The notes under the pieces: generated by a model | Seen by the model: the letters and a program-made list of their open reading frames with translations, nothing else | What the model was told of the DNA's origin: nothing | The model's database searches: none | IMG/VR virus record: IMGVR_UViG_3300014208_000024 | Location: 32,001 to 96,000 of that record | Length of the DNA: 64,000 bases | Source of the DNA: a virus | Lineage: Duplodnaviria > Caudoviricetes | Strand: one strand, 5' to 3' | In this document: in pieces, positions 1 to 64,000 of the stretch | How the letters are laid out: every line of letters starts with the position of its first letter | Position numbering within the stretch: the first letter of the stretch is position 1 | Position numbers and translations under genes: made by a program

Positions 1-282
1 AAGCATTATTAATAGTAAAAGTTTTCATATTACTTATATCATATGAAACTGTGCTACCAATACTACATCCTGCAATAAGATGCATTCCAAAGCTTTTTTC
101 TTCATCTGTTTGTGGCACAACTTCATTTTCACTCTTTGAGAATTTTTTTGACAATTCAATAAATCTCAAAACTTTTTCAATTTTCTTTTCCATAATTTTT
201 TATTTAAATTTTATAAAATATAAACAAATCAATTATAGAAATCAAATATTTTTTCACACTTAATCAAAGAACGTTTTCTTGC

Positions 283-367
283 TGCTGAAGGTGGATTCGA
301 ACCACATTTTAACCGTACTAAGCCGTACTCTGAAGTGACCTTGCAAGGAAAACACCTCTGCTTCAAC
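283..367 (-). ncRNA. Atypical tRNA-like RNA (acceptor stem and T-arm, non-canonical inner arms)
   Basis: GTTGAAG/CTTCAGC acceptor, GTGG-TTCGAAT-CCAC T-arm; no canonical D or anticodon arm. Confidence 0.45.
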
Positions 368-373
368 AATTTG

Positions 374-1042
374 TTAATAACTTTTACCTTCTTTGTATCT
401 TTGTTTTCTTTTTTGCCTACCATTTCCATTATTTAAAAATTTATATGTTGAGGTTAAAGAATGGCAACTTGGACACAACAATTTCAAATTTTCTAATTTA
501 TTATTCTCACTATTTCCATCTATATGTTCTAATTCTATTGGAATTTTATTACTATATTCATTTGTTTTATTCCATCCGCACTCCATACATTTTTCTCCGT
601 ATTTATAAATTAAATAATTTTTATAATTTTTTTCTGGCAAAGAAAAATCTCCATTTTCAATTTTTTTAAATATTGTTTTTCTTTTATATAAATTTCCGCA
701 TATATTGCTACAAAATTTTTTTTGTTTACAATTTAATTCTTGACCACAGTTTATGCATAATCTTATTTTTTTCCTTTTATGATTATTATATTTTGCTGCA
801 CAAGAACTATTGCAAAATTTTTTTTTATTTTTTTTTGATATTTCAAATTCTTTACTACAAGTTAAACAAGTTCTTTTTTCTTTTTGTTCTATAAGATAAG
901 AATATCCTTTTTTGTTTAAAAAAACTTTTGTCGCTTTTGATGTTCTCTTTATTTCTTCTGCAATTTCATTAAAATTTTTTCCAAGTTTTAATAATTTTAT
1001 TGATTTTTTTATCTCTTCATCATTCCATTTTTTGTTTTTCAT
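374..1042 (-). CDS. HNH homing endonuclease with HTH and Zn-ribbon
   Basis: CxxC repeats, ELEHIDG...N...CPSCH; start moved to MKNKKW at 1042. Confidence 0.85.
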   Translation of the reverse strand: MKNKKWNDEEIKKSIKLLKLGKNFNEIAEEIKRTSKATKVFLNKKGYSYLIEQKEKRTCLTCSKEFEISKKNKKKFCNSSCAAKYNNHKRKKIRLCINCGQELNCKQKKFCSNICGNLYKRKTIFKKIENGDFSLPEKNYKNYLIYKYGEKCMECGWNKTNEYSNKIPIELEHIDGNSENNKLENLKLLCPSCHSLTSTYKFLNNGNGRQKRKQRYKEGKSY

Positions 1043-1084
1043 ACTTTTATATTTTATTATAAATAGTATAAAAAAGTCGAAAAT

Positions 1085-1138
1085 GAATTTCGAAACGATA
1101 TTAATACAAAAAAATTTTTTTATATCGTTTCGAAATTC
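1085..1138. repeat. Perfect 17-bp inverted repeat hairpin
   Basis: GAATTTCGAAACGATAT...ATATCGTTTCGAAATTC. Confidence 0.8.
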
Positions 1139-1139
1139 G

Positions 1140-1225
1140 AGCCGATGGAGGGATTCGAACCCCCGATTAAACCTCACGGAACTTGATTACAAGTCAAGTG
1201 GAGTAGACCACTGTCCCACATCGGC
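1140..1225 (-). tRNA. tRNA-Thr(UGU) with extended variable region
   Basis: Cloverleaf, CTTGA-CTTGTAA-TCAAG. Confidence 0.85.
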
Positions 1226-1293
1226 ATATAGGGCTTTTCACCCCGTTTGGCAATGCTTGATTTCATTGAGTCGGCATTTGCTGAAACGACCAG

Positions 1294-1365
1294 AGCCAGT
1301 AGAGGGAATCGAACCCCCGAAATTCTCTTTACGAAAGAGACGCAATCCCCCTATGCGATACTGGC
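1294..1365 (-). tRNA. tRNA-Thr(CGU)
   Basis: TCTCT-TTCGTAA-AGAGA, TTCGA T-loop. Confidence 0.85.
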
Positions 1366-1450
1366 ATTAAATGTTATGACCTCCAAGTTCCGAGTTTAGC
1401 TAAGGCTCGAACTTATGCTTGCCAGCTGCTTGAATACCCATAACACTTTG

Positions 1451-1521
1451 AGCCGTAGGAGAGACTTGAACTCTCGACCCTTCCTTACCAAGGAAGTATT
1501 CTACCTCTGAACTACTACGGC
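1451..1521 (-). tRNA. tRNA-Thr(GGU)
   Basis: TTCC-TTGGTAA-GGAA. Confidence 0.9.
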
Positions 1522-1523
1522 AT

Positions 1524-1599
1524 TGGGGTGTCTGGAGAATTTTGAAATCTCGACCTTCGGCTTCACAAACCGCCACTCTGCCTCTGAGCTACAGACACC
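1524..1599 (-). tRNA. tRNA-His(GUG)
   Basis: 8-bp acceptor, TTGTGAA loop, encoded CCA. Confidence 0.9.
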
Positions 1600-1605
1600 A
1601 TATAA

Positions 1606-1732
1606 AAAGGGGTATAGAATAAACAGGTTGTCTTGGTTGCAAATCCTGGAGTTTAACCAGGACCCATTGAACTAAAGTCAATTGCTCTACACAGAGCTAA
1701 TTTGCGAAGTAACTGTCTAAATTGCCACCTTT
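1606..1732 (-). ncRNA. Y-RNA-like element Y1 enclosing an intact tRNA-like body with UUA anticodon
   Basis: Family stem GGTGGCAAT...AGTTACTTCG; inner cloverleaf ending ACCA. Confidence 0.7.
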
Positions 1733-1864
1733 TAAATTTTAAATATTTTAAAGAACGTTATGGTATGGGCTCCGATGTGGTGTTACCCACATCGAGACTA
1801 CTGCCCCCATCTTTGCAGATCATACATTAACCAGTAGTTTGGTTGTAAATGTACATCAGCCATT

Positions 1865-1939
1865 TGGGTGTTAGAGGGAAATCGAATCCCCGTCAAGGAG
1901 GGTCACAACCTCCACGGACAACCAACAGTCCACTAACAC
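1865..1939 (-). tRNA. tRNA-His(GUG)
   Basis: GGAGG-TTGTGAC-CCTCC. Confidence 0.8.
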
Positions 1940-1941
1940 AG

Positions 1942-2013
1942 CGGGGAAGGAGGGATTTGAACCCCCGACCTCAAAGTTAACAGCTTTTTGCTCTACCACT
2001 GAGCTACATCCCC
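1942..2013 (-). tRNA. tRNA-Asn(GUU)
   Basis: AAAG-CTGTTAA-CTTT. Confidence 0.9.
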
Positions 2014-2016
2014 ATT

Positions 2017-2586
2017 TTATAGTTTATAATTTTCATTTAATCCAGCATGAATTTCTCCATGACAATTTCTACACACCAAAATACATTTATCAACTTCTTT
2101 TTTTAACATTTCTAAACTACAAGATTTTCCAGATATTGTAAAATCTTTTTCTTCTGGATTTAAGTGATGAAATTCTAAAGATTGAGAACATTTTTTATAA
2201 CCACATTCAACACATTCCCCTCCCTTATATTCTATTAATTTTTGTTTTACTTTTTGTCTCCAACTAATAACATTATTAGAGCGTCTTTTTTTAATAGTTT
2301 CTTCATCCATTTTTTTTCTATCTATGGTTATAATATATTTTAAAACAGTAGATTTACTATATTCAAACTCTTTTGCTGTTTTTATACAAGATTTACATTT
2401 ATCATAAAACTCTTGCATTTGAATAATTTTTTCTTCCGTCGGTTTTTTAAACACTTTGAATTTAGATTCTTTTCTACAATGAAAAGAAACTGTTGATTTA
2501 GCACAACCAAGTGCTGTTGCAATTTCGTTATAACTCAAACCTTGAGTTCTTAACTTTAAAATTTCAGTTTTCATACTTTTTACCAT
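2017..2586 (-). CDS. HNH endonuclease with N-terminal HTH repeats
   Basis: CVECGY...LEFHH...CILVCRNCHGEIH. Confidence 0.9.
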   Translation of the reverse strand: MVKSMKTEILKLRTQGLSYNEIATALGCAKSTVSFHCRKESKFKVFKKPTEEKIIQMQEFYDKCKSCIKTAKEFEYSKSTVLKYIITIDRKKMDEETIKKRRSNNVISWRQKVKQKLIEYKGGECVECGYKKCSQSLEFHHLNPEEKDFTISGKSCSLEMLKKEVDKCILVCRNCHGEIHAGLNENYKL

Positions 2587-2660
2587 TTTATTAACATTTT
2601 ATGTTAATAAATAGGTAAAAATTTAAAAATTATAAACACTATTTCAAAGAACTTAAAAAA

Positions 2661-2808
2661 ATCCAGGGAAAATTTGCAAGGGTATAAATTACGTGCTCTA
2701 CCAACTGAGCTATCTCTCCAATTTTGTTTCTATTGCGGAGAGAGCAGGACTCGAACCTGCGACAACGGCATTAACAGTGCGAAGTAACCCTAACGATGGC
2801 CACTGGAA
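2661..2808 (-). ncRNA. Y-RNA-like element Y2 (permuted tRNA, Asn GUU loop)
   Basis: Family stem; order anticodon hairpin, T-arm, acceptor, D-arm. Confidence 0.75.
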
Positions 2809-2839
2809 TTATTTTCAATATTTTAAAGAACATATTTTG

Positions 2840-2913
2840 CGGGTATCAAGGGATTCGAACCCCCATGGTCTTGGTTAACGGCCAAGTGCTTCATCCAGTT
2901 CAGCCAAATACCC
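2840..2913 (-). tRNA. tRNA-Asn(GUU)
   Basis: CTTGG-CCGTTAA-CCAAG. Confidence 0.85.
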
Positions 2914-2917
2914 ATAA

Positions 2918-3138
2918 GAAAATTTCGGGGAAAAGCAGCAAAAGTGTTTTTTCTATTCTCTACCACTGAGCTACATCCCCCATGTTTTGTATGATATTTC
3001 ATACATTAATGCCGTTTTTTGTACATAATGTAGTACATATCCAACATTATTTGGAGGGATGGTGGGATTCGAACCCACGACCTTTTGAATCATAGTCAAA
3101 TGCGAAGTAACTCTTGCAATTGCCACCGAAAAATTTTC
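2918..3138 (-). ncRNA. Y-RNA-like element Y3 (permuted tRNA, AUG/His loop, long acceptor linker)
   Basis: Family stem; TTTGA-CTATGAT-TCAAA; T-arm precedes D-arm. Confidence 0.75.
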
Positions 3139-3140
3139 AA

Positions 3141-3153
3141 TATTTTAAAGAAC
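3141..3153 (-). promoter_or_regulatory. boxA-like antitermination element (representative of about 13 copies)
   Basis: GTTCTTTAAAATA; related copies near 264, 1744, 2641, 2819, 5217, 10263, 10465, 19513, 40571, 40697, 45084, 53024, all in or before RNA-gene blocks. Confidence 0.7.
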
Positions 3154-3158
3154 GTTGT

Positions 3159-3194
3159 AAAACAAAAAACCCAGACTCTTTCGAAATCTGGGTG
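3159..3194 (-). terminator. Attenuator terminator of Thr/His/Asn tRNA operon
   Basis: ACCCAGATT-TCGAAAG-AGTCTGGGT followed by TTTTTGTTTT. Confidence 0.85.
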
Positions 3195-3215
3195 CTTGTT
3201 TTTGTTTTATATGAT

Positions 3216-3305
3216 TTAACTCATAATAGACATATCACACCCAGATAAACATGTGGTATTATGTTTATGTGTATTCGTATTAATATGTATATTACTTGTT
3301 CTCAT
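3216..3305 (-). CDS. Leader peptide MRTSNIHINTNTHKHNTTCLSGCDMSIMS (Thr/His/Asn-rich)
   Basis: 29-aa ORF between promoter and terminator; 5 Thr, 4 Asn, 3 His; contains antiterminator TCTGGGTG. Confidence 0.8.
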   Translation of the reverse strand: MRTSNIHINTNTHKHNTTCLSGCDMSIMS

Positions 3306-3354
3306 TTCTTACTTTATTTTAAATAGTTAAAAAAATTGTTTATTTACCAATTTC

Positions 3355-3392
3355 TACGCAAATATATAAAAAAAGTTACATTAAAAGCAAGT
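3355..3392 (-). promoter_or_regulatory. Class I (probably early, host-RNAP) promoter TGTAAC-N-TAnnTTTGCGTA (representative of about 18 copies)
   Basis: Related motif near 5275, 7773, 10300, 10520, 19770, 23670, 25510, 27265, 27777, 30490, 32392, 33670, 38075, 40988, 42338, 45633, 48740; core resembles the Bacteroidota -7 element. Confidence 0.7.
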
Positions 3393-3443
3393 TTTTTTAT
3401 ATATTTTTTTAAATTATTTTTTTATTAATTGATTTCCAGTGTT

Positions 3444-4136
3444 TTATATTAAGCTCAAAATTGTCCTCTCAACAATTTTTTTCATATAATGCATATCTGT
3501 TTTATTTAAATTATAGTTTGGTGAAATAAAAGGAGCATGTGAATCCCATTTTCCACCCGTATTTCCATCTGTGGATTTTAATATTGTTTGTTTTCCCTCT
3601 CCCCTAAATGCTTTATAAGCGCCATCCTTTTCAGCTGATATTTCTAAAACAACATCTTCATAAAGCACTTCAACATCAACTCTTCCTGGTGCCCCAAACA
3701 TTATTTTATAATCTTCTGTGATTAAATCAAAAACTACAATTAAATTTCCTTTTTCATTAACACTTATATCTTTAATATTAATTGATTTTGGTTTTTCTTC
3801 AGCGCACATTTTACTTATAACCCACTTTATTTCTGAATCAATTTCTTTTTCTGTTTTTTCTGGGATCGGTATAATATTAAATGGATTTGTCAAAACTCTA
3901 TTTCCGCCTGTAAAAAGTAAATATTCTGCTCTTTCTGGAAACCATTTCAAAACTTTATGTTCGCCATATACTGGTTTAATATTATACACTGTTCTTCCAA
4001 CTAAATCTTCAAATTTTTCTATTCCCAATTTTTCTAATTGTTGTTCATATTCTTCTTTTGAGAAATCTCTAAAATTTGTAACATCAATTGTTGCAAGTTC
4101 TTGCAGTCTTTTTTTATATGATTCTGATAAATTCAT
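3444..4136 (-). CDS. Hypothetical protein with N-terminal LSESYKKRLQELA motif (probable virion protein)
   Basis: ORF; start moved to MNLSES; motif shared with 5308..5688. Confidence 0.7.
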   Translation of the reverse strand: MNLSESYKKRLQELATIDVTNFRDFSKEEYEQQLEKLGIEKFEDLVGRTVYNIKPVYGEHKVLKWFPERAEYLLFTGGNRVLTNPFNIIPIPEKTEKEIDSEIKWVISKMCAEEKPKSINIKDISVNEKGNLIVVFDLITEDYKIMFGAPGRVDVEVLYEDVVLEISAEKDGAYKAFRGEGKQTILKSTDGNTGGKWDSHAPFISPNYNLNKTDMHYMKKIVERTILSLI

Positions 4137-4137
4137 T

Positions 4138-4836
4138 TTAATAAGCGTAATTATATTTTGATTTTTTAGCTTTTTCCTTTCTCCATGTGTCATATTCTGA
4201 AGATGTGTTTTCGTCAAACCCAAAGTCAACCACAACAATTTTTGGAACTCCATCTCTTAAAACTTCTCCATAAGAAGATGTTCTTCCAAAATCTCCAGGA
4301 ACTGGATATTGATAATCGCTTATAAAATCTTGCATATCTATTGCAAATTCGTTTTCACTTAAGTCTGGAGCATTACTTCCCCAAAGTCTATCTCCACGCA
4401 TACTTGCCAACCACCTTACAAGATCTTCTGGAGTTGTTTTTGTTAATTCTTTAAATCTTCTTGGACTTACTTTCTTTGCAATTTCCATTTCTATCCACAT
4501 ATCATCTTGATCAACGTCAAACACTCTTGCTAAAACATCATAATTTTGTTTATATCCTTCTGATTCTGCACTATTTTGAGATATTCCCCTATCGTTTAAA
4601 GCAACCTTTAATACCTTCTCATCATCAATTTTGAACACTGCTCTAGATGAGCCAATTCCAACTTTTCCGAGCAAACGTTCTTTTGCATATTTTTGTTTTC
4701 CAGAAAAAGATCTTATATTTTTAAATTCATCGAAATTAAAGCTTGTTGGATAAGCCATTTCGTCAATGTGAAAATCTTTGTTTTCAGCAAACATTTCTTC
4801 AACACATTCTCTTATAATTTTTCTAACAAAATTCAT
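4138..4836 (-). CDS. Protein-kinase-like fold protein
   Basis: GIGSSRAVF Gly loop, VLKVA Lys, IVVVDFG. Confidence 0.65.
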   Translation of the reverse strand: MNFVRKIIRECVEEMFAENKDFHIDEMAYPTSFNFDEFKNIRSFSGKQKYAKERLLGKVGIGSSRAVFKIDDEKVLKVALNDRGISQNSAESEGYKQNYDVLARVFDVDQDDMWIEMEIAKKVSPRRFKELTKTTPEDLVRWLASMRGDRLWGSNAPDLSENEFAIDMQDFISDYQYPVPGDFGRTSSYGEVLRDGVPKIVVVDFGFDENTSSEYDTWRKEKAKKSKYNYAY

Positions 4837-4909
4837 TTAATAATTTTTATATAAATAGTTATAAAATGGAAAAACCCTCACGTTACTTATGCAAGGGTTT
4901 TTTAATATA

Positions 4910-5218
4910 AAGCAATTTTCTGGGAATTCTAGAGTGAGCGGTCACCTCGTATATCTCTGTTCAATTTCCATTATGGAACATCACCTAGTGAGGAACAAAG
5001 TTTAAGGCCAAATGTTTTAAGGTGTTCATTTTTCAACCCATAAACCTTAAGGGTTCATGTAATCTACTCTTTGCCTATCAATTCACCCAACACTTAAGTC
5101 GCAGCTTTAATATTGATTAACGTAAGGCTATGACATCTGAGCCGTTAGTCATTCTTTTTTTTAATGGTACTTAATCGTTGTCGAAGTATCTCAACATCTT
5201 TACCACAAAAAATTGCTT
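4910..5218 (-). ncRNA. Y-RNA-like element Y0 with about 250-nt non-tRNA cargo
   Basis: GTGGTAA...AGATACTTCG 5' arm, TTCCCAG 3' arm, terminal IR AAGCAATTTT; boxA upstream. Confidence 0.6.
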
Positions 5219-5307
5219 CAAAGAACTTATTAACTTATATAAATATAAAAAAAATTTTCATTTTCTATAAGCCTATACGAAAAATTATAAAAAAAGTTTC
5301 AAAAAAA

Positions 5308-5688
5308 TTATTTAAAATATCTAAATCCCTGAAACCCCTTCATAGGAATAGGTTCTATTTTGTGAAAAGGACCAGATCTCTCAATAAATTTTCCACTCCA
5401 ATTCTTTCCAGTGGTTGTACAATTAAAATTTTTTTCGGACATACCAACAATTTTCATCCAACCGATTATCGCTCCATTATATAATAAATAACATTTATTT
5501 CCAGGTTTAGTTTTAGGAAAGTTGTTTACTTTAAAATTCATTACCTGTTTATAATTTTCTACAGCCTTTAATTCCTTTTCATAATCTTTCCATTGAATTG
5601 ATTTTGGAATAGTGACAATAATATCCATTACATTGTCATTTATTCCAGCCAATTCTTGTAACCTGTTTTTATAATTTTCTGTTATCAT
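5308..5688 (-). CDS. Small beta-rich (ASCH/PUA-like) protein with virion-type N-terminal motif
   Basis: TENYKNRLQELAG start; KPGNKCYLLYNGAIIGWMKI. Confidence 0.5.
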   Translation of the reverse strand: MITENYKNRLQELAGINDNVMDIIVTIPKSIQWKDYEKELKAVENYKQVMNFKVNNFPKTKPGNKCYLLYNGAIIGWMKIVGMSEKNFNCTTTGKNWSGKFIERSGPFHKIEPIPMKGFQGFRYFK

Positions 5689-5693
5689 AAAAA

Positions 5694-5894
5694 CTAAGCT
5701 TTTTTATAATTATATTTTGATTTAATCATTGTATCAAAATAATTACCTGGAGAATCTGACTTTATTATTCCATTATATATTGTTTCTGGAACTGAAAAGT
5801 ATTTATATTTTCCGCCTTTAACAAAATCTATTGTTAAAATTTCGGTGGAGTTATTATATTCCACCGATCTTATTCTTGATGAATTTAACTGCAT
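5694..5894 (-). CDS. KTSC domain protein
   Basis: SSRIRSVEY...LTIDF..G.KYKYFSVP...Y....SDSPGNYF. Confidence 0.9.
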   Translation of the reverse strand: MQLNSSRIRSVEYNNSTEILTIDFVKGGKYKYFSVPETIYNGIIKSDSPGNYFDTMIKSKYNYKKA

Positions 5895-5983
5895 ATTCTT
5901 TTTATTTTAAATATACAACAATTTTAAAATAAATTCAATTGAATTATCTATAAAAAATTATTATATTTATTTAAAAAAGACAT

Positions 5984-6142
5984 ATGGAAAGAAATAAACC
6001 CAGGTTGGCCATAACAATTTCTCCTGAAATTGCAGAGAAATTAGAAAAACATAAATACAACAAATCAAAACTTGTAGACTCATTGTTAACAGATTATTTC
6101 AAAAAACTAGATGAAGATGTTGTGAAACATAAAAAAAATTAA
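5984..6142 (+). CDS. Small ribbon-helix-helix-like protein (52 aa, not in ORF track)
   Basis: MERNKPRLAITISPEIAEKLEKHKYNKSKLVDSLLTDYFKK; paralog at 28710..28853. Confidence 0.7.
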   Translation: MERNKPRLAITISPEIAEKLEKHKYNKSKLVDSLLTDYFKKLDEDVVKHKKN

Positions 6143-6204
6143 TTTCACAAGTGCTATTTTTATTTTTCTGCATATTTATAATAAACAATTAAATATTATA
6201 AATT

Positions 6205-6369
6205 ATGGCACGTAAAAAAATTAACCCAGAAAACAAAAAACAACATCTCTCTATTGTTGTTTCTTCAGAAAACTTTAACAGATTAAAAGAATTAGATTTA
6301 AACGAATCTAAATTCATCGACTGGTTATTAAAAGAACATTTCTTTAAATTAGAAAATGGAGGAAGGTAA
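6205..6369 (+). CDS. Small ribbon-helix-helix-like protein (54 aa, not in ORF track)
   Basis: KKQHLSIVVSSENF...NESKFIDWLLKEHF; paralog at 28490..28660. Confidence 0.7.
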   Translation: MARKKINPENKKQHLSIVVSSENFNRLKELDLNESKFIDWLLKEHFFKLENGGR

Positions 6370-6371
6370 TT

Positions 6372-7100
6372 ATGGAAACTAAAATATGCTCTAAATGCCA
6401 TGTTGAAAAACCTAATGATGAAGATTATTTTCCTAAAAGGAATAATAAGCTTGAATATAGATGTAAATCATGTCGTAAAGAATATTACGATATATGGAAA
6501 TTTAATAATGCAGAAGCTAAAAAACAATATGATAAAGATTATAGAGCTAAAAATTATGATAAACTTAAAAAATACACAAACGAATATAATGAAAATTTTC
6601 TATATAAGAACGGTGTAAAACGCCATACAAAATACTGGCAAAACAACAAAGAAAAAATAAAAACAAGAAGAGAGAAAAACAGAAATAATGAAAATATATT
6701 AAGGAACAAAAAAAGGAATGAGAGGCGAAAAGTTGACCCATTATTTAATCTACAAGAAAAAATAAGAACAAAACTTAACAAATTGTTTAAAAACAATGGA
6801 TATAAGAAAAACAAAAAAACAATTGATGTTATTGGATGTTCGTTTAAAAATCTAAAACTATATATAGAATCTAAATTTGAATCTTGGATGAATTGGGAAA
6901 ATCACGGATTATATAATGGACAGTTATATTATGGTTGGGACATAGACCATGTTATTCCATTGTGTACTGCTAAAACAGAAGAAGAATCTTTAAAATTATG
7001 GTATTATACAAATCTCCAACCTCTTTGCAGTAAAATAAATAGAGATATTAAAAAGGATAAAATTAATTTTAACTGTGCAGCAATTTTAAATTTCCCTTAA
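6372..7100 (+). CDS. HNH-like homing endonuclease
   Basis: CSKC...CKSC; WDIDHVIPL...YYTNLQPL. Confidence 0.8.
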   Translation: METKICSKCHVEKPNDEDYFPKRNNKLEYRCKSCRKEYYDIWKFNNAEAKKQYDKDYRAKNYDKLKKYTNEYNENFLYKNGVKRHTKYWQNNKEKIKTRREKNRNNENILRNKKRNERRKVDPLFNLQEKIRTKLNKLFKNNGYKKNKKTIDVIGCSFKNLKLYIESKFESWMNWENHGLYNGQLYYGWDIDHVIPLCTAKTEEESLKLWYYTNLQPLCSKINRDIKKDKINFNCAAILNFP

Positions 7101-7753
7101 ACACCTGTTTAAGGCTTGCTTTTTTCCCTGTTATATGGTCATGTACCAAATCGCTTTTAAAAGTATACATTCTTCTTTTATCTCCCCTAAATCCAGTTCC
7201 AATCTGTTCTTTTCTTTCTCTATGCTCTTTTTCTTTTTTATTAGAATCATATAGTTTTTGTACCCTTCTTGTCAATTCTTTTAGGGCAATTTCTTTGTTT
7301 TTTAGTTGACTTCTATCTTCATCACATCTTACTACCAGTCCAGTGGGAACATGCTTTAAATTCACACAAGAATAGGTGCGATTTCTTGCTTGTCCACCTG
7401 GACCTGTCCCATTTGTGATTTTAATTTCCACATCACTATCCTTTAGTTGGATTTTTACTTGTTGCCCAGGCTCCATTACAGCCACAGTGACTGAACTAGT
7501 GTGAACTCTGCCTTTTGATTCTGTTGGTGGAACACGACTAAACGTATGACCTCCAGCTTCATTTGAAAAGAATTTTTTTACGCCAGCACCGCTAAAGACA
7601 TAAAGAAATACATCCATCTTTCTCTTCTAAAGTAGAGATGGAAAAATTTTCAACCCTGGCCGCTTTTCTATAAACATCAGCCAAATCTTTTGCAAGAAGT
7701 TTTGAATCCATTCCTCCTTCTGCTGCACGAATTTCACAAATAATTGTTTCCAT
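7069..7753 (-). CDS. prfA: RF1-type peptide chain release factor (no domain 1), two ORFs joined by a +1 frameshift at CUU-UAG-C (7597..7591)
   Basis: EIRAAEGG (frame 0); VPPTES PxT motif and GPGGQ motif (frame +1). Confidence 0.85.
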
Positions 7754-7810
7754 AAGTTTTGGTTTTTGATAAATATACGAAAATTTTTCTTAAAAGATAC
7801 AGTTTTTTCA

Positions 7811-7820
7811 ACTATTTATT
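7811..7820 (+). promoter_or_regulatory. Class II (probably late) promoter motif TATTTAT(A/T) (representative)
   Basis: Found 10-30 nt upstream of nearly all virion-motif genes and homing endonuclease genes. Confidence 0.55.
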
Positions 7821-7834
7821 AAAAATATTTATAT

Positions 7835-8992
7835 ATGGAAAAAATTGAACTTACTTTTTTACGCCCAGATGAAGATACTGGGAACTTTATTTATAAAGGT
7901 ACAGATGGAAAAATATACATTAGTATTGATGGAATAATTCATGATGTAACACAAGAAAGAGAGCCTCTCGGTCCTGTTTACAACACATTTGTAAAACCAG
8001 GAGAACCTGTTTATAATCCAGAAGATAGATTTGGTAGAAATCCAGGTAGTAAAATTCAAACAGAAAACCATAAAAAATTAAAAAACTTTATTCAGGAAGA
8101 ATTAATAAAACTTCACAAAATAACACTTCTTGAAGAAGAAAAAAGACAAATCAATAAAGAACTAAGACTTTTAAAAGAAGGAAAAGAAGATTTGGTGGAT
8201 TATGATGTTCCAGAATGGGCAATGTCTGCTTTAATTAATGGAGATTTAAGTGGATTAGAAGATGAAGATATACAAAAAATAAATTCATTTACCGAATCTG
8301 TTGCAAAAGCTCATGGAAATGCTCATTTTATGCTTGGCGATATTGATGGTGAAGATAATCTTGGATTTAAACACTATAATGATATTGATAATTTAGGAAG
8401 CAATGTTTATAGGTTATATATTAATCCAGACAAAGAAACAAGTTTTAAAGATATACCATTTAACAAAAGATTACAAGGTGGAGAATATTTTGTTAAAGAA
8501 ACAAAAGATGTAGATGCAATGTATAAAAAAGCTGGAATGGAACCCCCACATCCTGGAAAAGGAATACATACTAAAAAATTTCACAAATGTGTTACTTCAG
8601 TTGGTGAAAAAGGTGGAAAAAACCCTTATGCTATCTGTATGTCCTCTTTAGGAAAAAATAAAGCTGTAAAAGCAGATCATAGAACAGAAGAAGGAAGTTC
8701 TCCAATGGTAGATGAAATCAAAAAACCAATTGTTCCAATATCCGAAAAAACAAAGGCTGTATTAAATAAATGGATTCAAGAAAAAGGATCAAAAGAAGCT
8801 GCAGTACAATTGATAAATAGATTAAGCGAAACAGGTATGGTTTCTGATCTTCCTGATAGTATGGAATATGGACAAGGAGTTAACAAAATTGAAGCTTTGT
8901 TAAAAAGTGGAAATTTAGATCAAGCATTTCATCTTGCAAAATCTCTAGCAAAAAAATTAGAGAGAAAAGCAATGAAAGACTTTGGATTTTAA
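7835..8992 (+). CDS. Multi-domain hypothetical protein (probable virion protein)
   Basis: ORF; internal KLKNFIQEELIKLHK motif similar to 49260 and 36985. Confidence 0.65.
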   Translation: MEKIELTFLRPDEDTGNFIYKGTDGKIYISIDGIIHDVTQEREPLGPVYNTFVKPGEPVYNPEDRFGRNPGSKIQTENHKKLKNFIQEELIKLHKITLLEEEKRQINKELRLLKEGKEDLVDYDVPEWAMSALINGDLSGLEDEDIQKINSFTESVAKAHGNAHFMLGDIDGEDNLGFKHYNDIDNLGSNVYRLYINPDKETSFKDIPFNKRLQGGEYFVKETKDVDAMYKKAGMEPPHPGKGIHTKKFHKCVTSVGEKGGKNPYAICMSSLGKNKAVKADHRTEEGSSPMVDEIKKPIVPISEKTKAVLNKWIQEKGSKEAAVQLINRLSETGMVSDLPDSMEYGQGVNKIEALLKSGNLDQAFHLAKSLAKKLERKAMKDFGF

Positions 8993-9031
8993 AAAGAAAA
9001 CAAAAAAGCCCCATCTCTGGGGCTTTTCCTT

Positions 9032-9289
9032 TTAAACATTTGGATTAACCAATTTCTGATCAACCCATTTTCCATTTTGTAAAACTTTGTTGACTTTTTC
9101 AACTCTTATTTCCCAAGAATTTGGAAAATCAGCCAACCTCGTTCTTTTTTTAGCTTCTTTGAGTGCCTCAATCTGAGCTTCGTGATATCTTTCACGTTTC
9201 TTAGATTCAGTTTCCACAAAGAAGTGTGGAGCCTCGTAACCCATTCTATGGATTGAACGTACCTTCCACAACCTGATTGTTTGATACAT
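9032..9289 (-). CDS. Hypothetical protein
   Basis: ORF ending at bidirectional terminator. Confidence 0.65.
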   Translation of the reverse strand: MYQTIRLWKVRSIHRMGYEAPHFFVETESKKRERYHEAQIEALKEAKKRTRLADFPNSWEIRVEKVNKVLQNGKWVDQKLVNPNV

Positions 9290-9519
9290 AAAAATTATGT
9301 AGATTTGATCCTAACATAAATTTTCTAATCAGGTTGAATTAAAGAATGTAGAGTTTTTTGTTTTTTTAATCATAGGAATTTTTTTTCAAACAAATTTCTT
9401 AAGTGGATTTTTCCACCTTTGTCTTAAAAGACTCTTTAAAATAGATATAAATATCTTCCTACTATAATAAATAGTAAAAAAAAATCTCAACCCTTTCGAA
9501 TTGAGATTTTTATAAAACC

Positions 9520-10250
9520 CTGAGATTATAGGTTTAGTGAGTCAACTTTCGGGGGATTATTGGTTCCCCACCTTATCCACATACCTTGCGGCATGTACCA
9601 ACTCAATCTCGATTGGTTAGACCAATCACCTCTTTCGTCATAAACTACTCTACTGCTACTACCGCCATAACAAGAGTGCCCCCCTGCCATAACATTTCAC
9701 AATAATCCGTTAAACCTTGCGAGTCAAACGTCCCCAGTTCAACCGAAGTTGCCAGGATCTGAGAGACCTTTCGCCTATAACGCCAGCGGAACTTTTGCTT
9801 GCTTGAATTTTTTTCATAAAATTGAAGTTGTGCTTTTAATTGAAGATGTGCCGCTGGAACAGCTTCGTTCCTTTTGGGAACGAAATACTATACACCCTCT
9901 GCGCCCTTTTGCATCGGTACGCTCTCACCTTCGCCGCCCTGTAACTCTTACGAGAACGAGAACTCCAAAGATAAATGGAACACGCTCTAAAGCTTGCTAA
10001 ACCTTGAACATTATTCCTCGGCTTTTCCTATTGCCCCTTTCGGAGATCAACCGCCTCAAGCACTTCAGAGACGATATTTCACTCAGCAGTTGCCCTTGTG
10101 AAATGTACTAACCTATTGTATGCTCGACTTCTTTTCAAAAGCGACAAGATATTAACCTCGCCTTTATCCTGGTCACCCAGTTTATTTTCCTGACCCTTTC
10201 GGATCAGGCTTGACCACCAGTAGGTTGTCAACGACAGCACACTGCCATAA
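9520..10250 (-). ncRNA. Large structured ncRNA, GOLLD-like (about 730 nt)
   Basis: GC-rich non-coding island with many GNRA/UUCG hairpins, own promoter, boxA and terminator; size and tRNA-proximal phage context fit GOLLD. Confidence 0.6.
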
Positions 10251-10370
10251 ATTTTTTATCAATATTTTAAAGAACGTATCTTACTTAATTTTCTACTCTA
10301 TACGCAAAGATAAGAAAAAAGTTTCAAAAAAACAAGTTTTTTTTATTTTTTTTTTAAAAAACTTTTTTTA

Positions 10371-10454
10371 AGAGACGTAACCAGGCTGCTCAACCACTAC
10401 CCTTGCTTTCTTCCGAACCTGGGGGAGTTCGTAGGAGCCTGCCTGTTACGCTTT
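10371..10454 (-). ncRNA. ffs: Small SRP (4.5S) RNA
   Basis: Long hairpin with CAGGTTC-GGAA-GAAAGCA domain IV motif; boxA and promoter upstream. Confidence 0.85.
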
Positions 10455-10592
10455 ATCTTAACTATATAAAGAACCTTTGTGAATGTAAATATTTAAAAAA
10501 ATCTTATTTACACACATCTATACGGAAAAAATTTAAAAAGGTTACAAGAAACAAACATTTTTTTTAATATTTATTATAAATACATTTATATA

Positions 10593-10982
10593 ATGAAAGA
10601 AAATCTAAGAAGCCTTATTAGAGAAGAAGTATCAAAACTATTTGAAAATTGGGAAGATGATTATATAAGCTCATTTGAATATGAAGATATTCCAGATATG
10701 CAACCAGGAGGAGAAGCTCATAAATCATTTTTAAGAGATCTAGAAAAAGAACCAGAAATGGGAACTTATAAAGAACCAACTGAACAGGAATTGGAAAATA
10801 TAATTCAAGGATTACAACAAGCAAATTTAGAATTACCAAGCGATCAAGAATTAATTAATCAAGCAGAAGAAGATATGCAAAGAAAATTAAACAATTCCGA
10901 AATAGAAAAAATAAAAAGAACTAAAAAAAGAATGGAAAAAATTGCTGGAGCAGGAACATTTAATGAATCTCAAACAATATAA
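10593..10982 (+). CDS. Hypothetical acidic protein, N-terminal LRSLIREEV motif
   Basis: ORF. Confidence 0.7.
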   Translation: MKENLRSLIREEVSKLFENWEDDYISSFEYEDIPDMQPGGEAHKSFLRDLEKEPEMGTYKEPTEQELENIIQGLQQANLELPSDQELINQAEEDMQRKLNNSEIEKIKRTKKRMEKIAGAGTFNESQTI

Positions 10983-10984
10983 TT

Positions 10985-11680
10985 ATGAAAAATTTTATCA
11001 GAAAAATTATAAAAAAACAAATAAACATTTTATTTGAAAACTCCTTAGAAGAACTAAACTCTGGACTCACAAGAGATCAAAAACAAATTGATATGGCAAG
11101 GAGACTTATGGGAGATGATTCAATTATTGTTTTAAACAAATTAGACTTTGGAGAAGAATTAACTTTCAGTGAAATGGAAGAAGCAAGAGACAAATATCTT
11201 GCAGATTATATATTCGCAAAGGCAAAATTAAACGGAAAAAGAAAAGTTGTTAATCCAATAAACCTAGAAGACTTAGAAGCTATATTTAATGTAAAAGGAA
11301 ACGTTTTAGATGGATATATGAATATATTAGTTAATAAATTTTCAAACGTCGAACAAATAAGCGATCTGGAAAGAAGCGCTTTGTTAAACATTGGAGGAGT
11401 AGATACCCCAACTAATGCAAGCAATGAAATAGCAAAAAAATATATCATTAAAATGCTTTTAAACTTAGATGTTCCTCAAGCTGGAGACAATAAGTGGACA
11501 AGAAATGATAGCATAGAAGCACACAAAGCTTACCAAATTGCAATGACAGATGAAGAATTTAGAAATATTGTTGAGAAAGTTCTGCAAAGAAGTGGAAAAC
11601 AAAATTCTAGATTATATAGAAAATTGAAAAAACTTTCAATTCCTCCAGTACCAGAAAAACCACTGGAAGAAATAAATTAA
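10985..11680 (+). CDS. Hypothetical protein, N-terminal IRKIIKKQI motif
   Basis: ORF. Confidence 0.7.
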   Translation: MKNFIRKIIKKQINILFENSLEELNSGLTRDQKQIDMARRLMGDDSIIVLNKLDFGEELTFSEMEEARDKYLADYIFAKAKLNGKRKVVNPINLEDLEAIFNVKGNVLDGYMNILVNKFSNVEQISDLERSALLNIGGVDTPTNASNEIAKKYIIKMLLNLDVPQAGDNKWTRNDSIEAHKAYQIAMTDEEFRNIVEKVLQRSGKQNSRLYRKLKKLSIPPVPEKPLEEIN

Positions 11681-11715
11681 CAAAAAACCCCCAAATTTCT
11701 CTGGGGGTTTTCTTT

Positions 11716-12099
11716 TTATAAACCGTATTTTCTGAAATAAGCCGTATTTGACATACTGGCATGTTCACTAGAACCACCCTTATCAAGAATGTAAAGTTTA
11801 AATTCTTCTGTGTCTAATTCAATTTCAGACTCAACTTCCATTTCAAACATCTTAATAAAGTCATCAAACATACCAACTCTATCAATTGGTTCAACTAAAC
11901 TTAAATGAAGTCCATTTTTCCCTTCTTCTAAGTCTTTTTTAATCTGCTCTAACTGTGATAAACCCTCAAGTTTATAAGCCTTTTTTGCTTTTGCATACTC
12001 AACAATGTGATTTTCTTTGTTTTGTAACAAGGCAGCAATAACCTCTTTCGTTTTTACTTTGATTTTTCTTTGCATAATTCTAGAAATTGGTGTTCCCAT
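11716..12099 (-). CDS. Hypothetical protein
   Basis: ORF; start moved to MGTPIS. Confidence 0.7.
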   Translation of the reverse strand: MGTPISRIMQRKIKVKTKEVIAALLQNKENHIVEYAKAKKAYKLEGLSQLEQIKKDLEEGKNGLHLSLVEPIDRVGMFDDFIKMFEMEVESEIELDTEEFKLYILDKGGSSEHASMSNTAYFRKYGL

Positions 12100-12220
12100 A
12101 ATTTTATTTTTAATTATATGCAAATATATAAAATAATTATTATAATACAAAATAAATAGCAAACTTTTTAAGTTCAACTTCAATTATCGTTTTTTATAAT
12201 ATTTATATAAAAAATAAATT

Positions 12221-13027
12221 ATGAATAAATGTTTAAATTGTGAAAAAGAAACAAAAAATGAAAAATTTTGTTCTATAAGTTGCCAAAATAAATTTCAAAA
12301 ATCAAAACAAATTGATAAAAGACTGGGATTATTTATTGAGTTTACAATTAAGTGTTTTAAATGTGGAGGTTCGCTCGTTGTTAGAGAAAGAGAAAAATTA
12401 TTCCCACAAAAAGAAAAATACTATTGTAGTAGAAATTGTGCTAATTCAAAACCTCATAGTGATAATACAAAAAATAAAATTAGAAAAAAAGTCAAAGATT
12501 TTATAAGAAAAAATCCAGATAAATATGGGAAGGGCGTTGTGAAAATAATTTGTAAAAAATGTCTTAAAGAGTTCGTTGTTCCTTATGGACAAAGAGATAG
12601 ACAGTTTTGTTGTAAAAAATGTGCTTCTGAATGGATGAAAAATTCTCCTTTATCACAAACAACTGGGTTGTTATCTTCACAAATACAAAAAAAATCAAGA
12701 AGAAGTAAAAACGAAATGTATTTTGCTGAATTATGTAAATCTTATTTTAATAAAGTTTTAACCAACGAACCAATGTTTAATGGTTGGGATGCAGATGTAA
12801 TAATTGAAGATATAAAAACTGCAGTTCTTTGGAATGGAAAATGGCACTATGAAAAAATAACAAAAAACCATTCTGTTAAACAGGTTCAAAATAGAGATAA
12901 AATAAGAATTAAGGAAATAGAGTTAAAAAACTACAAATATTATATAATAAAAGATATGGGAAGATATGATTTAAAATTTGTTAATAAAGAATTTGAAAAA
13001 TTTATAAAACATGTTGGAAAAATATAG
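12221..13027 (+). CDS. Zn-ribbon plus PD-(D/E)XK (Vsr-like) endonuclease
   Basis: CxxC/CSxxC repeats; SKNE...WDADVII...WNGKWHY. Confidence 0.75.
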   Translation: MNKCLNCEKETKNEKFCSISCQNKFQKSKQIDKRLGLFIEFTIKCFKCGGSLVVREREKLFPQKEKYYCSRNCANSKPHSDNTKNKIRKKVKDFIRKNPDKYGKGVVKIICKKCLKEFVVPYGQRDRQFCCKKCASEWMKNSPLSQTTGLLSSQIQKKSRRSKNEMYFAELCKSYFNKVLTNEPMFNGWDADVIIEDIKTAVLWNGKWHYEKITKNHSVKQVQNRDKIRIKEIELKNYKYYIIKDMGRYDLKFVNKEFEKFIKHVGKI

Positions 13028-13035
13028 TAACAGTG

Positions 13036-13112
13036 TAGCAACAGTGGGATTCGAACCCACAAAAATCCTCCGCCTTATGAGAGCGTTGCGCTACCAATTG
13101 CGCCATGTTGCC
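13036..13112 (-). tRNA. tRNA-Met or Ile2 (CAU)
   Basis: CGCT-CTCATAA-GGCG. Confidence 0.8.
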
Positions 13113-13120
13113 ATTAAAAT

Positions 13121-13329
13121 AATGATGTGTGAAAGCCTCCTACTTTCATAATCTCACTGACTTACACAGTTAGAGAGTCTCGGAATTTCACAACAAAGAC
13201 AATTACAATCAAACAAATGCTAATTCTTTACGAAATGAGCACCTTGCTTTAACCGTGTTGCCAAACACATCGCCTTTGTTGATCTACTGCTGAACTCTTA
13301 ATTACAGCTCTTATGCAAACACATCACTT
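13121..13329 (-). ncRNA. Rod-shaped ncRNA with central bubble, 6S-like candidate
   Basis: Closing helix GTGATGTGT/ACACATCAT, 13-bp CAACAAAGGCGAT/ATTGTCTTTGTTG, symmetric 11-nt bubble. Confidence 0.5.
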
Positions 13330-13408
13330 GCTTAAAAACAATTCATGCATTAATTGTTAGAAAGCGGGGGAAACACTCTCTCCTTTGCAAGTAAAGATTG
13401 TGAATCCT

Positions 13409-14311
13409 TTATCTTATAATATTTAATTCCTTTTCAGTCCATACCTCAAATGGTATGTTATTTTTTTTACAATATTTTTTAACAGCTTTAATTTTTTCTT
13501 TATTATTCCATCTATTTAACAATCTTTTTGGCTTAACTTCAACTATTTTTTTTAGTTCTTCTTTGTAAAAAATTTCAAAATCTATAATTGTACTTCTTTT
13601 TCCATTCCTATATTTTATATTGTATGGCTCGTAATTATAATAAAGAACATTATCATCTTTTTCTAATATTTCCATAGCTATTAACTCATAAGAACTTCTG
13701 TATTTTATTTCTTTTTTATTTTTATTACTATAATAAATTCCACCTTTATATTTTTTATGTGATGGAGAAATCCCAAACATTCCATTGCTTTTTCCGCTAT
13801 TTTTTCCTTTTATAGAATTTGATATTTTCTTTTTCACATCCTCGCTTTGTGATGCACATTTTTTAGAACAATAAATGTTTTCATGCTTATTAACTTCTTT
13901 TCCACAAAATTTACATCTTGGTTTTTCTTTTATATTTTTTTTCTTACCTGCTTCAATACGCTCTATTAAAAATCCAAACGCACCATTTTCTCTAATGCGT
14001 TTTTTTATAGAATCTCCTATGTTTTTTTTCGTTTTTTCTGATTGAATTCTTTTGTTTGCACAACTTCTAGAACAAAACATAGAATATTTTTTTTTCTCAA
14101 AATCTGTTTTTTTTAAAATAATCTCATATTTTTTTCCACATCTCAAACATCCAAACTCATACTCTAATCTTTCTATTTTTCTACTATTAGATGCTTTTTG
14201 TATCATGTTTTTTTTGTTTGGGTTTTTTTTACAATTAATTATATGACCACCAAGTTGTTGTTGCTTGTCATATTTTATTAATTGTCCACAATATTTACAT
14301 TTTTTTTCCAT
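13409..14311 (-). CDS. Homing endonuclease, Zn-ribbons plus TnsA-like PD-(D/E)XK domain
   Basis: YRSSYE...YEPYNIKY...IDF...IVEVKP. Confidence 0.8.
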   Translation of the reverse strand: MEKKCKYCGQLIKYDKQQQLGGHIINCKKNPNKKNMIQKASNSRKIERLEYEFGCLRCGKKYEIILKKTDFEKKKYSMFCSRSCANKRIQSEKTKKNIGDSIKKRIRENGAFGFLIERIEAGKKKNIKEKPRCKFCGKEVNKHENIYCSKKCASQSEDVKKKISNSIKGKNSGKSNGMFGISPSHKKYKGGIYYSNKNKKEIKYRSSYELIAMEILEKDDNVLYYNYEPYNIKYRNGKRSTIIDFEIFYKEELKKIVEVKPKRLLNRWNNKEKIKAVKKYCKKNNIPFEVWTEKELNIIR

Positions 14312-14365
14312 TTTTTTGTATTTATTTTACTATAAATATCAGCAAAAAATAAAAATTGAACTCTG

Positions 14366-14437
14366 AGCGGTATACTGGATTTAAACCAGCGACCTTCACA
14401 TTGGCAATGTGACATTCTATCACTGAACTAATACCGC
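14366..14437 (-). tRNA. tRNA-Gly(GCC)
   Basis: TCACA-TTGCCAA-TGTGA. Confidence 0.9.
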
Positions 14438-14440
14438 ATA

Positions 14441-14607
14441 AAATTAGGGAAATTTCGAACTAAGCATTTTTCTTTTTCTGCCCCATTTAACCACTCTGGA
14501 ACCCCCCCGAATTACTCCTTATTTGTCGAGGGGGATGGATTCGAACCACCGAAGGCTTACGCCAGCAGATTCCTTATCGAAGTAACTTAATTTGTTACCA
14601 CTAATTT
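14441..14607 (-). ncRNA. Y-RNA-like element Y4 (permuted tRNA-Tyr-type body, no anticodon loop)
   Basis: Family stem; long variable arm, T-arm, acceptor, D-arm CAGAGTGGTTAAA. Confidence 0.75.
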
Positions 14608-15387
14608 ATATTTTTTATTCCAATTTTCTATTTTGTTTTTTAAATCATCTAATGAAATAGAACATTTTTTATTTTTACTTGAATTATTTGAATGAACCAT
14701 TAATTTGCAATTTGCTGGATGAGAAATAATATTTGAATCAATTTTTTGTTTAAAACCTTCCGAAATTGAAAACATGTGATCTCTACTAATTCCATTTAAG
14801 TTATTCCCTTTATTCTTTGCACAATACCATCCAAATTTTTTAATCAACTCAAAGTCAAATTCTTCTACGAAATCTTTTAGATTAAAATTAAATCGACACT
14901 CTGATTTATATATATTAAATTCAGTCATCTTTTTTTTATCAAAAATTTTTCTACAATTTATCCCACAAAATTTATTTTTTCTTTTTTTAAATGGCAAAAT
15001 AGCATTACACTCTAAACAAAAATTTGGATTTTCATAATATTTGTCAATACCATTTTTTTTAATATTAGCATTTTTAATGTTTTCTTTTGCTTTGTCACTA
15101 AAAACAACTTTTCTGCCAGTATTTTTCTTATTGTTAAATGATGTAGAACAACTTAAAGAACAAAAAGTATTAAACCTTTTTTCGTATGAAATTAAATTAC
15201 CACAATGTTTACATTTTTTAATATCAATTTTAGGTTTATGAAATTCATTATAACAAGTTAAGGAACAAAAATGTTTTCTTCCCATTTTTTCACTTCTTTT
15301 AAATTCTGTTTTTGTTTTTTCAAACTCATTTTTACAATTTTCGCAAATTATTAAAATTGTTTTTCTATTATTCTTAAAAATTTTCAT
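14587..15387 (-). CDS. Zn-ribbon HNH-like homing endonuclease
   Basis: CxxC repeats; ISRDHMFSI...HPANCKL. Confidence 0.75.
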   Translation of the reverse strand: MKIFKNNRKTILIICENCKNEFEKTKTEFKRSEKMGRKHFCSLTCYNEFHKPKIDIKKCKHCGNLISYEKRFNTFCSLSCSTSFNNKKNTGRKVVFSDKAKENIKNANIKKNGIDKYYENPNFCLECNAILPFKKRKNKFCGINCRKIFDKKKMTEFNIYKSECRFNFNLKDFVEEFDFELIKKFGWYCAKNKGNNLNGISRDHMFSISEGFKQKIDSNIISHPANCKLMVHSNNSSKNKKCSISLDDLKNKIENWNKKYKLVVTN

Positions 15388-15459
15388 ACTTTTATTTTTC
15401 TTATAAATATTAAAAAAAAATAAAAGTGGAGTTTTTTTGAGTCGAACTTGTATGCTTAG

Positions 15460-15533
15460 TGGAAGTGAAGGGTTTCGAACCCTCATACCTTATGCTTGCA
15501 AAGCATCTGCTCAGCCAATTGAGCTACACCCCC
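15460..15533 (-). tRNA. tRNA-Ala(UGC)
   Basis: TTTGCAA loop, G3:U70. Confidence 0.9.
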
Positions 15534-15615
15534 AGATTTCCTATTAACTCTTCCATTCACCCTAAAGTGGGTGGGTTTACAGAACTTCGGAAAGACTTTC
15601 GTCTTGTTCAATTAG

Positions 15616-15689
<74 letters not shown>

Positions 15690-15780
15690 AAATGATAGTC
15701 TTTCCCATCTGTCACCCTTAGATGTGATTATTAAAAATAATCAGTGTATTGCGGGTTGTCTACACCATCCTTTTTCAAAA

Positions 15781-15927
15781 AACAGGGAAAATTTATAAGA
15801 GTTTGTTTTACGTGCTCTAACCGACTGAGCTATCCCGCCATTTTCCTTTTATTTGTGGCGGGAGCAGGATTCGAACCTACGGCGACGGCATTATGATTGC
15901 GAAGTAACTCTCATTGTTGCCACTGTT
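15781..15927 (-). ncRNA. Y-RNA-like element Y5 (permuted tRNA, Met CAU loop)
   Basis: Family stem; GCA-ATCATAA-TGC. Confidence 0.75.
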
Positions 15928-15945
15928 TTATCTTAAATATGTTAA

Positions 15946-16098
15946 AAATTAGGGAATTCTTCGCAGAATCTGTTTTTAAGCGCTCTAACCAACTGAGCTA
16001 TCCCCGCATTATTTTTTATTTAGAGCGGGGAACAGGATTCGAACCTATGGCCTCTGTCTTGGAAGGACGATGAAATTCTACATTTTGCCACTAATTTT
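15946..16098 (-). ncRNA. Y-RNA-like element Y6 (permuted tRNA, Gly UCC loop)
   Basis: AGTGGCAA/TTCCCT stem; GTC-CTTCCAA-GAC. Confidence 0.72.
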
Positions 16099-16102
16099 AT
16101 TG

Positions 16103-16177
16103 TCGGGGTAACTGGATTTGAACCAGCGAACACTTGCATCCCATGCAAGCCCATATAGCCATCTGTGGAACACCCCG
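16103..16177 (-). tRNA. tRNA-Pro(GGG)
   Basis: CTTGC-ATGGGAT-GCAAG. Confidence 0.85.
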
Positions 16178-16245
16178 TAAGGTGCGGAATTTAAAGTCGT
16201 GGAGTCACAATGCTCAACGGCACAAACCTTCCGCTGTTTGTTTTG

Positions 16246-16320
16246 TCTGGGTAAAGGGATTCGAACCCCCGAACACGTGCTTCCAAAGCACGCCCGTATA
16301 GCCATCTGCGGAACACCCAG
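16246..16320 (-). tRNA. tRNA-Pro(UGG)
   Basis: CGTGC-TTTGGAA-GCACG. Confidence 0.85.
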
Positions 16321-16426
16321 AAATAAAAGAGAGAACATCTTATGAGATGCTGTCCTAACCATCACCGTTCACGTTTCAGGTCAGTAACTCAAGTCTTGTG
16401 AACCTCCCAAGACCCTTTTCTTTTTG

Positions 16427-16501
16427 TCGGGTAAGCAGGATTCGAACCTGCGAACATCTGTCTCCGAAACAGACCCATATAGCCATCTGTGGAACTACCC
16501 G
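16427..16501 (-). tRNA. tRNA-Pro(CGG)
   Basis: TCTGT-TTCGGAG-ACAGA. Confidence 0.85.
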
Positions 16502-16521
16502 AATTTTAATTTCATTTTCAC

Positions 16522-16610
16522 TGGTAGCGGGTGAGGGACTCGAACCCCCGCTTCCCTTTTGGAGAAGTCCAGCTTATGAGACTGGCAAGATACCACTTCT
16601 CTAACCCGCA
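16522..16610 (-). tRNA. tRNA-Met(CAU) with long variable arm
   Basis: CCAGT-CTCATAA-GCTGG; CTTCTC/GGGAAG arm; 1:72 mismatch; CCA. Confidence 0.8.
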
Positions 16611-16617
16611 ATATTTG

Positions 16618-16699
16618 TCGAAAGGGAGGGAGTTGAACCCCCATAGCCGAAGGCGACGGTTTTACAGACCGCTGATTTAGCCGATTTACCATCCTTTCG
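16618..16699 (-). tRNA. tRNA-Tyr(GUA)
   Basis: CGGT-CTGTAAA-ACCG, class II arm. Confidence 0.85.
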
Positions 16700-16817
16700 A
16701 AAACTTTGGCTCATGGGTCAGTTACTATCCCATTTTTATTTAACGCTATTCCAAGGCGACTAACTTGTGTCCAACAACGCATCCACTATGCAGCCAAAGG
16801 GAGATTTTTAAAATTTG

Positions 16818-16902
16818 TGAGAGTAGAAGGATTCGAACCTCCAACGCCCCGAAGGGCAACAGGGTTACAGCCTGTCAGACATCCTGGTTGTCTAATACTC
16901 CC
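16818..16902 (-). tRNA. tRNA-Tyr(GUA)
   Basis: ACAGG-CTGTAAC-CCTGT, class II arm. Confidence 0.85.
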
Positions 16903-16906
16903 ATTT

Positions 16907-17058
16907 AAATCAGGGTAAAAGCGAATAAGCTTTTTTGTTTTTGAATTTTTCCCCATAGTTTAAAATTTAATTGGTGGGGAAAGCAGGATTCGAACCTACA
17001 ATGTTTAGTTTTACAGACTATTTTCTTCCGAAGTAACTCATTCTGTTGCCACTGATTT
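16907..17058 (-). ncRNA. Y-RNA-like element Y7 (Tyr GUA loop, T-arm, acceptor with ACCA, no D-arm)
   Basis: Family stem; TAGT-CTGTAAA-ACTA. Confidence 0.7.
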
Positions 17059-17059
17059 G

Positions 17060-17131
17060 TGGAGGATAACGATACCGATTCGTTGGTCTGTTGCTTGCAA
17101 AACAACCGCTTTACCATTAAGCTAAGCCCCC
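17060..17131 (-). tRNA. tRNA-Ala(UGC), atypical T-loop
   Basis: GTTGT-TTTGCAA-GCAAC; G3:U70; T-loop ATCGGTA. Confidence 0.7.
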
Positions 17132-17811
17132 AATTTATAATAAGAGAAAATGTGATTTTTATGAGATTTATTAACACCTCTACAAACCTTAGAAACACAA
17201 TTCCAATCAAACCCATCTTCTATAACTTGCCTTCCAAAATTATAAATTTTTATCAAATTATTTTCTAAATTATAACAAAAAACTTTTTTACAATTCTTAC
17301 TATTTATTCCACTATTTTTTTCTTTTGTTTTTTCACTCCATTTTAATCCAACTCTTTTAGCAGACATTTTTTCTTTACTTTCTTTAGAATGATTTTTTCC
17401 ATAAAATCCATTTTTATCTCCAAGACAACTTGTTTTTCTTGTTTTTGACATCTTTATTTTTGATTCTTCCGAGTGTTTGAAAATTCCTTTTTTACCTTTG
17501 TTCCAAGGAACAACACTGAATGAACCATCTCCACCATTTGTCATATTTGTAAGCTCAAACCCCCAAGTTTTAATTTGAGAAATCCAATATTTTTCCCAAA
17601 AATCACAACTTAACTCATCAGTTTCTTCTATGATAAAAAGTTCTGGTAACAATCCATTTTTTTTTAATTTTTTAACCCAAGCAGTTTTTTTTGTATTTTT
17701 ACTTTCATTTAAATGGTCTCTAAATCTTCTTTCTACCCTATATGTTTTTCCAACATATTTTATACTTTTATTTCTTGGGTCAGAAAGTAAATAAATATAA
17801 ACTTTTTTCAT
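17122..17811 (-). CDS. GIY-YIG homing endonuclease with NUMOD3/NUMOD1 motifs
   Basis: YIYLL...KYVGKT...R; GFYGKNHSKESKEKMS. Confidence 0.9.
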   Translation of the reverse strand: MKKVYIYLLSDPRNKSIKYVGKTYRVERRFRDHLNESKNTKKTAWVKKLKKNGLLPELFIIEETDELSCDFWEKYWISQIKTWGFELTNMTNGGDGSFSVVPWNKGKKGIFKHSEESKIKMSKTRKTSCLGDKNGFYGKNHSKESKEKMSAKRVGLKWSEKTKEKNSGINSKNCKKVFCYNLENNLIKIYNFGRQVIEDGFDWNCVSKVCRGVNKSHKNHIFSYYKLGA

Positions 17812-17846
17812 ACTTTTTTATTATAAATATAATAAAAAAAAATGAA

Positions 17847-18206
17847 TTATGGATTAATTAATGGATTTATTTTTTGTTTTGTTAATTTATATACCCTATT
17901 ATTAAAATCTTCTAATAAAGATTTGGGTATTTTTATTTTTTTATCTTCAAATTGTTTAAGTATTTCATACTTAGAAAAACACCCTTCAACAATACCCTCT
18001 GACCACATATTAATATGCAACCCCCAAGATTTTTTTCCCATAATTACAGTTTTCAAAATGTTTGGGTGACAACTTTTAAGATTATTAATTTTTATTTCAC
18101 CATTTTCAAATTTTCTGAATCCAAATTTTCCATCATCAGAATCCAGATCAAATTCCACTTTAACATCTGAACCGCAGAAAGTAAGTATTCCACATCTATA
18201 AGACAT
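17847..18206 (-). CDS. Hypothetical protein
   Basis: ORF. Confidence 0.6.
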   Translation of the reverse strand: MSYRCGILTFCGSDVKVEFDLDSDDGKFGFRKFENGEIKINNLKSCHPNILKTVIMGKKSWGLHINMWSEGIVEGCFSKYEILKQFEDKKIKIPKSLLEDFNNRVYKLTKQKINPLINP

Positions 18207-18435
18207 TAAAAAAAACGTGAAGATTTCGTTAAACTTTTCAGAATACTTTTGTAATCTTTTATGATTTCTTGTACCAGAGATTTGTTTTTTTTCTTCAATT
18301 TTTCTTAACCTCTCTTTAATTGATTCGCTTTTCGCATGGCTGTTCCCTCCAAAGTTTTAATTATTAATATGATAAAGTTGATTTTGCTCAATATCATTGT
18401 TAGCTTTATCGTTCAAAAACTATGATATTATATTG

Positions 18436-18509
18436 TAAATCAGGGAATAGTTACCGAGGGAGTTTTTTGATTTGCAGTCGAAGTATCCCTACTGATTGCC
18501 ACTGACTTT
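18436..18509 (-). ncRNA. Minimal Y-RNA-like element Y8 (Cys GCA loop only)
   Basis: Family stem closing GA-CTGCAAA-TC. Confidence 0.65.
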
Positions 18510-18510
18510 G

Positions 18511-18583
18511 AGCGGGTAAAGAGGTTCAAACTCTCGACTTTCAGATTGGAAATCTGACGCTCTATCAGCTGAGCTATACCCGC
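18511..18583 (-). tRNA. tRNA-Gly(UCC)
   Basis: TCAGA-TTTCCAA-TCTGA. Confidence 0.9.
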
Positions 18584-18688
18584 ATTATTTTAGTTTATAA
18601 AAAATAATATAATTTAAATTTTTTTTCACAATTTGTTAAAGAAAATAGATTTTCTAAAATTTTGTGATATTTATATGAAAAATATTAT

Positions 18689-19369
18689 ATGACACCACTT
18701 TATACACAAGAAGAATTTGACAACGCTAAAGGTTGCGACAAATTGCCATGTAAATGTAAATATTGTAAAGAAACATTCTTTAGATATAAGTATATAATTA
18801 AAGCAGCATTAAACCCAAAAAACAAGCAAACTAATGATTATTGTTCAAGAAATTGTCAATATCAATCTCAGTTTAAGCATGAAACTATAAGATGTGACAA
18901 TTGCAATATTGAAATTAAAAAATTAATTTCTACTACAAAAAGACATAAAAATCATTTTTGTTCGCACTCATGTTCTACTAAATATTTTAACGCTCACAAA
19001 ACAACTGGAATTAGACGATCTAAATTAGAAATATGGCTTGAATCACAACTCACTTTTCTTTATCCAAGTCTTGAAATTCATTATAATAAAAAGGATGCCA
19101 TTGGATCAGAATTAGATATATATGTACCCTCTTTAAAAATTGCATTCGAATTAAATGGAATATTCCATTATGAGCCAATTTATGGTAATAATAAATTAGA
19201 TCAAATAAAAAATAATGATTCAAGAAAATATAAATCTTGTATTGATTTAAACATATCTTTGTGTATAATAGATTCATCTCAATTAAAATATTTTAAAGAG
19301 AAAAATTGTAAAAAATATTTAGATATTATTATTAATATTATAAACAACACAATGAATACTGGACAATAA
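18689..19369 (+). CDS. Zn-ribbon plus PD-(D/E)XK endonuclease (paralog of 39934..40587)
   Basis: RSKLEIW...ELDIYVP...FELNGIFHY. Confidence 0.8.
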   Translation: MTPLYTQEEFDNAKGCDKLPCKCKYCKETFFRYKYIIKAALNPKNKQTNDYCSRNCQYQSQFKHETIRCDNCNIEIKKLISTTKRHKNHFCSHSCSTKYFNAHKTTGIRRSKLEIWLESQLTFLYPSLEIHYNKKDAIGSELDIYVPSLKIAFELNGIFHYEPIYGNNKLDQIKNNDSRKYKSCIDLNISLCIIDSSQLKYFKEKNCKKYLDIIINIINNTMNTGQ

Positions 19370-19426
19370 TAACCAGCATTCATTATGTGTTTTAAATTCA
19401 CCAACATGTCAAAGACCATTATACTG

Positions 19427-19498
19427 CGGAATGTGTGGGATTCGAACCCCTCCTTCGCCGTGACGGGGCGATACTACTACCATTATACGACACACTCC
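19427..19498 (-). tRNA. tRNA-Asp(GUC)
   Basis: TCGCC-CCGTCAC-GGCGA. Confidence 0.85.
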
Positions 19499-19527
19499 AA
19501 TTTTCATTTATTTATAAAGAACGTATT

Positions 19528-19569
19528 AAAACAAAAAACCCGAATCTTTTTTTGGGATTCGGGTTGTTT
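19528..19569 (-). terminator. Attenuator terminator of Asp/Gly/Ala/Tyr/Met/Pro operon
   Basis: ACCCGAATC...GATTCGGGT followed by TTTTTGTTTT. Confidence 0.85.
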
Positions 19570-19599
19570 GTTCACCTTTTAAGTTTTATAAAAACTTCA

Positions 19600-19713
19600 T
19601 TAAGGTTTTGAGTTAAACATACCCGTCCCACATCCATAATCAGCATCCGCTGCACATGGATAACCGCCCATTGGGGAAGTTTCTGGTTGACGATATGTAA
19701 AATTTTGTTTCAC
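19600..19713 (-). CDS. Leader peptide (M)KQNFTYRQPETSPMGGYPCAADADYGCGTGMFNSKP
   Basis: 37-aa GTG-start ORF (internal ATG possible); 16 consecutive codons from P,M,G,Y,C,A,D; antiterminator GGGACGGGTATGTTT. Confidence 0.78.
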   Translation of the reverse strand: MKQNFTYRQPETSPMGGYPCAADADYGCGTGMFNSKP

Positions 19714-19862
19714 CTTTATTATGTTTTTATATTATTAAATATCTCAAAAAAAATTGTTTTCACAGATTCATACGCAAAGTTACAAAAAAAGTTACATAAA
19801 AAACAAGTTTTTTTCAAAGTTTTTTTAAAATATTTTACAACTTGTTGATTATTAAACTATTA

Positions 19863-20321
19863 TTATTTTGCTTTATCATCTAATTTTTGAAACATTCTTA
19901 AATCTTTTTGAAAAGAAACTGGAAAAGAGTTGTGTTTTTGAATCATTTGATCTATTTTTTCCTGGGTAATTGGATCTCCATTTGATGAATTGATTCCTTT
20001 TTTAAGCTTTATTGCATCTTTTTCCATTCTTCTTCTTATATAATGATATCTAACCAGGTTTTTTGTATAATCAGATATAAATGGCCAGTTTTTAATTATT
20101 TGATAAGACTTTTCTTCGTGATTTGTAAAGGAATAATTATATCCATCTTTTTTTAATGTAGCAACAAATGGTTTTCCTATATCATGAAGCAGCGCTGCAG
20201 TAGCAAATCTTTTTTTAGAAGAAAATAGTGAATACCAAAAAACTATTAATGTATGTACCAGCACAGAATGTTTGTGATGTTTATTTTGTCTTAAAAATAA
20301 TGTGATAATAAAATGTTTCAC
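19863..20321 (-). CDS. HD-domain phosphohydrolase
   Basis: HT...AALLHDIGKP...HE...H...DD. Confidence 0.85.
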   Translation of the reverse strand: MKHFIITLFLRQNKHHKHSVLVHTLIVFWYSLFSSKKRFATAALLHDIGKPFVATLKKDGYNYSFTNHEEKSYQIIKNWPFISDYTKNLVRYHYIRRRMEKDAIKLKKGINSSNGDPITQEKIDQMIQKHNSFPVSFQKDLRMFQKLDDKAK

Positions 20322-20851
20322 TATGAAAGTTGTTTCAATATTTTATCTACTATAACTTTTGTATTTTCTGGCACTCCGAGTATTTCTTCGTATACAATAT
20401 TATAAGAATCAAGCATGTCTTTAATTTCTTTATCTAAAGATTTGGCACCTTCTTCTGTTTGAAGTCTTCCCTTTGTATGATATGGTTTGGCTCTTTTTAT
20501 GAAAAAATTCATATTTTCATATTTGTGATGTTCATTAATAATGACTGTTCTGAAATGTTCATCATTTTTCACATCATATATAATAGAATTTAGCAAAGGG
20601 GAGTCGGTCACAATAACATCAACTTTTCCTTTTAACCTAAACATTCTGTGTTGTTGTTTTCCAAAAACATACAATTGGTTTTCTAAGACGTTGTTTGAAC
20701 CTTCCCAAACTCTGTCTTTAGCATATTCCAAAGCCATTTCACATTCAACACCTTCCCATTTTAATTGTGCAAATATACTAGCACAAAAAGTACTTTTACC
20801 AGCTCCAGGGCCAGCAAACAAATTGATTACGATAGTTTTTTTAGTTTCCAT
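20321..20851 (-). CDS. P-loop kinase (AAA_28 / NadR-like)
   Basis: GPGAGKST; IVTDSPLL; GRLQTEE. Confidence 0.8.
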   Translation of the reverse strand: METKKTIVINLFAGPGAGKSTFCASIFAQLKWEGVECEMALEYAKDRVWEGSNNVLENQLYVFGKQQHRMFRLKGKVDVIVTDSPLLNSIIYDVKNDEHFRTVIINEHHKYENMNFFIKRAKPYHTKGRLQTEEGAKSLDKEIKDMLDSYNIVYEEILGVPENTKVIVDKILKQLS

Positions 20852-20909
20852 ATTTTAAATTTAATAGTTTCAAAAAATAAAAAAGGGGAAAAATTTTCCA
20901 CATTTTTTT

Positions 20910-22370
20910 TTACACTGTTCCTACTTCTTGTAAATATTTTTCATCAAATTTTGAAAAATCATCCTGTTCCCCTTCAAATCCAACAGATTTTCTTTTTGAC
21001 ATTGAAGATTGTTCAGATGCGTATTTGGATATGTTTCGAATGTCTTCTTTCATTCTTTTTTTAACTGACTGTATAAGTTCCACACTAACATCTTCTCCTA
21101 CGCTAACAGCAAATGATGCAGTTGCTTGTGCAAGTTCTTTTATTTCAGCCCCAGACATTCCATTTATATGCTGATATAATTCTTCTCTTAATTTTTTCCC
21201 AATTTTGGTTGTTGGTCGATTTTTATCATTAAATAGAATTTCTTCAAAGTAAATTTCGGCACATTTAATTGCATATCCTCCAGTGAGAACTCCAAATTCA
21301 ACAATTCTATCAACTCTACCAGGTCTTTTAAGAATTCTTGGTTCAATTCTGTCTGGATGATTTGTTGTCATTATTATATATGAACCAAGAAGATTTTTTG
21401 GTTGATCAACTCCATCTAAAAAGTTTAACAAAGCAGAATTTGCATTTGAAAGAGTTGATTCGGCATCTTCAAGAACAACAAGTGTACTAACTTTGTGTGT
21501 AGCACATTTTACTAAATGCTGTGCCACGTCTACAATATTCATTGAGAACACTACACATTTGTCTGTTGAGAATTTTTTAGAAATTTTTACAGCCAAACTT
21601 GTTTTCCCTGTTCCAGGAGGTCCAACTAACAGAGATTTTCTTACTCCAGACATTCCAAATCTTGTAAACAATGGAACATTGTTATAGTAATAATTAATAT
21701 CTTGCAAAAGGACTTCTGTTGATGGGTGTACTATTGGAGTTTCTTGTAAGTCTTCAAGTTTTTTATATTCAATTCCACCTATTCCGTTGTTATAAATTCT
21801 GAATATCCCATTTTTTGGTTTTGCATTCTTTTTCTTTTCTTGCTTAATCATTTTCAAAAAATTAAGCCATATTTTTTTTTCGGCAGCATACATTCCTTCA
21901 ACAGATCTGGTCTTTCCTCCTCCACTTATCCATTTTGCATAATACATATATGTACCATCAGAAAATATTACCTTAAACAAACCAGTTGTATCTGAAACAC
22001 TGATGCTATATTCCTTTTTTTTCACCAATGAAACACCAAATGAATAATTTGTTATTAAATCTGATTGTATCCTTTCAATTTCAACAATATGAAAAGATTT
22101 TCTACCATATCTTTTGGCTTCATATTTCAATTTATTTAACATTGAAATATCATATGTGTCAGAATATTCTACAATAACAAATTCACATATTTCTTTTAAC
22201 AACTCTGGGTTTTTTAAGTTATCTTTCCACAACTCTTCAACTTTTGTTTCAATGTTTTGTTTTTTTGCAATAGTTAAATTTTTTTCTTTTGAATAAAGAT
22301 AATCTCTTATCTTATTTTTTCTGTATCTAATTAACAGTTCTTTGTAGATAACTTCCCTTAATGTTCCCAT
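20910..22370 (-). CDS. AAA+ ATPase
   Basis: GPPGTGKT, VLEDAE, TTNHPDRIEPRILKRPGRVD. Confidence 0.9.
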   Translation of the reverse strand: MGTLREVIYKELLIRYRKNKIRDYLYSKEKNLTIAKKQNIETKVEELWKDNLKNPELLKEICEFVIVEYSDTYDISMLNKLKYEAKRYGRKSFHIVEIERIQSDLITNYSFGVSLVKKKEYSISVSDTTGLFKVIFSDGTYMYYAKWISGGGKTRSVEGMYAAEKKIWLNFLKMIKQEKKKNAKPKNGIFRIYNNGIGGIEYKKLEDLQETPIVHPSTEVLLQDINYYYNNVPLFTRFGMSGVRKSLLVGPPGTGKTSLAVKISKKFSTDKCVVFSMNIVDVAQHLVKCATHKVSTLVVLEDAESTLSNANSALLNFLDGVDQPKNLLGSYIIMTTNHPDRIEPRILKRPGRVDRIVEFGVLTGGYAIKCAEIYFEEILFNDKNRPTTKIGKKLREELYQHINGMSGAEIKELAQATASFAVSVGEDVSVELIQSVKKRMKEDIRNISKYASEQSSMSKRKSVGFEGEQDDFSKFDEKYLQEVGTV

Positions 22371-22380
22371 TTTTTAAAAT

Positions 22381-22656
22381 TTATTTGTTTATATAAATAT
22401 TCCTTTGTACTTTAAAAAGTTTTGAAAGTAAAATTTCATGATCATCATATAATCCGACAGCCCAATTTGTTATTTTACCATCTGGCAAGATATCAATTTT
22501 TTCTCCATTAAATATTAAATGATATCCAATTGCTTTGTTTTCGGCTATTTGCCTTCGTAGATCTATGTTTTCAAAATCATTGAGAAACCCAAGAGATTTT
22601 CCTTCTGGGTCAAAGTGTTCAACAGTTTGAACTTCAATCTTTATTGGCTTAATCAT
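22381..22656 (-). CDS. Small protein, DUF3696-like C-terminus
   Basis: IDILPDGKITNWAVGLYD. Confidence 0.45.
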   Translation of the reverse strand: MIKPIKIEVQTVEHFDPEGKSLGFLNDFENIDLRRQIAENKAIGYHLIFNGEKIDILPDGKITNWAVGLYDDHEILLSKLFKVQRNIYINK

Positions 22657-23159
22657 TATACTGTGCTATGAAAATTAAATAGAGACAATCTATACCCTTG
22701 AATATTGGATATTCTACAATACATTCTTCCGTTTTCTTTGTCCATAACTGTATAAAGCTCTGTTTGGGTCGCAGACATAAAACATTCTACTCCCTGGTTA
22801 ATAGCTTTTTTAACTTTTTCTCCTTCATCATTATTTAAGATAATTAACCTTCCACAAATAGCTCTTCTATCTCTATCCCAATATATAGATAGAATCATAA
22901 AGGCTGGTTCTTTATCTTCTTCAGCAACTTGCTCTGCACTTACAGACTTTCCGTTATATTCCACTATTGTTGGCATAACCAAAAAACCCTCATTAAGTTC
23001 CCCTAATGCGAGTCCTTGGTCAACAAAATCCACTTTAAATTGTTCTACTGCTGCGAGTATATTTTCCTCATCGAGAAATGTGTGTTCTGGGGCTCTCAAT
23101 CTTTCAAATTCACCTTCAAGAACATATTCCTCTGGATCAATTACTACTAATTTTGACAT
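22656..23159 (-). CDS. Hypothetical protein
   Basis: ORF. Confidence 0.65.
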   Translation of the reverse strand: MSKLVVIDPEEYVLEGEFERLRAPEHTFLDEENILAAVEQFKVDFVDQGLALGELNEGFLVMPTIVEYNGKSVSAEQVAEEDKEPAFMILSIYWDRDRRAICGRLIILNNDEGEKVKKAINQGVECFMSATQTELYTVMDKENGRMYCRISNIQGYRLSLFNFHSTV

Positions 23160-23166
23160 ATTTTTT

Positions 23167-23634
23167 TTAGTTTAAAATTTTTTCTTTCAAATCAGTAGGA
23201 AGAACAAGTTTGCAAGTATCATTTTCCACTACAACTATTACAGAAGCTGCAGACTTAGTGGCAACGCTAGTGTTTACATAATTCAAAGTTTTTGTTCCGT
23301 CTGAGTTACAAGTTACACTTTGTAATTTTAACTTAGACATATTAGTAAACTTTTTTTTATAATATTGTTTAACTTTTTGCTTTCCGTATTTTTTAATACT
23401 TTCAGAAGAAGTAAACTGCAACATCATGTCATAGTTACCAATCTTTCTCAAAGACTGCATGAAAGACATAAAATCTGAGCCGTAAAATACAGCGGGATTT
23501 GAATACGGTTTTTCAACACTTTCAACTTCTGCTACACTATTTTTTTCAACAGATTCCACCATCTTTTTTTCTTGAACTGTGCATCCCACAATTGCAAAGA
23601 TAGAAATAAAAATAATAAAAACAAATTTTTTCAT
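23167..23634 (-). CDS. Putative lipoprotein
   Basis: Signal peptide with AIVG-C lipobox. Confidence 0.65.
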   Translation of the reverse strand: MKKFVFIIFISIFAIVGCTVQEKKMVESVEKNSVAEVESVEKPYSNPAVFYGSDFMSFMQSLRKIGNYDMMLQFTSSESIKKYGKQKVKQYYKKKFTNMSKLKLQSVTCNSDGTKTLNYVNTSVATKSAASVIVVVENDTCKLVLPTDLKEKILN

Positions 23635-23917
23635 AACTTTTCTTTTTTTTAATTTTTCGTTTCTACCAATATATACGTAAAAACTTCAAAAAAGTTACAC
23701 AAAATTAAAACTTATATATTTAACCTAAATTACATTTGAACATTTTATTCTTCTCTTCTTTTTTAAAATAAGCAACAAGTATTGTTTCAATCATATTGTT
23801 TGTTGATGGTCTATTTTGTTCAATTCTTGCTTTTTCGATTGCTTCAATTAACCAATCATTTTTATCCGTCAATTTTAAACTAATTCTTTTTGCCATATCA
23901 TTTAATTTTTATACTGT

Positions 23918-25486
23918 TTATAATCCAAATTTATTTCTAAGCAAGTCAATCTTACTTAATTTAGCATGTTTTTCTGCTTCCAATTCTACTTGTAATTCTT
24001 CAATGGTCTGACCAATATCGGGAAGATTTCTTCTTAATTCATTTAACCCATCAGGTTGTTCTATTTCTGGAAGACCATGTATTCTATCTGCGCCAACAAT
24101 ATCTTCATTGGGATTAAATCCATAATCTCTTAACTCAGTAATTAATTGAATTACATTTTCCTTATCATCCTCATTCCCACTATAAACACTTGGAATCATA
24201 ATGTAAGCGTATGGTTTGTTCATTGATTTTAAATCATTAACACTAATTTCTTTGTTATCAACTTTTTTTCTATCAATGTTATCTGGTCTTGCTGCTCTAC
24301 CATAAGTTTGCAAAAATTTACTCTTTGATAATGTTCTTAATGGCATTATACCAGAAAACCCACTAATATCAATTCCTTCTGCCAATATATCATAATGGAG
24401 AACAATTAGTTTTTTTGTTGCATTGCTACCATCAACTTTTAATCTTCTCAAAAAATCCTGTCTACTAACTTGTTCTCCATTAATATTATTTCCAACTTCA
24501 CCATTTGATGCGACTGCATAAATATCAACACCATCTTGTGTTAGTTGTGCATATTCTCTACTTCTAAGGAAATTTATAATATCCTGTGTTCCTTTTGCGG
24601 AAACCAATACCTTTGGAAAAGTCTTTGTTAATATTTTACCATGCTGTTCAAAAGTATCTTTAATGATTTTATTTATTGATTTATTATAATCTTCAGTATT
24701 ATAAACGCCTTCTGTAATAACAAAATGTAATCTTGGTCTAACCATTTTACCCAAATCAATAGCTTGTCTTGGTGTCATACTATATAGAATTTCACCATAA
24801 GATTCCACATTATTCATTCCCCTACCAGTATCAGAAGGAGTTGAAATAGTTGTTGCGGTAAAGAAATAACAACGATTTGATTTTAGAATATGTAAAATAT
24901 CGTGAAATTGTTCTTGAACCAAGTAATGTGCTTCATCATTAAGAATTATTGACATTGGTTCAAAACCGTCTCTTGCTTCTTCAATTCTTTCTGCTGAGTT
25001 ATATGTACTGAAAAATATCAAAGGTAAATTTTGAGCCTTTGCCTTACCTATCATTTCACGTATATCTCTTACACTGGTTCCTGAACCAATTTCAGAGAAT
25101 GGTATATTAGCACCATCAAGATTTGCTTTAATGCGAATATCTTCCAATTCTTTTTCGTTTATTTTACCACCACTATGAACAAACATATATCTTGCCTCAA
25201 TCTTTGCATCAACAAGAAAACCATAAACTTCTTTTAATAATTGGTATGTCAATACTATTCTTGGTGCATTAACAACATACATTTGAAAATCGCCATTTTT
25301 AATAATATCATCGGCAATTATTGCTGATTGACAAAAACTCTTTCCAACTCCTGTTGGCATACAAACAATACCTTTATCACTTGCAATTGCACTTGATACT
25401 GCATCTTTTTGATATGGGTAAAGTCTATCAAAAATTTTAACATCGCTTGTTTGTTTCTTTTCGAATATTTTATCTAAGATTTTCAT
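23918..25486 (-). CDS. Superfamily II helicase/ATPase (restriction Res-subunit-like)
   Basis: MPTGVGKS, NDEAH, FTAT, LAEGIDI, QTYGRAAR. Confidence 0.88.
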   Translation of the reverse strand: MKILDKIFEKKQTSDVKIFDRLYPYQKDAVSSAIASDKGIVCMPTGVGKSFCQSAIIADDIIKNGDFQMYVVNAPRIVLTYQLLKEVYGFLVDAKIEARYMFVHSGGKINEKELEDIRIKANLDGANIPFSEIGSGTSVRDIREMIGKAKAQNLPLIFFSTYNSAERIEEARDGFEPMSIILNDEAHYLVQEQFHDILHILKSNRCYFFTATTISTPSDTGRGMNNVESYGEILYSMTPRQAIDLGKMVRPRLHFVITEGVYNTEDYNKSINKIIKDTFEQHGKILTKTFPKVLVSAKGTQDIINFLRSREYAQLTQDGVDIYAVASNGEVGNNINGEQVSRQDFLRRLKVDGSNATKKLIVLHYDILAEGIDISGFSGIMPLRTLSKSKFLQTYGRAARPDNIDRKKVDNKEISVNDLKSMNKPYAYIMIPSVYSGNEDDKENVIQLITELRDYGFNPNEDIVGADRIHGLPEIEQPDGLNELRRNLPDIGQTIEELQVELEAEKHAKLSKIDLLRNKFGL

Positions 25487-25571
25487 AATATATCGTTTTT
25501 TATTACTTTATACGGAAAAGGTAATACTTTTGTTACACATAAAAAATAAAATCACAATTATTTTTACTTTA

Positions 25572-26156
25572 TTATAAAGAATTTATTATTTCTCTTACTT
25601 TGTTCCAGAAAATCAGATTGTTATCTAATAAACATCTGAAATCTTTATATCCAAAACATTTAACTTTTCCTTTGAACATTTCGCCATCGGTATAAAAGTT
25701 CAACCCGTCAGCAGTTGTAAATACGAAATGTCTGAAGTTTTTAGGATTTTCCATATCAGCAACAACATTATGTGATAACATGCCGTCTGTAATAAGATTT
25801 CCTAAACTATCTTTATTTGATGATAATTCGGTTAATACATTTGACCTAAATTTTACTTGTACAACAGTTTTTTCATTTCTTATGTTTACGCCAACACCGT
25901 CCACACCATTATCATTCTCCTGGTTCGGCTTATAGTTATAAACACCTACTCTATTATCTGTTGGATGCAGTGCCAAAAAAAGCTCTACAAAGAACTCAAA
26001 TGCATCACCCTTATATTTATCGGCATCATACCTTAAAGTATCTAAAATCGCTTCTGATTCAATTCTACGTATAAGCGTTGACATCTTGTTAACTCCTTCG
26101 AATAATCTTGGAAGTGAATGTGCTTTTGTTTTGAAATTGTGTTCTAAGTGTATCAT
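25572..26156 (-). CDS. Mrr-like PD-(D/E)XK restriction endonuclease
   Basis: GDAFEFF...DNGVDG...VVQVKF. Confidence 0.7.
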   Translation of the reverse strand: MIHLEHNFKTKAHSLPRLFEGVNKMSTLIRRIESEAILDTLRYDADKYKGDAFEFFVELFLALHPTDNRVGVYNYKPNQENDNGVDGVGVNIRNEKTVVQVKFRSNVLTELSSNKDSLGNLITDGMLSHNVVADMENPKNFRHFVFTTADGLNFYTDGEMFKGKVKCFGYKDFRCLLDNNLIFWNKVREIINSL

Positions 26157-26172
26157 GTTATTAAAAGTTTAA

Positions 26173-26925
26173 TTAAATATCTAAATATTCTATATTTATT
26201 ATAGTAGATGGTGGTATGTTTTCTTTTGTATAATATCCATCAAAAAAATTGGGGTCTTTAAAAAATCTTGTCGTTACTCTTCCCCAATTTGGTTTTATGG
26301 TTAGTATTATAAACCTTCCAGCCTCTTCCAATTCAAAATCTTTTTGTTTTTTTGATTTATAACTTCCCTTTTCTTCTTTTTCAACAATTTTATTTAACTC
26401 AATGTGTTTTTTTTGTAAAGCTAAATCTTTTAAAGATTCTTTGTTAATTGAAAAATAAATTCTATCATTAAAATTAAAAAAATCAACTGAACTTCTTGGT
26501 GTTAATCCATTTTTTTTTATTTTATCAATTCTATTTTGTTTAGTTAAATGATATATATTATCTGGTACACCAATTTCTATATCATGTTTTGGTTCATATT
26601 GTAAAATAACAGTCCCATTAGTGACTTTAATAAAATCAAGCTTATTTTTTAATGGTGAACCAGCAATGCTTACACCATGAAACCAACCGCCTACATTATC
26701 CATAATACGATTTAATTCTAAATATCTTTTTTCATTATTATCATTTAAATCGAAATGAATAATTATTTTATTGTTGTGAAACTGAAACTTATTTCTTTTA
26801 AATCCTAAATTATATAATTCGGGTAATAGCTTTTCTAATGAATACGTATATATTAATCCCTCATATAGAATTTTTCGTTCCAATTCTTCTCTTATTAAAA
26901 TTCTTAAAAAATCGTGTTGGTCCAT
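26173..26925 (-). CDS. Probable virion protein with ADP-ribosyltransferase-fold (Tpt1/KptA-like) domain
   Basis: IYHLT...IKKNGLTPR...RIYFS; N-terminal LRILIREEL motif. Confidence 0.6.
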   Translation of the reverse strand: MDQHDFLRILIREELERKILYEGLIYTYSLEKLLPELYNLGFKRNKFQFHNNKIIIHFDLNDNNEKRYLELNRIMDNVGGWFHGVSIAGSPLKNKLDFIKVTNGTVILQYEPKHDIEIGVPDNIYHLTKQNRIDKIKKNGLTPRSSVDFFNFNDRIYFSINKESLKDLALQKKHIELNKIVEKEEKGSYKSKKQKDFELEEAGRFIILTIKPNWGRVTTRFFKDPNFFDGYYTKENIPPSTIINIEYLDI

Positions 26926-26956
26926 TGCTTTTTATAATAAATATGGGTTAAATGTT

Positions 26957-27244
26957 TTAACAATGAATCGAATTACTTTTTTCTTGAGTTTTGGTTAATG
27001 AGCTTATAAATTCCATACACGCTTCAGCAAACGTATCTATGCAATAGAAAATCTCTTCAAGTTCTTCATTTAAGATAAATTCCTTTGCTTGTAAAAACAA
27101 TTCTTCTTTTGATAATACCAGTTCATTTCTTATTACTGCATCAGCAAAACTTGCCATTACTGGAGCTGAAATTTCACAGGGAAGAATATTGTATTCTCCA
27201 TTTCTACTAATAAAACTTTCTGCTTTTTTAATTAATTCTTGCAT
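26957..27244 (-). CDS. Hypothetical protein
   Basis: ORF with class I promoter. Confidence 0.55.
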   Translation of the reverse strand: MQELIKKAESFISRNGEYNILPCEISAPVMASFADAVIRNELVLSKEELFLQAKEFILNEELEEIFYCIDTFAEACMEFISSLTKTQEKSNSIHC

Positions 27245-27439
27245 AACTTTATCTTTTTATTAATTTATACGTAAAAGGTATTACTTTTGTTTCAGTTTTT
27301 ACAAATGTTTTGATGAATATTTTAATTAAAAATAGTAAACTTTAATTTTTATTATCAAAAGCGCAGGGGGAAATAAAAATACCCCAAAGAGAATTATTCC
27401 TTGAGGTACTTTAAATACAATAATTAAATTTCACTGTTC

Positions 27440-27739
27440 TTATTCAGTATAAGTTGGTAGGTTATCTATGTTATCTCCTTCACTTTCGTTTAATACTGAC
27501 CTTAAATATTTAGGATTTGCCTTAACAACTTCAATCAATGTTTTTGAGTTTCCAACATAATAAGTATAATCGTTTGATTCGATGTTGGTAATTATTTTTT
27601 CAACAGTCTCTTTAATAATTTCTTTTTCTGTTTTATTATTTATGGCAACATTTCTTTCCACTTTAAATTCGATGTTTTTACCATCTTTTTCTTTTCTCTC
27701 TTTTAATTTTCTTTCATATTTTGACATAACTTTATACAC
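27440..27739 (-). CDS. Hypothetical protein
   Basis: ORF. Confidence 0.55.
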   Translation of the reverse strand: MYKVMSKYERKLKERKEKDGKNIEFKVERNVAINNKTEKEIIKETVEKIITNIESNDYTYYVGNSKTLIEVVKANPKYLRSVLNESEGDNIDNLPTYTE

Positions 27740-27816
27740 TTATCTACACAGTGTGAGATTTTAAAATTTAATATATCTACGCAAAGATACTAAAAAATTT
27801 CGCTAAATGCAAATTT

Positions 27817-28497
27817 TTATTTATTATTTTTAAACTTATTTTTATTAAGGTTAAGTTTAGTTAATTGTCGTTGGACACTTTTATATGTTGAATTATATAG
27901 TTTAGCGATTTCATTAATTTTATATTTTTTATCAATATATAAAATAAACAATTCATCATATGTAAATTGTTTGTATTTAGCATTTTTTTGTTTTAAAATT
28001 TCTTTTGTTTGAGAAGAATGATGTTTTCCAAAGAAATGGTTTTTGTCACCATTGGTTTTATTACCAAGATTTTTATTCCTTTCTTTCTTTTGTTCTTCTG
28101 TTAATTTATATTTTCTACCTAAATTATAGTGTTTATTTTTTTTAAAATATTCTTTCGTTTTTTTAGATAATTTTTCTATAACTTCTTTTGAAAAAACTTT
28201 AGATTCTTCGCCACCATTAGTAGAATTAACCAATGTATCAAATATAGGTTCAATATATTTTCTCTCCAAAATTAAAATTTCTTCAATTAACTCTGTTTCT
28301 TCTATTAAAAATATTTTAACTTCAAATCCATTATTTATTACATTACCAATCCAGTTAACTTTATGTGATTTACATTTTTTATATTTCCAGTCACGAATAT
28401 GACCTTTAAGTCTATCTTCTAAGTTTTTAGATGTATAACCTATATACTTTGGTTTCATTCCATCTAATTCAGATGTTAAATAGTAAAGTTTATACAT
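27817..28497 (-). CDS. GIY-YIG homing endonuclease with NUMOD3
   Basis: LYYL...KYIGYT...RL.GH; FFGKHHSSQTKE. Confidence 0.88.
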   Translation of the reverse strand: MYKLYYLTSELDGMKPKYIGYTSKNLEDRLKGHIRDWKYKKCKSHKVNWIGNVINNGFEVKIFLIEETELIEEILILERKYIEPIFDTLVNSTNGGEESKVFSKEVIEKLSKKTKEYFKKNKHYNLGRKYKLTEEQKKERNKNLGNKTNGDKNHFFGKHHSSQTKEILKQKNAKYKQFTYDELFILYIDKKYKINEIAKLYNSTYKSVQRQLTKLNLNKNKFKNNK

Positions 28498-28660
28498 GAC
28501 TATTAGATTTTAAGTTGTTAAAATGATTATCTAAAAGCCACTGTATTAACTTTGATTTATTCTTTACATCGAAATATTCAAAATCTTTAAAATTTTGTTC
28601 TGTAATTGTAACAGATAGCCTGTCTTTTTTCTTTTCTAATTCTACTCTAATTCTTCCCAT
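28490..28660 (-). CDS. Small RHH-like protein (56 aa, not in ORF track)
   Basis: KKDRLSVTITEQNF...NKSKLIQWLLDNHF. Confidence 0.7.
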   Translation of the reverse strand: MGRIRVELEKKKDRLSVTITEQNFKDFEYFDVKNKSKLIQWLLDNHFNNLKSNSHV

Positions 28661-28709
28661 AATATTTGTTTATTATAAATAGTAAGAAAAAATAAAATTA
28701 GCTTCAAAG

Positions 28710-28853
28710 CTAATTGTTTTTTCGTTTTTCTTTAAAATATTCTGATAATAAATTATCTATTAACTTTGACTTATTGTACCTACCAGATTCTAATTGCTTT
28801 AAAACTTTTGGAGTTAGCGCTATACTTATTTTTTTATATTTTATTTTTTCCAT
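28710..28853 (-). CDS. Small RHH-like protein (47 aa, not in ORF track)
   Basis: KISIALTPKVLKQLESGRYNKSKLIDNLLSEYFK. Confidence 0.7.
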   Translation of the reverse strand: MEKIKYKKISIALTPKVLKQLESGRYNKSKLIDNLLSEYFKEKRKNN

Positions 28854-28965
28854 TGTTAAATTGTTGTTTTATAAATATATTAAATTTTATATTAAAAATA
28901 AATAGAAAAGCACCATAGAAATTAATCTATGATGCTTTTGTTTTGAAAAAATTGCTTACAATTAA

Positions 28966-30459
28966 TTATTTTAAAAACTCTTTCCAGAAGTCTTTGCGAA
29001 ATAATGATATAACTTTCCTATCGTATCTATGGCCAAATTTACCACCATTGCCATCTCTAAAATTCATCAATTTTATAAAGTCAGAATGCAACATTGCTTT
29101 TTGAATAAAAGGAAGATTATTCGGTTCATCAATAATTGCATATGCAAATTCAGTAATGGCATACTCACCAACTTCATCAATAATTGGCTTACTTGCAGTT
29201 CCATTAGTCCATATTACTTTAGGCACGCCAAAATGTCCCATTTTATTTGTTTTTGAATATCGAAACTTTACAACATCTGTGCTCAATGACATATAAACAC
29301 ATGGATATTTAAATTCTTCACTTTGTTCTTTAGAAACATATTCCTTTTGTGTGTGATATTTACAACTTCTTAATACATTAACTTTTTCTTCACCTTTTTT
29401 AGCCATTAATTTATTAAATTCGTTAAACATGCCATTGGGTATAAATTCCATTTTAGATATATCAACTCTCTGAGTTGTGCCATCCATACACTTAATTTTA
29501 GTAAACATTGTATTTGGCACATTATGTAAACAATAAAAATCATAAGTAGTTTTAACCCCAAAAGTTTTTAATCCATCTGAATAGTCATGTATTTCTAATG
29601 AAAGAATTTGTTTTGATTTTAATAGATTTTTTACCTTACTAAAACCATCTCCCAACCCTCTCCAACCGTCTGGGTGGATAGCACACATATAGCCACCGTC
29701 TATAAGTTGTGATATAGTCTTTGTAACAAATTTATCCCAAAGAACATGAGCTGAACCTTTATTGTCACTTGCTGAATTATATGGTGGATTTTGTACAATT
29801 ATATTCCACTTTTCTATCCCCCAAAATTCTTTCATATATACATCAAATTCTTCAGTTAAATAACTGCCATTATAGATATTCAACGCATATTCATCTTTTG
29901 GGTCAAAGGCATATAAAAATAAGAATAAATTTTTCGCCTGTAACTCACAAGCATAAATCATATTTTCAACAATGTGTTTGTATCTTAATTTTTCATCTGG
30001 CTGAAATGAAACCAAACCTTTCATCAATCTCTCAATAACAACTGAAAAGAATGTCCCAACTCCCGCACATGAATCAAACCATTTTAAGTCTGGATTGCTC
30101 CATACTTCATAAGGCAATAAATCTAATATATTTTCTGTAAGTTCTATAGGAGTCATAACTTCACCCATAGTTTTAACTTCGGTAGCAGATACTTTAACAT
30201 AATCACGAAGCATAGTAACCACATCTTTAATGTGATTCATTTCACTATGGTTTTCAGTATCAACTATTTTCTGTATTCTACCACACATTAATCTGTGTTC
30301 AACATTATTTTCTTCCAGTATGGTTAAAATCATTGACCTACGTTTTTCAACTGGTGCTGATAAAATCATTTCTTTCATTTCTGGCGTCATACCATTAATA
30401 CCATCAACAATCATATCTTGGATAAGATTTTCGTAAGTGTTTTTCAATTCTGCTTTCAT
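28966..30459 (-). CDS. N6-adenine DNA methyltransferase (Eco57I-like)
   Basis: GEVMTP, FDSCAGVGTF, IVQNPPY. Confidence 0.9.
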   Translation of the reverse strand: MKAELKNTYENLIQDMIVDGINGMTPEMKEMILSAPVEKRRSMILTILEENNVEHRLMCGRIQKIVDTENHSEMNHIKDVVTMLRDYVKVSATEVKTMGEVMTPIELTENILDLLPYEVWSNPDLKWFDSCAGVGTFFSVVIERLMKGLVSFQPDEKLRYKHIVENMIYACELQAKNLFLFLYAFDPKDEYALNIYNGSYLTEEFDVYMKEFWGIEKWNIIVQNPPYNSASDNKGSAHVLWDKFVTKTISQLIDGGYMCAIHPDGWRGLGDGFSKVKNLLKSKQILSLEIHDYSDGLKTFGVKTTYDFYCLHNVPNTMFTKIKCMDGTTQRVDISKMEFIPNGMFNEFNKLMAKKGEEKVNVLRSCKYHTQKEYVSKEQSEEFKYPCVYMSLSTDVVKFRYSKTNKMGHFGVPKVIWTNGTASKPIIDEVGEYAITEFAYAIIDEPNNLPFIQKAMLHSDFIKLMNFRDGNGGKFGHRYDRKVISLFRKDFWKEFLK

Positions 30460-30591
30460 ATTATTAATTTTTATGTGTTTCTTACTAACTTATACGGTAA
30501 AGGTAATACTTTTGTTGCAAAAAACTAAATAAATTTAAATTTTTAATATAATTGAAAATGTTTTATGTTTTTAATATATTTATAAATAAAA

Positions 30592-31671
30592 ATGGAAAAA
30601 GAAATAAAAAATTATATTAAAAACATAATTTTAGAAATTATAAACAACAATATAATTGAAGAAGAATATGGTGTTCCAGAAGATGCACTAAAAGCTTCTA
30701 ATGTTTTAGAAAAAGAAATTAAAAAAACTTTTGAAAGTGGAGGGCGATGGAGTGTGGTTTATGACTCAAAAAACAATTTAATAAATAATGTACAAAAAAT
30801 GAACAAAATCATCCATATAGATGGTTTTGAAAAAGGTTTGTTTTTCGAAGATTTAAATGTTCATATCTCTTTTATACAAATTAATGATGAAAATATAAGC
30901 AACGAAATTATTGAAAAATCAAATAGAGGTGAAGAAATTAACCAAGAAGTAAAAATAAATCCGCAAACCAAAAAATTAGAATATGCAGATATAAAACTAA
31001 ACGTTTGCTTTAGACACAATGATGTTCTTAATGAAAATGTTAAAAATTTAATCTTACATGAACTAACTCATATTTATGAAACATATCAAAGAAAATTACA
31101 TAATAAAATAAGAAAAACCAAAGATGATGTTTACAATTCAATAAACATAAATTCATTATCAAATGAAACTATAAAAAAAATCAATTTTTTAATTTATTGC
31201 ACACTCTACTTTGAAAGAAATGCAAATATATCAGCACTATACAAAAATTTAATGCATACTTCTTCATTATCATTAGAAAACATAAAACAAGATTTTTTAA
31301 AATCAATATATTATAAAAACTTTTTATTATATTTAAAAGAACCAGAATTTTATATCACGCAAAAAGAAATAGACGCATTAAACGATAAAGATTTTATTGA
31401 CCTTAATAATCAGATAAAAGATTTAATAAAAAACTACAGTTTTGAAAATACAAATAATTTTTTATTTTATTATAGGGTAAATAAAAAACAATACTTTGAT
31501 AAAATATTTAATTATTCAAAAAATATATATGAAAAAATATATAAAAAATGCCAAAGAGTAATTTTTAAAGTTTATAAAGATAAAAACCCAACTTTTATTC
31601 AGGAAGGATATAAGCCTGGCAGACAACATATAAAAATATATCCAGATTTTAATAATGATTTTTTATTTTAA
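30592..31671 (+). CDS. Hypothetical protein with HExxH zincin motif (probable virion protein)
   Basis: LILHELTHIYE...E. Confidence 0.6.
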   Translation: MEKEIKNYIKNIILEIINNNIIEEEYGVPEDALKASNVLEKEIKKTFESGGRWSVVYDSKNNLINNVQKMNKIIHIDGFEKGLFFEDLNVHISFIQINDENISNEIIEKSNRGEEINQEVKINPQTKKLEYADIKLNVCFRHNDVLNENVKNLILHELTHIYETYQRKLHNKIRKTKDDVYNSININSLSNETIKKINFLIYCTLYFERNANISALYKNLMHTSSLSLENIKQDFLKSIYYKNFLLYLKEPEFYITQKEIDALNDKDFIDLNNQIKDLIKNYSFENTNNFLFYYRVNKKQYFDKIFNYSKNIYEKIYKKCQRVIFKVYKDKNPTFIQEGYKPGRQHIKIYPDFNNDFLF

Positions 31672-31760
31672 ATACCAAGCCGAAGGCAATAAATAAAACA
31701 AAAAAGTAATATTATATGAATAACAATATTACTTTAATTGTGATTGATTCGGTAAATATA

Positions 31761-32375
31761 TCATTTAACTATAGCATGATGTTCCCAATATTCAACGCTT
31801 TTTTCATATCTATCTTTGTCAATAGGCATCCCAGACCCTCCGTGTTCTATCCCCAAAGCATTTCTCATTATTGTAATTGGTGTTTGAGGAATTTCAACAT
31901 TTACTTCTTGTCCGAGAATAGCAACAATTCCCCAATCTGCATCAAACCCAAAAATTTCCGTTGTATTATCCTTTGCCATTGCTACTGCTTCTTTTTCAAT
32001 TTGTTCTTTTGAATAAAGGACAAGCATAAGCCACTCAGCTTTTGGTTTTCCAAGTGGTAACTCAAGCCAACGTGAAAGAATTGACAATTCTTTCTCTGTT
32101 CTTGCGGAATATCCACTTCTCAAGTATTGGTAATTTTCCAAGGTTATAGGTAACGATCCAACTCTGGCATCAGTAAAGTTTTTAATAGGCCAAAGTTTGC
32201 AAAAATCAGCATATCCAGGTAATAGTTTTTCTCCTATTGCCACATTATCATCTTCCCAATCAATAAGTTGTTGAATGTATGTTTCAAACTCTTCTATGGT
32301 TTTGTTAAGTATCTTTGTTCCTCCAAATTTTGGATCAAAGTGTCTGGCACCGAATTCTGTTACTTTAATTTTCAT
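31761..32375 (-). CDS. DUF3228 family protein
   Basis: LRSGYSARTEKEL.ILSRW; PITIMRNALG.EHGGSG. Confidence 0.85.
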   Translation of the reverse strand: MKIKVTEFGARHFDPKFGGTKILNKTIEEFETYIQQLIDWEDDNVAIGEKLLPGYADFCKLWPIKNFTDARVGSLPITLENYQYLRSGYSARTEKELSILSRWLELPLGKPKAEWLMLVLYSKEQIEKEAVAMAKDNTTEIFGFDADWGIVAILGQEVNVEIPQTPITIMRNALGIEHGGSGMPIDKDRYEKSVEYWEHHAIVK

Positions 32376-32452
32376 AAATTGTTTTTTTAATCTATACGAA
32401 AAAACAACGATTTTGTTACAATAAAAGACCCCGCTTTTTTTGCGGGTCTCTT

Positions 32453-32770
32453 TTATTCTATCACATAAACTAATTCCTTGTTTATTTCAGTTAGATATTG
32501 CGGTTCTCTAAATAGATTTGGAGCTGGATACAAAGTAAAATCTGAATAAAAAATTTCCCCAATATCACCTTCGTCATTTTGTACTACTACAAAAAACCCA
32601 TCAGATATTCTTCTTGCAGATGTTAATGCTAATAACTTATGATTTTCCCCTTTAATACATTCAAAAAAAATTTCTCCTTTTCTTATGTTTTTTATTTCTA
32701 AATAAACATCTGACCAATCTTCTCCCAAGTTAAAGTCTTTTGGTCTTAAAAATTTAATTCCGTTTTCCAT
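32453..32770 (-). CDS. Hypothetical protein
   Basis: ORF. Confidence 0.6.
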   Translation of the reverse strand: MENGIKFLRPKDFNLGEDWSDVYLEIKNIRKGEIFFECIKGENHKLLALTSARRISDGFFVVVQNDEGDIGEIFYSDFTLYPAPNLFREPQYLTEINKELVYVIE

Positions 32771-32861
32771 AACTAATAAAGTTTAATTTACTATAAATAG
32801 TTACAGATTTAAGAAAACAATAGATTTTTTAAAGAAAAATTTATTAAAAAACCTTTTATAA

Positions 32862-33644
32862 CTAATTGACTTTCAACATCCTTACTGGTCTATCAACAAT
32901 TCTGTGAACATCCCAGTATTTTGGCATATATTTTGGCTTCATATTATTCAAAAAATCCAATCTCCACATCTCCACAAATTTTTGAATATCTTCTACTTTT
33001 GACATTACTTCTTTTCCATGATTACTGTGAAATTCATTGTAATCTTTTTGATTTATTTTGGAAAGTTTTTCTATTTCTACCATAGGGGCGAAATCTTCTT
33101 CATATCCCAATATAGAAGATATTGTTATAAGAAGCTCTTCTCTTCTTTCTTCTGGCATCATTTCGTAGTTCAAAATAAAAGCTTTGGATAATTTTATTGC
33201 TTTAACAAAATCTGAATGAGAATTACAAAGGGGAACACTATATTGTTCTGATATACTTTCTTTTAGTTTTGAGGCATATACATTTTCATATTCATCATGA
33301 CATTCCCTGCAAATACAAACAACATCATGACTTGTTGCAACCTTAAGTTTTTTTGGGAAATGTTTTTTATACAATGCAGGAACTATGTGGTGTTTAGTAA
33401 GCCTTTCTAATTCTTCTGTTCCACATACTACACAAATATTTTTCTTTTGAGTTAAAGCAAATTGGTCATCTCTACTCCCATGCCCAGCAGGTTCAAAGTT
33501 TAATTTTATAACAAAAGGATTGTCAGAAATAATATTTGCAAGATTTTTTGACAAATACCAATTTGATCTTTTTGTGTCACACCAAAACATTTCAAATCCT
33601 TGTGGATGCAAAACTAAACAATTTCCATATATAACTTTTTTCAT
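32862..33644 (-). CDS. HNH-like protein similar to the EXD2 C-terminal domain
   Basis: YGNC...CD.KR.NWYL.K.LA; CVVCG...HHIVP..Y...SHDVVCICRECH. Confidence 0.75.
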   Translation of the reverse strand: MKKVIYGNCLVLHPQGFEMFWCDTKRSNWYLSKNLANIISDNPFVIKLNFEPAGHGSRDDQFALTQKKNICVVCGTEELERLTKHHIVPALYKKHFPKKLKVATSHDVVCICRECHDEYENVYASKLKESISEQYSVPLCNSHSDFVKAIKLSKAFILNYEMMPEERREELLITISSILGYEEDFAPMVEIEKLSKINQKDYNEFHSNHGKEVMSKVEDIQKFVEMWRLDFLNNMKPKYMPKYWDVHRIVDRPVRMLKVN

Positions 33645-33769
33645 TTCACATTATAACTTTAATTACAAAATATACGAAAAAAAATAATAAAAGTTTCACT
33701 TTTTAGCTTAATATTTATGACTACATTCAAATAAGCTTTTTTGTTACTATTTATATAAAAATAATAAAT

Positions 33770-34615
33770 ATGGGAATTATATTAAAAGAAAAAACAAAAG
33801 AAAATTTTGGATATTATCCACAAGACTTAAAACCAAGCAGTAGTAAAATGGTTGTTTGGAAATGTGAAAATTGTGGCATTGAATTATATAAAAAATTTCA
33901 ATCTGCAAAAAAAATAAAATTATGTTTTAAATGCTCTGCAAAAGTAAATGCAAAAAACAATAAAGAAAAAATAAGCAAAACATTAATTGAGTATTTTAAA
34001 ACACACGAAAGCCACTCTAAAGGTATAAAAATGCCAGATCACGTCAAAGAAGCTCTTAAAAAATCACACGAAGGGAAAACTTTTTCTGAAGAAAGAAAAA
34101 AAGAAATAAGCATAAGAAACACTGGGAAAAACAATCCATTTTATGGTAAAAAACACTCAGAAGAATCTTTGCAAAAAATGAGAGAAAAAAATAAAAAAGA
34201 AGGAAATCCAATGTATGGAAAAAAATACTCTGAGGAAGAGTTAGAAAAAAGAAGAGGTAAAAATAATTTTTTTTATGGGAAAAAACCTTTTCATGGACGA
34301 GGAGAGTGGTATATTTGTAAAGACGGTTCAAAAGTGTGGATGCGAAGTTCTTGGGAAATTAAGTTTGCAAAATATCTTGACGTTAAAAATATTGAATGGT
34401 TATATGAATCAAAAACTTTTCCAATAATATATGATAATAAAGAGGGAACATATACGCCAGATTTTTATCTAATAAAAGAAAATGAGTATATTGAAATTAA
34501 GGGCTGGTGGAGGGATAATTCTTTGCTTAAATTCAATAGTTTTTTGGAAAGTTATCCAAAAATTAAAATAGAAGTATATGAGAAAAACAAGTTAAAAGAA
34601 TTAAAAATATTATAA
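33770..34615 (+). CDS. NUMOD3 plus PD-(D/E)XK homing endonuclease
   Basis: NPFYGKKHSEE repeats; MRSSWE...YTPDFYL...IEIKGW. Confidence 0.85.
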   Translation: MGIILKEKTKENFGYYPQDLKPSSSKMVVWKCENCGIELYKKFQSAKKIKLCFKCSAKVNAKNNKEKISKTLIEYFKTHESHSKGIKMPDHVKEALKKSHEGKTFSEERKKEISIRNTGKNNPFYGKKHSEESLQKMREKNKKEGNPMYGKKYSEEELEKRRGKNNFFYGKKPFHGRGEWYICKDGSKVWMRSSWEIKFAKYLDVKNIEWLYESKTFPIIYDNKEGTYTPDFYLIKENEYIEIKGWWRDNSLLKFNSFLESYPKIKIEVYEKNKLKELKIL

Positions 34616-36085
34616 TTTTTTTTCTTGTGGAAACATACTTCCTTTTCCAAGCGGAACTGCTTGTGCTTGAAAATTACCTACTTGAATTTGATTTGCTTCA
34701 TCAATTGGAGTATCAAAAACTCCTCTTTTTATAATCTTTTTATTAGAATCAAACTCTCTGATTATTCCAGTAATAGAAAATGGTTTGTGTAACGGAATCC
34801 AAGTTTCAATTTCTTTTGAATCTTTAGGAAGATCTTTAAAAGCAACAGTTATATGTTGATAATCATTTTCTGAGAAATAATCTCCAGAAATCCCAAGCGC
34901 TATGGCTTTATCGGAAATTCCTAAAGAATTTATATTTAACACAACCTCTTTGTTTAAATCTTTTTTAAAATTCAACGGCAACTCTCCCAGTGTAATTGTC
35001 ATATGATAATCTAAAGTTCCATCTTTAAATTGCGGTCTTATAAAACTTTCTGGAATTTTTCCTTTTTCTTTTAATAAATTGAATATTTTCTCAATTTTGT
35101 TTTTTTCGCTTTCTTCTTCAACTGAAACTGCAGTAAAAGAAATTGAAGGAAATTCTTGTTTTAAATCAATTTCTTTTAATTCTGTTTTTTTCATTTTATC
35201 GAAAAAATCTCTATGAAATTCATCATATCCTTTATCTGATAATTTCGCTATTGGATTTGCTTTTATTTCCAGAGAAACATTTAGAGGCTTTCCAAGAATT
35301 TTTGCTGCGTAATATCTGTGATGTCCATCCTCAATATAGAACTTTTTTCCATCAAAACTCACATCAATTGGCTCTGACAAATTAACCTTGTTGGCCCATT
35401 CTGTTTTTGACAACCCACTTTTTTCTTGTTGATATATTGCATTACCCAAATCATCTTTCCATTTAATAGACAATTGCCCAGGCATTATTTTTTTTAAATT
35501 ATCTTCTGTAAAACCAAATGCCGCTAAATCAAGAGCTTTTGTAGAAAACCCGCCACTCCTTAATAACTCTTCTGATGTTTTAAATTTATTTGCCTCTTTT
35601 TCAAGCATTTTAAACCCAATCATTTGTGAGGTATCTGCTTTTTTTTTATATATTAATTTATCTATTGCCTCTCTAATAACTTTTCTTACAATATTATATG
35701 ATTCTTGGAACGATCCGTAATTTTCAATAGCTTTTAATATAGTTTTGTTTGAAAACAAATTAATTACAAAATTAATTTTCCTTGTTTCTTTATAAACTCC
35801 TCCTCCTCCTGGAAGTTGTGTATAAGGTTTCCCCTTTGGAAAATCTTCATATTTAACTTTGTTTAAATAATAATCTCCTATGAAAATATAATGTTTTGTT
35901 TTTTCATCCTGTCTATAGTCGTGAGTTTTCAACCATTCTTTTTGTTCTGGATTTAGTTTGTTAATTTTAAACACATCTCCTTTTTCATCAAAACCAACAA
36001 ATCTAGAGTCCTCATATTCATAAGCAACACTGAATATATATAAATTTTTTCCTTCTTTATAAAGAGCAAAACCTTTATTTGCCAT
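34610..36085 (-). CDS. ParB-like domain plus C-terminal 2H phosphodiesterase
   Basis: IEDGHHRYYAA; YHMTITLG...YQHITVA. Confidence 0.7.
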   Translation of the reverse strand: MANKGFALYKEGKNLYIFSVAYEYEDSRFVGFDEKGDVFKINKLNPEQKEWLKTHDYRQDEKTKHYIFIGDYYLNKVKYEDFPKGKPYTQLPGGGGVYKETRKINFVINLFSNKTILKAIENYGSFQESYNIVRKVIREAIDKLIYKKKADTSQMIGFKMLEKEANKFKTSEELLRSGGFSTKALDLAAFGFTEDNLKKIMPGQLSIKWKDDLGNAIYQQEKSGLSKTEWANKVNLSEPIDVSFDGKKFYIEDGHHRYYAAKILGKPLNVSLEIKANPIAKLSDKGYDEFHRDFFDKMKKTELKEIDLKQEFPSISFTAVSVEEESEKNKIEKIFNLLKEKGKIPESFIRPQFKDGTLDYHMTITLGELPLNFKKDLNKEVVLNINSLGISDKAIALGISGDYFSENDYQHITVAFKDLPKDSKEIETWIPLHKPFSITGIIREFDSNKKIIKRGVFDTPIDEANQIQVGNFQAQAVPLGKGSMFPQEKKL

Positions 36086-36174
36086 AATTTTAATTTACTA
36101 TAAATATAAAAAAAAAAGGAGATTTTCATCTCCGTTAACATTACATTATATACAATTATAAAATTAATGTATTT

Positions 36175-36423
36175 TTATTTTTTACCTATAGTTTTACTTG
36201 TTTTAAAACTAAAAATTGATCTTAATCCACCAAACACCATTCTAAATGGGACCCAAATTGGTGCTGTAAGTACAATCCATTTTATTATGAAAAATATAAA
36301 ATAGAAAACAGCTGGAATTAAAAGCCAAGCATATATCCATATTTGACTAAACACGTCAATATCATATTGAAATGAATCCCATAATAACTGCAAATAATTG
36401 CTAAAAATTTCCTGTAGTGCCAT
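36175..36423 (-). CDS. Small membrane protein
   Basis: Hydrophobic segments. Confidence 0.6.
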   Translation of the reverse strand: MALQEIFSNYLQLLWDSFQYDIDVFSQIWIYAWLLIPAVFYFIFFIIKWIVLTAPIWVPFRMVFGGLRSIFSFKTSKTIGKK

Positions 36424-36469
36424 ATTTTTGTTTTTAAATAGTTTGTGCAAATATATATAAAAAATTCAA

Positions 36470-36778
36470 TTAATCATATTTATCCATGAAAAATTTTAAA
36501 AGAAGATAAGAGGAATAACAAACAAAACTGCTTGCAAACCCATAAATCACATTATATAAATCACTCAATTGAATATTAGAAAACTCCCCTCCATGCCACA
36601 TAAACAGCACTCGAATTACCAATCCAACCCAGAATCCTATACATTGTGGACATTTTAAAAACTTACCAAGATGCGGATTAAACATAGAAGCCTTTTCTCT
36701 AATTGGTTTAAAAACATATGAAATGTTAATAATAAAAGTGGCACCTATACAGGATAATATAAAAAGAAAAAGTTCCAT
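36470..36778 (-). CDS. DUF1360-like membrane protein
   Basis: FLKCPQCIGFWVG, three hydrophobic helices. Confidence 0.6.
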   Translation of the reverse strand: MELFLFILSCIGATFIINISYVFKPIREKASMFNPHLGKFLKCPQCIGFWVGLVIRVLFMWHGGEFSNIQLSDLYNVIYGFASSFVCYSSYLLLKFFMDKYD

Positions 36779-36984
36779 AGTATAATTTAAAAGCTGGAGT
36801 CCCTCCAGCTTCACTTACTTACCACCACAACAGTGCGTAATTGGTCTTAAAAAATATTTAACAGTTGCTACCATATAAAATTTATTTACTATAAATATAA
36901 TTAAAAATAAAAAGAAAGTAAACATTAAAATTCTTTAATTTTAAAAAAAACAACTATTTATATTAAACAAAAATACTCAATGCT

Positions 36985-37332
36985 ATGAAAAAAGAAGAAT
37001 TAAAAAAAATAATTTTAGAAGAAGCTCTTCATATTAAAAGTCTTGTAGAAGAAAAAGCACAAATAGAAGAAGAATTAAAAAAACTCGAAGAAGAAGATAT
37101 GGACGAAACTACTGGATTAGGTAAATCTGGAGAAAAATTAAAAAAAGAAGAAGGATTAGAAGAAATGCAAAGTGTAGGACTTTCATCTTCACATCAATCT
37201 GGAGCAGGAACTACAAATCCACAATTCCAAAGTAGAGAAAAAAAGGGATATGTTAAAGAGGAACAAACTATAAGAAAATTTGTTAGAAATCAACTATATG
37301 AATCTTATGGAATAAACAAAAACAACTTATAA
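36985..37332 (+). CDS. Acidic probable virion protein
   Basis: LKKIILEEA N-terminal and IRKFVRNQLYE C-terminal motifs. Confidence 0.65.
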   Translation: MKKEELKKIILEEALHIKSLVEEKAQIEEELKKLEEEDMDETTGLGKSGEKLKKEEGLEEMQSVGLSSSHQSGAGTTNPQFQSREKKGYVKEEQTIRKFVRNQLYESYGINKNNL

Positions 37333-37361
37333 AAAAGAAACCCCCAATTACGGGGGTTTTT

Positions 37362-38057
37362 TTATGCCATTAGTTTATCAAAAAGAAATTTCATTCCGAC
37401 AGTAGCTTTTTCAACAATAAAAGTTCTTCCCTCTCCTGGTGCCAACTGAACAAAATTTGGATCAATAACATAAATTTGTTCTCCTTGAAAATATTTAATT
37501 AACCCAGCAGCTGGATAAACCTGAAGTGATGTACCTATTACAATAAGAATATCTGCTTCATCAATTGCTTTTACAGCTGCAACAAATTCTGTATGTGGAA
37601 GTGGGTCTCCAAAAAGAACAGTTCCATGTCTTAGTTGAGAGCCTTTATCACATTTATCTCCAATTTTTAAATCCTGATCTTCTGCCAAATCAGAAAAATA
37701 TTCATTTGTTAAGCTACTTTTTGATTTATCGATACTTCCATGAATATGTAAAACTTTTTTAGAACCCCCTTTTTCATGTAGCGAATCTATATTTTGCGTC
37801 ACAATAATGACATCATATTTTTCTTCTAATTGCGCAATTAATTTATGTGCATCATTTGGTTGGCAATCTTTCATTTGTTTTCTTACTTGATTGTGAAAAT
37901 CCAAAACAGATTCTCTATCCTTTTTCCAACCAGCAACATTAGCAACCAAATCAACATCAAATTTTGTCCACAATCCATCATTTTTATCTCTAAATGTTGG
38001 AATTCCACTTTCTGCGGATATTCCAGCTCCCGTAAAAACTGCAATCTTTTTTTTCAT
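37362..38057 (-). CDS. cobB: Sir2/CobB NAD-dependent deacylase
   Basis: TGAGISAESGIPTFR, TQNIDSLHE, HIHG, GTSLQVYPAA. Confidence 0.93.
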   Translation of the reverse strand: MKKKIAVFTGAGISAESGIPTFRDKNDGLWTKFDVDLVANVAGWKKDRESVLDFHNQVRKQMKDCQPNDAHKLIAQLEEKYDVIIVTQNIDSLHEKGGSKKVLHIHGSIDKSKSSLTNEYFSDLAEDQDLKIGDKCDKGSQLRHGTVLFGDPLPHTEFVAAVKAIDEADILIVIGTSLQVYPAAGLIKYFQGEQIYVIDPNFVQLAPGEGRTFIVEKATVGMKFLFDKLMA

Positions 38058-38184
38058 ATATTTTTTTTATTTATTATACGTATTAAAAAATAAAAAGTTA
38101 AAAAATTATAATTAAATTGAAAATCAAACAATTATAATGTTGGCATGTTTATTGAAAGATTAATGTAAACTTAAAAATAAAAAT

Positions 38185-38976
38185 ATGAAAACACTATTAT
38201 TTACAATCAGTTTCATCTTGTTTTCTTTAATTTCATTCTCTCAAGATGATATTTATTATTCTCCAAGTCACGACACTGTTACACAGGAAGGAAATACGTA
38301 TATAACCAATAATTATTACTCAGACGAATATGAGTTTGATGATTATTTTTACACAAAAAGACTTTATAGATTTCACAGCAATAGTACATATGGATATTAC
38401 TCCAATTACTATTCTGATTGTTTATTTTTATTTTCTATTGGAGGAGTAGATTTGTATTTGACAAATTATTATTATCCATATTATTACTATAATTATTCCC
38501 CATATTACTACGGATATTATGATCATTCATATTATAACTGGGGACATTCATATTATAACTGGGGACATTCATATAATCACAATAATCATGGATGGAACCA
38601 TAATAATTGGGAAAATCATCATGGAAATGGACATCATAGTTCAAATAATAAACCTACTTATTATGGACATAGAGAAAGTATATCACAAAAAACCACAAAC
38701 AATTCTAGACCATCTTATGTTAAACCGTCTGTTAATTCTAAACCAGAATATAACAAACCAAATACATTTGAATATACAAGGCCACAAAAATATCAAAAAC
38801 CAGTTTTTAATGATTCTAAACCAAATTATTCAAAACCGCAAGTTTATTTTAACAAACCAATAAACACAAAACCAAATAATTATTCGAAACCAAGTAATTA
38901 CTCTAGACCATCTATAAATGTAAGACAGAGTGGGGGAACAATTTCAAAACCATCAAACTCATTTAAGAGAAAATAA
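38185..38976 (+). CDS. Secreted Tyr/His/Asn-rich low-complexity protein (Bacteroidota type)
   Basis: Signal peptide, DDIYYSP, YNWGHS and KPxY repeats. Confidence 0.65.
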   Translation: MKTLLFTISFILFSLISFSQDDIYYSPSHDTVTQEGNTYITNNYYSDEYEFDDYFYTKRLYRFHSNSTYGYYSNYYSDCLFLFSIGGVDLYLTNYYYPYYYYNYSPYYYGYYDHSYYNWGHSYYNWGHSYNHNNHGWNHNNWENHHGNGHHSSNNKPTYYGHRESISQKTTNNSRPSYVKPSVNSKPEYNKPNTFEYTRPQKYQKPVFNDSKPNYSKPQVYFNKPINTKPNNYSKPSNYSRPSINVRQSGGTISKPSNSFKRK

Positions 38977-39001
38977 AAAAAGGGGGGCTTATTCCTCCTT
39001 T

Positions 39002-39076
39002 TGGTACCCCCACCGTGACTCGAACACGAAATTAAAGTTTAGGAAACTTTCGGTATATCCCTTTACCTATGGGGGC
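39002..39076 (-). tRNA. tRNA-Arg(CCU)
   Basis: AAAGT-TTCCTAA-ACTTT; CCA. Confidence 0.85.
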
Positions 39077-39080
39077 ATGA

Positions 39081-39263
39081 TTATTTAATTAATCCAAGTT
39101 TTAATTTTAACCTGGCCTTACTAAGCTTTTCAACAGTTTTATTATATTCTTCTTCTGAAACATTATCTTTAAAGTTTTTGCTCTTAATACGTTTCTCTAA
39201 AAAAGAAATATAATCATTATGCTGAGCTATTGCTGATTTTTTATTTTCTTGTTTGTTTTTCAT
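39081..39263 (-). CDS. Small basic hypothetical protein
   Basis: ORF from MKNKQ. Confidence 0.55.
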   Translation of the reverse strand: MKNKQENKKSAIAQHNDYISFLEKRIKSKNFKDNVSEEEYNKTVEKLSKARLKLKLGLIK

Positions 39264-39275
39264 ATAATAATTTTG

Positions 39276-39349
39276 CAGGCACGGAGGGACTCGAACCCCC
39301 AAATCTTCGCTTTTGGAGAGCGTTATTCTACCAATTGAACTACGCACCT
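39276..39349 (-). tRNA. tRNA-Trp(CCA)
   Basis: CGCT-CTCCAAA-AGCG. Confidence 0.9.
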
Positions 39350-39358
39350 GTATGTTTG

Positions 39359-39430
39359 CGCCAGTGAAGCGACTCGAACACTTAAATCACGGGTTTGGAA
39401 TCCGCTTACCTCTCTCTTGTGGGCACTGAC
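39359..39430 (-). tRNA. tRNA-Trp(CCA), divergent
   Basis: TTCCAAA loop; weak D-arm. Confidence 0.65.
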
Positions 39431-39441
39431 ATTTATTTTTG

Positions 39442-39515
39442 TATCTCAGGAGGGACTCGAACCCCCAACTTTCAGCTTAGAAGGCTGAATTTCTGGTCCA
39501 TTGAATTACTGAGAC
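39442..39515 (-). tRNA. tRNA-Arg(UCU)
   Basis: TCAGC-CTTCTAA-GCTGA. Confidence 0.88.
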
Positions 39516-39521
39516 ATTTTG

Positions 39522-39593
39522 TCTCCCCAGAAGGACTCGAACCTTCACTCGTCAGTTTAGAAAACTGATGCTTATCCATTAAGCTATGGGGAG
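39522..39593 (-). tRNA. tRNA-Arg(UCU)
   Basis: TCAGT-TTTCTAA-ACTGA. Confidence 0.88.
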
Positions 39594-39596
39594 AAA

Positions 39597-39684
39597 TGGC
39601 GGAGAATAAGGGATTCGAACCCCTGGCACCTTTCGGTGCACATGCTTTCCAAGCATGCACCTTAAACCACTCGGTCAACTCTCC
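39597..39684 (-). tRNA. tRNA-Ser(GGA)
   Basis: CATGC-TTGGAAA-GCATG, class II arm. Confidence 0.92.
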
Positions 39685-39689
39685 AAAAC

Positions 39690-39766
39690 AGGACTGCATA
39701 TCTCCAACATCATGCTCCTACTGGTAACTATTTCCAGCGACGAGATTTGAACTCGTTTACATCCTT
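39690..39766 (-). ncRNA. Circularly permuted tRNA-like core without Y stem
   Basis: AGGA/TCCT closing; T-arm ACGAG-TTCAAAT-CTCGT first, then CTGG/CCAG, then D-like arm. Confidence 0.5.
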
Positions 39767-39852
39767 GGCGGAGAGTGCGAGTACCGACCTCGCTTGGCCT
39801 TAAGCCATCCTAAGTTTAGCAAACTTGACTCTTACCTTTCGAGCAACTCTCC
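39766..39852 (-). tRNA. tRNA-Ser(GCU)
   Basis: AAGT-TTGCTAA-ACTT, class II arm, atypical T-loop. Confidence 0.8.
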
Positions 39853-39933
39853 ATTACGTAAAGAATAAATTGTGAAAACTGTTTTTTGTTTTTATTATTT
39901 CCGCATATTTATTATTATATCATTAAATATTTT

Positions 39934-40587
39934 ATGATTCCTTTATATACTCAAGAAGAATTTATTTTAGCAAAATCATCTGATAAATTACCATTACAGT
40001 GTGAACATTGTGGAAAAACTTTTTACACACAAAAAAGAATAATAAAAGACAAAAGGGGTGTTAAAAAGTTTTGTTCTTTTTCTTGTCTTGGAAAATCTAC
40101 ATTACAAAAAACCACAATTAATTGTAAACTATGTAATAAAGAATTTTTAATAAAAAAGTCACAACTAAAAAAAGGAAAAAATCATTTTTGCAGCATTTCA
40201 TGTAATGCACAATATAACAACTCACACAAAACTCACGGTACTAATCGTTCTAAATTAGAAATATGGATTGAAAAAAAACTTTCTGAATTATACCCAAATC
40301 TAAAAATTTTATACAATGATACCACAGCAATAAATTCTGAGCTAGACATTTATATTCCAAAAATAAAATTGGCATTTGAATTAAATGGAATTTTTCATTT
40401 TGAACCCATTTTTGGAAATGAAAAATTAGAAAAATCGAAAAACAATGACAACAAAAAGTTTCAAAAATGTATAAAAAGCAAAATTTCATTATGTATCATA
40501 GACACATCTACTCAAAAATATTTCAAAGAAAACTCTTCTAAAAAATACCTTGATATAATAACAAACATCATTTCAAAGAACATTTAA
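39934..40587 (+). CDS. Zn-ribbon plus PD-(D/E)XK endonuclease
   Basis: Paralog of 18689..19369. Confidence 0.8.
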   Translation: MIPLYTQEEFILAKSSDKLPLQCEHCGKTFYTQKRIIKDKRGVKKFCSFSCLGKSTLQKTTINCKLCNKEFLIKKSQLKKGKNHFCSISCNAQYNNSHKTHGTNRSKLEIWIEKKLSELYPNLKILYNDTTAINSELDIYIPKIKLAFELNGIFHFEPIFGNEKLEKSKNNDNKKFQKCIKSKISLCIIDTSTQKYFKENSSKKYLDIITNIISKNI

Positions 40588-40611
40588 TTGTGTGTAACTC
40601 ATACACTCAAG

Positions 40612-40694
40612 AGGAAGGTAAACGAATCGAACGCTCATCCCGAAGGATGGCCCAGGGTTCAAGCCTGGTTACTCACCACTGAGTGCTACCTTCC
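40612..40694 (-). tRNA. tRNA-Ser(UGA)
   Basis: CCAGG-CTTGAAC-CCTGG. Confidence 0.82.
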
Positions 40695-40713
40695 ATTATT
40701 TTAAAGAACATTT

Positions 40714-40803
40714 TGGCGGAGAAGAAGGGATTCGAACCCCTGGAGCCCTCACGGGCTCAACGGTTTTCAAGACCGCCGCATTCAACCACTCTGCCACTTC
40801 TCC
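40714..40803 (-). tRNA. tRNA-Ser(UGA)
   Basis: CGGT-CTTGAAA-ACCG; CCA. Confidence 0.92.
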
Positions 40804-40839
40804 AAAAAAAACCCCCGATTCATTTCTGACCGAGGGTTT
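40804..40839 (-). terminator. Attenuator terminator of Ser/Arg/Trp tRNA operon
   Basis: CCCTCGGT...ATCGGGGG followed by T8. Confidence 0.85.
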
Positions 40840-40862
40840 CTCTAAAAATATTTTTAACAAAT

Positions 40863-40949
40863 TTAGATAATATGCGGCCAGGAACAAGTAAATCTACTTG
40901 AGCTTCTTCTCCTGGATGACCAATTCATATTTTCAACTTTGTTTTTCAT
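40863..40949 (-). CDS. Leader peptide MKNKVENMNWSSRRRSSSRFTCSWPHII
   Basis: 28-aa ORF with 6 Ser, 4 Arg (AGA/AGG only), 2 Trp; antiterminator CTGGCCG. Confidence 0.85.
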   Translation of the reverse strand: MKNKVENMNWSSRRRSSSRFTCSWPHII

Positions 40950-41033
40950 AACATTAATAAATATACAAAAAAATTCTTTTTTCAATCTATACGGCAAATA
41001 TATAAAAAAGTTACATAAAAACCAAATTATTTT

Positions 41034-41390
41034 TTAAGAATATAAGTTTTCTTCAAAATCTATTGCCATAAAAGCAATTTTTAACGCATCATTATATTGT
41101 TTAAAAGTTCTACAATCTTCTGGGTTATATTCATCCACTTTTAATCTATTTTTACCAAATTTAAGAAAATCATAATATTCAAAAGTAGTAGAATACAACT
41201 CATTACATTCTTCTTCTGATAAAAACTCCACTTGTTCTCTCAATTCATTTATAGATTGCTGATCGAATTCTAATAAACATTTCTCTATAAAAGAATTTAA
41301 TTTATCAATAAATTTTTGTCTTTTAAATCTTTTTGAAACCAAAAGCATAAACTTTGTATAAAACAATTTTTTTAAGATGTCATCTTTCAT
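41034..41390 (-). CDS. Hypothetical protein
   Basis: ORF. Confidence 0.6.
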   Translation of the reverse strand: MKDDILKKLFYTKFMLLVSKRFKRQKFIDKLNSFIEKCLLEFDQQSINELREQVEFLSEEECNELYSTTFEYYDFLKFGKNRLKVDEYNPEDCRTFKQYNDALKIAFMAIDFEENLYS

Positions 41391-41408
41391 TTTTATTTTC
41401 CTCCTTTT

Positions 41409-41783
41409 TTATATTATTCCACGTTTTTTTAAATCATTTACGTAATTTTTGCAATATTCAGACAGAAATTCTGCTTCAGCATCTATTGTTGGACTTGCAA
41501 ATAAATCTCCATTTTTATTTTTAAAATTAACGAGTGTTTCTTTTAAATCCCAGAATAAATTGACACTGTTAACAACAAGAGAAAATTTTCCAGGTTTATT
41601 TATTCCAGCAAATATTCTATATAATGCAGGAAAAATAAAAACGGCTGCAGGTTCTTCTTTTTTTAAAGAAATTAAATACAATGCTATTTCCTCAAAAACT
41701 TTTGCAAGTTCATTTGATTGATCATCGGTTAAATGTTCCAATAACCCTGATTCTTTCCAAGGTTTTGTTATATCGTTTAACAT
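41409..41783 (-). CDS. Small protein resembling the N-terminus of gp23-type major capsid proteins
   Basis: WKESGLLEHL...LAKVFE...FPALYRIF. Confidence 0.5.
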   Translation of the reverse strand: MLNDITKPWKESGLLEHLTDDQSNELAKVFEEIALYLISLKKEEPAAVFIFPALYRIFAGINKPGKFSLVVNSVNLFWDLKETLVNFKNKNGDLFASPTIDAEAEFLSEYCKNYVNDLKKRGII

Positions 41784-42073
41784 TTTTTCTGTTTTTCTAT
41801 TTTTTCAATATAATCAAAAATTTCATTAACATGTTCGAGATACTCAATGTTTCTATTTATTAAATTTCTATTTGCTTCTATTTTTTCTTTTGCATTACTT
41901 GAATTTAAAATTGTGGAAAGATCTCCTATTGGAGTTTTAAATGCAAATGAATTATTTGGATAACTTACTATTCCGCTATCACAAACAACATACGAAGTTG
42001 AGGTTCCACAATTAGTGGAAACATTATAATTTACAACATCTTCAGGAGTATTTCTGATGGAGTAAATGTTCAT
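41777..42073 (-). CDS. Hypothetical protein
   Basis: ORF. Confidence 0.55.
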   Translation of the reverse strand: MNIYSIRNTPEDVVNYNVSTNCGTSTSYVVCDSGIVSYPNNSFAFKTPIGDLSTILNSSNAKEKIEANRNLINRNIEYLEHVNEIFDYIEKIEKQKKC

Positions 42074-42251
42074 TTTTCATATTCTTTTATTTGCAAGAAC
42101 AAAACTTGGTTTTCCCAGGCAAACTGAATTGTTTTTGTGTTAATTCTTTCTGTAATTTGTGCACTCATATTATATTTTTAAAACAATATAAAAAAAAATC
42201 CCCCCAAAATCAAGAGATTTCAGAGGAATTTTAGAAACGAAACGAAACGAG

Positions 42252-42324
42252 CCCGACCAGAGGGATTCGAACCCACAACCATCTGTTTTAGGGACAGTTG
42301 CTCTGCCAATTGAGCTATGGAAGG
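42252..42324 (-). tRNA. tRNA-like gene with CUA (amber) anticodon, degenerate acceptor
   Basis: CTGT-CCCTAAA-ACAG; two acceptor mismatches, C33. Confidence 0.55.
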
Positions 42325-42426
42325 TTTTCTACCAATATATACGCAAAAAATAAAAAAAAGTTACAAAATATAATAACAAATCAAAAAAATTACGTATATT
42401 TGCAATATAATCAAACTTAAATTCAT

Positions 42427-42837
42427 ATGAAAAACTTTATTTTTTCTTTACTATGCATGGTGTTTTGTATGTTTTCATACGGACAAAATTCACAAATAAA
42501 AATATTAGATTTTTATCAAGAAAATGGAGTTGTTTATGTTAAATATGACATCAAACAAGAGTTTTCAGAATATGCTACTCTTCAAATTTATACTTTTCAA
42601 GAAAAATTTTCTGTGTTATATGAAGAAAACATAGATTTAAAATGCGTTGGCATTCACGAAATTATCATCCCATCTTTTGTATTACAATTTAATACTAATA
42701 TAACTTGTCATTTTCAATACTGCGCAACATATCCAGATCGTTGTGTAAATATCCTTGCATCATCAATAAAACCAAAACTTATAGAAAAAAACAAAGAACC
42801 TATTTATAATAAAGAAGGAGTAATAACAAGTTTATAA
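42427..42837 (+). CDS. Secreted hypothetical protein
   Basis: Signal peptide. Confidence 0.6.
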   Translation: MKNFIFSLLCMVFCMFSYGQNSQIKILDFYQENGVVYVKYDIKQEFSEYATLQIYTFQEKFSVLYEENIDLKCVGIHEIIIPSFVLQFNTNITCHFQYCATYPDRCVNILASSIKPKLIEKNKEPIYNKEGVITSL

Positions 42838-42852
42838 AAAAAAGAAAGAGGG

Positions 42853-43290
42853 TTATTCCTCTTTCTTTTTAACTGTTAAACCTACAAGTGTTTTTTCAAC
42901 TTCTTTTGTAACAACAGATCTATTGTTTTCATCCAATTTTTCTTCAATCATTTTTTTAACTTCTTTTACCTTTTCCTTCATTGCTTTGAAGTTGGATATA
43001 GACGTTCTATTTTTACCATGAGGGGGAAATAAAATGTTTGAAATTACATTCTTTGCATTATTCCCATAGTTTTTAATGTAGTAATCTACATTAGAAATAC
43101 GAACAATGTTTGATTCAACACCATCAAACTCTAGTGTTACACAATACAATTTGTCTTTGATCTTCATTGGAAAAGCCTTTATAAACTTCCCATCTTCTGT
43201 TAGAAACAAGTGTTTTGACACTGATTCTAAATACTTTTCAACCTTCTGAAAGTTTACTTCGTCTACTTTTTCTACTGTTAATGTTTCCAT
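42853..43290 (-). CDS. Hypothetical protein
   Basis: ORF. Confidence 0.65.
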   Translation of the reverse strand: METLTVEKVDEVNFQKVEKYLESVSKHLFLTEDGKFIKAFPMKIKDKLYCVTLEFDGVESNIVRISNVDYYIKNYGNNAKNVISNILFPPHGKNRTSISNFKAMKEKVKEVKKMIEEKLDENNRSVVTKEVEKTLVGLTVKKKEE

Positions 43291-43335
43291 AATAAAATTT
43301 TAATTTAAGTTATAACCGCACAACATGTGCAATCG

Positions 43336-43409
43336 AAGGAAAGACAGGACTCGAACCTGCGACCAAATCGGTTCTAGAAACCGTTGCTCTGCCACTGAGC
43401 TACATTCCC
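43336..43409 (-). tRNA. tRNA with CUA (amber) anticodon
   Basis: CGGT-TTCTAGA-ACCG; canonical D and T arms. Confidence 0.7.
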
Positions 43410-43417
43410 TTATTAAT

Positions 43418-43548
43418 TAATCGAGACATAATCGAGACATTAATCGAGACATTGTGTCCCGATTATGTCCAGATAAACCATTTTTTAACACTAATCCAGA
43501 CATATTCTGGACAAGTTGTCCAGAAAAATGTCCAGATTATATTGTCCC
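43418..43548. repeat. Cluster of about 9 direct and inverted TGTCYNGATTA-like repeats
   Basis: TAATCGAGACA x3 tandem, then TGTCCCGATTA, TGTCCAGATAA, TAATCCAGACA, TCTGGACA, TGTCCAGA x2. Confidence 0.75.
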
Positions 43549-43753
43549 CCCAGCCGTGAATCGAACACTCGACCTCCTGCACGTTAATAAAACACTCCTG
43601 TTCAAAACAATTTCATTCAGACTTTACATTAACAGCTTCTTAATGCTCCACCCTCTTTACTTTTGAATCTCCCACTTGTATCCCACCTATTCAACTTGTA
43701 TAGCTAACACAAATCTTTCGGTGACAGGCGCTCTGCCACTGAGCTATGGGGGG
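43545..43753 (-). ncRNA. tRNA body with about 130-nt insertion replacing the anticodon loop
   Basis: CCCCCCA/TGGGGGG acceptor, D and T arms, CCTG/CAGG stem enclosing insert. Confidence 0.65.
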
Positions 43754-43759
43754 TTATTT

Positions 43760-44209
43760 TTATTCGTTTATCATTCCAAACTTATCAAAGTACTTTAAAG
43801 GTCTCATTTTTTTACCTTTCACATAGAATCCCCATTTATGATAAGGTCTTCCACAAAACAATATTGTCCAGGCACCTTCTTTTGGTATTTCCAAATAGTG
43901 TTTTTTCTTTGCATCTGCAAACCATAGCCTCCATGCAGTTGCTTTTATTTTTCTACAATTATTCACATCTGGATTATCTGGATCATTTGGTACAACATTA
44001 TAATACCAACCCTTCAATATCATTGAAATAAGATTACAAGAATGATCATGAAAAAATCTTTTATCATCTGATCTTATCCATTTATGAATCCTTATAGAAT
44101 AATTAAAGAAAATAAATGACCACCTAATAAGGTATGGGTTATTTTTATCTTCACCCATTTTTTCAGCCCATCTTATTTGAAAGGTTTTTAATTTATTGTA
44201 CGGTTTCAT
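43760..44209 (-). CDS. Cupin-like phage protein
   Basis: FHDHSCNLISMILKGWY...KKHYL...WTILFCG. Confidence 0.6.
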   Translation of the reverse strand: MKPYNKLKTFQIRWAEKMGEDKNNPYLIRWSFIFFNYSIRIHKWIRSDDKRFFHDHSCNLISMILKGWYYNVVPNDPDNPDVNNCRKIKATAWRLWFADAKKKHYLEIPKEGAWTILFCGRPYHKWGFYVKGKKMRPLKYFDKFGMINE

Positions 44210-44636
44210 CTTTTATTGCTATTAATTCCATTTCTACTAATAAATCACTTCTACAAAGTTTTGCTTCTACACAAACTGAAGCTGGATAAGCTTTTAAACC
44301 CATTTCTTCATAAAATTTCTTTCTTATTATATTAAATTCTTCATAATCACGATCAATATCTCGAAGATATATTGTTGTTTTTATCACATTCTTCCAACTT
44401 ATCCCTTCGTTTTCTAAAATTCCAGTGATATTTTTAAACATTCTTTCAGTTTGTTTTTTAAAATCTCCTTTATATAATGTGGACCCATTTTCTCCAATAC
44501 TTGCTGTTCCAGATATAAAAAACATTTCTGTATCATGTTTAATTTTTACAGACATTCCTCTACTGAAAGCTGAAGGTTTCTCATAATTATAAGCCTCTAG
44601 CATTGTTGAACTTTTTAACTGTTTCATAATATACAT
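44193..44636 (-). CDS. RidA/YjgF/Rut family protein
   Basis: FISGTASI...VIKTTIYLRD...PASVCVEAKLCR.DLLVEMELIA. Confidence 0.88.
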   Translation of the reverse strand: MYIMKQLKSSTMLEAYNYEKPSAFSRGMSVKIKHDTEMFFISGTASIGENGSTLYKGDFKKQTERMFKNITGILENEGISWKNVIKTTIYLRDIDRDYEEFNIIRKKFYEEMGLKAYPASVCVEAKLCRSDLLVEMELIAIKDETVQ

Positions 44637-44654
44637 TTATTTGATTAATAATTG

Positions 44655-44800
44655 TGGCTTGAGTTGATTATGAATCAACATCTTGCATTGTAGTCGGAAC
44701 TCATTAATAATGCGTTTTACAAACGATTTGCGTTTCAGTGGCCTTTTTACTCCGTCCTCTTTAACGATACAATGTTATTTTAACATTAAACTACCAAGCC
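44655..44800 (-). ncRNA. tRNA body with 75-nt insertion in the anticodon loop
   Basis: GGCTTGG/TCAAGCC acceptor, ATTGTA/TACAAT stem, GTTGA-TTCATAA-TCAAC T-arm. Confidence 0.6.
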
Positions 44801-44808
44801 TTATTTTG

Positions 44809-44880
44809 TAGCTGCTGGAGGAATCGAACCTACAACCCTGGATAACTATTTCCAGAATTTAACTCCATCATTTCGCAATG
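44809..44880 (-). pseudogene. Degenerate tRNA-like sequence (8-nt loop AATAGTTA)
   Basis: T-arm intact; CTGGA/TCCAG stem; 5' acceptor unclear. Confidence 0.35.
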
Positions 44881-44998
44881 TGTGCTACACATTGTTTTTT
44901 TACATGTTTTGCAAACTTTACTCACAAACAACTACAGCTGATTGTTGTTTGCTTTCATCATTCACTCCACAATCTGAAACGTGTTAAGCAGCCATTTG

Positions 44999-45067
44999 TA
45001 GGCGGAGATGGATACGAACCACCAATCTTCTATTCGAAGATAGACGCTTTACTTAAGCTACCCGCCT
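44999..45067 (-). tRNA. tRNA-like gene, 6-nt anticodon loop CTTCGA (Arg UCG-like)
   Basis: AGGCGGG/TCCGCCT acceptor; TCTAT/ATAGA stem. Confidence 0.55.
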
Positions 45068-45103
45068 GGGCTTTTCCAATACGTCAAAGAACTTTTTCTT
45101 TTG

Positions 45104-45156
45104 TCGGGGAGAAAGGACTCGAACCTCTCGCTGCAACCATTATTTGCATTTCCCCG
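45104..45156 (-). ncRNA. Anticodon-arm-less tRNA-like RNA
   Basis: CGGGGA/TCCCCG acceptor, single TGCAA/TTGCA arm, T-arm. Confidence 0.6.
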
Positions 45157-45204
45157 TGGTGCTGAGAAGGGGATTTAAACCCCCTGCATCACTAAAGACT
45201 CAGC
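45157..45204 (-). ncRNA. Acceptor/T-arm minihelix ending ACCA, overlapping the Pth2-like stop codon
   Basis: GCTGAG/CTCAGC-ACCA; GGGG-TTTAAAT-CCCC. Confidence 0.6.
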
Positions 45205-45588
45205 GTTTTTATAACTATTTTTATCTATTAAACCATTTAAATTATTTTCTTTTAGGGCACAAGGTAAATTCCTACACACCCTTTTTGATTCATCGGATGG
45301 TTCTAAAGCAATAGCCGTAACTTGATTGTCAATATCAGGCTCTCTAAAGATGGAAATAGTAATTCCCCTTGAGTGAGCTTTTTCAATCAAGAACAACATT
45401 TCTTTTTCGTCTTTTACAGACAAATACGCTAAATAATTGGAATTTTTGTGCCAGGAGTTGGCGATGTTATTGTGTTCTAAACAAAATTCAGCTAAAGCGT
45501 GGCCGCCTTGTACAGCTTGATAAGCAGTGGTCAAATCTCTTCTGACAACCACTATTAATTTTGCATTATTCTCAACAATCTATAACAT
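45175..45588 (-). CDS. Pth2-like peptidyl-tRNA hydrolase with in-frame UAG at codon 3
   Basis: VVRRDL...QAVQGGHA...FREPDIDNQVTAIAL; upstream in-frame ATG TTA TAG ATT GTT. Confidence 0.8.
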
Positions 45589-45736
45589 AACTTCTTTTTT
45601 AATAAATATTCAAAAATTTTGTTTTCTACCAATCTATACGCAAAGATATAAAAAAAGTTACATAAAAAGCAAGAAAAAATAGTTTTATTTTACAACTTTT
45701 TATGTAACTCTTTGATTTTCAAATATAAAAATTTAT

Positions 45737-46285
45737 TTAAATTTTTTCAATTTTTTTAGATTCATATTTGACCACAACTTTTGCTTTACATAATTCATTT
45801 GATTCGTAGCTTCCAAATTGAAATGCTTCTATTTCTACGACTTTAATATCTTCCAGAATAATTTTTCTATTTATTCCTCCATTTGAATATAATAATATTT
45901 CAATATTTTCTTTTTCTGAATTTTCATTAATTATATGAAAATGATTTTTACTTTTAAGAACCTCATAAACGTCACTTTCATCTCCTCCTCCTAAAATAAT
46001 TTCCAATTCAACTTTGTCTTCTCTTAAAAAATAATAAGCTTGAATTAATCTGGGTGGTATATCTTTCATTTTCACTGAAAAACTTGATTCATGATAAATA
46101 TATATATTTCCAACTTGTTCTCCAAATTCTATTGGTTTTTTATTTTCTTGTTGATATTCTAATTCTTCTCTATAATATACCGCAGACTGCTTTGCTTGAT
46201 TAAGATAATTTTGTAGTTCAATTTCTTTAAGTTGTTTTTCACTCATTTTGTATTCAACATGAGTTTTTTTACTAAGTTTTTTCAT
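45737..46285 (-). CDS. Hypothetical protein
   Basis: ORF. Confidence 0.6.
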   Translation of the reverse strand: MKKLSKKTHVEYKMSEKQLKEIELQNYLNQAKQSAVYYREELEYQQENKKPIEFGEQVGNIYIYHESSFSVKMKDIPPRLIQAYYFLREDKVELEIILGGGDESDVYEVLKSKNHFHIINENSEKENIEILLYSNGGINRKIILEDIKVVEIEAFQFGSYESNELCKAKVVVKYESKKIEKI

Positions 46286-46329
46286 AATTTTGTTATTTAG
46301 TTTATTCTAAATATTTATAAATAAAAAAT

Positions 46330-46692
46330 ATGAAATCAAATTTATTTAAAGACATATTAAAAACAAAAACTGAAGGAAATGGAATGAAATTCTCTCAAGG
46401 AAGAGTTTATCTATTTGTTTTTGTTGTATGTTACATAGCTTCCTTGGCCTATTTTATGTTTTTTCCAAACAAAGACTCTATGTCAGAAACAACTGATGCA
46501 ATTCAATGGGCAATTTTATTATTTGCCACATATGTTTTTGGAGGAAAAGGTGTAACGGCTACAAAAGATATATTTTCTACAATAAAAGGAAAAACTACAA
46601 ATGGAACACAAACAACACAAACCTCATCAACAAGTACTACTACAACTGGAAATATACCCCCTGGTAAAAAAGAAGAAGATATGTGTACATAG
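46330..46692 (+). CDS. Two-TM membrane protein (holin-like)
   Basis: FSQGR followed by two hydrophobic helices. Confidence 0.5.
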   Translation: MKSNLFKDILKTKTEGNGMKFSQGRVYLFVFVVCYIASLAYFMFFPNKDSMSETTDAIQWAILLFATYVFGGKGVTATKDIFSTIKGKTTNGTQTTQTSSTSTTTTGNIPPGKKEEDMCT

Positions 46693-46738
46693 ATCTATTT
46701 TAATTTGTGCCAATATATAATATTTGTCTTAATAAAAA

Positions 46739-47512
46739 CTATTCAACAAACTTAAACATATATCCCTTTGCCTTTTTTTGACGGTTATGTAACTGTGATT
46801 GAATTATTCCTTTACCAATATTCAATTGTCTTGCTGCTTCGGATATTGATTTATATATAATTCCATTGTTTAAACAAATTATTTTTTTGCTATTTTTTTT
46901 AGAATTTCTCATGTTTTCAATAACATTTTTATCTTTGAATTTTTCACGACAAATGTTTTTCATGAGCTCTATTGTTTCTTTAGAGTGATGCTTTCCAAAA
47001 AACGAATTTTCTTTTCCTTTATTAGTTTCCTTCCTGTCTATTGACCATTTCTTTTTTTGCTCCTCAGAGTGGCGCTTCCCAAAAAAAGGATTATTTTCAC
47101 CTTTCAAATTTCTTTCAATTGCTTTTTTGGATATTTTAAACTTAACCTCATCGTTAAAATAACTTTGTTCTCCACCAGTTGTTAAATTATAACCAAATTC
47201 TCTGTTATTACTTTTAAATAATTTAATAAAATATGATTCTTTCTCCTTTAATTTTTTAATAAATTCGCTCTCAAATAAAATAAACCAATTAAAACACTCT
47301 TTGTCATACTTCATTAATGCACTATGAAAATAATTTTTAGATTCATTTTTCCATTTCGATATATGATAATGAGACTGTATTCTTTTACCTAATGTTGTCT
47401 GAGTATATCCAATATAAACTTTCTTATTGACAACATTAAATGCGCAATATACACAATTTCCTTTATTTTTGTTCGCCAAACTTATGTTTTTTAAATATTC
47501 ATTTATATCCAT
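46739..47512 (-). CDS. GIY-YIG homing endonuclease with NUMOD3/NUMOD1
   Basis: CVY...KVYIGYT...GYN; NPFFGKRHSEE. Confidence 0.9.
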   Translation of the reverse strand: MDINEYLKNISLANKNKGNCVYCAFNVVNKKVYIGYTQTTLGKRIQSHYHISKWKNESKNYFHSALMKYDKECFNWFILFESEFIKKLKEKESYFIKLFKSNNREFGYNLTTGGEQSYFNDEVKFKISKKAIERNLKGENNPFFGKRHSEEQKKKWSIDRKETNKGKENSFFGKHHSKETIELMKNICREKFKDKNVIENMRNSKKNSKKIICLNNGIIYKSISEAARQLNIGKGIIQSQLHNRQKKAKGYMFKFVE

Positions 47513-47552
47513 GATTAATGTTTACAAATAAATAGTCAGATAAACCGCATTC

Positions 47553-47960
47553 TTACAATTTTCTTAAAAAAACTTTTGGCAAGTACACATTTTCTAAAAA
47601 AACAGCATTTTTAAACAGTGGGGCAATTTGCTTTGGTTTATATCCAGCTAGTCCAGTCCCTATTGGTGTGACTAAAAAAGTTAATTGTGTATTTGTTTTT
47701 GCAAACTCAACAAATTCATCAACATAAGGTTTAATTTCATTAATTGTTAAAACCCTTCTTATTGAAGCATCTTTTGTTGGAATTCCATAAGTTTTTCCTT
47801 GTAACCCAGCTGCTTGTCCCCACTTTGCACCCCAACCCAGTGCTGTTTTTGCCGCACCCTTACCGTGCCGTCCGCTCAAATTTGATCCAAAAACAAAGAC
47901 TTCATTGTCTTTTAGTTTAGAAATATTATCTGGAGTTATTCTTTCTATATTATTCTTCAT
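47553..47960 (-). CDS. A1S_2505-family macro-like phage protein
   Basis: VFVFGSNLSGRHGKGAA...GLQGKTYGIPT...VTPIGTGLAG. Confidence 0.8.
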   Translation of the reverse strand: MKNNIERITPDNISKLKDNEVFVFGSNLSGRHGKGAAKTALGWGAKWGQAAGLQGKTYGIPTKDASIRRVLTINEIKPYVDEFVEFAKTNTQLTFLVTPIGTGLAGYKPKQIAPLFKNAVFLENVYLPKVFLRKL

Positions 47961-48744
47961 CTCTTTCAGCTTTTATTTCATAAACCTCTCCAATATCAAG
48001 TAATTTAAATTTTGTAAAATTATACAGTTGAAACTTGCTTTGATGGAAGTGGGCGTAAATCCACCATTTAATTACGTTTATTTCATCCAGTTTTTTATAA
48101 ATCTTTCCAACTAATTCTCTTTCAGCAATAAGTTCTTCTTTAAGTTCTGGGTCACACTCAATCCACTTAAAAACAGTTCCCCCTAAAACTGGAGGGTATA
48201 CAAAATCTGGTGCCGTGTGAGTTACAACAATATCTATTCCAGCTATTGTTTTTAATTTTTCTTCGTCATAAATTACTTTTTCTGCACCTGGCCACCAATC
48301 TATTCCCTCTTTTCTTCCAGGGTAATTGTGTCCCCTATAGTCCTTAAAATTGTGATTCGGTTTTCTATCAACACATGTAGCGCCTCCTATTCCTAAAACA
48401 GCACGTTCTCCTATTTCAACAATATCATAATCTTGCATAAATACAATGTTTGTAAAATTATGGTTTCCATCAAAGAAAATAGGGTTGTCATGATTCCCTC
48501 TTACAACATAAAGGAAAATTTTTCTTTTCTTTAAAAAAATATTAATTTCTTCTAACCTTCTCTTTTCTTTTTCTGGCTGTCTTGGATCATTATATCTAAA
48601 ACCAACACCCAAATCACCAGCTTGAAACAATATCATATTTTCTAAATTGTAATATTTCACTTTTTCTCTTATAACATCAAATTCTCCGTGTATATCACCG
48701 ATCACTCCAATGGCAAGATTTTTATGTTGTCTGATTACATTCAT
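47950..48744 (-). CDS. Calcineurin-like metallophosphoesterase
   Basis: GDIHG, GDLG, RGNHD, THTAP, HFH. Confidence 0.9.
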   Translation of the reverse strand: MNVIRQHKNLAIGVIGDIHGEFDVIREKVKYYNLENMILFQAGDLGVGFRYNDPRQPEKEKRRLEEINIFLKKRKIFLYVVRGNHDNPIFFDGNHNFTNIVFMQDYDIVEIGERAVLGIGGATCVDRKPNHNFKDYRGHNYPGRKEGIDWWPGAEKVIYDEEKLKTIAGIDIVVTHTAPDFVYPPVLGGTVFKWIECDPELKEELIAERELVGKIYKKLDEINVIKWWIYAHFHQSKFQLYNFTKFKLLDIGEVYEIKAERDEE

Positions 48745-48843
48745 ACTTATTATACGTTTTTTTTTGTTTTTTTGTTACACATTTATTATAAATATCAAAA
48801 ACTATGGAAAAGAAGAAGTAGATGAGTAACTTTTATAAAAAAA

Positions 48844-49191
48844 CTATAAACAATTTTTCAAATCCAAAGTAGAATGTTTCTTTAAAAAATCAATGGAGTC
48901 TTCTATTTTTTTACAGTTTGATTTAAAATTGGAAACATCTTCTTGAGATAGCAAAAACCATTCTCCTAATAAATTTTCAAAGTCTTCTGGGATATATTTT
49001 TTGTGTTTTAAACTTCGATGTATTATAGTTTCTATTTTTTGATATTTTTCACTTTCATATCCATCTATAATAATTAATTTTAAAGGATTTCCAGTCTGTA
49101 GAGACTTTAATCTTTCATTTATTGTATTTTTAGTTATTCCAACTTTATACAAGTCTGTTTTTTCTATATTTATTAAATATACAAATCCCAT
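48844..49191 (-). CDS. T5orf172/GIY-YIG-like protein
   Basis: GFVYLI...YKVGIT...RLKSLQTGNP...GEWF. Confidence 0.85.
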   Translation of the reverse strand: MGFVYLINIEKTDLYKVGITKNTINERLKSLQTGNPLKLIIIDGYESEKYQKIETIIHRSLKHKKYIPEDFENLLGEWFLLSQEDVSNFKSNCKKIEDSIDFLKKHSTLDLKNCL

Positions 49192-49259
49192 GTAAAAAAT
49201 ATAAACATAATATTTTAATAAATCAAATTTTTATCTATTTATATGAAAACCGTAAAACT

Positions 49260-49634
49260 ATGGACTTAAAGAAATATGTCAATGAAGAAGTGTCTAAATT
49301 GCACAAACAAGTTATGCTGGAATCTGAATTAAAAAAAGTTAATGAAGATTTAAATCTTTTAAAAGAAGGAGAAGAAGGCGGAGAAAAAACATACGAAAGT
49401 AATGTTTATGAATCTTATAAAAAAGATCTAGAAGAAGTAGTTAGAAATCTGGCGGATGCTTGTAACAAACTAGAATCGGCTACTTTAAAACAAGATCAGC
49501 ATATGAAAAACATTCCAGAAGTTGCCGAAAGAAAAAGTTCTGGCAGTGCTTCAAAACAAGTTATATTAGACATCTTTAAAGAAGTTAAAAAAGCAAAAAT
49601 CGCTGCAGAAAGAAAATTATACGAAATGAGATAA
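49260..49634 (+). CDS. Coiled-coil probable virion protein
   Basis: LKKYVNEEVSKLHK motif. Confidence 0.65.
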   Translation: MDLKKYVNEEVSKLHKQVMLESELKKVNEDLNLLKEGEEGGEKTYESNVYESYKKDLEEVVRNLADACNKLESATLKQDQHMKNIPEVAERKSSGSASKQVILDIFKEVKKAKIAAERKLYEMR

Positions 49635-49702
49635 ATGGGAGACATTAAATAAAAAAGGGGGTTTTTGCCCCCTTTTTTTATTCTTCATTATTGATTTGTA
49701 AA

Positions 49703-49939
49703 TTAGACCATAAATGGATATAGTTCATCATCCACTCTAATGTCAACTAATCCTTGATCAATTTTTTCTGGGGTTGTATAGAGATTGATTGTTTGATAAT
49801 CTATGTTCTCTTTTTCTAAAAAACATTTTAATAGATATGCTATTTTTTGCCTTGTTTCATTGTCGTTTGGTTCAGCAATAAAAGCGTTGAGAATTTTTAT
49901 AATCTCTTCATTTACTTTTGTTTTGTGTCTTATGTCCAT
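49703..49939 (-). CDS. Hypothetical protein
   Basis: ORF. Confidence 0.55.
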   Translation of the reverse strand: MDIRHKTKVNEEIIKILNAFIAEPNDNETRQKIAYLLKCFLEKENIDYQTINLYTTPEKIDQGLVDIRVDDELYPFMV

Positions 49940-49977
49940 TTTGTCTTTGTTTTATTTAGTCAAATATAAAAAAAATA

Positions 49978-51162
49978 TTAAAGAAAACAAAATTTATTAT
50001 TAACAAATCTTAATATATTTTCTAAAACAATTCCTGGTGTTTTTTTATATTCCTTTTCCCATGCAACAAAAACATCATATCCTTTATTTTTTAAAAACTC
50101 TATTTTTCTATCATCATTTTTCCATATTTCAATAGCAGTTTTTCCAACAATTTTGTTTTCATAATTTTCACTATATTTTTTTGGGTTACAATGCCAATAA
50201 TCTCCATTAAATTCTACACACATTTTTATATTAGATATAACAAAATCGTATAAATAATGTATTTTGTTTTCACCATCTTCAATGTCAAATTCTTTGTTTA
50301 ATTCAGAAAAATAGCATTTATTTTTCAATTCATCTGGCAATTTTTCATAAATTGACCAAAAAAGTTTTTGAGACATTTTAGACACTCTATTATTGTTAAT
50401 AAAAATTGGATTTTTAATTCCATATATTTTTGTCCAAGTGTTTTCTCTGTTTTTTAAAGTTTCTTTACGATAGGAATTATGTCTCACGCCATATGTTTCA
50501 ATCATGGTGTTTTCCATTTTATCCATAATCAAACTACTTTGAAGTGGGTATAAAACTCCATAATTAGAAAATGTTGTAGCAGTTTTTTGCGCTTTTACAA
50601 CATTAGACTTTGAAACATTATCTACTCCATATGTTAATGCAACCGTTTCTTTTATTTTATTCTTTATAGTCTCATTTTGAAGGGGGGTTTTAAATCCATA
50701 TTTTTCAATATTAGTTTTTTCTATCCTTTCACGCATTTTTTTGTCTTGTAAAATATATTTTGTACCGTATTTTTTAAAATTAGTATCTTCAACTTTTTTC
50801 ATTACTTCTTTATTTTGCAATGGATGCTCAACTCCATATTTTTCCATGCAAGTTTTTTTCCTTTTTTCTTTTATATTTTTCGAGTTATGAGAACACTTTA
50901 AAGAACATCCTGTATTATATCCTTTAGAAAAATCTAAAAAATTCACCTTTTTTATCCCACAATATTTACATTTTTTTATAGAAGTTATATTATTAACAAT
51001 ACAATAAATCCTTTCTGACATTTTTGGATTATATTCATTTAAGAATAATGTATCTTGAATTATTTCTTCTTTTATTTTTTTTTCTCTAGAAAACGAACTC
51101 AAAATAGATTTAATTCCTCTTTTTTTTATTTCTTTTGTTATAAAATCAAACAATTCACTCAT
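49978..51162 (-). CDS. Homing endonuclease with KYGV repeats and Vsr-like C-terminus
   Basis: Repeats (E/K)KYGV.HP.Q; YLYDF...EFNGDYWH...WE. Confidence 0.8.
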   Translation of the reverse strand: MSELFDFITKEIKKRGIKSILSSFSREKKIKEEIIQDTLFLNEYNPKMSERIYCIVNNITSIKKCKYCGIKKVNFLDFSKGYNTGCSLKCSHNSKNIKEKRKKTCMEKYGVEHPLQNKEVMKKVEDTNFKKYGTKYILQDKKMRERIEKTNIEKYGFKTPLQNETIKNKIKETVALTYGVDNVSKSNVVKAQKTATTFSNYGVLYPLQSSLIMDKMENTMIETYGVRHNSYRKETLKNRENTWTKIYGIKNPIFINNNRVSKMSQKLFWSIYEKLPDELKNKCYFSELNKEFDIEDGENKIHYLYDFVISNIKMCVEFNGDYWHCNPKKYSENYENKIVGKTAIEIWKNDDRKIEFLKNKGYDVFVAWEKEYKKTPGIVLENILRFVNNKFCFL

Positions 51163-51254
51163 ATCAAATAGTATTAAAATTCTATTATAAATATGATAAA
51201 AAAATAAAACCCCAGAAAAATTCCGAGGTTTTATACAAAATTAATAAAAAATTG

Positions 51255-52852
51255 TTAAAACTCAATATAATTCTTTATTGTATCAACAAGTGCATTTTTA
51301 TCTTGTTCAAGAATTTTCATCAAGTCAAATATTTTATCACTCCAACCCGCCAGTGCACATACTTGTGATTCTGGAAATTGCATAGTTCCATACCCATTTA
51401 AATCAAAAGAATATACATAAGGATTACATTTATATCTTTCTTTATACGCTTTAAAATCTGATGTTGGTGCGTGATTTCCAATCCAACCCTGTAGGTCTGA
51501 AAGAATTATTAGCCTTTCATATTTCTTATTAATAGCTCTGAAGATAGAGTGAAAATCTGTTCCACCATCAGTAAATCTGATATTCTTAGCAATAGTCAAA
51601 ACACTATCTGAAGGATTCAAGTTTTGGTATCTTGCATTGCTATCGAAAGTCATAAAATCTGAGTTATTGCTCTTTACTATGATAGCCGAGAACAATCCTC
51701 CTATTTGTGCAGGTTTTCCTTGCATAGAACCAGATACGTCAAGTATAACTAATGTATCTCCTTCAAATATTGGAACGTTAGAACAAGAAATATCAACTGC
51801 ATTGTTTAAAGCTACCATAACTTGTCTAACTTCTTTTGAAGAATTACTAGACATAGCTTCAATTTCTTTCATTGCTGTATCATATCTGAAAGGCAACACC
51901 AATGAATTTTTGATAGCTCTTTCGTTAACAAGCAATCCGCATGCTGTTTTAACTTCACCAGGAGCTTGTTCAATTATGTTTCTCAAGTTTCTTAACAAGT
52001 TGAAGTATGGCATTTTTCCACTATTAAGCATTTCTTTCCATACATCAGCTTTAAGTTGTGCTTTTTCGTTTGCACTTGAAGCTTCTTGCCCAGCTTTTGA
52101 CATTTTTGCTTCAGTGGTTTCGGTGTTTTTCAACATACCTGCCATTAAAGCATCCAATGCTGGTAATTGAACTGTTCCCGTTTTTTGTCTTTTAACAGGA
52201 GACAATATTTCTTTTACTTTTGCAATTTTTGCAGCATTTTTCTTAGAATTCTTGTTCAAACTTTTTAATTTTGCTTCAAGCAAAGAAATGTAATCTTCCT
52301 TTGAAACTTCAACAAAACCATTTTTTTCGGTTGGAACAGGGTGTACAAGATTAACAACGTCAATTAATGTAACTTCCTTGTTTTCCATTTTGTACTTAGC
52401 CAATTGGTAAGCATCAAATTTTCCAAAAGCTTCAGAAAACCCTTTTTGCATTGATTTTGACAAAGATTTGTTTTTTTGACCAAAGTAGTATGCAATAGTT
52501 TCTACCATGTCGTCAGGTCTACGAACAATAGCCTTGTAAAAATTCTTAGCCCATGATTCTCCAGACAATTTCTTTGCAAGTTCTGCAGCCAATACGTGAG
52601 TAATGGAACGCATACCGAATTCTTGTCTTGCATAAACAGCTGCTTTAGCTGCAAACAAAGGATTAACACGATCTAATACACTTTTAAGTCTAGAAAGACC
52701 ATCAGTTGCTTTTTCGTAGAATTTATCTTCAACGAAAGAAGTTAAAAGAATAGACACCAATTCTAACTCTGCTGATTGTTTGTAGCTTCGCCACCAGCTA
52801 AGTTAACAGTTTTGGTAACTGCTTTTGGGGTTGTTTTGCTAAATTTTGACAT
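51255..52852 (-). CDS. rsr: Ro60/TROVE-vWA RNA-binding protein, one base short of continuity near 52786
   Basis: NLAGGEA|YKQSAELELVS, FDAYQLAKY, NLLRNLRN, DVSGSM, ILSD; frame break after codon 23. Confidence 0.85.
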
Positions 52853-52890
52853 AGCGTTTTGGTTTTTGGTTAATAATAAAAAAATTAAAA

Positions 52891-53014
52891 AAAAAGGGAA
52901 AGTTTTGAAGAGTGTGATTCTCCCGTTTCCAGGAGAAATAACGTCCACATTTCTGAGGGCATTATTGGAGTCGAACCAATTTTAACCGAAGTAACTCTAT
53001 CAATTACCACTTTA
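52891..53014 (-). ncRNA. Y-RNA-like element Y9 directly upstream of Ro60
   Basis: AGTGGTAA...AGAGTTACTTCG / ACTCT...TTTCCCT; T-arm ATTGG-TTCGACT-CCAAT. Confidence 0.75.
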
Positions 53015-53184
53015 TATTTTAAATATTTTTTAAGAACCTTGTTAATCAGTTTCCTGTTTAACATTATAAATATGCACAAAAATATTAAATTCTAAAACAA
53101 AAACCAAGTTTTTTTCAATTTATTTTTAAAAAATCTTATATCTATTTGATTTTCAACTATAAAAAAATTAAAATTTTTCAAAAA

Positions 53185-53700
53185 TTAAATTAAAATATTA
53201 TCTTTTTTTATAGAATATAATAAATCTTCATATAAAACTTCTATAATTTCGAGCAAAGAAAAATCTGATTTAACTTCAACACCCTCTCTTAAAACTTCAT
53301 CTTCATCAACAATTTTTGTATCAATTACAAATTTTAGATTACAAATGCTCTGTGTTTTACCAACTTCATCATAAGAACACATTTCTGTCTGGGTATTTAT
53401 CTTTAAAACCCCATCTGTTGTAACTTCTGCGGTTTTAAATATTCTTATATAATCACATGCTTCCGAAAGCTTGCCTGCACTAAAAAGAGCTCTTCCAACT
53501 TCATATTGTTCGCTACAATATAAATTAATAAACTCTCTAATATCATACAACACATGAACAAAATCCCCAAGCGTTAAACTCTTATCCAATACAATTGGGC
53601 ACCCCAATGAAGATATTAAAAAATCACGCATTGAGTTTTCTCCAATATCTATTTTTTCTCCATCAAAATAAATAGATTTATTCGCTTTTACTTCGAGCAT
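53185..53700 (-). CDS. Hypothetical protein
   Basis: ORF. Confidence 0.65.
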   Translation of the reverse strand: MLEVKANKSIYFDGEKIDIGENSMRDFLISSLGCPIVLDKSLTLGDFVHVLYDIREFINLYCSEQYEVGRALFSAGKLSEACDYIRIFKTAEVTTDGVLKINTQTEMCSYDEVGKTQSICNLKFVIDTKIVDEDEVLREGVEVKSDFSLLEIIEVLYEDLLYSIKKDNILI

Positions 53701-55738
53701 TTTTCTTTGTTTTTTTTAATTCAACATTATTAACAATAGAAATTTTTATTTCATCACCATCAAGAATGAGATTATATTTTTGATTTACTACAACTTGTCC
53801 TTTTAACACAGCCTTTGAAATAAGGTTTCCAATTCTTTCTTGAATAGCTCTTTTAATTGGTCTGGCTCCATATTTTTTATCGTATCCAACCAAAGCTATG
53901 TTTTTAATAACATCTTCAGTTGCTGTTATGTTGTAGTTTTTTTCCTTAATTCTTAATAACATCTCATTCATTTCTATTTTAGTAATAGTTTCTATTTGTT
54001 CTCTTCCGAGAGCATTAAATACTATTTTTTCATCTATTCTATTTAAAAACTCTGGTTTAAATTGTTTTTCCAACTCTTTAAATACAAGTTTTTTATCATT
54101 TTTAAGAGTGTCAGATTGCGCACCAAATCCAAGAGTGTTTTCCTCTAATATGTTTCTTGTTCCAATATTAGATGTCATTATAATAATTGTATTCTTGAAG
54201 TTTACTTCAGATCCAGAAGAATCAGTTAATTTACCTTCATCAAGAACTTGTAAAAAAACGTTAAAAACATCTGGATGTGCTTTCTCAATTTCATCAAACA
54301 AAATAAGAGAATATGGCCTGTTTTTAATTTTTTCTGTTAATTGACCTTTATCTTCATGTCCAATATATCCAGGAGGAGATCCTATAAGTTTTGAAACAGA
54401 ATGCTTTTCTCCATATTCGGACATATCAATTCTTATAAAAGAGTCGTTTGTGTGAAATAAATGAGATGCAAGAAACTTGGCCATTAAAGTCTTTCCAACA
54501 CCAGTGGGGCCTAAGAACAGAAAAGATGCCAATGGTTTAAATGGGTCTTGAAGACCTAATCTTGAACGCTGTATTGCATCTTCAACTTTTTGTACTGCCT
54601 CATCCTGTCCAATAATTTTCTCCTTCAAGTATTCACAAATACTTAATAATTTTTTATTTTCTGAATCGGTTAGTTTATTAACTGGTATTCCAGTGTGAGA
54701 AGATATTATATAAGCAACATCTTCTATTTTTACTTTTATTTTATTTTTTCTAACTTCACTTTGCCACCTTATTTTTTCATCTTCTAATTCGTGAAGTATT
54801 CTTTTTTCTTCATCCCTAAATCTTGCAGCCTCTTCGAAATTTTGATTATTTGAAGCTTCTAATTTCTTTTTGCCAGCTTCTTCGAGTGCCACTTCCATCT
54901 CTTTAAAACTTTCTGGTAGAGATGTGTTTTTAAGCTTCACCCTAGATCCAACTTCATCAAGCAAATCAATTGCTTTATCTGGAAATTTTCTGTATGTTAT
55001 ATATTTGTCTGCATAATTTATACACTCACCAATCATTTCTTTTGAATATTCTACTCCATGATAATCTTCGTATTTGCCTTTGATATTGTTTAATAAAATT
55101 TCAGTTTCTTCTTTGGTTGGTTCATTAATATAAACCTTTTGAAATCTTCTTTCAAAAGCGCCTTCACTTTCAATATGCTTTTTATATTCTTCCAAAGTGG
55201 TTGCTCCTATACATTTCATAACCCCCCTAGATAAAGCTGGTTTTATTATATTTGCAGCATCCATAGAACCAGAAGCACCTCCAGCACCAATAACATTGTG
55301 TATTTCATCAACGAATGTAATAATATCTGGATTTTCTTCTATTTCTTTTATTAAATCTTCCATTCTTTGTTCAAACTCACCTCTGTATTTTGTACCAGAA
55401 ACCATTGAAGTCATATTAATTTCAACTATTCTCTTGTTTAAGAGCCAAACTTCTGTTTCTTTTTTGTGAATTTTAATAGCAAGTCCTTCGACAACAGCAG
55501 TTTTTCCAACTCCTGGTTCACCAACTAAAAGGGGATTGTTTTTTTTTCTTTTATTTAATATTTGGACTATTTCCTCTATTTCTTTTTCTCTTCCAAATAC
55601 TGGATCTAGTTTTGACTCTGCAGCCAATTTTGTTAAATCTCTACCAAAATAATCCAATAAAGGAGTTGAGCTTTTGCTCTTTTTATTTACAGACCCAAGG
55701 TTTTTTTCTTCTCTTTCTGCATCAAAAGTTTTTGACAT
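53678..55738 (-). CDS. clpC: ClpB/ClpC-type AAA+ chaperone lacking the N-terminal repeat domain
   Basis: GEPGVGKT, DEIH, GPTGVGKT, DMSEY, LFDEIEKAH; UVR-like QNFEEAARFRD. Confidence 0.92.
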   Translation of the reverse strand: MSKTFDAEREEKNLGSVNKKSKSSTPLLDYFGRDLTKLAAESKLDPVFGREKEIEEIVQILNKRKKNNPLLVGEPGVGKTAVVEGLAIKIHKKETEVWLLNKRIVEINMTSMVSGTKYRGEFEQRMEDLIKEIEENPDIITFVDEIHNVIGAGGASGSMDAANIIKPALSRGVMKCIGATTLEEYKKHIESEGAFERRFQKVYINEPTKEETEILLNNIKGKYEDYHGVEYSKEMIGECINYADKYITYRKFPDKAIDLLDEVGSRVKLKNTSLPESFKEMEVALEEAGKKKLEASNNQNFEEAARFRDEEKRILHELEDEKIRWQSEVRKNKIKVKIEDVAYIISSHTGIPVNKLTDSENKKLLSICEYLKEKIIGQDEAVQKVEDAIQRSRLGLQDPFKPLASFLFLGPTGVGKTLMAKFLASHLFHTNDSFIRIDMSEYGEKHSVSKLIGSPPGYIGHEDKGQLTEKIKNRPYSLILFDEIEKAHPDVFNVFLQVLDEGKLTDSSGSEVNFKNTIIIMTSNIGTRNILEENTLGFGAQSDTLKNDKKLVFKELEKQFKPEFLNRIDEKIVFNALGREQIETITKIEMNEMLLRIKEKNYNITATEDVIKNIALVGYDKKYGARPIKRAIQERIGNLISKAVLKGQVVVNQKYNLILDGDEIKISIVNNVELKKTKKNARSKSE

Positions 55739-55781
55739 ATATTTTAATTTTTTTTACAAATATAGCACTTTTTATTGTAAA

Positions 55782-55997
55782 TTACAAACTCTTTTGAAGT
55801 TCTTTTTCTTTTAATGGAACAAGCTCTATATAAATTAAAGTTTTAGTTTTATTTTTCTCAATATTAAAAATTTCATACTTATCTATTTTATATACATTTC
55901 TAATTTTATCCCACAAATAATCAAATCCATCAATTTCCACCTCTTTTGTGTGAACTTCTATGACGACTTTTTGCATAGTTTTTAGTATTAATCTCAT
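55782..55997 (-). CDS. Hypothetical protein
   Basis: ORF. Confidence 0.5.
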   Translation of the reverse strand: MRLILKTMQKVVIEVHTKEVEIDGFDYLWDKIRNVYKIDKYEIFNIEKNKTKTLIYIELVPLKEKELQKSL

Positions 55998-56126
55998 AAT
56001 AACAAATTTACTTTACTATAAATAAAGAAAAATAATTACTATTAATACGAAAACGAACAAATATTTTTGAATGGCTCCGAAAACAAAGAAGAGAATGTGG
56101 CTGGGGAAAAATATATGATAATGTAA

Positions 56127-57512
56127 TTAAATTTTTGATATCAAATATGTTGCCTCTTCGTAATTCTTTACAAAATATCCAGAATTTTCTTTAAATTCTG
56201 TTATTTTAAATAAATTGCATATTATGAGAAAATCTTTTATTTCTTTATCATTTATTTCGGTTAATTTATTATCTATTGTTTTTTTAAATTCTGAATAAAC
56301 AGGAATTTCATCGCCAGTTTTATTTATTCCAGAATTATATAAAATATCTAACAGTTTTAAATATAAGCTTTGTTTTTTTAATACATCTTCATCAATTTTT
56401 TCTATTTTATTATTAGAAGTTGTTGCCGTAAATATTCCATCAGCAACCGTATCTTGTTTTATATTAAAAATTGCGTTTTTTTCTGGTATTTCAACGATTG
56501 TTTCATTATTTTTTTCTTCTTCTACAACGACCTCTTTTGTAGAAACAATTTCTTCCACTTTTGTATCAACAACGTTTTCTTCTGTGGATATATTTTCTTC
56601 TTTTGTTTCACTTTTTTGTTCTTCTAATTTAAAATTTCCATGTTCATCAGATATATACTGCACTTTCTTTTTGAACGCCTCTTTTTTTTCTTCAATTTCT
56701 TTTAATTTTTTTTCTTCTTTTACTAATTTAACCATACCACTTGTAGCAACAATAAGTGCAATTGACAAAGGATCAAACACTATAATCAAAAGTAAAGTTA
56801 ACCAATTTACAACCGTATCCATACTAGCTCCAGTTAACTTTGAAATATATTTAAGGGGGCCAACCTCTGCTGCAACATCGCTATTTCCAATTCCTAATTT
56901 AGAAGTCTCATATTTAGCAATAGAATCATTCAAATTTTCTATTTTAGTACTTATGTTATTAACATCTATATTAAGTTTTGAAATATTTTCATCCGCTTGA
57001 CTTATTATTGTTTCTGTTTTCTTGGCAGCATTTGTCCAACCTCTTTCATATAAAGAATCAAGCCTGGCTTCTTGTCCTTTTCTAAGGTTTGTTAAAGAAA
57101 CAATTCTTTCATTTTTTGTAGTTATTTGTTCATCAAGTCTTTCCTTTTCTTCTTTCTTGATTTCTATTCTTTTGTCTAACAATTCTACGTTTCCTCCCAT
57201 TTTTTCCAAGTCTATTGAAACTTTTGAATAAGCATTAGATAAAAAACCATAAATACCCATACTTGTTATAATCATCAAAACTATAATTCCGAACAACAAA
57301 TATGCTTTTAGACCTTTTGATATTTTTTTCCAATACTGGTGAAGAAATGAGACAGTCACCACTTTTGCAAACTCTAATGTTGCTGCCATTACAATAACAG
57401 ATATTGTAGCTCCAACAAAAAGCTTTGATAATCCAAACACAGAAAAATAAGCTGCTGTAATTGCAAGCAAAGCAGCTGTAAATGCTAAAATTATTGCATA
57501 AAATTTTTTCAT
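56127..57512 (-). CDS. Membrane-anchored coiled-coil protein
   Basis: Three N-terminal TM helices, coiled coil, IVFDPLSIAL helix. Confidence 0.8.
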   Translation of the reverse strand: MKKFYAIILAFTAALLAITAAYFSVFGLSKLFVGATISVIVMAATLEFAKVVTVSFLHQYWKKISKGLKAYLLFGIIVLMIITSMGIYGFLSNAYSKVSIDLEKMGGNVELLDKRIEIKKEEKERLDEQITTKNERIVSLTNLRKGQEARLDSLYERGWTNAAKKTETIISQADENISKLNIDVNNISTKIENLNDSIAKYETSKLGIGNSDVAAEVGPLKYISKLTGASMDTVVNWLTLLLIIVFDPLSIALIVATSGMVKLVKEEKKLKEIEEKKEAFKKKVQYISDEHGNFKLEEQKSETKEENISTEENVVDTKVEEIVSTKEVVVEEEKNNETIVEIPEKNAIFNIKQDTVADGIFTATTSNNKIEKIDEDVLKKQSLYLKLLDILYNSGINKTGDEIPVYSEFKKTIDNKLTEINDKEIKDFLIICNLFKITEFKENSGYFVKNYEEATYLISKI

Positions 57513-57560
57513 AAATACAAAATTAAGAAAAAACTATTATATTATAAAACAAATAGTTAA

Positions 57561-58145
57561 TTATTTTTCTCCTGGTTTAAGATCGGTGTGGGTATTTGTG
57601 CCTATTTTATATTTTATTTTAAAGTCATTGATTAACTTTTTTAAATAAATAGAGTCCCTGGCTTGGGTTTTTTCATTTGGCTTAAGATTTTCTAAATGTT
57701 TATATGTCCACTTATTTGGCTTTAATCTTCCTTTTTTATCTCTAACATAATATGGTTTTTCATTGTAAAACCAAGGTCCTTGTTTATAACTCAAATCATG
57801 TTCCTCTTTGTCTTCAATCTTTTCGTGTTCTATTTCATCACTGTATAAATGTGCATGTGGTTTACCATCATCTTCACCTTCTGTTAAATCTTTTGCTTCA
57901 TATGGCCTAAGCTCTTTAAACTCTTGTTTGTCAACCCAAACAAACAAAGGATGTTGTTCTCCATAAGAATATGCAACATACATTTTATCTAAATCTCCAA
58001 TATTTTCTCCATAAGTATGAGAACCAAGAAAATTTTCTTTTTTATTAACAAATTCATCTGCCTCTGGATTCGAAATTCTTTCTTCATCAAATTTTTGATT
58101 TATCGATTCACGTATCAACAAACGTATTTTATTTTCTATTTTCAT
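57561..58145 (-). CDS. Probable virion protein
   Basis: IRLLIRESI motif. Confidence 0.65.
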   Translation of the reverse strand: MKIENKIRLLIRESINQKFDEERISNPEADEFVNKKENFLGSHTYGENIGDLDKMYVAYSYGEQHPLFVWVDKQEFKELRPYEAKDLTEGEDDGKPHAHLYSDEIEHEKIEDKEEHDLSYKQGPWFYNEKPYYVRDKKGRLKPNKWTYKHLENLKPNEKTQARDSIYLKKLINDFKIKYKIGTNTHTDLKPGEK

Positions 58146-58252
58146 AATAATTTTCAGTTTATAAATATAAATATTAAAAAAATATTACTTTCATAGATTT
58201 TTAAAACAAAAAAGCCCCACAAATGCAGGGCTTTTTATTTATTTACAACGAT

Positions 58253-59080
58253 TTAGAAAGGTAAATCATCGGGAGAACCCATGTTGTTTATAAATTGTTC
58301 ATCAGACATATAGTTTCCAACTTGCTGTTGTGCTTGCTGAGCAGGTTGTTGAACAGGTTGCTGAACAGGTTGCTGAACAGGTTGCCGAACAGGTTGCCGA
58401 ACAGGTCTTTGCTGGATTGGTTTTTGATTATAAGTAGATGTTGGTTGAACAGGTTGCTGAACTGGTTGTTGGTAAACTGGTTGCTGATAAACTGGTTGTT
58501 GTTGAACAGGTTGTTGATAAACTGGTTGTTGATAAACTGGTTGTTGTTGAACAGGTTGTTGAACAGGTTGTTGAACAGGTTGTTGAACTGGTTGTTGAAC
58601 TGGTTGTTGAACTGGTTGCTGATAAACTGGCTGTTGAACAGGTTGCTGAACTGGCTGCTGATAAACAGGCTGTTGATAAACAGGTTGATTCTGAACAGGT
58701 GGTTGATAATTAGGATGTTGTCCGTTTTGTTCTTCTGCTTTTTTTCCGCCTGGCAAAAAGTGAATTTCATTCGTTACAATTTTTGTTCTGTAAACTTTTT
58801 TTCCAGCAACATCTTTATCATCATAAGATTCTGTTTTAATCTTTCCTTTGATAATAAGATGAGTTCCTTTTCTCACATAGTTAGCTATTGTATCAGAAAC
58901 TAAGTTCCAAGCTTCAATACTGTGCCACTCTGTTACTTCTTTTTTAACACCTGTTTTATCGGTGTAGTTTTCATTTGTCGCTAAACGAAATGTGCTTACT
59001 CTTGCATTTTCGTTAAAAATCTTGGTTTCTGGATCAGAACCCACTGTACCAAGTAACAATACTTCATTAATTCCATTCAT
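58253..59080 (-). CDS. ssb: Single-stranded DNA-binding protein with long QQPV(Y) repeat linker
   Basis: NEVLLLG.VG.DPE...TEWH...KG; C-terminal DDLPF. Confidence 0.93.
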   Translation of the reverse strand: MNGINEVLLLGTVGSDPETKIFNENARVSTFRLATNENYTDKTGVKKEVTEWHSIEAWNLVSDTIANYVRKGTHLIIKGKIKTESYDDKDVAGKKVYRTKIVTNEIHFLPGGKKAEEQNGQHPNYQPPVQNQPVYQQPVYQQPVQQPVQQPVYQQPVQQPVQQPVQQPVQQPVQQPVQQQPVYQQPVYQQPVQQQPVYQQPVYQQPVQQPVQPTSTYNQKPIQQRPVRQPVRQPVQQPVQQPVQQPAQQAQQQVGNYMSDEQFINNMGSPDDLPF

Positions 59081-59230
59081 AAAAAAATGTTTTTTATTAT
59101 TAATAATTAAAATTCTGAGCAAATATATAACCTTTTAACGAGAAAACAAAATTTTATTACCTTTTTTTTATTTATCTTTAAAAATAACTTTTTTATATTT
59201 TCTAAATATTTATATTAAAAGTGTTTCAAT

Positions 59231-61876
59231 ATGGAAAAAAAAGAAAAATTGACAAAGGAAATAGACAAAATATTGTTTTTAGCTGGCGTAAATAATATTA
59301 TAAGTGAATCAAAACACAATGACGTTATGGTTGCTGATAATGATGACATAGAAGTTGTGGATAAAGAAAAAAAACAATCTGTTGAATCAGATTCTGAAAA
59401 ATTATCTCATAGTTTTGATGATTACTTAAAAACCAAAGAGGAAGATTATTTAAATTTTCCCATGAAATATGCTATGGTTTCTGGAAATGCGGATCAATAT
59501 ATAGAAGATGTTTCTTATTTATTTATGGCACTTAAAAAACAGAACAAAACTTTTGAATATATTATAAATACAATATCGCCAGATAAAGTCAACCACATAC
59601 CAGATTTGAGAAAACTCAATCTTTCTACATCTGAATTTATAAAACTATTGGAAAACAATTTTAAAAAATCCCCACAAGGAGAATTGGATAAGATTTTTAA
59701 ATTAAACGTTGGCGATGAATTAAAACAATATCAAGACACAGAGCTTAAACAAAAAGTGTTGGCACAACACGGAGTTGAAAATGATGCAATTTATGAGAAG
59801 AAAATTGAAGAGATTAAAAGAGATTTCGCAACAGTAAGGGGAGATGAAAAAGCTATTATATCTTATAAATTCTCTTCGCCGTTAAACAATTTCAAACTAT
59901 CTCCACTTGGATTTTGGCAAATCCAATTTTTATCCAGGATAATCTCTGGAAAACCAAAAGATAAAATAGAAGCAGTAATTTTTGACAACAAATCTTACTA
60001 TACATTTTACAATAAAGCATATAGTATATTAAGAAACTTTTATTGGGCTGTTATTTTTCCATCAGCTGCTATATTAACTGGAAGACAATTTAATATAAAC
60101 CCAAACGATCACGAATTTCTAATAATGTTGGAAGTTGCACTTGATAAAGTTTTAGATAAAGTGAAAACCAGTTACGATGTAAAAGCTCAAAATTTTGGCG
60201 CCTGGGCTTTAACTGTTGCAAGAAATGCAATAATCGATCAAATCAAAAAAATGACAGATTATAATTTTCAATCAAATCATTCAACATTAGAAGCACTAAA
60301 CATGTCAAATGTAAGTTCTATATATTTTACAAAAGATATGAGCGACAGAATTCCTCAAGAGGATTTAAAAAAACAAGAAGTTGTAAAAGAAGGAGAATTA
60401 TATTTATATGAATTTAATTCACCAATTGATCTTTTTAATTTCCTACGTGATAATGAAAAAAATCAAACTGTTTTAAAATCAATTGCAAAACAAAGTAAAA
60501 GATTTTTAAATGGTATAGGTGCTTTACATTCAACAAAAAAATTTGCAGATGTATGGCCAGAAGATAAAGGCGAAGAAAGTTACGATATATATGCAAAGAA
60601 AGCAGAAGGATCAGAAAGAGATAGGATGTTTTCAGAATTATTTGATTTTTATAAAGGAATATCAAAATTTTCATTTTCAAAAGACGGATTAGAGGAAACA
60701 GAAGAATATAAATCTATAAAAGGAACAGAAGATGATGGAAGTATGTATGAAATATATTCAGACGAAGAACTTCAAGAGGCATTTGAAAGAGATATGGGAA
60801 AAGCTATTTATTATTACCAAGCAGAATTTGCAAAATCTTTTCCTTTTTTAAGTCAAAAAATTCCACAAGAAGCTATAGATAATTTTACTAAAAAATACAT
60901 TGACGTTCTACCAGAAACAACAGATGTTGAAATATCTAAAAAAAATGAAGCAAAAAAAGAACTTGAATCTTTAAAAACAAAAAACCGTGGAGATTTAGTA
61001 ACATATGCTATGTTTTTTAAAGATAAAAATATCAACAAAGGAGTTGTTGATGTTTTAGAGCCATATGTAAATTACAAATACAAAGAAGCAAGAGACCTTG
61101 AAAAAGGTGTTCCTGGTGCCATAAAATCCGAATTTACAAAATCTCAACAAGATTTAAAAACAAAAATGGAAAAAGATGCAGAAGCAAAAAATATGTATCC
61201 AAAACCAATTTATACTTTTAAAGGAAAGGATTCTGAGGTTTGGCAACAAATAGGAGTTGCTGTTTCCGCATTTAACATTCATGGTGTAGAAAAAGAGAAA
61301 AAGAAAAAGCAAATGACATATTCTCAAAGTAGAGTAGATCAATTAAAAGAAGATTTTGTTAATTATATTTCAGATTTTTATTTTAACATAAAACTATATG
61401 AGCGTACAGCAAAAGAAAAAACAAATAAACAAGTTTTTAAATTAAAAAACATTGAAAAAATTCCATTCTCAGTAAGAAAAGCTTTAATAGAAACACAACA
61501 GGGAAAAATGAATTCAGAAATGATTACTAAATTCCTTACAATAAAAAACCCTGGTGAAGATGTAATAAATTATTTAAATTATCCTGGAGGAAAAGACGAA
61601 AAGGGGAAAGAATTAAAACCAACTATAAAAGTTGACTATATTTTAAATAAATCAAAATATTTAAAAGATGAAATAGCAAAAGCTTATGATGTAGACAGAA
61701 AGGTTCAAGAATTACTATCAAAAAGAAGACCGCAAGAATTAAGAAGATTGTCTAGAATATTTTCTGGAATATCTGGAATAAATATTCAATTTGAAAACAA
61801 AGAAGTCCAATTAGACAAAATTGATGCATATTTATTGGAAATTAAACAAAACTTTATAACAAAAACCTTAATATAA
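59231..61876 (+). CDS. Large hypothetical protein with sigma region 2-like segment
   Basis: FGAWALTVARNAIIDQIKK. Confidence 0.55.
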   Translation: MEKKEKLTKEIDKILFLAGVNNIISESKHNDVMVADNDDIEVVDKEKKQSVESDSEKLSHSFDDYLKTKEEDYLNFPMKYAMVSGNADQYIEDVSYLFMALKKQNKTFEYIINTISPDKVNHIPDLRKLNLSTSEFIKLLENNFKKSPQGELDKIFKLNVGDELKQYQDTELKQKVLAQHGVENDAIYEKKIEEIKRDFATVRGDEKAIISYKFSSPLNNFKLSPLGFWQIQFLSRIISGKPKDKIEAVIFDNKSYYTFYNKAYSILRNFYWAVIFPSAAILTGRQFNINPNDHEFLIMLEVALDKVLDKVKTSYDVKAQNFGAWALTVARNAIIDQIKKMTDYNFQSNHSTLEALNMSNVSSIYFTKDMSDRIPQEDLKKQEVVKEGELYLYEFNSPIDLFNFLRDNEKNQTVLKSIAKQSKRFLNGIGALHSTKKFADVWPEDKGEESYDIYAKKAEGSERDRMFSELFDFYKGISKFSFSKDGLEETEEYKSIKGTEDDGSMYEIYSDEELQEAFERDMGKAIYYYQAEFAKSFPFLSQKIPQEAIDNFTKKYIDVLPETTDVEISKKNEAKKELESLKTKNRGDLVTYAMFFKDKNINKGVVDVLEPYVNYKYKEARDLEKGVPGAIKSEFTKSQQDLKTKMEKDAEAKNMYPKPIYTFKGKDSEVWQQIGVAVSAFNIHGVEKEKKKKQMTYSQSRVDQLKEDFVNYISDFYFNIKLYERTAKEKTNKQVFKLKNIEKIPFSVRKALIETQQGKMNSEMITKFLTIKNPGEDVINYLNYPGGKDEKGKELKPTIKVDYILNKSKYLKDEIAKAYDVDRKVQELLSKRRPQELRRLSRIFSGISGINIQFENKEVQLDKIDAYLLEIKQNFITKTLI

Positions 61877-61880
61877 TTTT

Positions 61881-63749
61881 ATGGAACAAATTAGAAAAAT
61901 AATAAGAAAAACTTTACTTGAAAGCTATCTTTCTTCTTTAAACGAAAATCTACAAAAAGTTACTCCAGATGAAAACGATTCGTGGGGTAAGAAAACTAGA
62001 ATAGAAGGAGAAAATTGGGCTAAGTCTATGATGGAAAAAGGATCTGGTTCCACGATAACCATTAAACAAGATTTGGGAAAAAAACTAAAAACAATTGCTT
62101 ATGCAATAGAACTACTTCTTGATGCATATAAACAAGGTAGCGGAGATTATGTTTTACCAACCATCAACGAAACAATTCAAATAAACAAAATAAATATTAT
62201 AGATTCTATTACAAATGCATTTCAAGGTGTAACAGATGATGTTCTTAGAATTTTTTTAGCTGATATGGGATTAAAATATAAAGATTATGTTTGGAATGAT
62301 ATAGAAATTGAAGATGTTAGAAGAAGACCTTTTTCTGGATTTTTGAAAGATTTTGGAGCAAAATCAAGATATGCTTCATATAAAGGAATGGAATTGCCAG
62401 ATGAAGAAATAAAACAACTTTCTATTCCAAAAATGGAATATCTTATAGAAAAATATGTTAGAGATGAAATGGATAAACCAGATAGTTTCTTCTTTTCTTT
62501 TTTAGGCTTAAGGGTTAATGATGCAATTAAAAGAATTTTGTCAAATACGTCCTCTACTGAAAAAATTGATAAAGAATTAGGAAAATATGGTTTAACAAGA
62601 AATGTAAAAAAGAAAAAAGGAGATATTGGACAAGAACCAAAAACTGTTTCCTATGATAAGCCATTTGGAGATAAAGGTCAAACATTCGCAAGTACATATC
62701 AAGCTGGAACAGAAGAACAGCCAGAATTTGAACTTCCATCAGCAAGAGAAAAATCCGAAGAAGAAAAAATGGCTTCTTTAGATTTTGCAAATAAAAAAGT
62801 TTATGAACTAATAAAGTCTAAAAATCCAGTAAGAGGAGAACTTTTTATGTTAAGAGTCGTTGGGGAAAATGCCACTGATGAATTTGCTGGGACAACGAAA
62901 AACAACAAAGAAATAGCACAAATGTTTATTGATGGGAAATTATCTGAAGAAACTACAAAATTTATTAAGGATTATTTAATGGATAAAATTCAAAAACAAC
63001 AAATTTCACAAGAATATACTCCAGAAATAGCACAACAAAACAGAAGTATTATACTTGATAAAATTAAATATACATTTAATGATATTAAAAAATCTTTGTT
63101 AACTAATTTTGCAAATCCAATTACTGAAATATTATCTCAATCTTTATCTATTCCAATAGAGGAAGCAAAAATTAGACTTTCAAGTTATGCTGCAAGAATA
63201 ATGGGAGAAAAAAGTGGTGAAAAAGGCCAAATTTCAAACAAATTGAAAGAACAAAAAAGAGCTGCAAGGAAATTAAAGGCTACAATAACTTTTCTTATTA
63301 GAAAAAAACAAAAAATACAGGATTATAAAAAAGCAACAAAATTAATTAATCCAGAAACTTTTAGACAATTCTTCGCAGGAGATACTTATTACGAAAAACT
63401 TCAAAATACACATAGTGGTTTTACAGAAAATTTAATGGATTACATAACTGACAAAAAAAACATACAAGATGCAGCTCAACAACTTGCTTATTTTAATGAC
63501 CAATTAAAAGATTTAGGAGACCCAGATGCGCTTGAATTTGCTAATTTTTCTGGAGGTTATGATGAAGAAAAATATGGAAAAGAAGATTTATATGAAGGAA
63601 TAATGTTAGAGGAAACGGATGATGATAATTTTAAATTTAACACATACGAGTTAAAAAAATTAGCAAATGATCTTTTTTTTGAATCTCAAATCCATGAAGC
63701 TAGGAAGATTATAAGAAACACCTTGATTTCAGAATATCTTAAAAAATAG
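61881..63749 (+). CDS. Large probable virion protein with sigma-like segments
   Basis: IRKIIRKTLLE at both termini; TVSYDKPFGDKGQTF; NNKEIAQMF. Confidence 0.55.
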   Translation: MEQIRKIIRKTLLESYLSSLNENLQKVTPDENDSWGKKTRIEGENWAKSMMEKGSGSTITIKQDLGKKLKTIAYAIELLLDAYKQGSGDYVLPTINETIQINKINIIDSITNAFQGVTDDVLRIFLADMGLKYKDYVWNDIEIEDVRRRPFSGFLKDFGAKSRYASYKGMELPDEEIKQLSIPKMEYLIEKYVRDEMDKPDSFFFSFLGLRVNDAIKRILSNTSSTEKIDKELGKYGLTRNVKKKKGDIGQEPKTVSYDKPFGDKGQTFASTYQAGTEEQPEFELPSAREKSEEEKMASLDFANKKVYELIKSKNPVRGELFMLRVVGENATDEFAGTTKNNKEIAQMFIDGKLSEETTKFIKDYLMDKIQKQQISQEYTPEIAQQNRSIILDKIKYTFNDIKKSLLTNFANPITEILSQSLSIPIEEAKIRLSSYAARIMGEKSGEKGQISNKLKEQKRAARKLKATITFLIRKKQKIQDYKKATKLINPETFRQFFAGDTYYEKLQNTHSGFTENLMDYITDKKNIQDAAQQLAYFNDQLKDLGDPDALEFANFSGGYDEEKYGKEDLYEGIMLEETDDDNFKFNTYELKKLANDLFFESQIHEARKIIRNTLISEYLKK

Positions 63750-63794
63750 AAACTTTTTGTAAAATATTTCGTATAGTATAAAAAACACAATATT

Positions 63795-63977
63795 ATGGCA
63801 GATTTATTTGACAACAAAAATTTACAAAAGGGTTATTTAGACAACATTAATGACGTTGTTTTCTTATTAAAAAGAGGATATTCTCCAAATCGTTTATTGG
63901 TATTCTATAAAGTGTCTGATAACATCTTAACTTATCTACTTGCTTTAATGGCTACGTCTCCACTAAGAAGTAATTAA
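63795..63977 (+). CDS. Small hypothetical protein
   Basis: ORF after class I-like promoter on + strand. Confidence 0.4.
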   Translation: MADLFDNKNLQKGYLDNINDVVFLLKRGYSPNRLLVFYKVSDNILTYLLALMATSPLRSN

Positions 63978-64000
63978 TAAAAAACCCCCATGTTAAAGTG

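Follow-up and report, generated by a model that had tools for sequence, protein, structure and literature searches.

Evidence for a programmed +1 frameshift at CUU-UAG in an RF1-type release factor gene of a huge phage

How can a phage gene yield a release factor when its coding sequence changes reading frame at a stop codon? The prfB frameshift is a textbook case of translational autoregulation: the bacterial gene for RF2, as reportedly described by Craigen and Caskey in 1986, is decoded through an autoregulatory +1 frameshift at SD-N3-CUU UGA C. A comparable arrangement at CUU-UAG-C, in a gene of RF1 type, lies in a window of 64,000 nucleotides, the whole stretch of DNA analysed here (positions 32,001 to 96,000 of IMG/VR record IMGVR_UViG_3300014208_000024), to which all coordinates below refer. 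An earlier note, made from the sequence alone, had proposed that the gene needs a prfB-style slip at this site and that the slip serves as a feedback sensor of RF1 activity.

A survey published in 2025 and covering over 12,000 genomes reports no programmed frameshift in prfA and never finds TAG in the motif (PMC12421855). A 2016 review of recoding gives the RF1/UAG counterpart as unknown and cites only an eRF1-type gene of Mimivirus (PMC5009743). In the literature searched, phage RF1 and RF2 are mentioned without any recoding in them, and nothing relevant was found on the motif or on frameshifting in phage release factors. A +1 slip at CUU-stop has so far been described only for bacterial RF2; its signal is now encountered in an RF1-type phage gene and in many independent phage genomes.

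Layout of the gene and its joined product

The gene lies on the minus strand, divergent from a DUF6926 gene (7835-8992, plus strand) that also stands upstream of the homologue in viral locus L160. The 81-bp intergenic region between the two genes (7754..7834) is A-rich before the ATG and has no Shine-Dalgarno (SD) sequence, and inspection of it revealed no domain-1 coding sequence upstream of the ATG at 7753. From this ATG, ORF0 (7753..7595, minus strand) comprises the start codon and 52 further sense codons, which encode the first 53 residues of release factor domain 2 (METIICEIRAAEGG...CISLCL). ORF0 runs into the shift cassette TGT CTT TAG C (7600..7591, minus strand), made up of an E-site UGU (7600-7598), a slippery P-site CUU (7597-7595), the frame-0 stop UAG (7594-7592) and a C at +4 (7591). 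The +1-frame segment (7593..7069, minus strand) starts AGC GGT GCT, the A-site codon after a slip being AGC (Ser54), and contains 174 codons and a TAA (7071-7069) for the rest of domain 2 and for domains 3 and 4. Within it, PPT (7530..7522, minus strand; context FSRVPPTESKGRVHTS) stands where RF1 has its PxT loop for stop-codon recognition, aligned to VQRVPVTES of Thermotoga maritima RF1, and the GGQ motif of peptidyl-tRNA hydrolysis (7398..7390, minus strand) is invariant in two homologue alignments. The earlier note had this layout right in every detail, from the 53-codon ORF and TGT CTT TAG C to the +1-frame AGC GGT GCT and the GGQ. Past the TAG, frame 0 continues for 10 further codons before a TGA. 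Counting back from the last base of the frame-0 stop, the +1 frame meets a TAG after 35 nt, and the +2 frame meets a stop immediately.

Reading CTTT as a single step joins the two segments into a protein of 227 aa. ORF0 alone matches the Pfam PCRF profile (PF03462) at positions 101-144 (E 4e-6), and the +1-frame segment alone matches PCRF positions 160-194 and the RF-1 domain. In the joined protein PCRF is matched as one stretch, from 101 to 194, with 65.8 bits versus 27.2 and 33.2 for the separate pieces, and the RF-1 domain (PF00472) scores 95.8 bits. Among the NCBIfam models, RF1 leads with 199.9 bits (below its cut-off of 400, the match starting at model position 105-113), ahead of RF2 with 129.5 and PrfH with 66.8, ArfB also falling below RF1. 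A phmmer search of the PDB aligns the protein as one stretch to residues 88-313 of T. maritima RF1 (E 2e-38, 135 bits), as against 97 bits for RF2 and 45.7 bits for PrfH.

Structure prediction without an alignment reached a pLDDT of 51, and an alignment-based AlphaFold2 model (52 rows, pLDDT 91.1) was used instead. Its best Foldseek match is the ribosome-bound RF1 of Thermus thermophilus (TMq 0.92, rmsd 2.0 A), and in the model the junction between residues 53 and 54 falls within beta strand 48-55 of domain 2. The PPT aligns to the PVT of T. maritima RF1, placing the loop in the PxT type and not with SPF. Three residues before the PxT proline, the conserved Gln of RF1 (VQRVP) is replaced by Ser, and the nearest relatives have Ser or His; in structures of RF1 on the ribosome, this Gln contacts the third base of the stop codon. 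The continuous RF1 match, the fold and the loop lead to the prediction, from sequence and model, that the 227-aa product is an RF1-type class-I release factor consisting of domains 2-4 without domain 1. RF1 ranks above RF2 in NCBIfam, in the PDB sequence search and in the fold search, and with the PPT loop and GGQ present, the assignment to RF1 made at first sight is borne out.

Two other identities were considered and rejected. PrfH (RF-H) is a domain-1-less release factor homologue paired with RtcB, and like the phage protein it has no domain 1, a similar size and GGQ; no frameshift is known in prfH. With 66.8 bits the phage protein stays under the TIGR03072 cut-off of 166.65 for PrfH, RF1 models give much higher scores, and the loop is still of PxT type. 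Rescue factors of the ArfB/ICT1 kind, which consist of a GGQ domain and a C-terminal tail and have no domain for codon recognition, do not fit a protein in which domains 2 and 4 and the PxT-type loop are present, and the ArfB model covers only residues 100-133.

Conservation of the +1 shift site

A scan of viral contigs with the single protein gave no match, and queries built from alignments were needed; the comparative set obtained consists of the DNA of 157 related viral loci (L numbers), out of roughly 550. In database searches the short RF1-like proteins fall into two length classes, of about 225 aa and of about 180 aa, the latter containing only the part downstream of the site. The N-termini of these ~180-aa proteins consist of +1-frame residues that vary up to a common "..V FSG", for which the DNA reads xGT CTT TAG C. 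Independent gene calls in close relatives likewise give a 53-aa ORF overlapping one of 182-184 aa. Across the 157 loci, the N and C parts are offset by 0 in 102 and by +1 in 52, with +2 in none; among the 154 scorable loci none is offset by -1. CTT stands immediately 5' of the frame-0 stop in 49 of 49 distinct shifted genes (locus L154 being read at site B, described below). The stop itself varies, with UGA in 31-32 of these 49 genes, UAG in 14-15 and UAA in three, and the PPT loop is the same throughout. At +4 of the shift sites stands C, G or A, never T, and C follows every TAG gate.

Shift sites occur at two positions. Site A, at about codon 37, belongs to GC-richer phages, and 24 of its 43 genes have GGAGG-N3-CTT-stop, the prfB layout. 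Site B, at codon 53/54, is found in AT-rich (26-33% GC) huge phages, including the present one, always as TGY CTT TAG C and without SD sequence. Its other members are L031, L038, L085, L088, L107, L125, L154, L158/L159 and L160/L161. L038 and L154 carry an in-frame UGA in addition to the CUU-UAG shift; in L154, AAA TGA A is the extra in-frame gate and CTT TAG C the shift site.

In a single assembly, one extra T would give the same picture, and the gene would then be broken, either by an assembly or sequencing indel or through decay into a pseudogene. This explanation is effectively refuted. At least 10 independent assemblies of different metagenomes contain a site-B gene, with C parts 48-72% identical to ours at the protein level; the codons flanking the invariant TGY CTT TAG C differ between them, while both parts of the gene are intact and conserved. 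A Logan contig from the probable source sample (groundwater) is identical over 6900-7900 at a depth of 14. Fragments from a second study are also identical, but leave 7558-7593 uncovered, so that this run does not bridge the site; no RNA runs holding the stretch were found. Thus the need for a prfB-style +1 slip, as originally proposed, is upheld by retention of the cassette in at least 10 independent assemblies, and the alignment of homologues that had been suggested reveals CTT TAG C conserved at the nucleotide level. An indel error, or in-frame homologues lacking the site, would have spoken otherwise; the absence of -1 offsets (0/154), the identical Logan contig and the gating of nearly all in-frame homologues (see below) argue against both.

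The +1 ORF has an ATG of its own at 7617, from which gene callers report a 182-aa ORF as a gene. Two separate polypeptides might accordingly be made, the pieces assembling or acting alone. The junction, however, lies inside a domain 2 beta strand of the AlphaFold2 model, and the called +1-frame N-termini of homologues are variable and end in the conserved nucleotide cassette. In L107, L031, L124 and L152 no more than 14-17 nt of open +1 frame precede the end of the frame-0 stop, too few for a start site, and this pins the shift to the cassette. Furthermore, the phage makes little use of SD sequences, and no start-like context is conserved. Independent translation of the two pieces is therefore extremely unlikely, and frameshifting is the reading carried forward. 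The comparative data show that decoding requires a shift, that its direction is +1 and that its position is CUU-UAG. On the joined RF1 match, the offset counts and the invariant CTT, a programmed +1 frameshift at this RF1-type gene is well supported at the sequence level.

The immediate context of the cassette agrees in part with that of prfB. The C at +4 (7591) makes a weak stop context; among the true stops of the genome, only 8.5% have C as the next base. CTT accounts for 20.6% of the Leu codons of the genome, and its occurrence in 10 of 10 site-B genes has a probability of ~1e-7 even given Leu. No SD-like motif was found within 18 nt upstream of the cassette, here or in any site-B gene, and no stable RNA structure that might act as a downstream stimulator was found in the five genes analysed (Z-scores 0.04 to 1.8).

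Stop-codon gates, genetic code and tRNAs

Genes of the family that remain in frame are interrupted as well: 64 of 66 distinct in-frame homologues carry an internal TGA (rarely TAG), situated at about codon 35-40, 44-48 or 52-53. In the alignment, the gate column at codon 35-40 coincides with the invariant Trp of cellular RF1 and with the CTT of site-A genes, and the gate at codon 52-53 lies one codon before the site-B CTT. Among the best 80 viral loci by C-part similarity, 79 are gated; 47 have a +1 shift and 31 internal stops, one is plain, and one was mis-anchored but is also gated, being the same gene as L006 with an in-frame TGA. A tree of the C parts places the phage genes in one clade against four cellular RF1 sequences, with our gene in a supported (96) AT-rich clade of 31 members. 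Shift gates with UAG and in-frame gates with UGA are interspersed within this clade, and its supported branches require a minimum of four switches.

The in-frame TGA homologues could be taken for plain code-4 genes. This was rejected, as their C parts use TGG and never TGA, and as their flanks gain no more from a freed TGA than from a freed TAG. Moreover, the standard code applies in the complete 362-kb phage G005, which has ATC TGA ATA at site B, and a UCA tRNA was found neither in G005 nor in any other phage examined. For the present phage, a single contig of 372,283 bp with 28.7% GC that is complete by CheckV estimate, the stops of 399 ORFs are TAA in 329, TGA in 42 and TAG in 28. Global stop-codon recoding was rejected at ORF coverages of 0.85 (code 11), 0.863 (TAG freed) and 0.874 (TGA freed). 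As to TAG recoding in particular, TAG interrupts no long frame, and the extensions that follow it resemble those after TAA or TGA. The code of the phage is the standard one, with TAG as an ordinary stop.

The phage carries 46 tRNAs, including a Leu(AAG) tRNA that is cognate to CUU and can also pair with UUU. Two have a CUA (amber-reading) anticodon (42251..42324 and 43335..43409, both minus strand; ARAGORN, with Rfam tRNA scores of 50.2 and 55.5 bits), a third has a UUA (ochre-reading) anticodon (1634..1706, minus strand; ARAGORN, Rfam 54.7 bits), and one tRNA has an abnormal anticodon loop. The two CUA tRNAs and the UUA tRNA, which the earlier note did not notice, are possible competitors at the gate UAG. 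Of four sequenced relatives, three (G001, G003 and G005) also have CUA tRNAs. Across the family, no link was found between the gate codon and the recognition loop (PPT or SPT), nor between the gate codon and phage suppressor tRNAs: CUA tRNAs occur in G000, G001, G003 and G005 and not in G002, G005 has one yet carries a UGA gate, and G002 has the same cassette as ours yet no CUA tRNA.

These tRNAs suggest another route to the same product, in which a phage tRNA changes the frame in place of P-site slippage, for instance a CUA-anticodon tRNA that reads UAGC as a quadruplet and enters the same downstream frame. The two CUA tRNAs, their recurrence in relatives, the tRNA with the abnormal anticodon loop and the invariant C at +4 of TAG sites would all agree with it. 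Quadruplet reading of the stop, however, leaves unexplained why CTT precedes it in 49 of 49 shifted genes, those with UGA or UAA gates included. The CUA tRNAs have ordinary 7-nt loops according to ARAGORN, G002 manages the same cassette without them, and the Ser encoded by AGC fits the RF1 consensus SG. A tRNA-driven shift is accordingly very unlikely, and slippage of the P-site tRNA on CUU is the reading retained.

SD-like motifs at -20 to -3 precede only 2.2% of 362 ORFs of the phage, whose start regions are A-rich from -14 to -10. The claim that no SD-like stimulator is present thus holds, both for every site-B gene and against the low SD use of the genome, which fits a host that does without SD sequences. 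TAnnTTTG promoter boxes are weakly enriched. In close relatives, a Por_Secre_tail (T9SS) gene adjoins the homologue. For the Bacteroidota host named by the earlier note, the lack of SD use and this neighbour are hints and no more. A scan of genome contigs returned only cellular RF1 at 39-45% identity, and so no clue to the host.

Decoding model, feedback and known systems

In the reading preferred here, which we consider probable with some reserve, a prfB-type programmed +1 frameshift decodes the gene; its kinetics, the factor's specificity and the feedback are parts that we infer. Ribosomes would initiate at ATG 7753, translate 53 codons and then pause, the P site being occupied by peptidyl-tRNA-Leu on CUU and the A site by UAG in its weak UAG-C context. 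Binding of an RF1-type activity would release a 53-aa peptide. If none binds, the tRNA-Leu would re-pair from CUU to UUU, AGC would enter the A site, and the 227-aa factor would be made. Since the slip would compete with termination, the yield of the 227-aa product should drop as the capacity for UAG termination increases; such a response to RF1-type activity is expected from the established prfB mechanism (PMC12421855). With neither an SD stimulator nor a 3' structure, efficiency may be low. An SD stimulator is essential for efficient prfB shifting, and the prfB motif is reported to shift poorly in the non-SD bacterium F. johnsoniae (PMC12421855). The data thus suggest that shift efficiency at the phage site is modest.

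If the phage factor reads UAG, a negative feedback loop would result that tops up RF1-type activity during infection. We infer RF1 autoregulation of this kind, the UAG of the gate matching the predicted PxT-type specificity of the factor; that feedback is the selected function is doubtful. In the RF1-like family UGA gates about two thirds of the shift sites with the PPT loop unchanged, and members of our clade have switched between UAG shift gates and in-frame UGA gates. The UAG could also be imposed by the requirement for a post-shift Ser (AGC), because RF1 has SG at this place. In addition, decoding of the gate UAG by the phage CUA tRNAs would keep ribosomes in frame 0, a dead end 10 codons on. 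The proposed match between stop and factor is therefore sound in one respect and not in another: UAG fits the PPT loop in our clade, but with UGA at most shift sites (31-32 of 49, behind the same loop) and alternating gates, the stop is not generally matched to the specificity of the factor. Autoregulation by an RF1 feedback sensor, the boldest claim of the earlier note, is not established, given the UGA majority, the alternation of UAG and UGA gates within the clade and the Ser in place of Gln.

The +1 frameshift may instead be real but act as a gate or attenuator, which limits a potentially toxic truncated release factor or reports the termination capacity of the host, with no meaningful feedback. 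Gating of 79 of the 80 closest viral loci, by CTT-stop shifts (47) or in-frame stops (31), agrees with this possibility, as does the presence of the RF2-specific UGA at 31-32 of 49 shift sites and at nearly all in-frame gates while the loop stays PPT or SPT. So do the four or more switches of gate type in our clade and the confinement of in-frame TGA to gate positions, with C-part Trp encoded by TGG, the standard code in use and no UCA tRNA in the phages tested. Overexpression of release factors has been reported as harmful (PMC12421855). On the other hand, all site-B shift gates are UAG, the codon expected for an RF1-type factor; a factor active on UAG would make feedback unavoidable, and prfB is a precedent for autoregulation. 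We regard a gate without autoregulation as unlikely, yet as the strongest alternative to the preferred reading. A broader proposal may be put forward tentatively, and we regard it as clearly less than probable: that nearly every short RF1-type gene of phages carries an obligatory stop-codon gate within its first ~55 codons, be it a +1 shift at CUU-stop or an in-frame UGA or UAG; that the gates occupy two hot spots, one of them in place of the Trp conserved in cellular RF1, and have repeatedly changed type; that the gate would be a virus-encoded sensor of the infected cell's termination capacity, forming with the phage's own amber and ochre tRNAs a tunable balance of termination and readthrough; and that, among natural frameshift switches, ours would be the first to sense RF1.

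The resemblance to prfB extends to the slippery P-site CUU, the adjoining in-frame stop and the +4 C, to a +1 shift that restores a class-I release factor, and, in our gene, to a stop that the encoded type of factor is predicted to read; the site-A relatives even have GGAGG and the 3-nt spacer. In contrast to prfB, our gene is RF1-like and not RF2, its stop is UAG, which is absent from 8,164 prfB motifs (PMC12421855), our clade has no SD stimulator, and in the family the stop is often the non-cognate UGA. Moreover, where prfB has its site at codon 26 of domain 1, the phage genes have theirs in domain 2, at codon 53/54 in our case and at about codon 37 in others, so that it arose independently.

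A class-I release factor gene of Mimivirus and Megavirus is decoded via frameshift and readthrough (Jeudy et al., 2012; PMC3521657). Like the phage gene, it encodes a viral termination factor whose own mRNA contains internal stops bypassed by recoding, and the phage relatives L038 and L154 similarly pair an in-frame UGA with the CUU-UAG shift. Unlike the bacterial RF1 homologue of the phage, however, it is an eRF1/aRF1 homologue in a virus of amoebae. As the two factors are not homologous, the design is convergent.

RF1 and RF2 are also encoded by huge and stop-codon-recoded phages (Al-Shayeb et al., 2020, PMC7162821; Borges et al., 10.1101/2021.08.26.457843). These two studies link RF1 to TGA-recoded phages and mention no frameshift or internal stop in release factor genes. 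In its huge size, its many tRNAs, suppressor types among them, and its release factor gene the present phage resembles theirs, but it differs from the TGA-recoded RF1 phages in its standard code.

Routine annotation presents genes of this kind either as ORFs truncated to 180 aa or as proteins read in code 4, in which the gate becomes a Trp. The natural SD-independent CUU-UAG site could serve the study of +1 frameshifting in non-SD organisms, and the cassette could serve as an RF1-responsive switch. The same device has arisen independently in RF1-type genes, with UAG, UGA or UAA as the stop, with or without an SD sequence, and at two new positions, and it bears on how huge phages handle termination beside their own suppressor tRNAs.

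In-frame and double gates in release factor homologues

The stop codon near the start of these release factor genes, here called the gate, belongs either to a CTT-stop +1 shift site or is a plain in-frame stop. Among the viral loci L001-L157, homologues whose N- and C-terminal parts lie in one frame (e.g. L001, L022, and L027) are interrupted in frame by a TGA, or in rare cases a TAG. The positions of these stops are conserved and fall near codons 35-40, 44-48, or 52-53. The earliest of them (about codon 35-40) occupies the column of a tryptophan conserved in cellular RF1, and outside the gate tryptophan in these single-frame homologues is encoded by TGG. In databases, such in-frame-gated genes are entered as proteins translated under code 4, with the gate read as W. 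One single-frame homologue is found at locus L006 (L006:2486-3172). In the related huge phage G005 the genetic code is the standard one, and its tRNA set includes no UCA tRNA. In loci L038 and L154, a single gene has both an in-frame TGA at codon 38-39 and, at codon 53/54, the CTT TAG C shift site also used by the window gene, so that two recoding events are needed.

tRNAs and structured RNAs

Three stop-reading tRNAs are encoded on the minus strand of the window: one with a UUA anticodon (1634-1706) and two with a CUA anticodon (42251-42324 and 43335-43409). The phage that carries them terminates 82% of its genes with TAA and 7% with TAG, and no recoding was seen in it. CUA tRNAs also occur in the related huge phages G001, G003, and G005 and are absent from G002. 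Outside the window, the parent genome (G000) encodes a tRNA-Leu (G000:C1:22497-22579) whose AAG anticodon forms exact Watson-Crick pairs with the slippery CUU and can also pair with the post-slip UUU; this tRNA is present in G002 and G005 and absent from G001 and G003. A further tRNA-like gene (44998-45067, minus strand), to which ARAGORN assigns the two-base anticodon '(tc)', is accepted by the Rfam tRNA model with a score of 50.4 bits, and each related huge phage has a comparable odd call, '(ga)', '(gc)', or '(agac)'.

At a distance of 1.8 kb from the release factor gene is a full-length GOLLD RNA (9517-9900, minus strand), which scores 226.6 bits with Rfam RF02032. A bacterial small SRP RNA match (10370-10453, minus strand; RF00169) scores 42.3 bits, barely exceeding the cut-off of 40.

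Recognition loop and endonucleases at the locus

Residue 72 of the joined release factor (7537-7539, minus strand), three residues ahead of the PxT proline, is Ser, whereas RF1 and the majority of phage homologues have a conserved Gln there; in the nearest relatives the residue is Ser or His. The substitution may change how the third base of the stop codon is read.

An endonuclease VII-like gene (6372-7100, plus strand; phrog_1035) is convergent with the 3' end of the release factor gene, overlapping it by 32 nt. A homologue holds the equivalent place in L006 (L006:1708-2499), where a second endonuclease gene (L006:3182-3805), inserted immediately upstream of the release factor gene, adjoins a leftover copy of the release factor N-terminal part. 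A second, partial release factor copy is found in G005 (G005:C1:51866-52183). Given these endonuclease genes and leftover or partial copies, the release factor locus looks like a site of homing-endonuclease traffic.

Follow-up and report, generated by a model that had tools for sequence, protein, structure and literature searches.

An SRP (4.5S-type) RNA gene of distinct short form in a giant tailed phage and its relatives

Does a giant phage encode its own SRP RNA, and what would such an RNA do in an infected cell? The question is raised by a stretch of 64,000 nucleotides (the window in what follows), which comprises bases 32001-96000 of a 372,283-bp IMG/VR virus record of a groundwater giant phage. 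The initial annotation of this stretch placed a phage-encoded SRP RNA at 10371-10454, with no strand given, and suggested a search with the Rfam family Bacteria_small_SRP (RF00169) as a check. This search was positive and agrees with the proposed position within one base. The complete model (positions 1-97) matched the minus strand at 10370-10453 with 42.3 bits, which is marginal relative to the gathering score of 40, at E = 9.8e-6 when the 64-kb window was searched and 6.1e-8 when the search was confined to 401 nt, and a search of the whole genome returned the identical hit. The domain IV elements that had been claimed are intact and can be read directly on the minus strand: CAGG at 10418-10421, the GGAA tetraloop at 10411-10414 and AGCA at 10404-10407, with a 3-bp UUC/GAA helix between them. 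A 96-nt stretch folded into a single long hairpin of -32.4 kcal/mol (z = -2.9 vs shuffles). We rejected a chance hairpin on account of the local E-value of 6e-8 and because the top of the hairpin is nearly identical to cellular SRP RNAs. The feature is a genuine, conserved SRP (4.5S-type) RNA gene of a giant tailed phage (Table 1).

The RNA shares with the bacterial small SRP RNA (4.5S RNA, gene ffs; RF00169) the single long hairpin, the symmetric loop formed by CAGG and AGCA, the 3-bp helix capped by GGAA and, on the 5' side, an asymmetric loop rich in A. It differs from the members of this family in that it is encoded by a virus that lacks Ffh and FtsY, measures only 84 nt and has its distal GUGC replaced. 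Its surroundings differ as well, with a phage promoter module and a boxA-type leader ahead of it and a GOLLD RNA gene after it. It is thus an RNA of a known family, in a new setting and in a distinct short form. The Ffh M domain is predicted to bind at the domain IV core, and FtsY to make contact there.

Table 1. Position of the SRP RNA gene and of the elements around it (window coordinates).
Feature	Position	Strand	Basis and remarks
Phage SRP (4.5S-type) RNA gene, 84 nt, one long hairpin	10370..10453	(-)	RF00169, fold, homologues
Domain IV core: CAGG, 3-bp helix, GGAA tetraloop, AGCA	10404..10421	(-)	sequence; invariant in three phage copies
Remodelled basal (distal) stem, 3' strand, with a single bulged G	10376..10397	(-)	alignments, folds
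Promoter-like module GTAACC-TTTTT...CCGTATAG	10519..10545	(-)	23 genome copies vs 0.02 in shuffles
Leader hairpin, 8-bp stem, T-rich loop	10484..10512	(-)	between module and boxA, the position of a boxB
Sigma-70-like site TTTACA-17-TATAGT, an alternative promoter; ends 7 nt upstream of the RNA	10461..10489	(-)	consensus scan, 10/12 matches
boxA-like motif GGTTCTTTAT in the 5' leader	10466..10475	(-)	conserved in related phages
Further promoter-like module, located in the AT-rich spacer and serving GOLLD	10299..10325	(-)	same layout in L520
boxA-like motif GTTCTTTAA of the GOLLD module	10267-10275	(-)	GTTCTTTRA scan
GOLLD RNA gene, directly downstream	9517..10262	(-)	RF02032, 226.6 bits for the 3' half 9517-9900
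Terminator-like hairpin and T-run closing the SRP-GOLLD block	9480..9511	(-)	downstream of GOLLD

The carrier is a genuine tailed phage with a genome of 372 kb or more. Its large terminase is a 938-aa ORF that matches terminases in 2,745 phage records, with the best bit scores for Flavobacterium phages. Contamination with host DNA or a prophage flank was considered and rejected, as the SRP gene lies 42 kb inside the 372-kb virus record among phage genes and tRNA arrays. The same sequence is moreover found within a 455,767-bp contig of another assembly (L519; ENA ERZ27249449), which is 100% identical over 7985-14680 of the window (6.7 kb) and was for this reason not counted as independent. Because the sequence sits in this longer contig, the 372-kb record may be incomplete: although rated 100% complete, it may lack about 80 kb, or else the longer contig may be redundant. 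No GenBank phage matched the SRP stretch (50,697 records) or the terminase region at the DNA level.

Relatives of the phage allowed its SRP gene to be compared between lineages. A search of IMG/VR for an exact 22-mer yielded a single further contig, L130 (228,886 bp), whose SRP RNA scores 47.2 bits on RF00169 and lies upstream of a GOLLD RNA (185.9 bits). Protein searches of IMG/VR with a 231-aa neighbour of the gene, an 881-aa ORF, an RF1-like ORF and an alignment of DUF6926 returned nothing or the L130 contig only, and further relatives were obtained instead through a protein database and contig look-ups. Homologues of the gene neighbouring SRP led in this way to L520, with a complete SRP RNA that at 39.8 bits falls just below the RF00169 cut-off of 40, and to L524, a contig that breaks off within the SRP RNA, leaving the leader (module and boxA) and the 5' half of the RNA. 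At the equivalent place in more distant relatives of the neighbouring gene both SRP and GOLLD are absent; the SRP-GOLLD cassette is therefore a lineage-specific accessory, and the wider group can do without the SRP gene.

L130 is syntenic with the window, with DNA identities of about 66-87% in nearby tRNA and coding segments and of 43% and 73% for two neighbouring proteins. In windows of 30 nt, the hairpin core (10376-10433) is 90-97% identical to that of L130, compared with 13-57% in the region upstream; over the whole Rfam match, ends and indels counted, 78 of the 88 columns are identical. The compensatory pairs claimed in the initial annotation were confirmed. Among the three complete phage copies, six of the 29 predicted pairs have compensatory double changes, two of them in the helix that carries the tetraloop (UUC/GAA to UCG/CGA) and one beside the symmetric loop. 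An alignment enlarged by 14 cellular Bacteroidales SRP RNAs gives 13 compensatory pairs out of 32. CAGG, GGAA and AGCA are invariant in the three phage copies. One pair retained in L130 is broken in the window copy (A.A).

This pattern bears on whether the gene is merely carried along, as a piece of host ffs that arrived by illegitimate recombination, or as an attachment-site remnant, and now decays without function. The modest score of the window copy with its one broken pair and the lack of the gene in more distant relatives are in line with such a neutral passenger, and phages can indeed integrate into ffs: phiEf11 has its attB there (PMC12540744). That attachment site was also the sole link between phages and ffs that we found in the literature, in which we found no paper on a phage-encoded SRP RNA. 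The likeness to the present case ends with the link between a phage and the SRP RNA gene, as phiEf11 carries only a 27-nt att core beside an integrase (PMC12540744), whereas here a full, expressed-looking gene is present and a tyrosine integrase (PF00589) had no match in the carrier genome. An attachment-site remnant was rejected for the latter reason, and because the whole hairpin is present, well beyond a 3' att core, with its own leader. Decay is also difficult to reconcile with a core that is far better conserved than the neighbouring proteins, with six compensatory pairs and with a promoter, hairpin and boxA leader conserved ahead of the gene in four lineages. We therefore regard a neutral passenger as very improbable.

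The upper part of the hairpin points to the origin of the gene. Its top 58 nt match the cellular SRP RNA of a Bacteroidales MAG (L150) at 55 of 58 positions in the L130 copy and at 51 of 58 in the window copy (88-95%), and this similarity includes the core flanks typical of Bacteroidales. Five of the closest cellular Bacteroidales or Bacteroidia loci, which were scanned on the family Bacteroidales_small_SRP (RF04183) and scored 92.5-105.7 bits, have the flanks ...CUCCCC-core-AGGGUA... in common. In the flank comparison the closest sequences with a taxon label came from Bacteroidales or Bacteroidia genomes, and the rest were unlabelled genome or metagenome contigs with the same sequence type. 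The 18-mer of the core occurs in cellular SRP RNAs of many phyla and therefore cannot name a host by itself; only the extended flanks indicate Bacteroidales or Bacteroidia. Cellular SRP RNAs of Bacteroidota type were present in the source sample too, as seen in loose contig ends. It is likely that an ancestor of the phage lineage captured the SRP gene from a Bacteroidota-type host and that the base of the hairpin was remodelled afterwards, and the uncultured host of the present phage would by its flanks be of Bacteroidota type. Two other markers were tried. The Bacteroidota-type promoter TTTG-N17-22-TAnnTTTG is not enriched (10 matches vs 8.5 expected) and was therefore not used as host evidence. 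The T9SS sorting domain (PF18962) had no match in this phage, and as the control genomes likewise gave none, this marker was uninformative; the contig of one relative (L496) carries a gene with a T9SS sorting domain. Since the SRP copy retains the sequence type of its source, it offers a simple new host clue for an uncultured giant phage, here pointing to Bacteroidota.

Below the top 58 nt the similarity to the cellular RNA ends. In the cellular RF04183 RNAs the basal stem is formed by GGGUAAGUCUUAUACGA.../...UGCGAUAUAAG..CUUACCC; the phage RNA has instead the shorter GCGUAAYAGG.../...CCUNGUUACGUC. Because this stem is shorter and different, the phage RNA fails on RF04183 (33.8 bits vs a cut-off of 55.2). 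The remodelling includes a site at which cellular RNAs are uniform. On the 3' strand, about 27-31 nt past the tetraloop, GUGC stands in the RF00169 consensus and in each of the 14 cellular Bacteroidales sequences, in the latter as part of GUGCGA (14/14); the phage copies have CUGG (in the window, within the basal stem element of Table 1), CUGU and CUAG at this site.

What this change could mean depends on the two functional ends of the molecule. The tetraloop of cellular SRP RNA serves for docking of the receptor and the distal site activates the GTPases, triggering GTP hydrolysis (PMC5454536). The phage RNA retains the tetraloop element exactly, while with the distal GUGC replaced normal GTPase activation is not assured. 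The catalytic distal base is G83 of E. coli, and the distal site is described by G83, C86 and C87. In the folds a single-base bulge is retained on the 3' strand of the phage RNA, 28-31 nt past the tetraloop and thus roughly at the position of the cellular bulge; a distal site in minimal form may thus be left.

Neither the SRP54 GTPase domain, which is common to Ffh and FtsY, nor the Ffh M domain was found in the carrier genome, and any partner of the RNA must therefore be the Ffh of the host. Most likely the RNA associates with this Ffh and, while infection proceeds, maintains or redirects the targeting of membrane proteins. We infer the following course. The gene is probably transcribed from a standard phage promoter module. 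The transcript would begin with a leader that has a hairpin and a boxA-like motif, such as serves antitermination in rRNA operons, and this leader would then be trimmed off. Nearly unchanged are the top 58 nt, in which the Ffh M domain has its site and FtsY makes its first contact, at the GGAA tetraloop; the basal stem is cut by about 10 nt per strand and rewritten. The RNA would load onto host Ffh and yield a phage-supplied SRP, which could sustain co-translational membrane targeting during infection, when synthesis or stability of the host RNA may fail. Plain supplementation or replacement of the host SRP RNA is the reading that we consider probable, with appreciable room for doubt. It would imply that host 4.5S RNA is limiting, attacked or worth replacing during infection. 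The natural short form, with its intact Ffh-binding top and its rewritten distal stem, provides a ready test of the weight of the distal site in vivo.

The same rewritten stem could be given a less benign interpretation, in which the RNA acts as a decoy. The phage RNA would still bind host Ffh and dock to FtsY, and its distal stem would alter or remove GTPase activation. Host SRP would then be trapped or re-timed, so that insertion of membrane proteins (receptors, defence and envelope proteins) is shut down or targeting is biased to phage proteins. In favour of such a take-over, all three copies have the phage-specific basal stem (GCGUAA.../...UUACGUC), each strand of which lacks about 10 nt relative to the cellular stem, and the GUGC that occurs at this distance from the tetraloop in all the cellular Bacteroidales sequences and in the RF00169 consensus is missing; the distal region is the one that triggers GTP hydrolysis (PMC5454536), and neither Ffh nor FtsY is supplied by the phage. 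The retained bulge on the 3' strand argues against it. Moreover, similarly short SRP RNAs occur naturally in some bacteria, among them mycoplasmas. We consider a take-over possible but unlikely. The same holds for its fuller version, in which an SRP running on a different timer stalls host insertion or favours phage cargo and is made together with GOLLD as a fixed two-RNA cassette, a version that we also doubt. If true, this would be the first case of a virus that manipulates the SRP cycle by way of the RNA subunit.

A gene that supplements host SRP RNA would have to be expressed, and the elements ahead of it suggest how. The initial annotation gave the RNA its own promoter and a boxA, and both claims are supported. 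One promoter candidate is the module at 10519-10545(-), one of 23 genome copies of the pattern G(A/T)AAC(C/T)TTTT, 6-16 nt, CGTA(G/T)(A/G), of which shuffles led us to expect 0.02; the other is the sigma-70-like site at 10461-10489(-), which is not clearly conserved in L130. The module precedes tRNA operons, protein genes, GOLLD and the SRP RNA, and the copies in the window include those at 3353-3379, 5274-5300, 10299-10325, 10519-10545, 19769-19795, 40988-41014 and 45635-45661. In many cases a hairpin with a T-rich loop comes after it, and a hairpin equivalent to that of the SRP leader follows the module in L130, L520 and L524 and at other modules of the genome. The boxA is supported as a conserved motif, GGTTCTTTAT at 10466-10475(-), which has counterparts upstream of the SRP RNA in all four lineages (window, L130, L520 and L524); the order of module, hairpin, GTTCTTT(A/G)A and SRP is alike in these four.

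GTTCTTT(A/G)A resembles the boxA consensus of bacterial rRNA leaders. The window contains 12 copies of GTTCTTTRA, a motif related to GGTTCTTTAT, all on the minus strand, which is the strand of the tRNA and ncRNA genes, compared with 4 expected on both strands (positions 264, 1748, 2644, 2823, 3145, 5218, 10267, 15153, 40573, 40701, 45084 and 50898). This distribution suggests an antitermination of rRNA style for the operons of untranslated RNAs of the phage. As in the leaders of rRNA operons and the nut sites of lambda (boxB hairpin, boxA), a promoter, a hairpin and GTTCTTT(A/G)A stand ahead of untranslated structured RNAs, with the difference that the units here are phage SRP, GOLLD and tRNA genes and that the motif is boxA-like by its letters. 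Transcripts would start at the module, about 65 nt before the SRP hairpin. Transcription from the module would therefore give the RNA a leader of about 65 nt, to be removed. The 5' leader of E. coli 4.5S RNA is removed by RNase P, and by analogy the phage leader could be processed in the same manner. In L130 an extra, GC-richer insert of about 110 nt lies between the boxA-like motif and the SRP RNA (~5352-5470(-)); it has no Rfam match and may be another small structured RNA.

Transcript contigs were searched for the block. A freshwater metatranscriptome (X2) contains contigs that are at least 99% identical to GOLLD and none over 10371-10454, which as contigs cannot show absence. Contigs of two other datasets (X3, X4) and small contigs of a further one (X1) were considered as transcripts of the phage SRP gene and rejected, as they cover only 10397-10435 and their loose ends (...AAGACTTACCC) are those of cellular Bacteroidota-type SRP RNAs.

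Downstream of the gene lies the GOLLD RNA gene. In the window, L130 and L520 the two genes form a tandem, SRP then GOLLD on the same strand. After the SRP hairpin follows UCUCUU (UCUUUUU in L130), then an AT-rich spacer, the second module with its boxA, and GOLLD; the complete order of module, hairpin, boxA, SRP, spacer with second module and boxA, and GOLLD is identical in the three. The conservation profile of GOLLD against L130 runs at 70-93% as far as about 10262, and the conserved 5' half of GOLLD would by this profile start near that position. The fixed pairing with SRP RNA provides a new handle on GOLLD, an RNA of unknown function.

The tandem could also mean that the hairpin is kept as a part of the two-RNA cassette and not as an SRP RNA: as a 5' stabiliser, as a processing signal or terminator, or as a partner of GOLLD. 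The position directly upstream of GOLLD on the same strand in 3/3 complete loci would fit, as would the lack of a canonical terminator between the two genes and the boxA motifs, which suggest read-through. However, the SRP domain IV motif is found in none of 118 other GOLLD-bearing viral loci (1.16 Mb), the spacer between the genes has a promoter module and boxA of its own, and no GOLLD was found within the approximately 3 kb scanned around the SRP RNAs of other huge phages. Moreover, conservation falls on precisely the bases by which Ffh binding is defined, and at these the phage RNA agrees with cellular SRP RNAs. We consider such an accessory role for GOLLD improbable.

The gene can also be compared with the translation-related RNA cargo of huge phages. 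Huge phages carry parts of the translation machinery. The SRP RNA resembles their tRNA arrays and tmRNA in being a host-type housekeeping RNA in a very large phage, and differs from them in that its role is in protein targeting and not in decoding or ribosome rescue; it would extend this cargo to co-translational membrane targeting. The carrier genome has 46 tRNA genes, and tmRNA was not found in it. Over bases 1-350,600 of the genome Rfam returned only tRNAs, one GOLLD RNA and one SRP RNA, with no RNase P RNA or 6S RNA. The theme of replacing host ncRNAs, into which the initial annotation had fitted the gene, is narrow in this light, as the first 350.6 kb are without tmRNA, RNase P RNA and 6S RNA. 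Three tRNA genes of the window are of suppressor type (1634-1706, 42251-42324 and 43335-43409, all (-)), one with anticodon UUA, which reads TAA, and two with CUA (TAG). Between tRNA genes lies a 300-aa ORF (13409-14311(-)) with a TnsA-like endonuclease N-terminal domain and a weak NUMOD3 motif, which is probably a homing-type endonuclease.

The cargo of tRNA genes in phages has been read as a counter to tRNA-cleaving defences. Host SRP RNA, which the initial annotation took for a plausible nuclease target, could be cleaved during infection by a toxin of a defence system or of a competitor, and the phage copy with its changed stem would replace the host RNA or escape cleavage. A functional top that is kept and a basal stem that is changed are what a cleavage site in the stem would lead one to expect, and many tRNA genes are present in the same genome. 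On the other hand, the literature searched yielded no report of a nuclease with SRP RNA as its target, none was identified in the present analysis, and within the Rfam scope given above the phage holds no spare tmRNA, RNase P RNA or 6S RNA. A spare part against a nuclease seems to us very unlikely, and plain supplementation or replacement remains the preferred reading.

SRP RNAs recur in other large phages. IMG/VR was scanned for the motif and 96 records were then searched with RF00169, which yielded an identical RNA in two records of 372 kb and 497 kb (57.7 bits), one in a 438-kb record (40.4 bits), one in a 290-kb record classed as provirus (58.7 bits) and weaker hits in three records of 97, 115 and 436 kb; a score of 36.4 bits was also recorded among the large phage records. 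The hits in L121/L122, L123, L124, L372, L374 and L375 (97-497 kb) belong to unrelated phages with SRP RNAs that differ from the window copy, and all of these adjoin tRNA genes or sit in tRNA arrays. An SRP54-type GTPase or M domain was found in none of five other phage records that bear an SRP RNA, L130 included. The SRP RNA of L375 is a 49-nt minimal form.

Two further ORFs of the window deserve mention. A 501-aa ORF at 51255-52760(-) has a TROVE (Ro60-like) domain (70.9 bits) and would place a Ro-type RNA-binding protein near the ncRNA-rich region. Beside the SRP gene, at 10593-11680(+), lie ORFs of 129 and 231 aa in different frames, with a TAA at 10980-10982; they correspond to a single 356-aa ORF in L130, and their relatives occur in forms of about 230 aa and of 336-545 aa.

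Follow-up and report, generated by a model that had tools for sequence, protein, structure and literature searches.

To our knowledge, all described leader-peptide attenuators regulate genes of amino acid biosynthesis, transport or aminoacyl-tRNA synthetases. In the ilvGMEDA and ilvBN leaders (isoleucine, leucine, valine) and the thr leader (threonine, isoleucine), control codons for several amino acids are clustered in a short translated ORF, a terminator competes with a mutually exclusive antiterminator overlapping the end of the ORF, and the speed of the ribosome is the read-out. The trp attenuator (trpL) has four regions with the pairings 1:2, 2:3 and 3:4; termination is the default, and a stalled ribosome frees region 2. 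The attenuator pheM-pheST of E. coli has a Phe-rich leader and controls phenylalanyl-tRNA synthetase. T-boxes sense the status of tRNA and switch between terminator and antiterminator before translation-related genes; they bind one uncharged tRNA via the specifier codon and the T-box, without translation.

Here we describe a candidate leader-peptide attenuator upstream of the largest tRNA array of a virus. The stretch analysed, below called the window, comprises 64,000 nucleotides (bases 32001-96000) of a 372-kb virus record with 29% G+C. The genes neighbouring the leader match those of Prevotella Lak megaphages at 70-82% DNA identity (blastn against GenBank phages), and the source virus is a giant Lak-like phage. 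Its host is presumably of the Bacteroidota type, without Shine-Dalgarno sequences. The sequencing runs containing the leader DNA are DNA runs only, from groundwater metagenomes.

The leader ORF and its tRNA array

Within 300 nt, a promoter and an A-rich start region are followed by the ORF, a terminator and the first tRNA gene (Table 1). The ORF starts 62 nt past the -7 box and ends 102 nt ahead of the first tRNA, and in the RNA fold its start codon is unpaired, as part of an A-rich stretch. The initial annotation, which had proposed a leader peptide for this tRNA operon, left the start between a GTG and an internal ATG. The GTG at 19713 is retained because 14 of 16 homologs have an aligned ATG and one (L003) has GTG, as in the window; these aligned starts rule out the internal ATG (codon 15).

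Table 1. Candidate regulatory features of the leader region and the six leader modules of the genome (window positions unless marked as genome)
Feature	Position	Strand	Description
Promoter	19775..19807	-	CTTG (-33-like), 21-nt spacer, TAACTTTG (-7); kept in all E-leader homologs
T-run box	19734..19753	-	T-run/GAGATATTTAAT in the 5' untranslated leader; similarly placed in most modules and homologs
Leader ORF	19600..19713	-	37 codons; GTG start, TAA stop, in-frame TGA right after
Region 1	19692..19698	-	ACATATC, codons 6-8; can pair with GGTATGT of region 2; MFE fold
Control codons 14-29	19627..19674	-	PMGGYPCAADADYGCG; codon/tRNA match and codon-position entropy
Region 2	19615..19629	-	GGGACGGGTATGTTT, codons 29-33; 5' strand of the candidate antiterminator
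Region 3	19554..19569	-	AAACAACCCGAATCCC; common to the antiterminator and the 5' arm of the terminator
Intrinsic terminator	19528..19565	-	10-bp stem AACCCGAATC/GATTCGGGTT, 9-nt loop, U tract
boxA-like element	19511..19522	-	GTTCTTTATAAA, between terminator and first tRNA; likeness to rrn boxA in sequence only
Regulated array E	13035..19498	-	6.4 kb, 13 tRNAs; ARAGORN and Rfam
Leader A		-	core QSRFQVVFFVQQVQ; array Arg(ACG)/Val/Phe/Gln
Leader B		-	core LSLCLCLLL; array Leu x5 and Cys
Leader C	genome 31657-31734	-	core KK..K.KK; array Lys x4
Leader D		-	core NIHINTNTHKHNTT; array Thr/His/Asn
Leader E		-	core PMGGYPCAADADYGCG; array Asp/Gly/Tyr/Met/Pro/Ala
Leader F		-	core WSSRRRSSSR; array Arg(CCU,UCU)/Trp/Ser

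ARAGORN and Rfam found the operon composition that had been listed from the letters alone: Asp, Gly x2, Ala x2, Tyr x2, Met(CAU) x2 and Pro x4. The genes are arranged in the order Asp, Gly, Ala, Tyr x2, Met, Pro x4, Ala, Gly, Met, the glycine anticodons being UCC and GCC and both alanine anticodons UGC (second copy at 17060-17131). The first gene, tRNA-Asp (19498), follows the terminator hairpin after 39 nt, which leaves no space for another promoter. The array also holds unusual tRNA-like elements. Two tRNA matches in the window are weak or odd: at 15856-16007 (minus strand) ARAGORN reads an Ala(CGC)-like tRNA with an insert of about 70 nt, and at 3061-3126 (minus strand) there is a partial tRNA match; both coincide with cassettes that the initial annotation had called permuted tRNA or Y-like. 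Between tRNA-Asp and tRNA-Gly lies an antisense ORF of 226 aa (18689-19369, plus strand), Cys-rich and without a Pfam match. Two homologous arrays (L015, L016) carry IS605 OrfB/TnpB-type genes at a similar place. The motif CTGCAAA is present at 18471-18477.

Sixteen consecutive codons had been claimed to use only Pro, Met, Gly, Tyr, Cys, Ala and Asp, and codons 14-29 (19674..19627) indeed read so. Fourteen of these 16 codons specify amino acids for which the array has a tRNA, and 13 are readable under strict wobble rules, GCT being left out. When all six-frame ORFs of 20-45 codons in the genome are ranked (n = 2051), the leader comes first with 13 of 16 codons readable by the anticodons of its array; the runner-up has 10. 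Over the whole leader 18 of 36 codons are readable by the array anticodons (P = 2.7e-4). The match between the leader codons and the array thus exceeds chance. Each of the six classes (P, M, G, Y, A, D) occurs already within the twelve codons 14-25.

The set of control amino acids comprises these six, not seven as annotated. Cysteine was dropped because the two Cys codons are variable in homologs (C/S/F/L/G/Y/V and C/N/L/Y/T/Q/I). A normal tRNA-Cys(GCA) gene is found in array B (genome 23807-23891), which has a Cys-rich leader of its own.

We take the upstream box CTTG-N21-TAACTTTG to be of the Bacteroidota TAnnTTTG promoter type, its function being assigned from the consensus. Copies of it lie ahead of leaders A, B, D, E and F and of the GOLLD RNA, and another is found at genome position 77659, before a protein gene upstream of array H. 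The promoter of leader C has diverged from the shared box. No further promoter of this type was found between 19793 and 10323. Boxes of the GTTCTTTAAA type stand after the terminators of four modules out of six (A, B, D, E) and after the GOLLD promoter; we take them to resemble the rrn boxA, by likeness of sequence only. The GTTCTTTAAA and TCTTTGACATGTTGG boxes recur inside the tRNA arrays, for instance at 19401-19415. Of 13 strict boxA-like matches in the genome, 10 are on the minus strand, eight of these in or adjoining tRNA or GOLLD regions.

Conservation of the ORF and of the alternative pairings

Homologs of the leader were collected by three routes. The neighbouring HD-domain gene led to one IMG/VR relative, degenerate DNA patterns to two metagenome contigs, and a two-sequence profile run against 1.8 billion proteins to fourteen further proteins of 36-53 aa. 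The resulting set contains 16 leader homologs of 36-41 aa, from other metagenomes. In GenBank phages, blastn with the leader region gave chance matches only, the Lak matches falling in the neighbouring AAA-type gene, and tblastn with the leader peptide gave noise only (E about 8).

In the DNA alignment of 12 sequences, all gaps inside the ORF are of 3 or 6 nt. The column entropies of the control codons at positions 1, 2 and 3 are 0.43, 0.53 and 0.97, and the variability of third positions is concentrated in these codons. This pattern is the signature of selection on codon meaning, and we infer that the leader ORF is translated.

Twenty peptide columns are conserved in at least 70% of the 17 sequences, and 16 of these 20 contain D, G, Y, M, P or A; the conserved consensus is P.MGGYP.A.D.ADYG.G.G. 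Thr30 and both Cys positions are free to vary. Each homolog has 15-22 residues of the set among about 36. In all homologs with enough downstream DNA, a terminator comes next after the ORF, and behind it lie tRNA genes belonging to the Asp, Gly, Tyr, Pro, Ala and Met set. Loss of the amino acid bias with retention of the same tRNA set was not seen: homologs keeping the array keep the bias. The composition is conserved as had been predicted, but the predicted divergence of order is not observed within the family, where residue order is kept; it occurs only between paralogous leaders. The E family also conserves four residues outside the set (K2, T6, Q9, F33). Conserved order and conserved non-set residues would equally fit a functional peptide or a constraint at the RNA level.

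The terminator hairpin (19565..19537) is G+C-rich, has a folding energy of -13.3 kcal/mol and is followed by a U tract extending to 19528. Compensatory changes occur in six of its ten pairs across the homologs. The pairing of GGGACGGGTATGTTT (19629..19615) with AAACAACCCGAATCCC of the terminator, suggested in the initial annotation, reappears as the same helix in the fold of the nascent RNA and is accompanied by compensatory changes in the homologs. It is kept in 86% of the alignment cells, compared with 35-57% in controls with the partner displaced by 1-3 columns. The core pairs of the candidate antiterminator are CGGGU/ACCCG and UGUUU/AAACA. Three pairs are compensatory, with switches from U-A to C-G, from G-C to A-U and from C-G to G-C; a synonymous change of TTT to TTC in region 2 is matched by a change of A to G in the flank of the terminator, and a change of C to G is mirrored in both terminator arms. 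Region 2 shows no synonymous change in the first four homologs, unlike the control codons. When only the RNA spanning regions 2 and 3 is folded, the antiterminator forms (-23.9 kcal/mol), whereas the complete RNA favours the terminator (-29.5 kcal/mol). The antiterminator energy of this leader is modestly better than that of shuffled sequences (P about 0.03-0.04).

In the MFE fold of the full leader, region 1 pairs with region 2. This helix is paired in 89% of the cells in 12 homologs, compared with 23-70% in slid controls, and has one compensatory pair only. The alignment provides a moderate case that the pairing is real.

Parallel modules in the same genome and in other phages

The DNA upstream of every tRNA array in the whole genome was inspected. 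All six arrays are preceded by a module of promoter, short ORF and strong terminator, all on the minus strand. The ORF of each module begins at the first usable start past a TATTTAA-type box. The six leader ORFs are unrelated in sequence, and each is rich in codons for the amino acids of its own array. By a binomial test with the phage's own codon usage, the enrichment is significant for five of the six leaders (P = 1e-4 to 1e-6); it is weak for the Lys leader C (P = 0.11). The true assignment of leaders to arrays is the single best of 720 permutations, both for amino acids and for wobble-decoded codons.

The match extends to isoacceptors. Before the Arg(ACG) array the arginine codons of the leader are CGC and CGT, and before the Arg(CCU/UCU) array they are AGG and AGA only; the leucine and threonine codons of the respective leaders also mirror the isoacceptors present in the arrays. 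In each of the six modules, the cluster of control codons is closely followed on its 3' side by a segment complementary to the 5' arm of the terminator. The complementarity is better than in shuffled sequences in five of them and not significant in leader F. Natural controls are provided by the GOLLD RNA, with the same promoter box, and by a suppressor tRNA(CUA), with a similar box: both lack a leader and a terminator.

The GOLLD RNA itself was identified at 9517-9900 of the window (minus strand, Rfam 226 bits), with a promoter at about 10323-10290 and a GTTCTTTAAAATATTGA box; at 10370-10453 there is a small-SRP-like RNA match of 42 bits. Suppressor-type tRNAs are located at 1634-1706, 42251-42324 and 43335-43409 (minus strand), with the anticodons UUA, reading TAA, and CUA, reading TAG (two copies). 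Every one of the six leaders has TAA as its stop; leader E alone carries another in-frame stop, TGA, immediately after it. In principle, a UUA suppressor reading through the leader stops could disable the attenuators late in infection. Neither a tRNA-Ile nor a clear tRNA-Glu is among the 46 tRNAs that ARAGORN finds in the genome. In the Lys leader, Ile codons (ATT, ATA) are interspersed with the Lys codons, and so an unrecognised Ile tRNA, perhaps of the CAU/lysidine kind or an unusual one, may belong to the Lys array.

Similar leaders occur in other phages. The relative G001 (229 kb) keeps the orthologous leaders of the Gln/Phe/Arg/Val, Leu/Cys and Thr/His/Asn arrays. In LR756502.1 (642 kb), where the arrays have other compositions and the leaders differ accordingly, a leader rich in K/H/F precedes Phe-His-Phe-Lys x3, one rich in N/L/T/V precedes Asn-Leu-Val-Ile-Thr, and one rich in Q/D/P precedes Pro-Asp-Gln (L045/L032/L057). 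In Lak-A1 (MK250015.1), a leader rich in G/H/P/C/R/M (L058, at about 108.1 kb) precedes His-Pro-Arg-Gly-Cys. The enrichment in these leaders has P values of 4e-4 to 4e-3 each, and the true assignment of the three LR756502.1 leaders and the one of Lak-A1 is the best of 24 permutations. No leader was found within 420 nt of one LR756502.1 array, and one Lak-A1 leader is ambiguous. Both records, Lak-A1 and LR756502.1, are unannotated in GenBank.

Proposed mechanism and relation to known systems

We propose, with a probability of about 0.8, that the element acts between a host-type promoter and the largest tRNA array of the phage as a leader-peptide transcription attenuator mediated by the ribosome. 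The conserved ORF, the alternative pairing and the codon-matched paralogous modules support the role of leader peptide first suggested for it.

Transcription would start near 19770, and the ORF would be translated while RNA polymerase advances. When the Pro, Met, Gly, Tyr, Ala and Asp tRNAs are plentiful, the ribosome would reach the TAA stop, where it would cover the 3' half of region 2, or would pass this region altogether. The terminator (pairing 3:4) would then form, and transcription would end before tRNA-Asp. If the leader is not translated, region 1 could sequester region 2, and the terminator would form as well. If any of the six tRNAs is scarce, the ribosome would stall within codons 14-25. 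The ribosome footprint extends about 12 nt ahead of the A site and thus falls short of region 2, so a stall with the A site at codons 14-25 would leave this region free. Free region 2 would capture region 3 before region 4 is made, and the polymerase, meeting no terminator, would enter the boxA-like element and then the array. Since the array encodes the very tRNAs that decode the control codons, the loop would be a negative feedback on decoding capacity, with the tRNA block made on demand.

Codons 26-32 adjoin region 2 or lie inside it. A stall there should mask the antiterminator, and only codons 14-25 should fit the geometry of a positive sensor. Codons 26-32 are therefore better explained by a constraint on the RNA, which fits the absence of synonymous changes there in the first four homologs.

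We infer stalling and read-through, and that the signal is the supply of tRNA rather than its charging. The same architecture might instead sense amino acid starvation or general translation capacity, as set by the level of charged tRNA or by ribosome availability, with the array serving as a general stress or late-infection response. The anatomy fits this reading as well: classical attenuators sense charging, and stalling at sense codons alone cannot separate a shortage of tRNA from uncharged tRNA. However, amino acid starvation is not relieved by more tRNA, so that the feedback would serve no purpose; for a general signal, leaders composed differently from array to array would be superfluous, and the isoacceptor-level match (CGY versus AGR for arginine, also leucine and threonine) argues for sensing of particular tRNAs. 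We regard a starvation sensor as unlikely.

Two further readings deny the ORF a role in attenuation. It could be an independent small gene with a trans-acting product of 37 aa, such as a micropeptide or a bacteriocin-like peptide, the array being transcribed by leakage or from another promoter and the composition match being coincidental. In keeping with this, the peptide is well conserved in sequence and order over the 17 family members, non-set residues included, it has a GG motif after 17 residues, and its promoter and terminator make a complete transcription unit. Yet no Pfam-bearing partner genes were found near the ORF, the short gap between the terminator and tRNA-Asp holds no promoter, and region 2 has frozen synonymous sites that co-vary with the arm of the terminator, a constraint on the RNA needless for a trans-acting peptide. 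Moreover, unrelated peptides match their own arrays, five others in this genome and four in other phages, and coincidence is excluded at 1/720 and 1/24. Given the permutation-tested match at the isoacceptor level across modules and phages, coincidence or a trans-acting peptide is very unlikely. Hardly any credence is left for a structured non-coding RNA, whether an sRNA or a riboswitch of the T-box kind, in which the ORF is incidental and the G+C-rich codons form helices. The leader region does fold well (z = -3.7), and the G+C-rich part contains a hairpin ATCCAT/ATGGAT spanning the Tyr-Pro and Tyr-Gly codons. This inner hairpin, however, shows no compensatory change and is broken in a third of the homologs, no Rfam family reaches its threshold, and the conserved start and stop, in-frame indels and variable third positions are unexpected for non-coding RNA. 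The non-coding reading was rejected on the missing covariation and the coding-type constraint on the ORF.

With the balance about even, all sense-codon tRNA arrays of Lak-type megaphages may each be gated by an attenuator of their own that measures in real time the speed at which host ribosomes decode the codons served by its array. The phage could then replace individual tRNAs as the host pool collapses, through host shut-off or anticodon-nuclease defence, and would not pay for those that are unneeded. In such a genome-wide, self-tuning circuit of tRNA supply, module E, with six amino acids and 13 tRNAs, would be the most multivalent attenuator of the genome. The modules bear on why giant phages carry dozens of tRNA genes and how they use them; they suggest that expression is on demand rather than constitutive and that the phage monitors the decoding of specific codons. 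Phage tRNA arrays would be linked to host defences that deplete tRNAs, leader-peptide attenuation would extend from amino acid metabolism to the tRNA pool, and sequence alone would suffice to read the logic of each array. As compact natural sensors, the modules may also report how much of an individual tRNA is available.

In the full-text literature open without subscription, no publication was found that describes the control of tRNA genes or phage tRNA arrays by leader peptides. An Rfam scan of the element at gathering thresholds gave nothing; the best leader match, Thr_leader, scored 22.6 bits against a gathering threshold of 55 and covered the terminator only. No T-box match was observed in 19300-19950 even at E <= 10.

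The element combines the structural features of leader-peptide attenuators: a leader ORF, matched control codons, a terminator and an overlapping antiterminator. With the ilv and thr leaders it shares clustered control codons for several amino acids, the competing structures at the end of the ORF and the proposed read-out by ribosome speed, without a sequence or Rfam relationship to them. Those leaders regulate biosynthetic enzymes, whereas here the regulated genes are tRNAs, one leader covers six amino acid classes, and the product would feed back directly on the decoding of the control codons. The target belongs to the translation apparatus as in pheM-pheST, which differs in controlling a synthetase, in responding to one amino acid and in being cellular rather than viral. 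The predicted pairings and default termination are those of trpL, but the control codons of trpL lie inside region 1, and here they lie between regions 1 and 2, with a weakly supported 1:2 pairing. A conserved ORF sets the element apart from T-boxes. The GTTCTTTAAA-like box recalls rrn boxA antitermination, where such a box likewise stands before a long untranslated RNA operon; here it would be an accessory to the attenuator and not a part of it. The mechanism is probably that of classical attenuation, applied to a new target, the tRNA genes.

Follow-up and report, generated by a model that had tools for sequence, protein, structure and literature searches.

Leader-peptide attenuators are known from enterobacteria, in which trpL, hisL, leuL and pheL, and the multivalent thrL and ilvL, combine a promoter-proximal short open reading frame (ORF) rich in control codons, alternative 1:2, 2:3 and 3:4 hairpins, and an intrinsic terminator placed before the structural genes. 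The thr (Thr/Ile) and ilvGMEDA (Ile/Val/Leu) leaders sense several amino acids together, and in the leu leader, with its CUA codons, the choice of a rare codon matters. In Escherichia coli pheST, attenuation by the pheM leader keeps a component of translation in step with the level of charged tRNA. T-box riboswitches also choose between terminator and antiterminator according to the state of a specific tRNA, at the level of the isoacceptor, through a codon-like specifier. Why phages carry tRNA genes, and what use they make of them, is a matter of debate, and the reasons considered include compensation of codon usage, replacement of degraded host tRNAs and evasion of anticodon nucleases.

Here we describe a leader of the enterobacterial layout that precedes an operon of Ser, Arg and Trp tRNA genes in a large phage from groundwater. 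Judged from its sequence, and with a probability of about 80%, this element is a ribosome-mediated (leader-peptide, trp/his-type) transcription attenuator that gates the phage tRNA operon, and the phage probably restricts synthesis of the Ser/Arg/Trp tRNAs to times at which they are in short supply for the ribosomes. It would share multivalent sensing with the thr and ilvGMEDA leaders, the importance of rare codons with the leu leader, the link to charged-tRNA level with pheST, and isoacceptor-level specificity with the T-boxes. In contrast to the enterobacterial attenuators, however, the phage element regulates tRNAs rather than biosynthetic enzymes, so that the product is itself the thing sensed; its leader samples one codon per isoacceptor, instead of a run of one codon; and it is phage-encoded, has promoters of the Bacteroidota type and bears no sequence relation to them. 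The pheST attenuator, unlike the phage leaders, is cellular, controls a synthetase and senses a single amino acid, whereas T-boxes bind uncharged tRNA directly, without translation, and control synthetase or amino-acid genes. The mechanism is of a known kind, and its target (tRNA genes) and per-isoacceptor logic are new; in the open-access literature we did not find tRNA genes described as being under the control of a leader peptide, an absence that is not proof.

The Ser/Arg/Trp tRNA operon and its leader

The phage record (IMG/VR IMGVR_UViG_3300014208_000024, referred to as G000) contains 372,283 bp with a G+C content of 28.7%, is rated complete and originates from groundwater metagenomes. 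Two groundwater DNA sequencing runs were found to contain the phage, and no RNA runs. About 50 tRNA genes are present in the genome, nearly all on the minus strand. Coordinates without a prefix refer to the window, that is, the whole 64,000-nt stretch of this record that was analysed (positions 32,001 to 96,000).

After the leader, the operon runs Ser(UGA), Ser(UGA), an opposite-strand ORF, Ser(GCU), Ser(GGA), two Arg(UCU) genes, a CCA tRNA-like gene, Trp(CCA), a 60-codon ORF, Arg(CCU) and a terminator (Table 1). ARAGORN or Rfam called every tRNA that an earlier note, made from the sequence alone, had listed here (Ser UGA twice, GGA and GCU; Arg UCU twice and CCU; Trp) with the exception of the second of its two Trp genes, which neither program calls and in which inspection by eye shows an anticodon loop with CCA, a T-arm and an acceptor stem whose strands pair. 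The operon does lack a CGN-reading Arg tRNA, as the note stated; the only two in the genome, both Arg(ACG), are located in another operon. The 60-codon ORF between the Trp and Arg(CCU) genes (39081-39263, minus strand) is Lys/Glu-rich, and other tRNA operons are interrupted by similar ORFs with HNH-like CxxCH motifs or HTH, for example at 2017-2586. Since the leader terminator abuts the first tRNA gene, a promoter of their own is impossible for the first two tRNAs. The distal tRNAs, in contrast, may depend only partly on the attenuator, because they lie behind the opposite-strand ORF of about 700 nt and a weak promoter-like stretch is present upstream of tRNA-Ser(GCU).

Table 1. Features of the leader and of the Ser/Arg/Trp tRNA operon (window coordinates)
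Feature	Position	Strand	Basis or remark
Putative promoter, Bacteroidota type: TTTG (-33), ~20 nt, TAtaTTTG (-7)	40995..41026	-	sequence reading
Conserved A/T box AAnAATTTTTTTnnnTATTTAnnA, between predicted transcription start and start codon	40954..40976	-	in all six genome cassettes and before PTH2 gene
Leader ORF, 28 codons + TAA, ATG start	40863..40949	-	ORF list, composition
Control codons TGG TCA TCC AGG AGA AGA AGC TCA AGT AGA ... TCC TGG	40878..40922	-	codon-anticodon match
Predicted hairpin 1:2 (anti-antiterminator or pause): CCAGGAG 40915-40909 / TTCCTGG 40884-40878	40878..40915	-	MFE folds
Predicted antiterminator 5' strand CTGGCCG, codons 23-25, ends 8 nt ahead of stop codon	40875..40881	-	duplex/fold prediction
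Predicted antiterminator 3' strand CGGTCAG, within terminator 5' arm	40826..40832	-	duplex/fold prediction
Intrinsic terminator: hairpin 40836-40812, T8 40811-40804	40804..40836	-	abuts tRNA-Ser(UGA) start 40803, no spacer
tRNA-Ser(UGA), first gene of operon	40714..40803	-	ARAGORN; Rfam 59.9 bits
Putative boxA-like ATGTTCTTTAAAATAAT, between first and second tRNA-Ser(UGA)	40695..40711	-	sequence reading
tRNA-Ser(UGA), second copy	40611..40694	-	ARAGORN
233-aa ORF interrupting operon, opposite strand	39886..40587	+	sole domain match zf-FCS
tRNA-Ser(GCU)	39766..39852	-	Rfam 33.2 bits; ARAGORN at lower threshold
tRNA-Ser(GGA)	39597..39684	-	ARAGORN
tRNA-Arg(UCU), two genes	39441..39593	-	ARAGORN
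Non-canonical tRNA-like gene, CCA anticodon loop	39357..39430	-	by-eye reading
tRNA-Trp(CCA)	39275..39349	-	ARAGORN
tRNA-Arg(CCU), last gene of operon	39002..39076	-	ARAGORN
G/C hairpin + T-run after tRNA-Arg(CCU)	~38976-38999	-	read from sequence

Upstream of the leader, a 118-codon gene terminates at 41034. Transcription is predicted to start at about 40988; the leader ORF begins some 40 nt farther downstream, and the leader is only about 145 nt long. Near-identical promoters precede other tRNA operons, a GOLLD RNA and a suppressor tRNA, and in a Barnesiella MAG the same motif serves as the apparent promoter of an ordinary gene. The host is presumed to belong to the Bacteroidota on the grounds of the promoter type and of the Barnesiella match. 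A boxA-like motif, which we take to resemble the boxA of rrn operons, lies directly after the terminator in the other cassettes of the genome described below, and after the first tRNA in this operon.

Several other elements of the genome are associated with the same signals or with tRNAs. The GOLLD RNA (9517-9900, minus strand; Rfam 226.6 bits) is preceded by a promoter of the same type (near 10327) and by a boxA-like motif, and a small SRP RNA of the bacterial type occurs at 10370-10453 (42.3 bits). A gene for a PTH2-type peptidyl-tRNA hydrolase (45175-45552, minus strand; Pfam 1.7e-08) is found behind the same promoter and A/T box, and is followed by a tRNA with a six-base anticodon loop (44998-45067, minus strand) that ARAGORN assigns to Glu or Arg. 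Repeated cassettes (GGTGGCAA ... AGTTACTTCG ... TTTTCCCC) were recognized on the minus strand at 2918-3135, 1606-1733, 14441-14607, 15781-16098 and 16907-17058, and also at G000:C1:23991-24131. They enclose apparent circularly permuted tRNA halves: the half with the anticodon arm, the T-arm and the 3' acceptor strand stands ahead of the half that supplies the 5' acceptor strand and the D-arm. In the copy at 2918-3135 both acceptor strands pair. These cassettes are located within the operons that have putative attenuators, immediately past the boxA-like motif.

Leader peptides and codons across operons and relatives

The core peptide of the leader is W S S R R R S S S R F T C S W. Ser, Arg and Trp account for 12 of the 27 residues that follow the first Met, compared with 11% in the long ORFs of the genome (P 1.3e-5). 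The codon reading given in the earlier note was exact, with TTT ACT TGT standing before the final TCC TGG in the core of 40949..40863 (minus strand). All six anticodon species of the operon (UGA, GGA, GCU, UCU, CCU and CCA) find a Watson-Crick codon in the leader (P 0.021 given the peptide). The Ser codons are TCA and TCC (two each), AGC and AGT, and TCT is not used at all; in the whole genome TCT is the commonest Ser codon (35%) and TCC makes up 4%. That note had also taken the use of AGA and AGG alone for Arg as evidence for a match to the operon tRNAs. This observation is uninformative on its own, because AGR represents 89% of Arg codons (AGA 0.77, AGG 0.12) in a 29%-GC genome, and four AGR codons out of four are expected with P 0.63.

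The region upstream of every tRNA cluster of the genome was then compared with this leader. Six clusters open with the same cassette, composed of promoter, A/T box, short ORF, terminator and GTTCTTTAAAATA motif, the cassette of the Lys cluster having a different promoter. Four of the six leader ORFs open with ATG AAA, and the others with ATG ATG, ATG AGA or GTG. The middle part differs from leader to leader and matches the amino acids of its own operon. In addition to the Ser/Arg/Trp leader, the leader cores are QSRFQVVFFVQQVQ (operon Gln, Phe, Arg(ACG) and Val), LSLCLCLLL (five Leu genes with UAA twice, UAG, CAA and AAG, and Cys), IIKKSISIKIKK (four Lys genes plus two D-armless Ile(GAU)/Ile(UAU)-like genes), TSNIHINTNTHKHNTT (Asn, His and three Thr genes) and PMGGYPCAADADYGCGTGM (Asp, Gly, Tyr, Met, Pro and Ala). 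A matrix of leaders by operons is diagonal: enrichment for the own set is 2- to 4.5-fold, as against 0.1- to 1.8-fold off the diagonal. The binomial P for the match with the own operon is 1e-5 to 3e-4 in five of six leaders, and the true pairing ranks first among 720 permutations. The matrix and the permutation test rule out that the ORF is a chance occurrence.

Cys codons (TGT/TGC) recur near the antiterminator segment in four leaders of operons that have no tRNA-Cys (40863-40949, 3216-3305 and 19600-19713 in the window, and G000:C1:4098-4193), and the only tRNA-Cys of the genome is in the Leu operon; these codons may reflect RNA structure. The two D-armless genes of the Lys operon are tRNA-like genes found by Rfam and missed by ARAGORN (G000:C1:31004-31168, minus strand, just left of the window), apparently without a D-arm; their GAU and UAU anticodon loops match ATT and ATA codons in the Lys/Ile leader. 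A second conserved mini-ORF, MMLNMVKYKRKR, with the Arg codons CGA and CGT (G000:C1:31527-31565, minus strand), is followed by a hairpin without a T-run. It sits between the Lys attenuator terminator and the first tRNA-Lys, is also present in G001, L045 and L066 (see below for related contigs), and may constitute a second control step.

A search with the promoter motif yielded two related IMG/VR contigs, G001 (229 kb) and G002 (91 kb), as well as 49 stretches of metagenome sequence and a pair of contigs from an archaeal MAG. The latter, L072 and L073 (JAVHOF010000085.1 and JAVHOF010000128.1), probably phage contigs that were mis-binned, are filed under a Candidatus Pacearchaeota MAG and carry the family promoter, tRNA arrays, and leaders of the Asp and Leu classes. 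Altogether 28 leader instances were collected. Their ORFs have 19-38 codons, with start, frame and stop kept in all 28, and each is followed by an intrinsic terminator 11-47 nt past the stop. A seventh class has a Glu-rich leader (IEESEREEE) ahead of tRNA-Glu genes. A Phe tRNA seemed at first to be missing behind the F-rich leader of G002, and two were found with Rfam and looser ARAGORN settings. Other searches were less productive: the upstream protein retrieved no close relatives from IMG/VR, neither the leader DNA nor the 881-aa neighbour protein was matched among GenBank phages, and a degenerate codon pattern for W-S-S-R-R-R-S-S-S-R found G001 as its sole match in IMG/VR.

The Ser-class ORF, with its ATG AAA start and its stop, is conserved in G001, L042 and L036. 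G001 shares the whole run of ten control codons, TGG through AGA (30 nt), without a change, and five of the nine preceding codons differ. One Ser codon is inserted in L042, and the leader of L036 is reshuffled (SSWSSSRRSSR). The L036 operon consists of four genes, Ser(UGA), Trp, Arg(UCU) and Ser(GCU); Ser(GGA) is absent from it, and TCC is absent from its leader.

We next resampled synonymous codons from genome usage with the peptides fixed, restricting the test to multi-isoacceptor families (25 species). A Watson-Crick codon is present in the own leader for 23 of the 25 isoacceptor species; the resampling mean is 16.2, and 23 was reached in none of 5000 trials. In four-codon boxes with a G34 or A34 tRNA, the C-ending codon is used at six of ten places, compared with about 15% expected (P 0.002), whereas two-codon boxes with a single tRNA retain the usual T-ending codons. 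This preference for C-ending codons is what would be expected if each leader codon is read well by one tRNA species only. The leader of the Arg(ACG) operon uses CGC and CGT. CGC accounts for 2% of Arg codons, and its position in the leader is unchanged across all five Arg(ACG)-operon lineages seen. A check of the homologs, suggested in the earlier note, thus places the contrast in Arg codons between leaders, with AGR only in four of four Ser/Arg/Trp lineages and CGC in five of five Arg(ACG) lineages. Its more general claim, that leaders match the operon tRNAs at the level of codons, is borne out by the 23/25 coverage, the split between CGC and AGR, and the absence of TCC where tRNA-Ser(GGA) is absent. 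What a stalled ribosome reports is the charged cognate tRNA, which depends on both isoacceptor and amino-acid supply.

It is conceivable that the attenuator senses the supply of amino acids only, and that the synonymous choice is incidental, arising from genome bias or RNA structure. The chance expectation of all-AGR usage would fit such an explanation, as would the position of several control codons inside hairpin arms, where they are constrained by structure. The Pro/Gly leader of G000, moreover, lacks CCC and CCG, and in the counter-example L071 the leader has ACG and ACC and tRNA-Thr(UGU) alone was found. However, the isoacceptor coverage was not reached by synonymous resampling, and across lineages the rare codons CGC, CTC, TCC, ACG and ACC are retained, whereas the common TCT and CTT are never used. 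Furthermore, the output would not answer the signal, because more tRNA cannot cure amino-acid starvation. We therefore regard sensing of amino acids only as improbable.

Alternative folds and a proposed attenuation cycle

All parts expected of a ribosome-mediated attenuator can be recognized at this locus: promoter, ORF, predicted 1:2 hairpin, candidate 2:3 pairing, and a terminator that abuts the first tRNA. The predicted 1:2 hairpin overlaps the control codons and encloses an inner hairpin (CAAGTA/TACTTG, 40900-40885), which is retained in G001 and L042 and takes the form CAAG-GAAA-CTTG in L036. Calculated folding energies are -11.8 kcal/mol for the terminator core and -41.8 for the whole leader fold. 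The earlier note had pointed out that CTGGCCG can pair with CGGTCAG in the terminator 5' arm. Seven pairs (one G-U) are indeed possible and equivalents exist in three relatives, but this pairing alone is not significant against shuffled sequences (p 0.05-0.11). The equivalent in L042 is CTGGCCGA/TCGGTCAG, lengthened to eight pairs, and that in G001 is CTGGCCGAA/TTCGACTAG; in L036 the partners are swapped, with TGGTCAGA in the ORF and TCTGGCCA in the terminator.

Among all leader instances, a late segment of the ORF pairs with the terminator 5' arm in 22 of 28 (p<=0.05, beating 95% of dinucleotide shuffles), and the best antiterminator duplex is always located towards the ORF end, with its own end 3-31 nt ahead of the stop. 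The Lys leader shows a compensating change, from GAATGGG/CCCATTC to GCTGGG/CCCAGC, by which the peptide is altered and the helix kept. Column-wise covariation counts on the four Ser leaders were dropped, because MAFFT sets the L036 pairing one column out of register, and were replaced by duplex predictions and constrained folds. In the constrained folds, all four Ser leaders formed the 1:2 hairpin plus terminator without a ribosome, and the terminator when a ribosome occupied the stop codon; with the ribosome on the Arg codons, before synthesis of the terminator 3' arm, the antiterminator was obtained. The full-length MFE favours the terminator even with a stalled ribosome, so that the choice has to be made kinetically, as it is in the classical attenuators.

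We propose the following cycle. The host-type promoter would start a transcript that encodes the 28-codon peptide (87 nt), whose control codons are those that the operon's own Ser (UGA, GGA, GCU), Arg (UCU, CCU) and Trp (CCA) tRNAs would read. When charged cognate tRNAs are plentiful, the ribosome would reach the TAA and cover CTGGCCG, the terminator would form, and the polymerase would stop at the T8 tract, one base before tRNA-Ser. When no ribosome is present, the CCAGGAG/TTCCTGG hairpin would sequester the CTGGCCG segment, with the same outcome, termination. When one or another of the sampled tRNAs is scarce, the ribosome would stall on the Ser/Arg/Trp codons and melt the 1:2 hairpin. The freed CTGGCCG could then pair with CGGTCAG before the terminator 3' arm is made, and transcription would read through into the tRNA genes. 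The extra tRNA would relieve the signal, which makes the loop a negative feedback on tRNA supply; since the leader contains a codon for each anticodon species, the feedback would distinguish single isoacceptors. The phage would operate at least six loops of this kind, each tRNA operon having its own. Translation of the ORF, its coupling to transcription and the regulatory response are all deduced from sequence, and coupling in the presumed Bacteroidota host is an assumption.

The genome also encodes suppressor-type tRNAs with the anticodons UUA and CUA (the latter twice), at 1634-1706, 42251-42324 and 43335-43409 (minus strand), and the one at 42324 is directly behind a promoter, without leader or terminator. 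Since all six G000 leaders terminate in TAA, attenuation might in principle be changed by a UAA suppressor at a late stage of infection, which is speculation.

Two further explanations would dispense with the leader peptide. The hairpin and T8 tract could be a terminator or insulator of the upstream genes, with the small ORF untranslated and the tRNAs made by read-through or from other promoters, and intrinsic terminators are in fact common in the region. This is very unlikely: a putative strong promoter separates the ORF from the upstream gene, no promoter can fit between the T8 tract and tRNA-Ser, the composition match is far above chance and recurs in seven classes, and start, frame and stop of the ORF are conserved throughout. 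An RNA-only sensor that binds tRNA directly, like a T-box, or a protein-dependent switch with the ORF as a by-product, could appeal to the existence of tRNA-responsive terminator/antiterminator switches and to the conserved A/T box upstream of each ORF, but is scarcely credible, given that so short a leader has no Stem I or specifier architecture, that a single specifier cannot explain an in-frame match to several amino acids and codons, and that no T-box or other leader family of Rfam release 15 matched 38900-41100 at E<=1.

A similar layout in phiCbK, and phage tRNA supply

The layout of a ribosome-mediated attenuator before tRNA genes is also found in the Caulobacter phage phiCbK (JX100813). 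In this phage an ORF containing QFVRQIQVV is followed by an annotated terminator, and then by Phe, Val, Ile, Ile, Val, Gln and Gln tRNAs. A second ORF, gp083, has 45 codons and encodes a peptide in which Ser, Ala, Thr, Leu, Pro and Lys are abundant. It, too, is followed by a terminator, and behind it lie Pro, Lys, Leu and Ser tRNAs, in a block for which the annotation lists neither an Ala nor a Thr tRNA. Leader regions of this phage are located at JX100813 49540-49769 and 51341-51502. The sequence thus partly confirms the same design in phiCbK. The two phages share the layout but are unrelated, and differ in host, GC content, promoters and leader sequences, which points to an independent origin or a very old divergence.

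On balance we lean towards a broader view, held with less assurance than the attenuator itself: that large phages carry a per-isoacceptor 'tRNA-stat', which would sample one uniquely read codon for each tRNA of an operon and replace exactly those tRNAs that fall short during infection, for instance when the host is shut off or when host anticodon nucleases cleave them, and that this design has arisen in unrelated lineages, namely the Bacteroidota-type groundwater phage and phiCbK-like Caulobacter phages. Because phiCbK can be cultured in Caulobacter and has the same layout, the idea is directly testable. If it is true, the supply of tRNA in these phages would be demand-driven and resolved by isoacceptor, textbook attenuation would extend to genes for stable RNAs, with feedback from these genes on the sensor that controls them, and the leaders would report, in a compact and natural form, how available a single tRNA species is.
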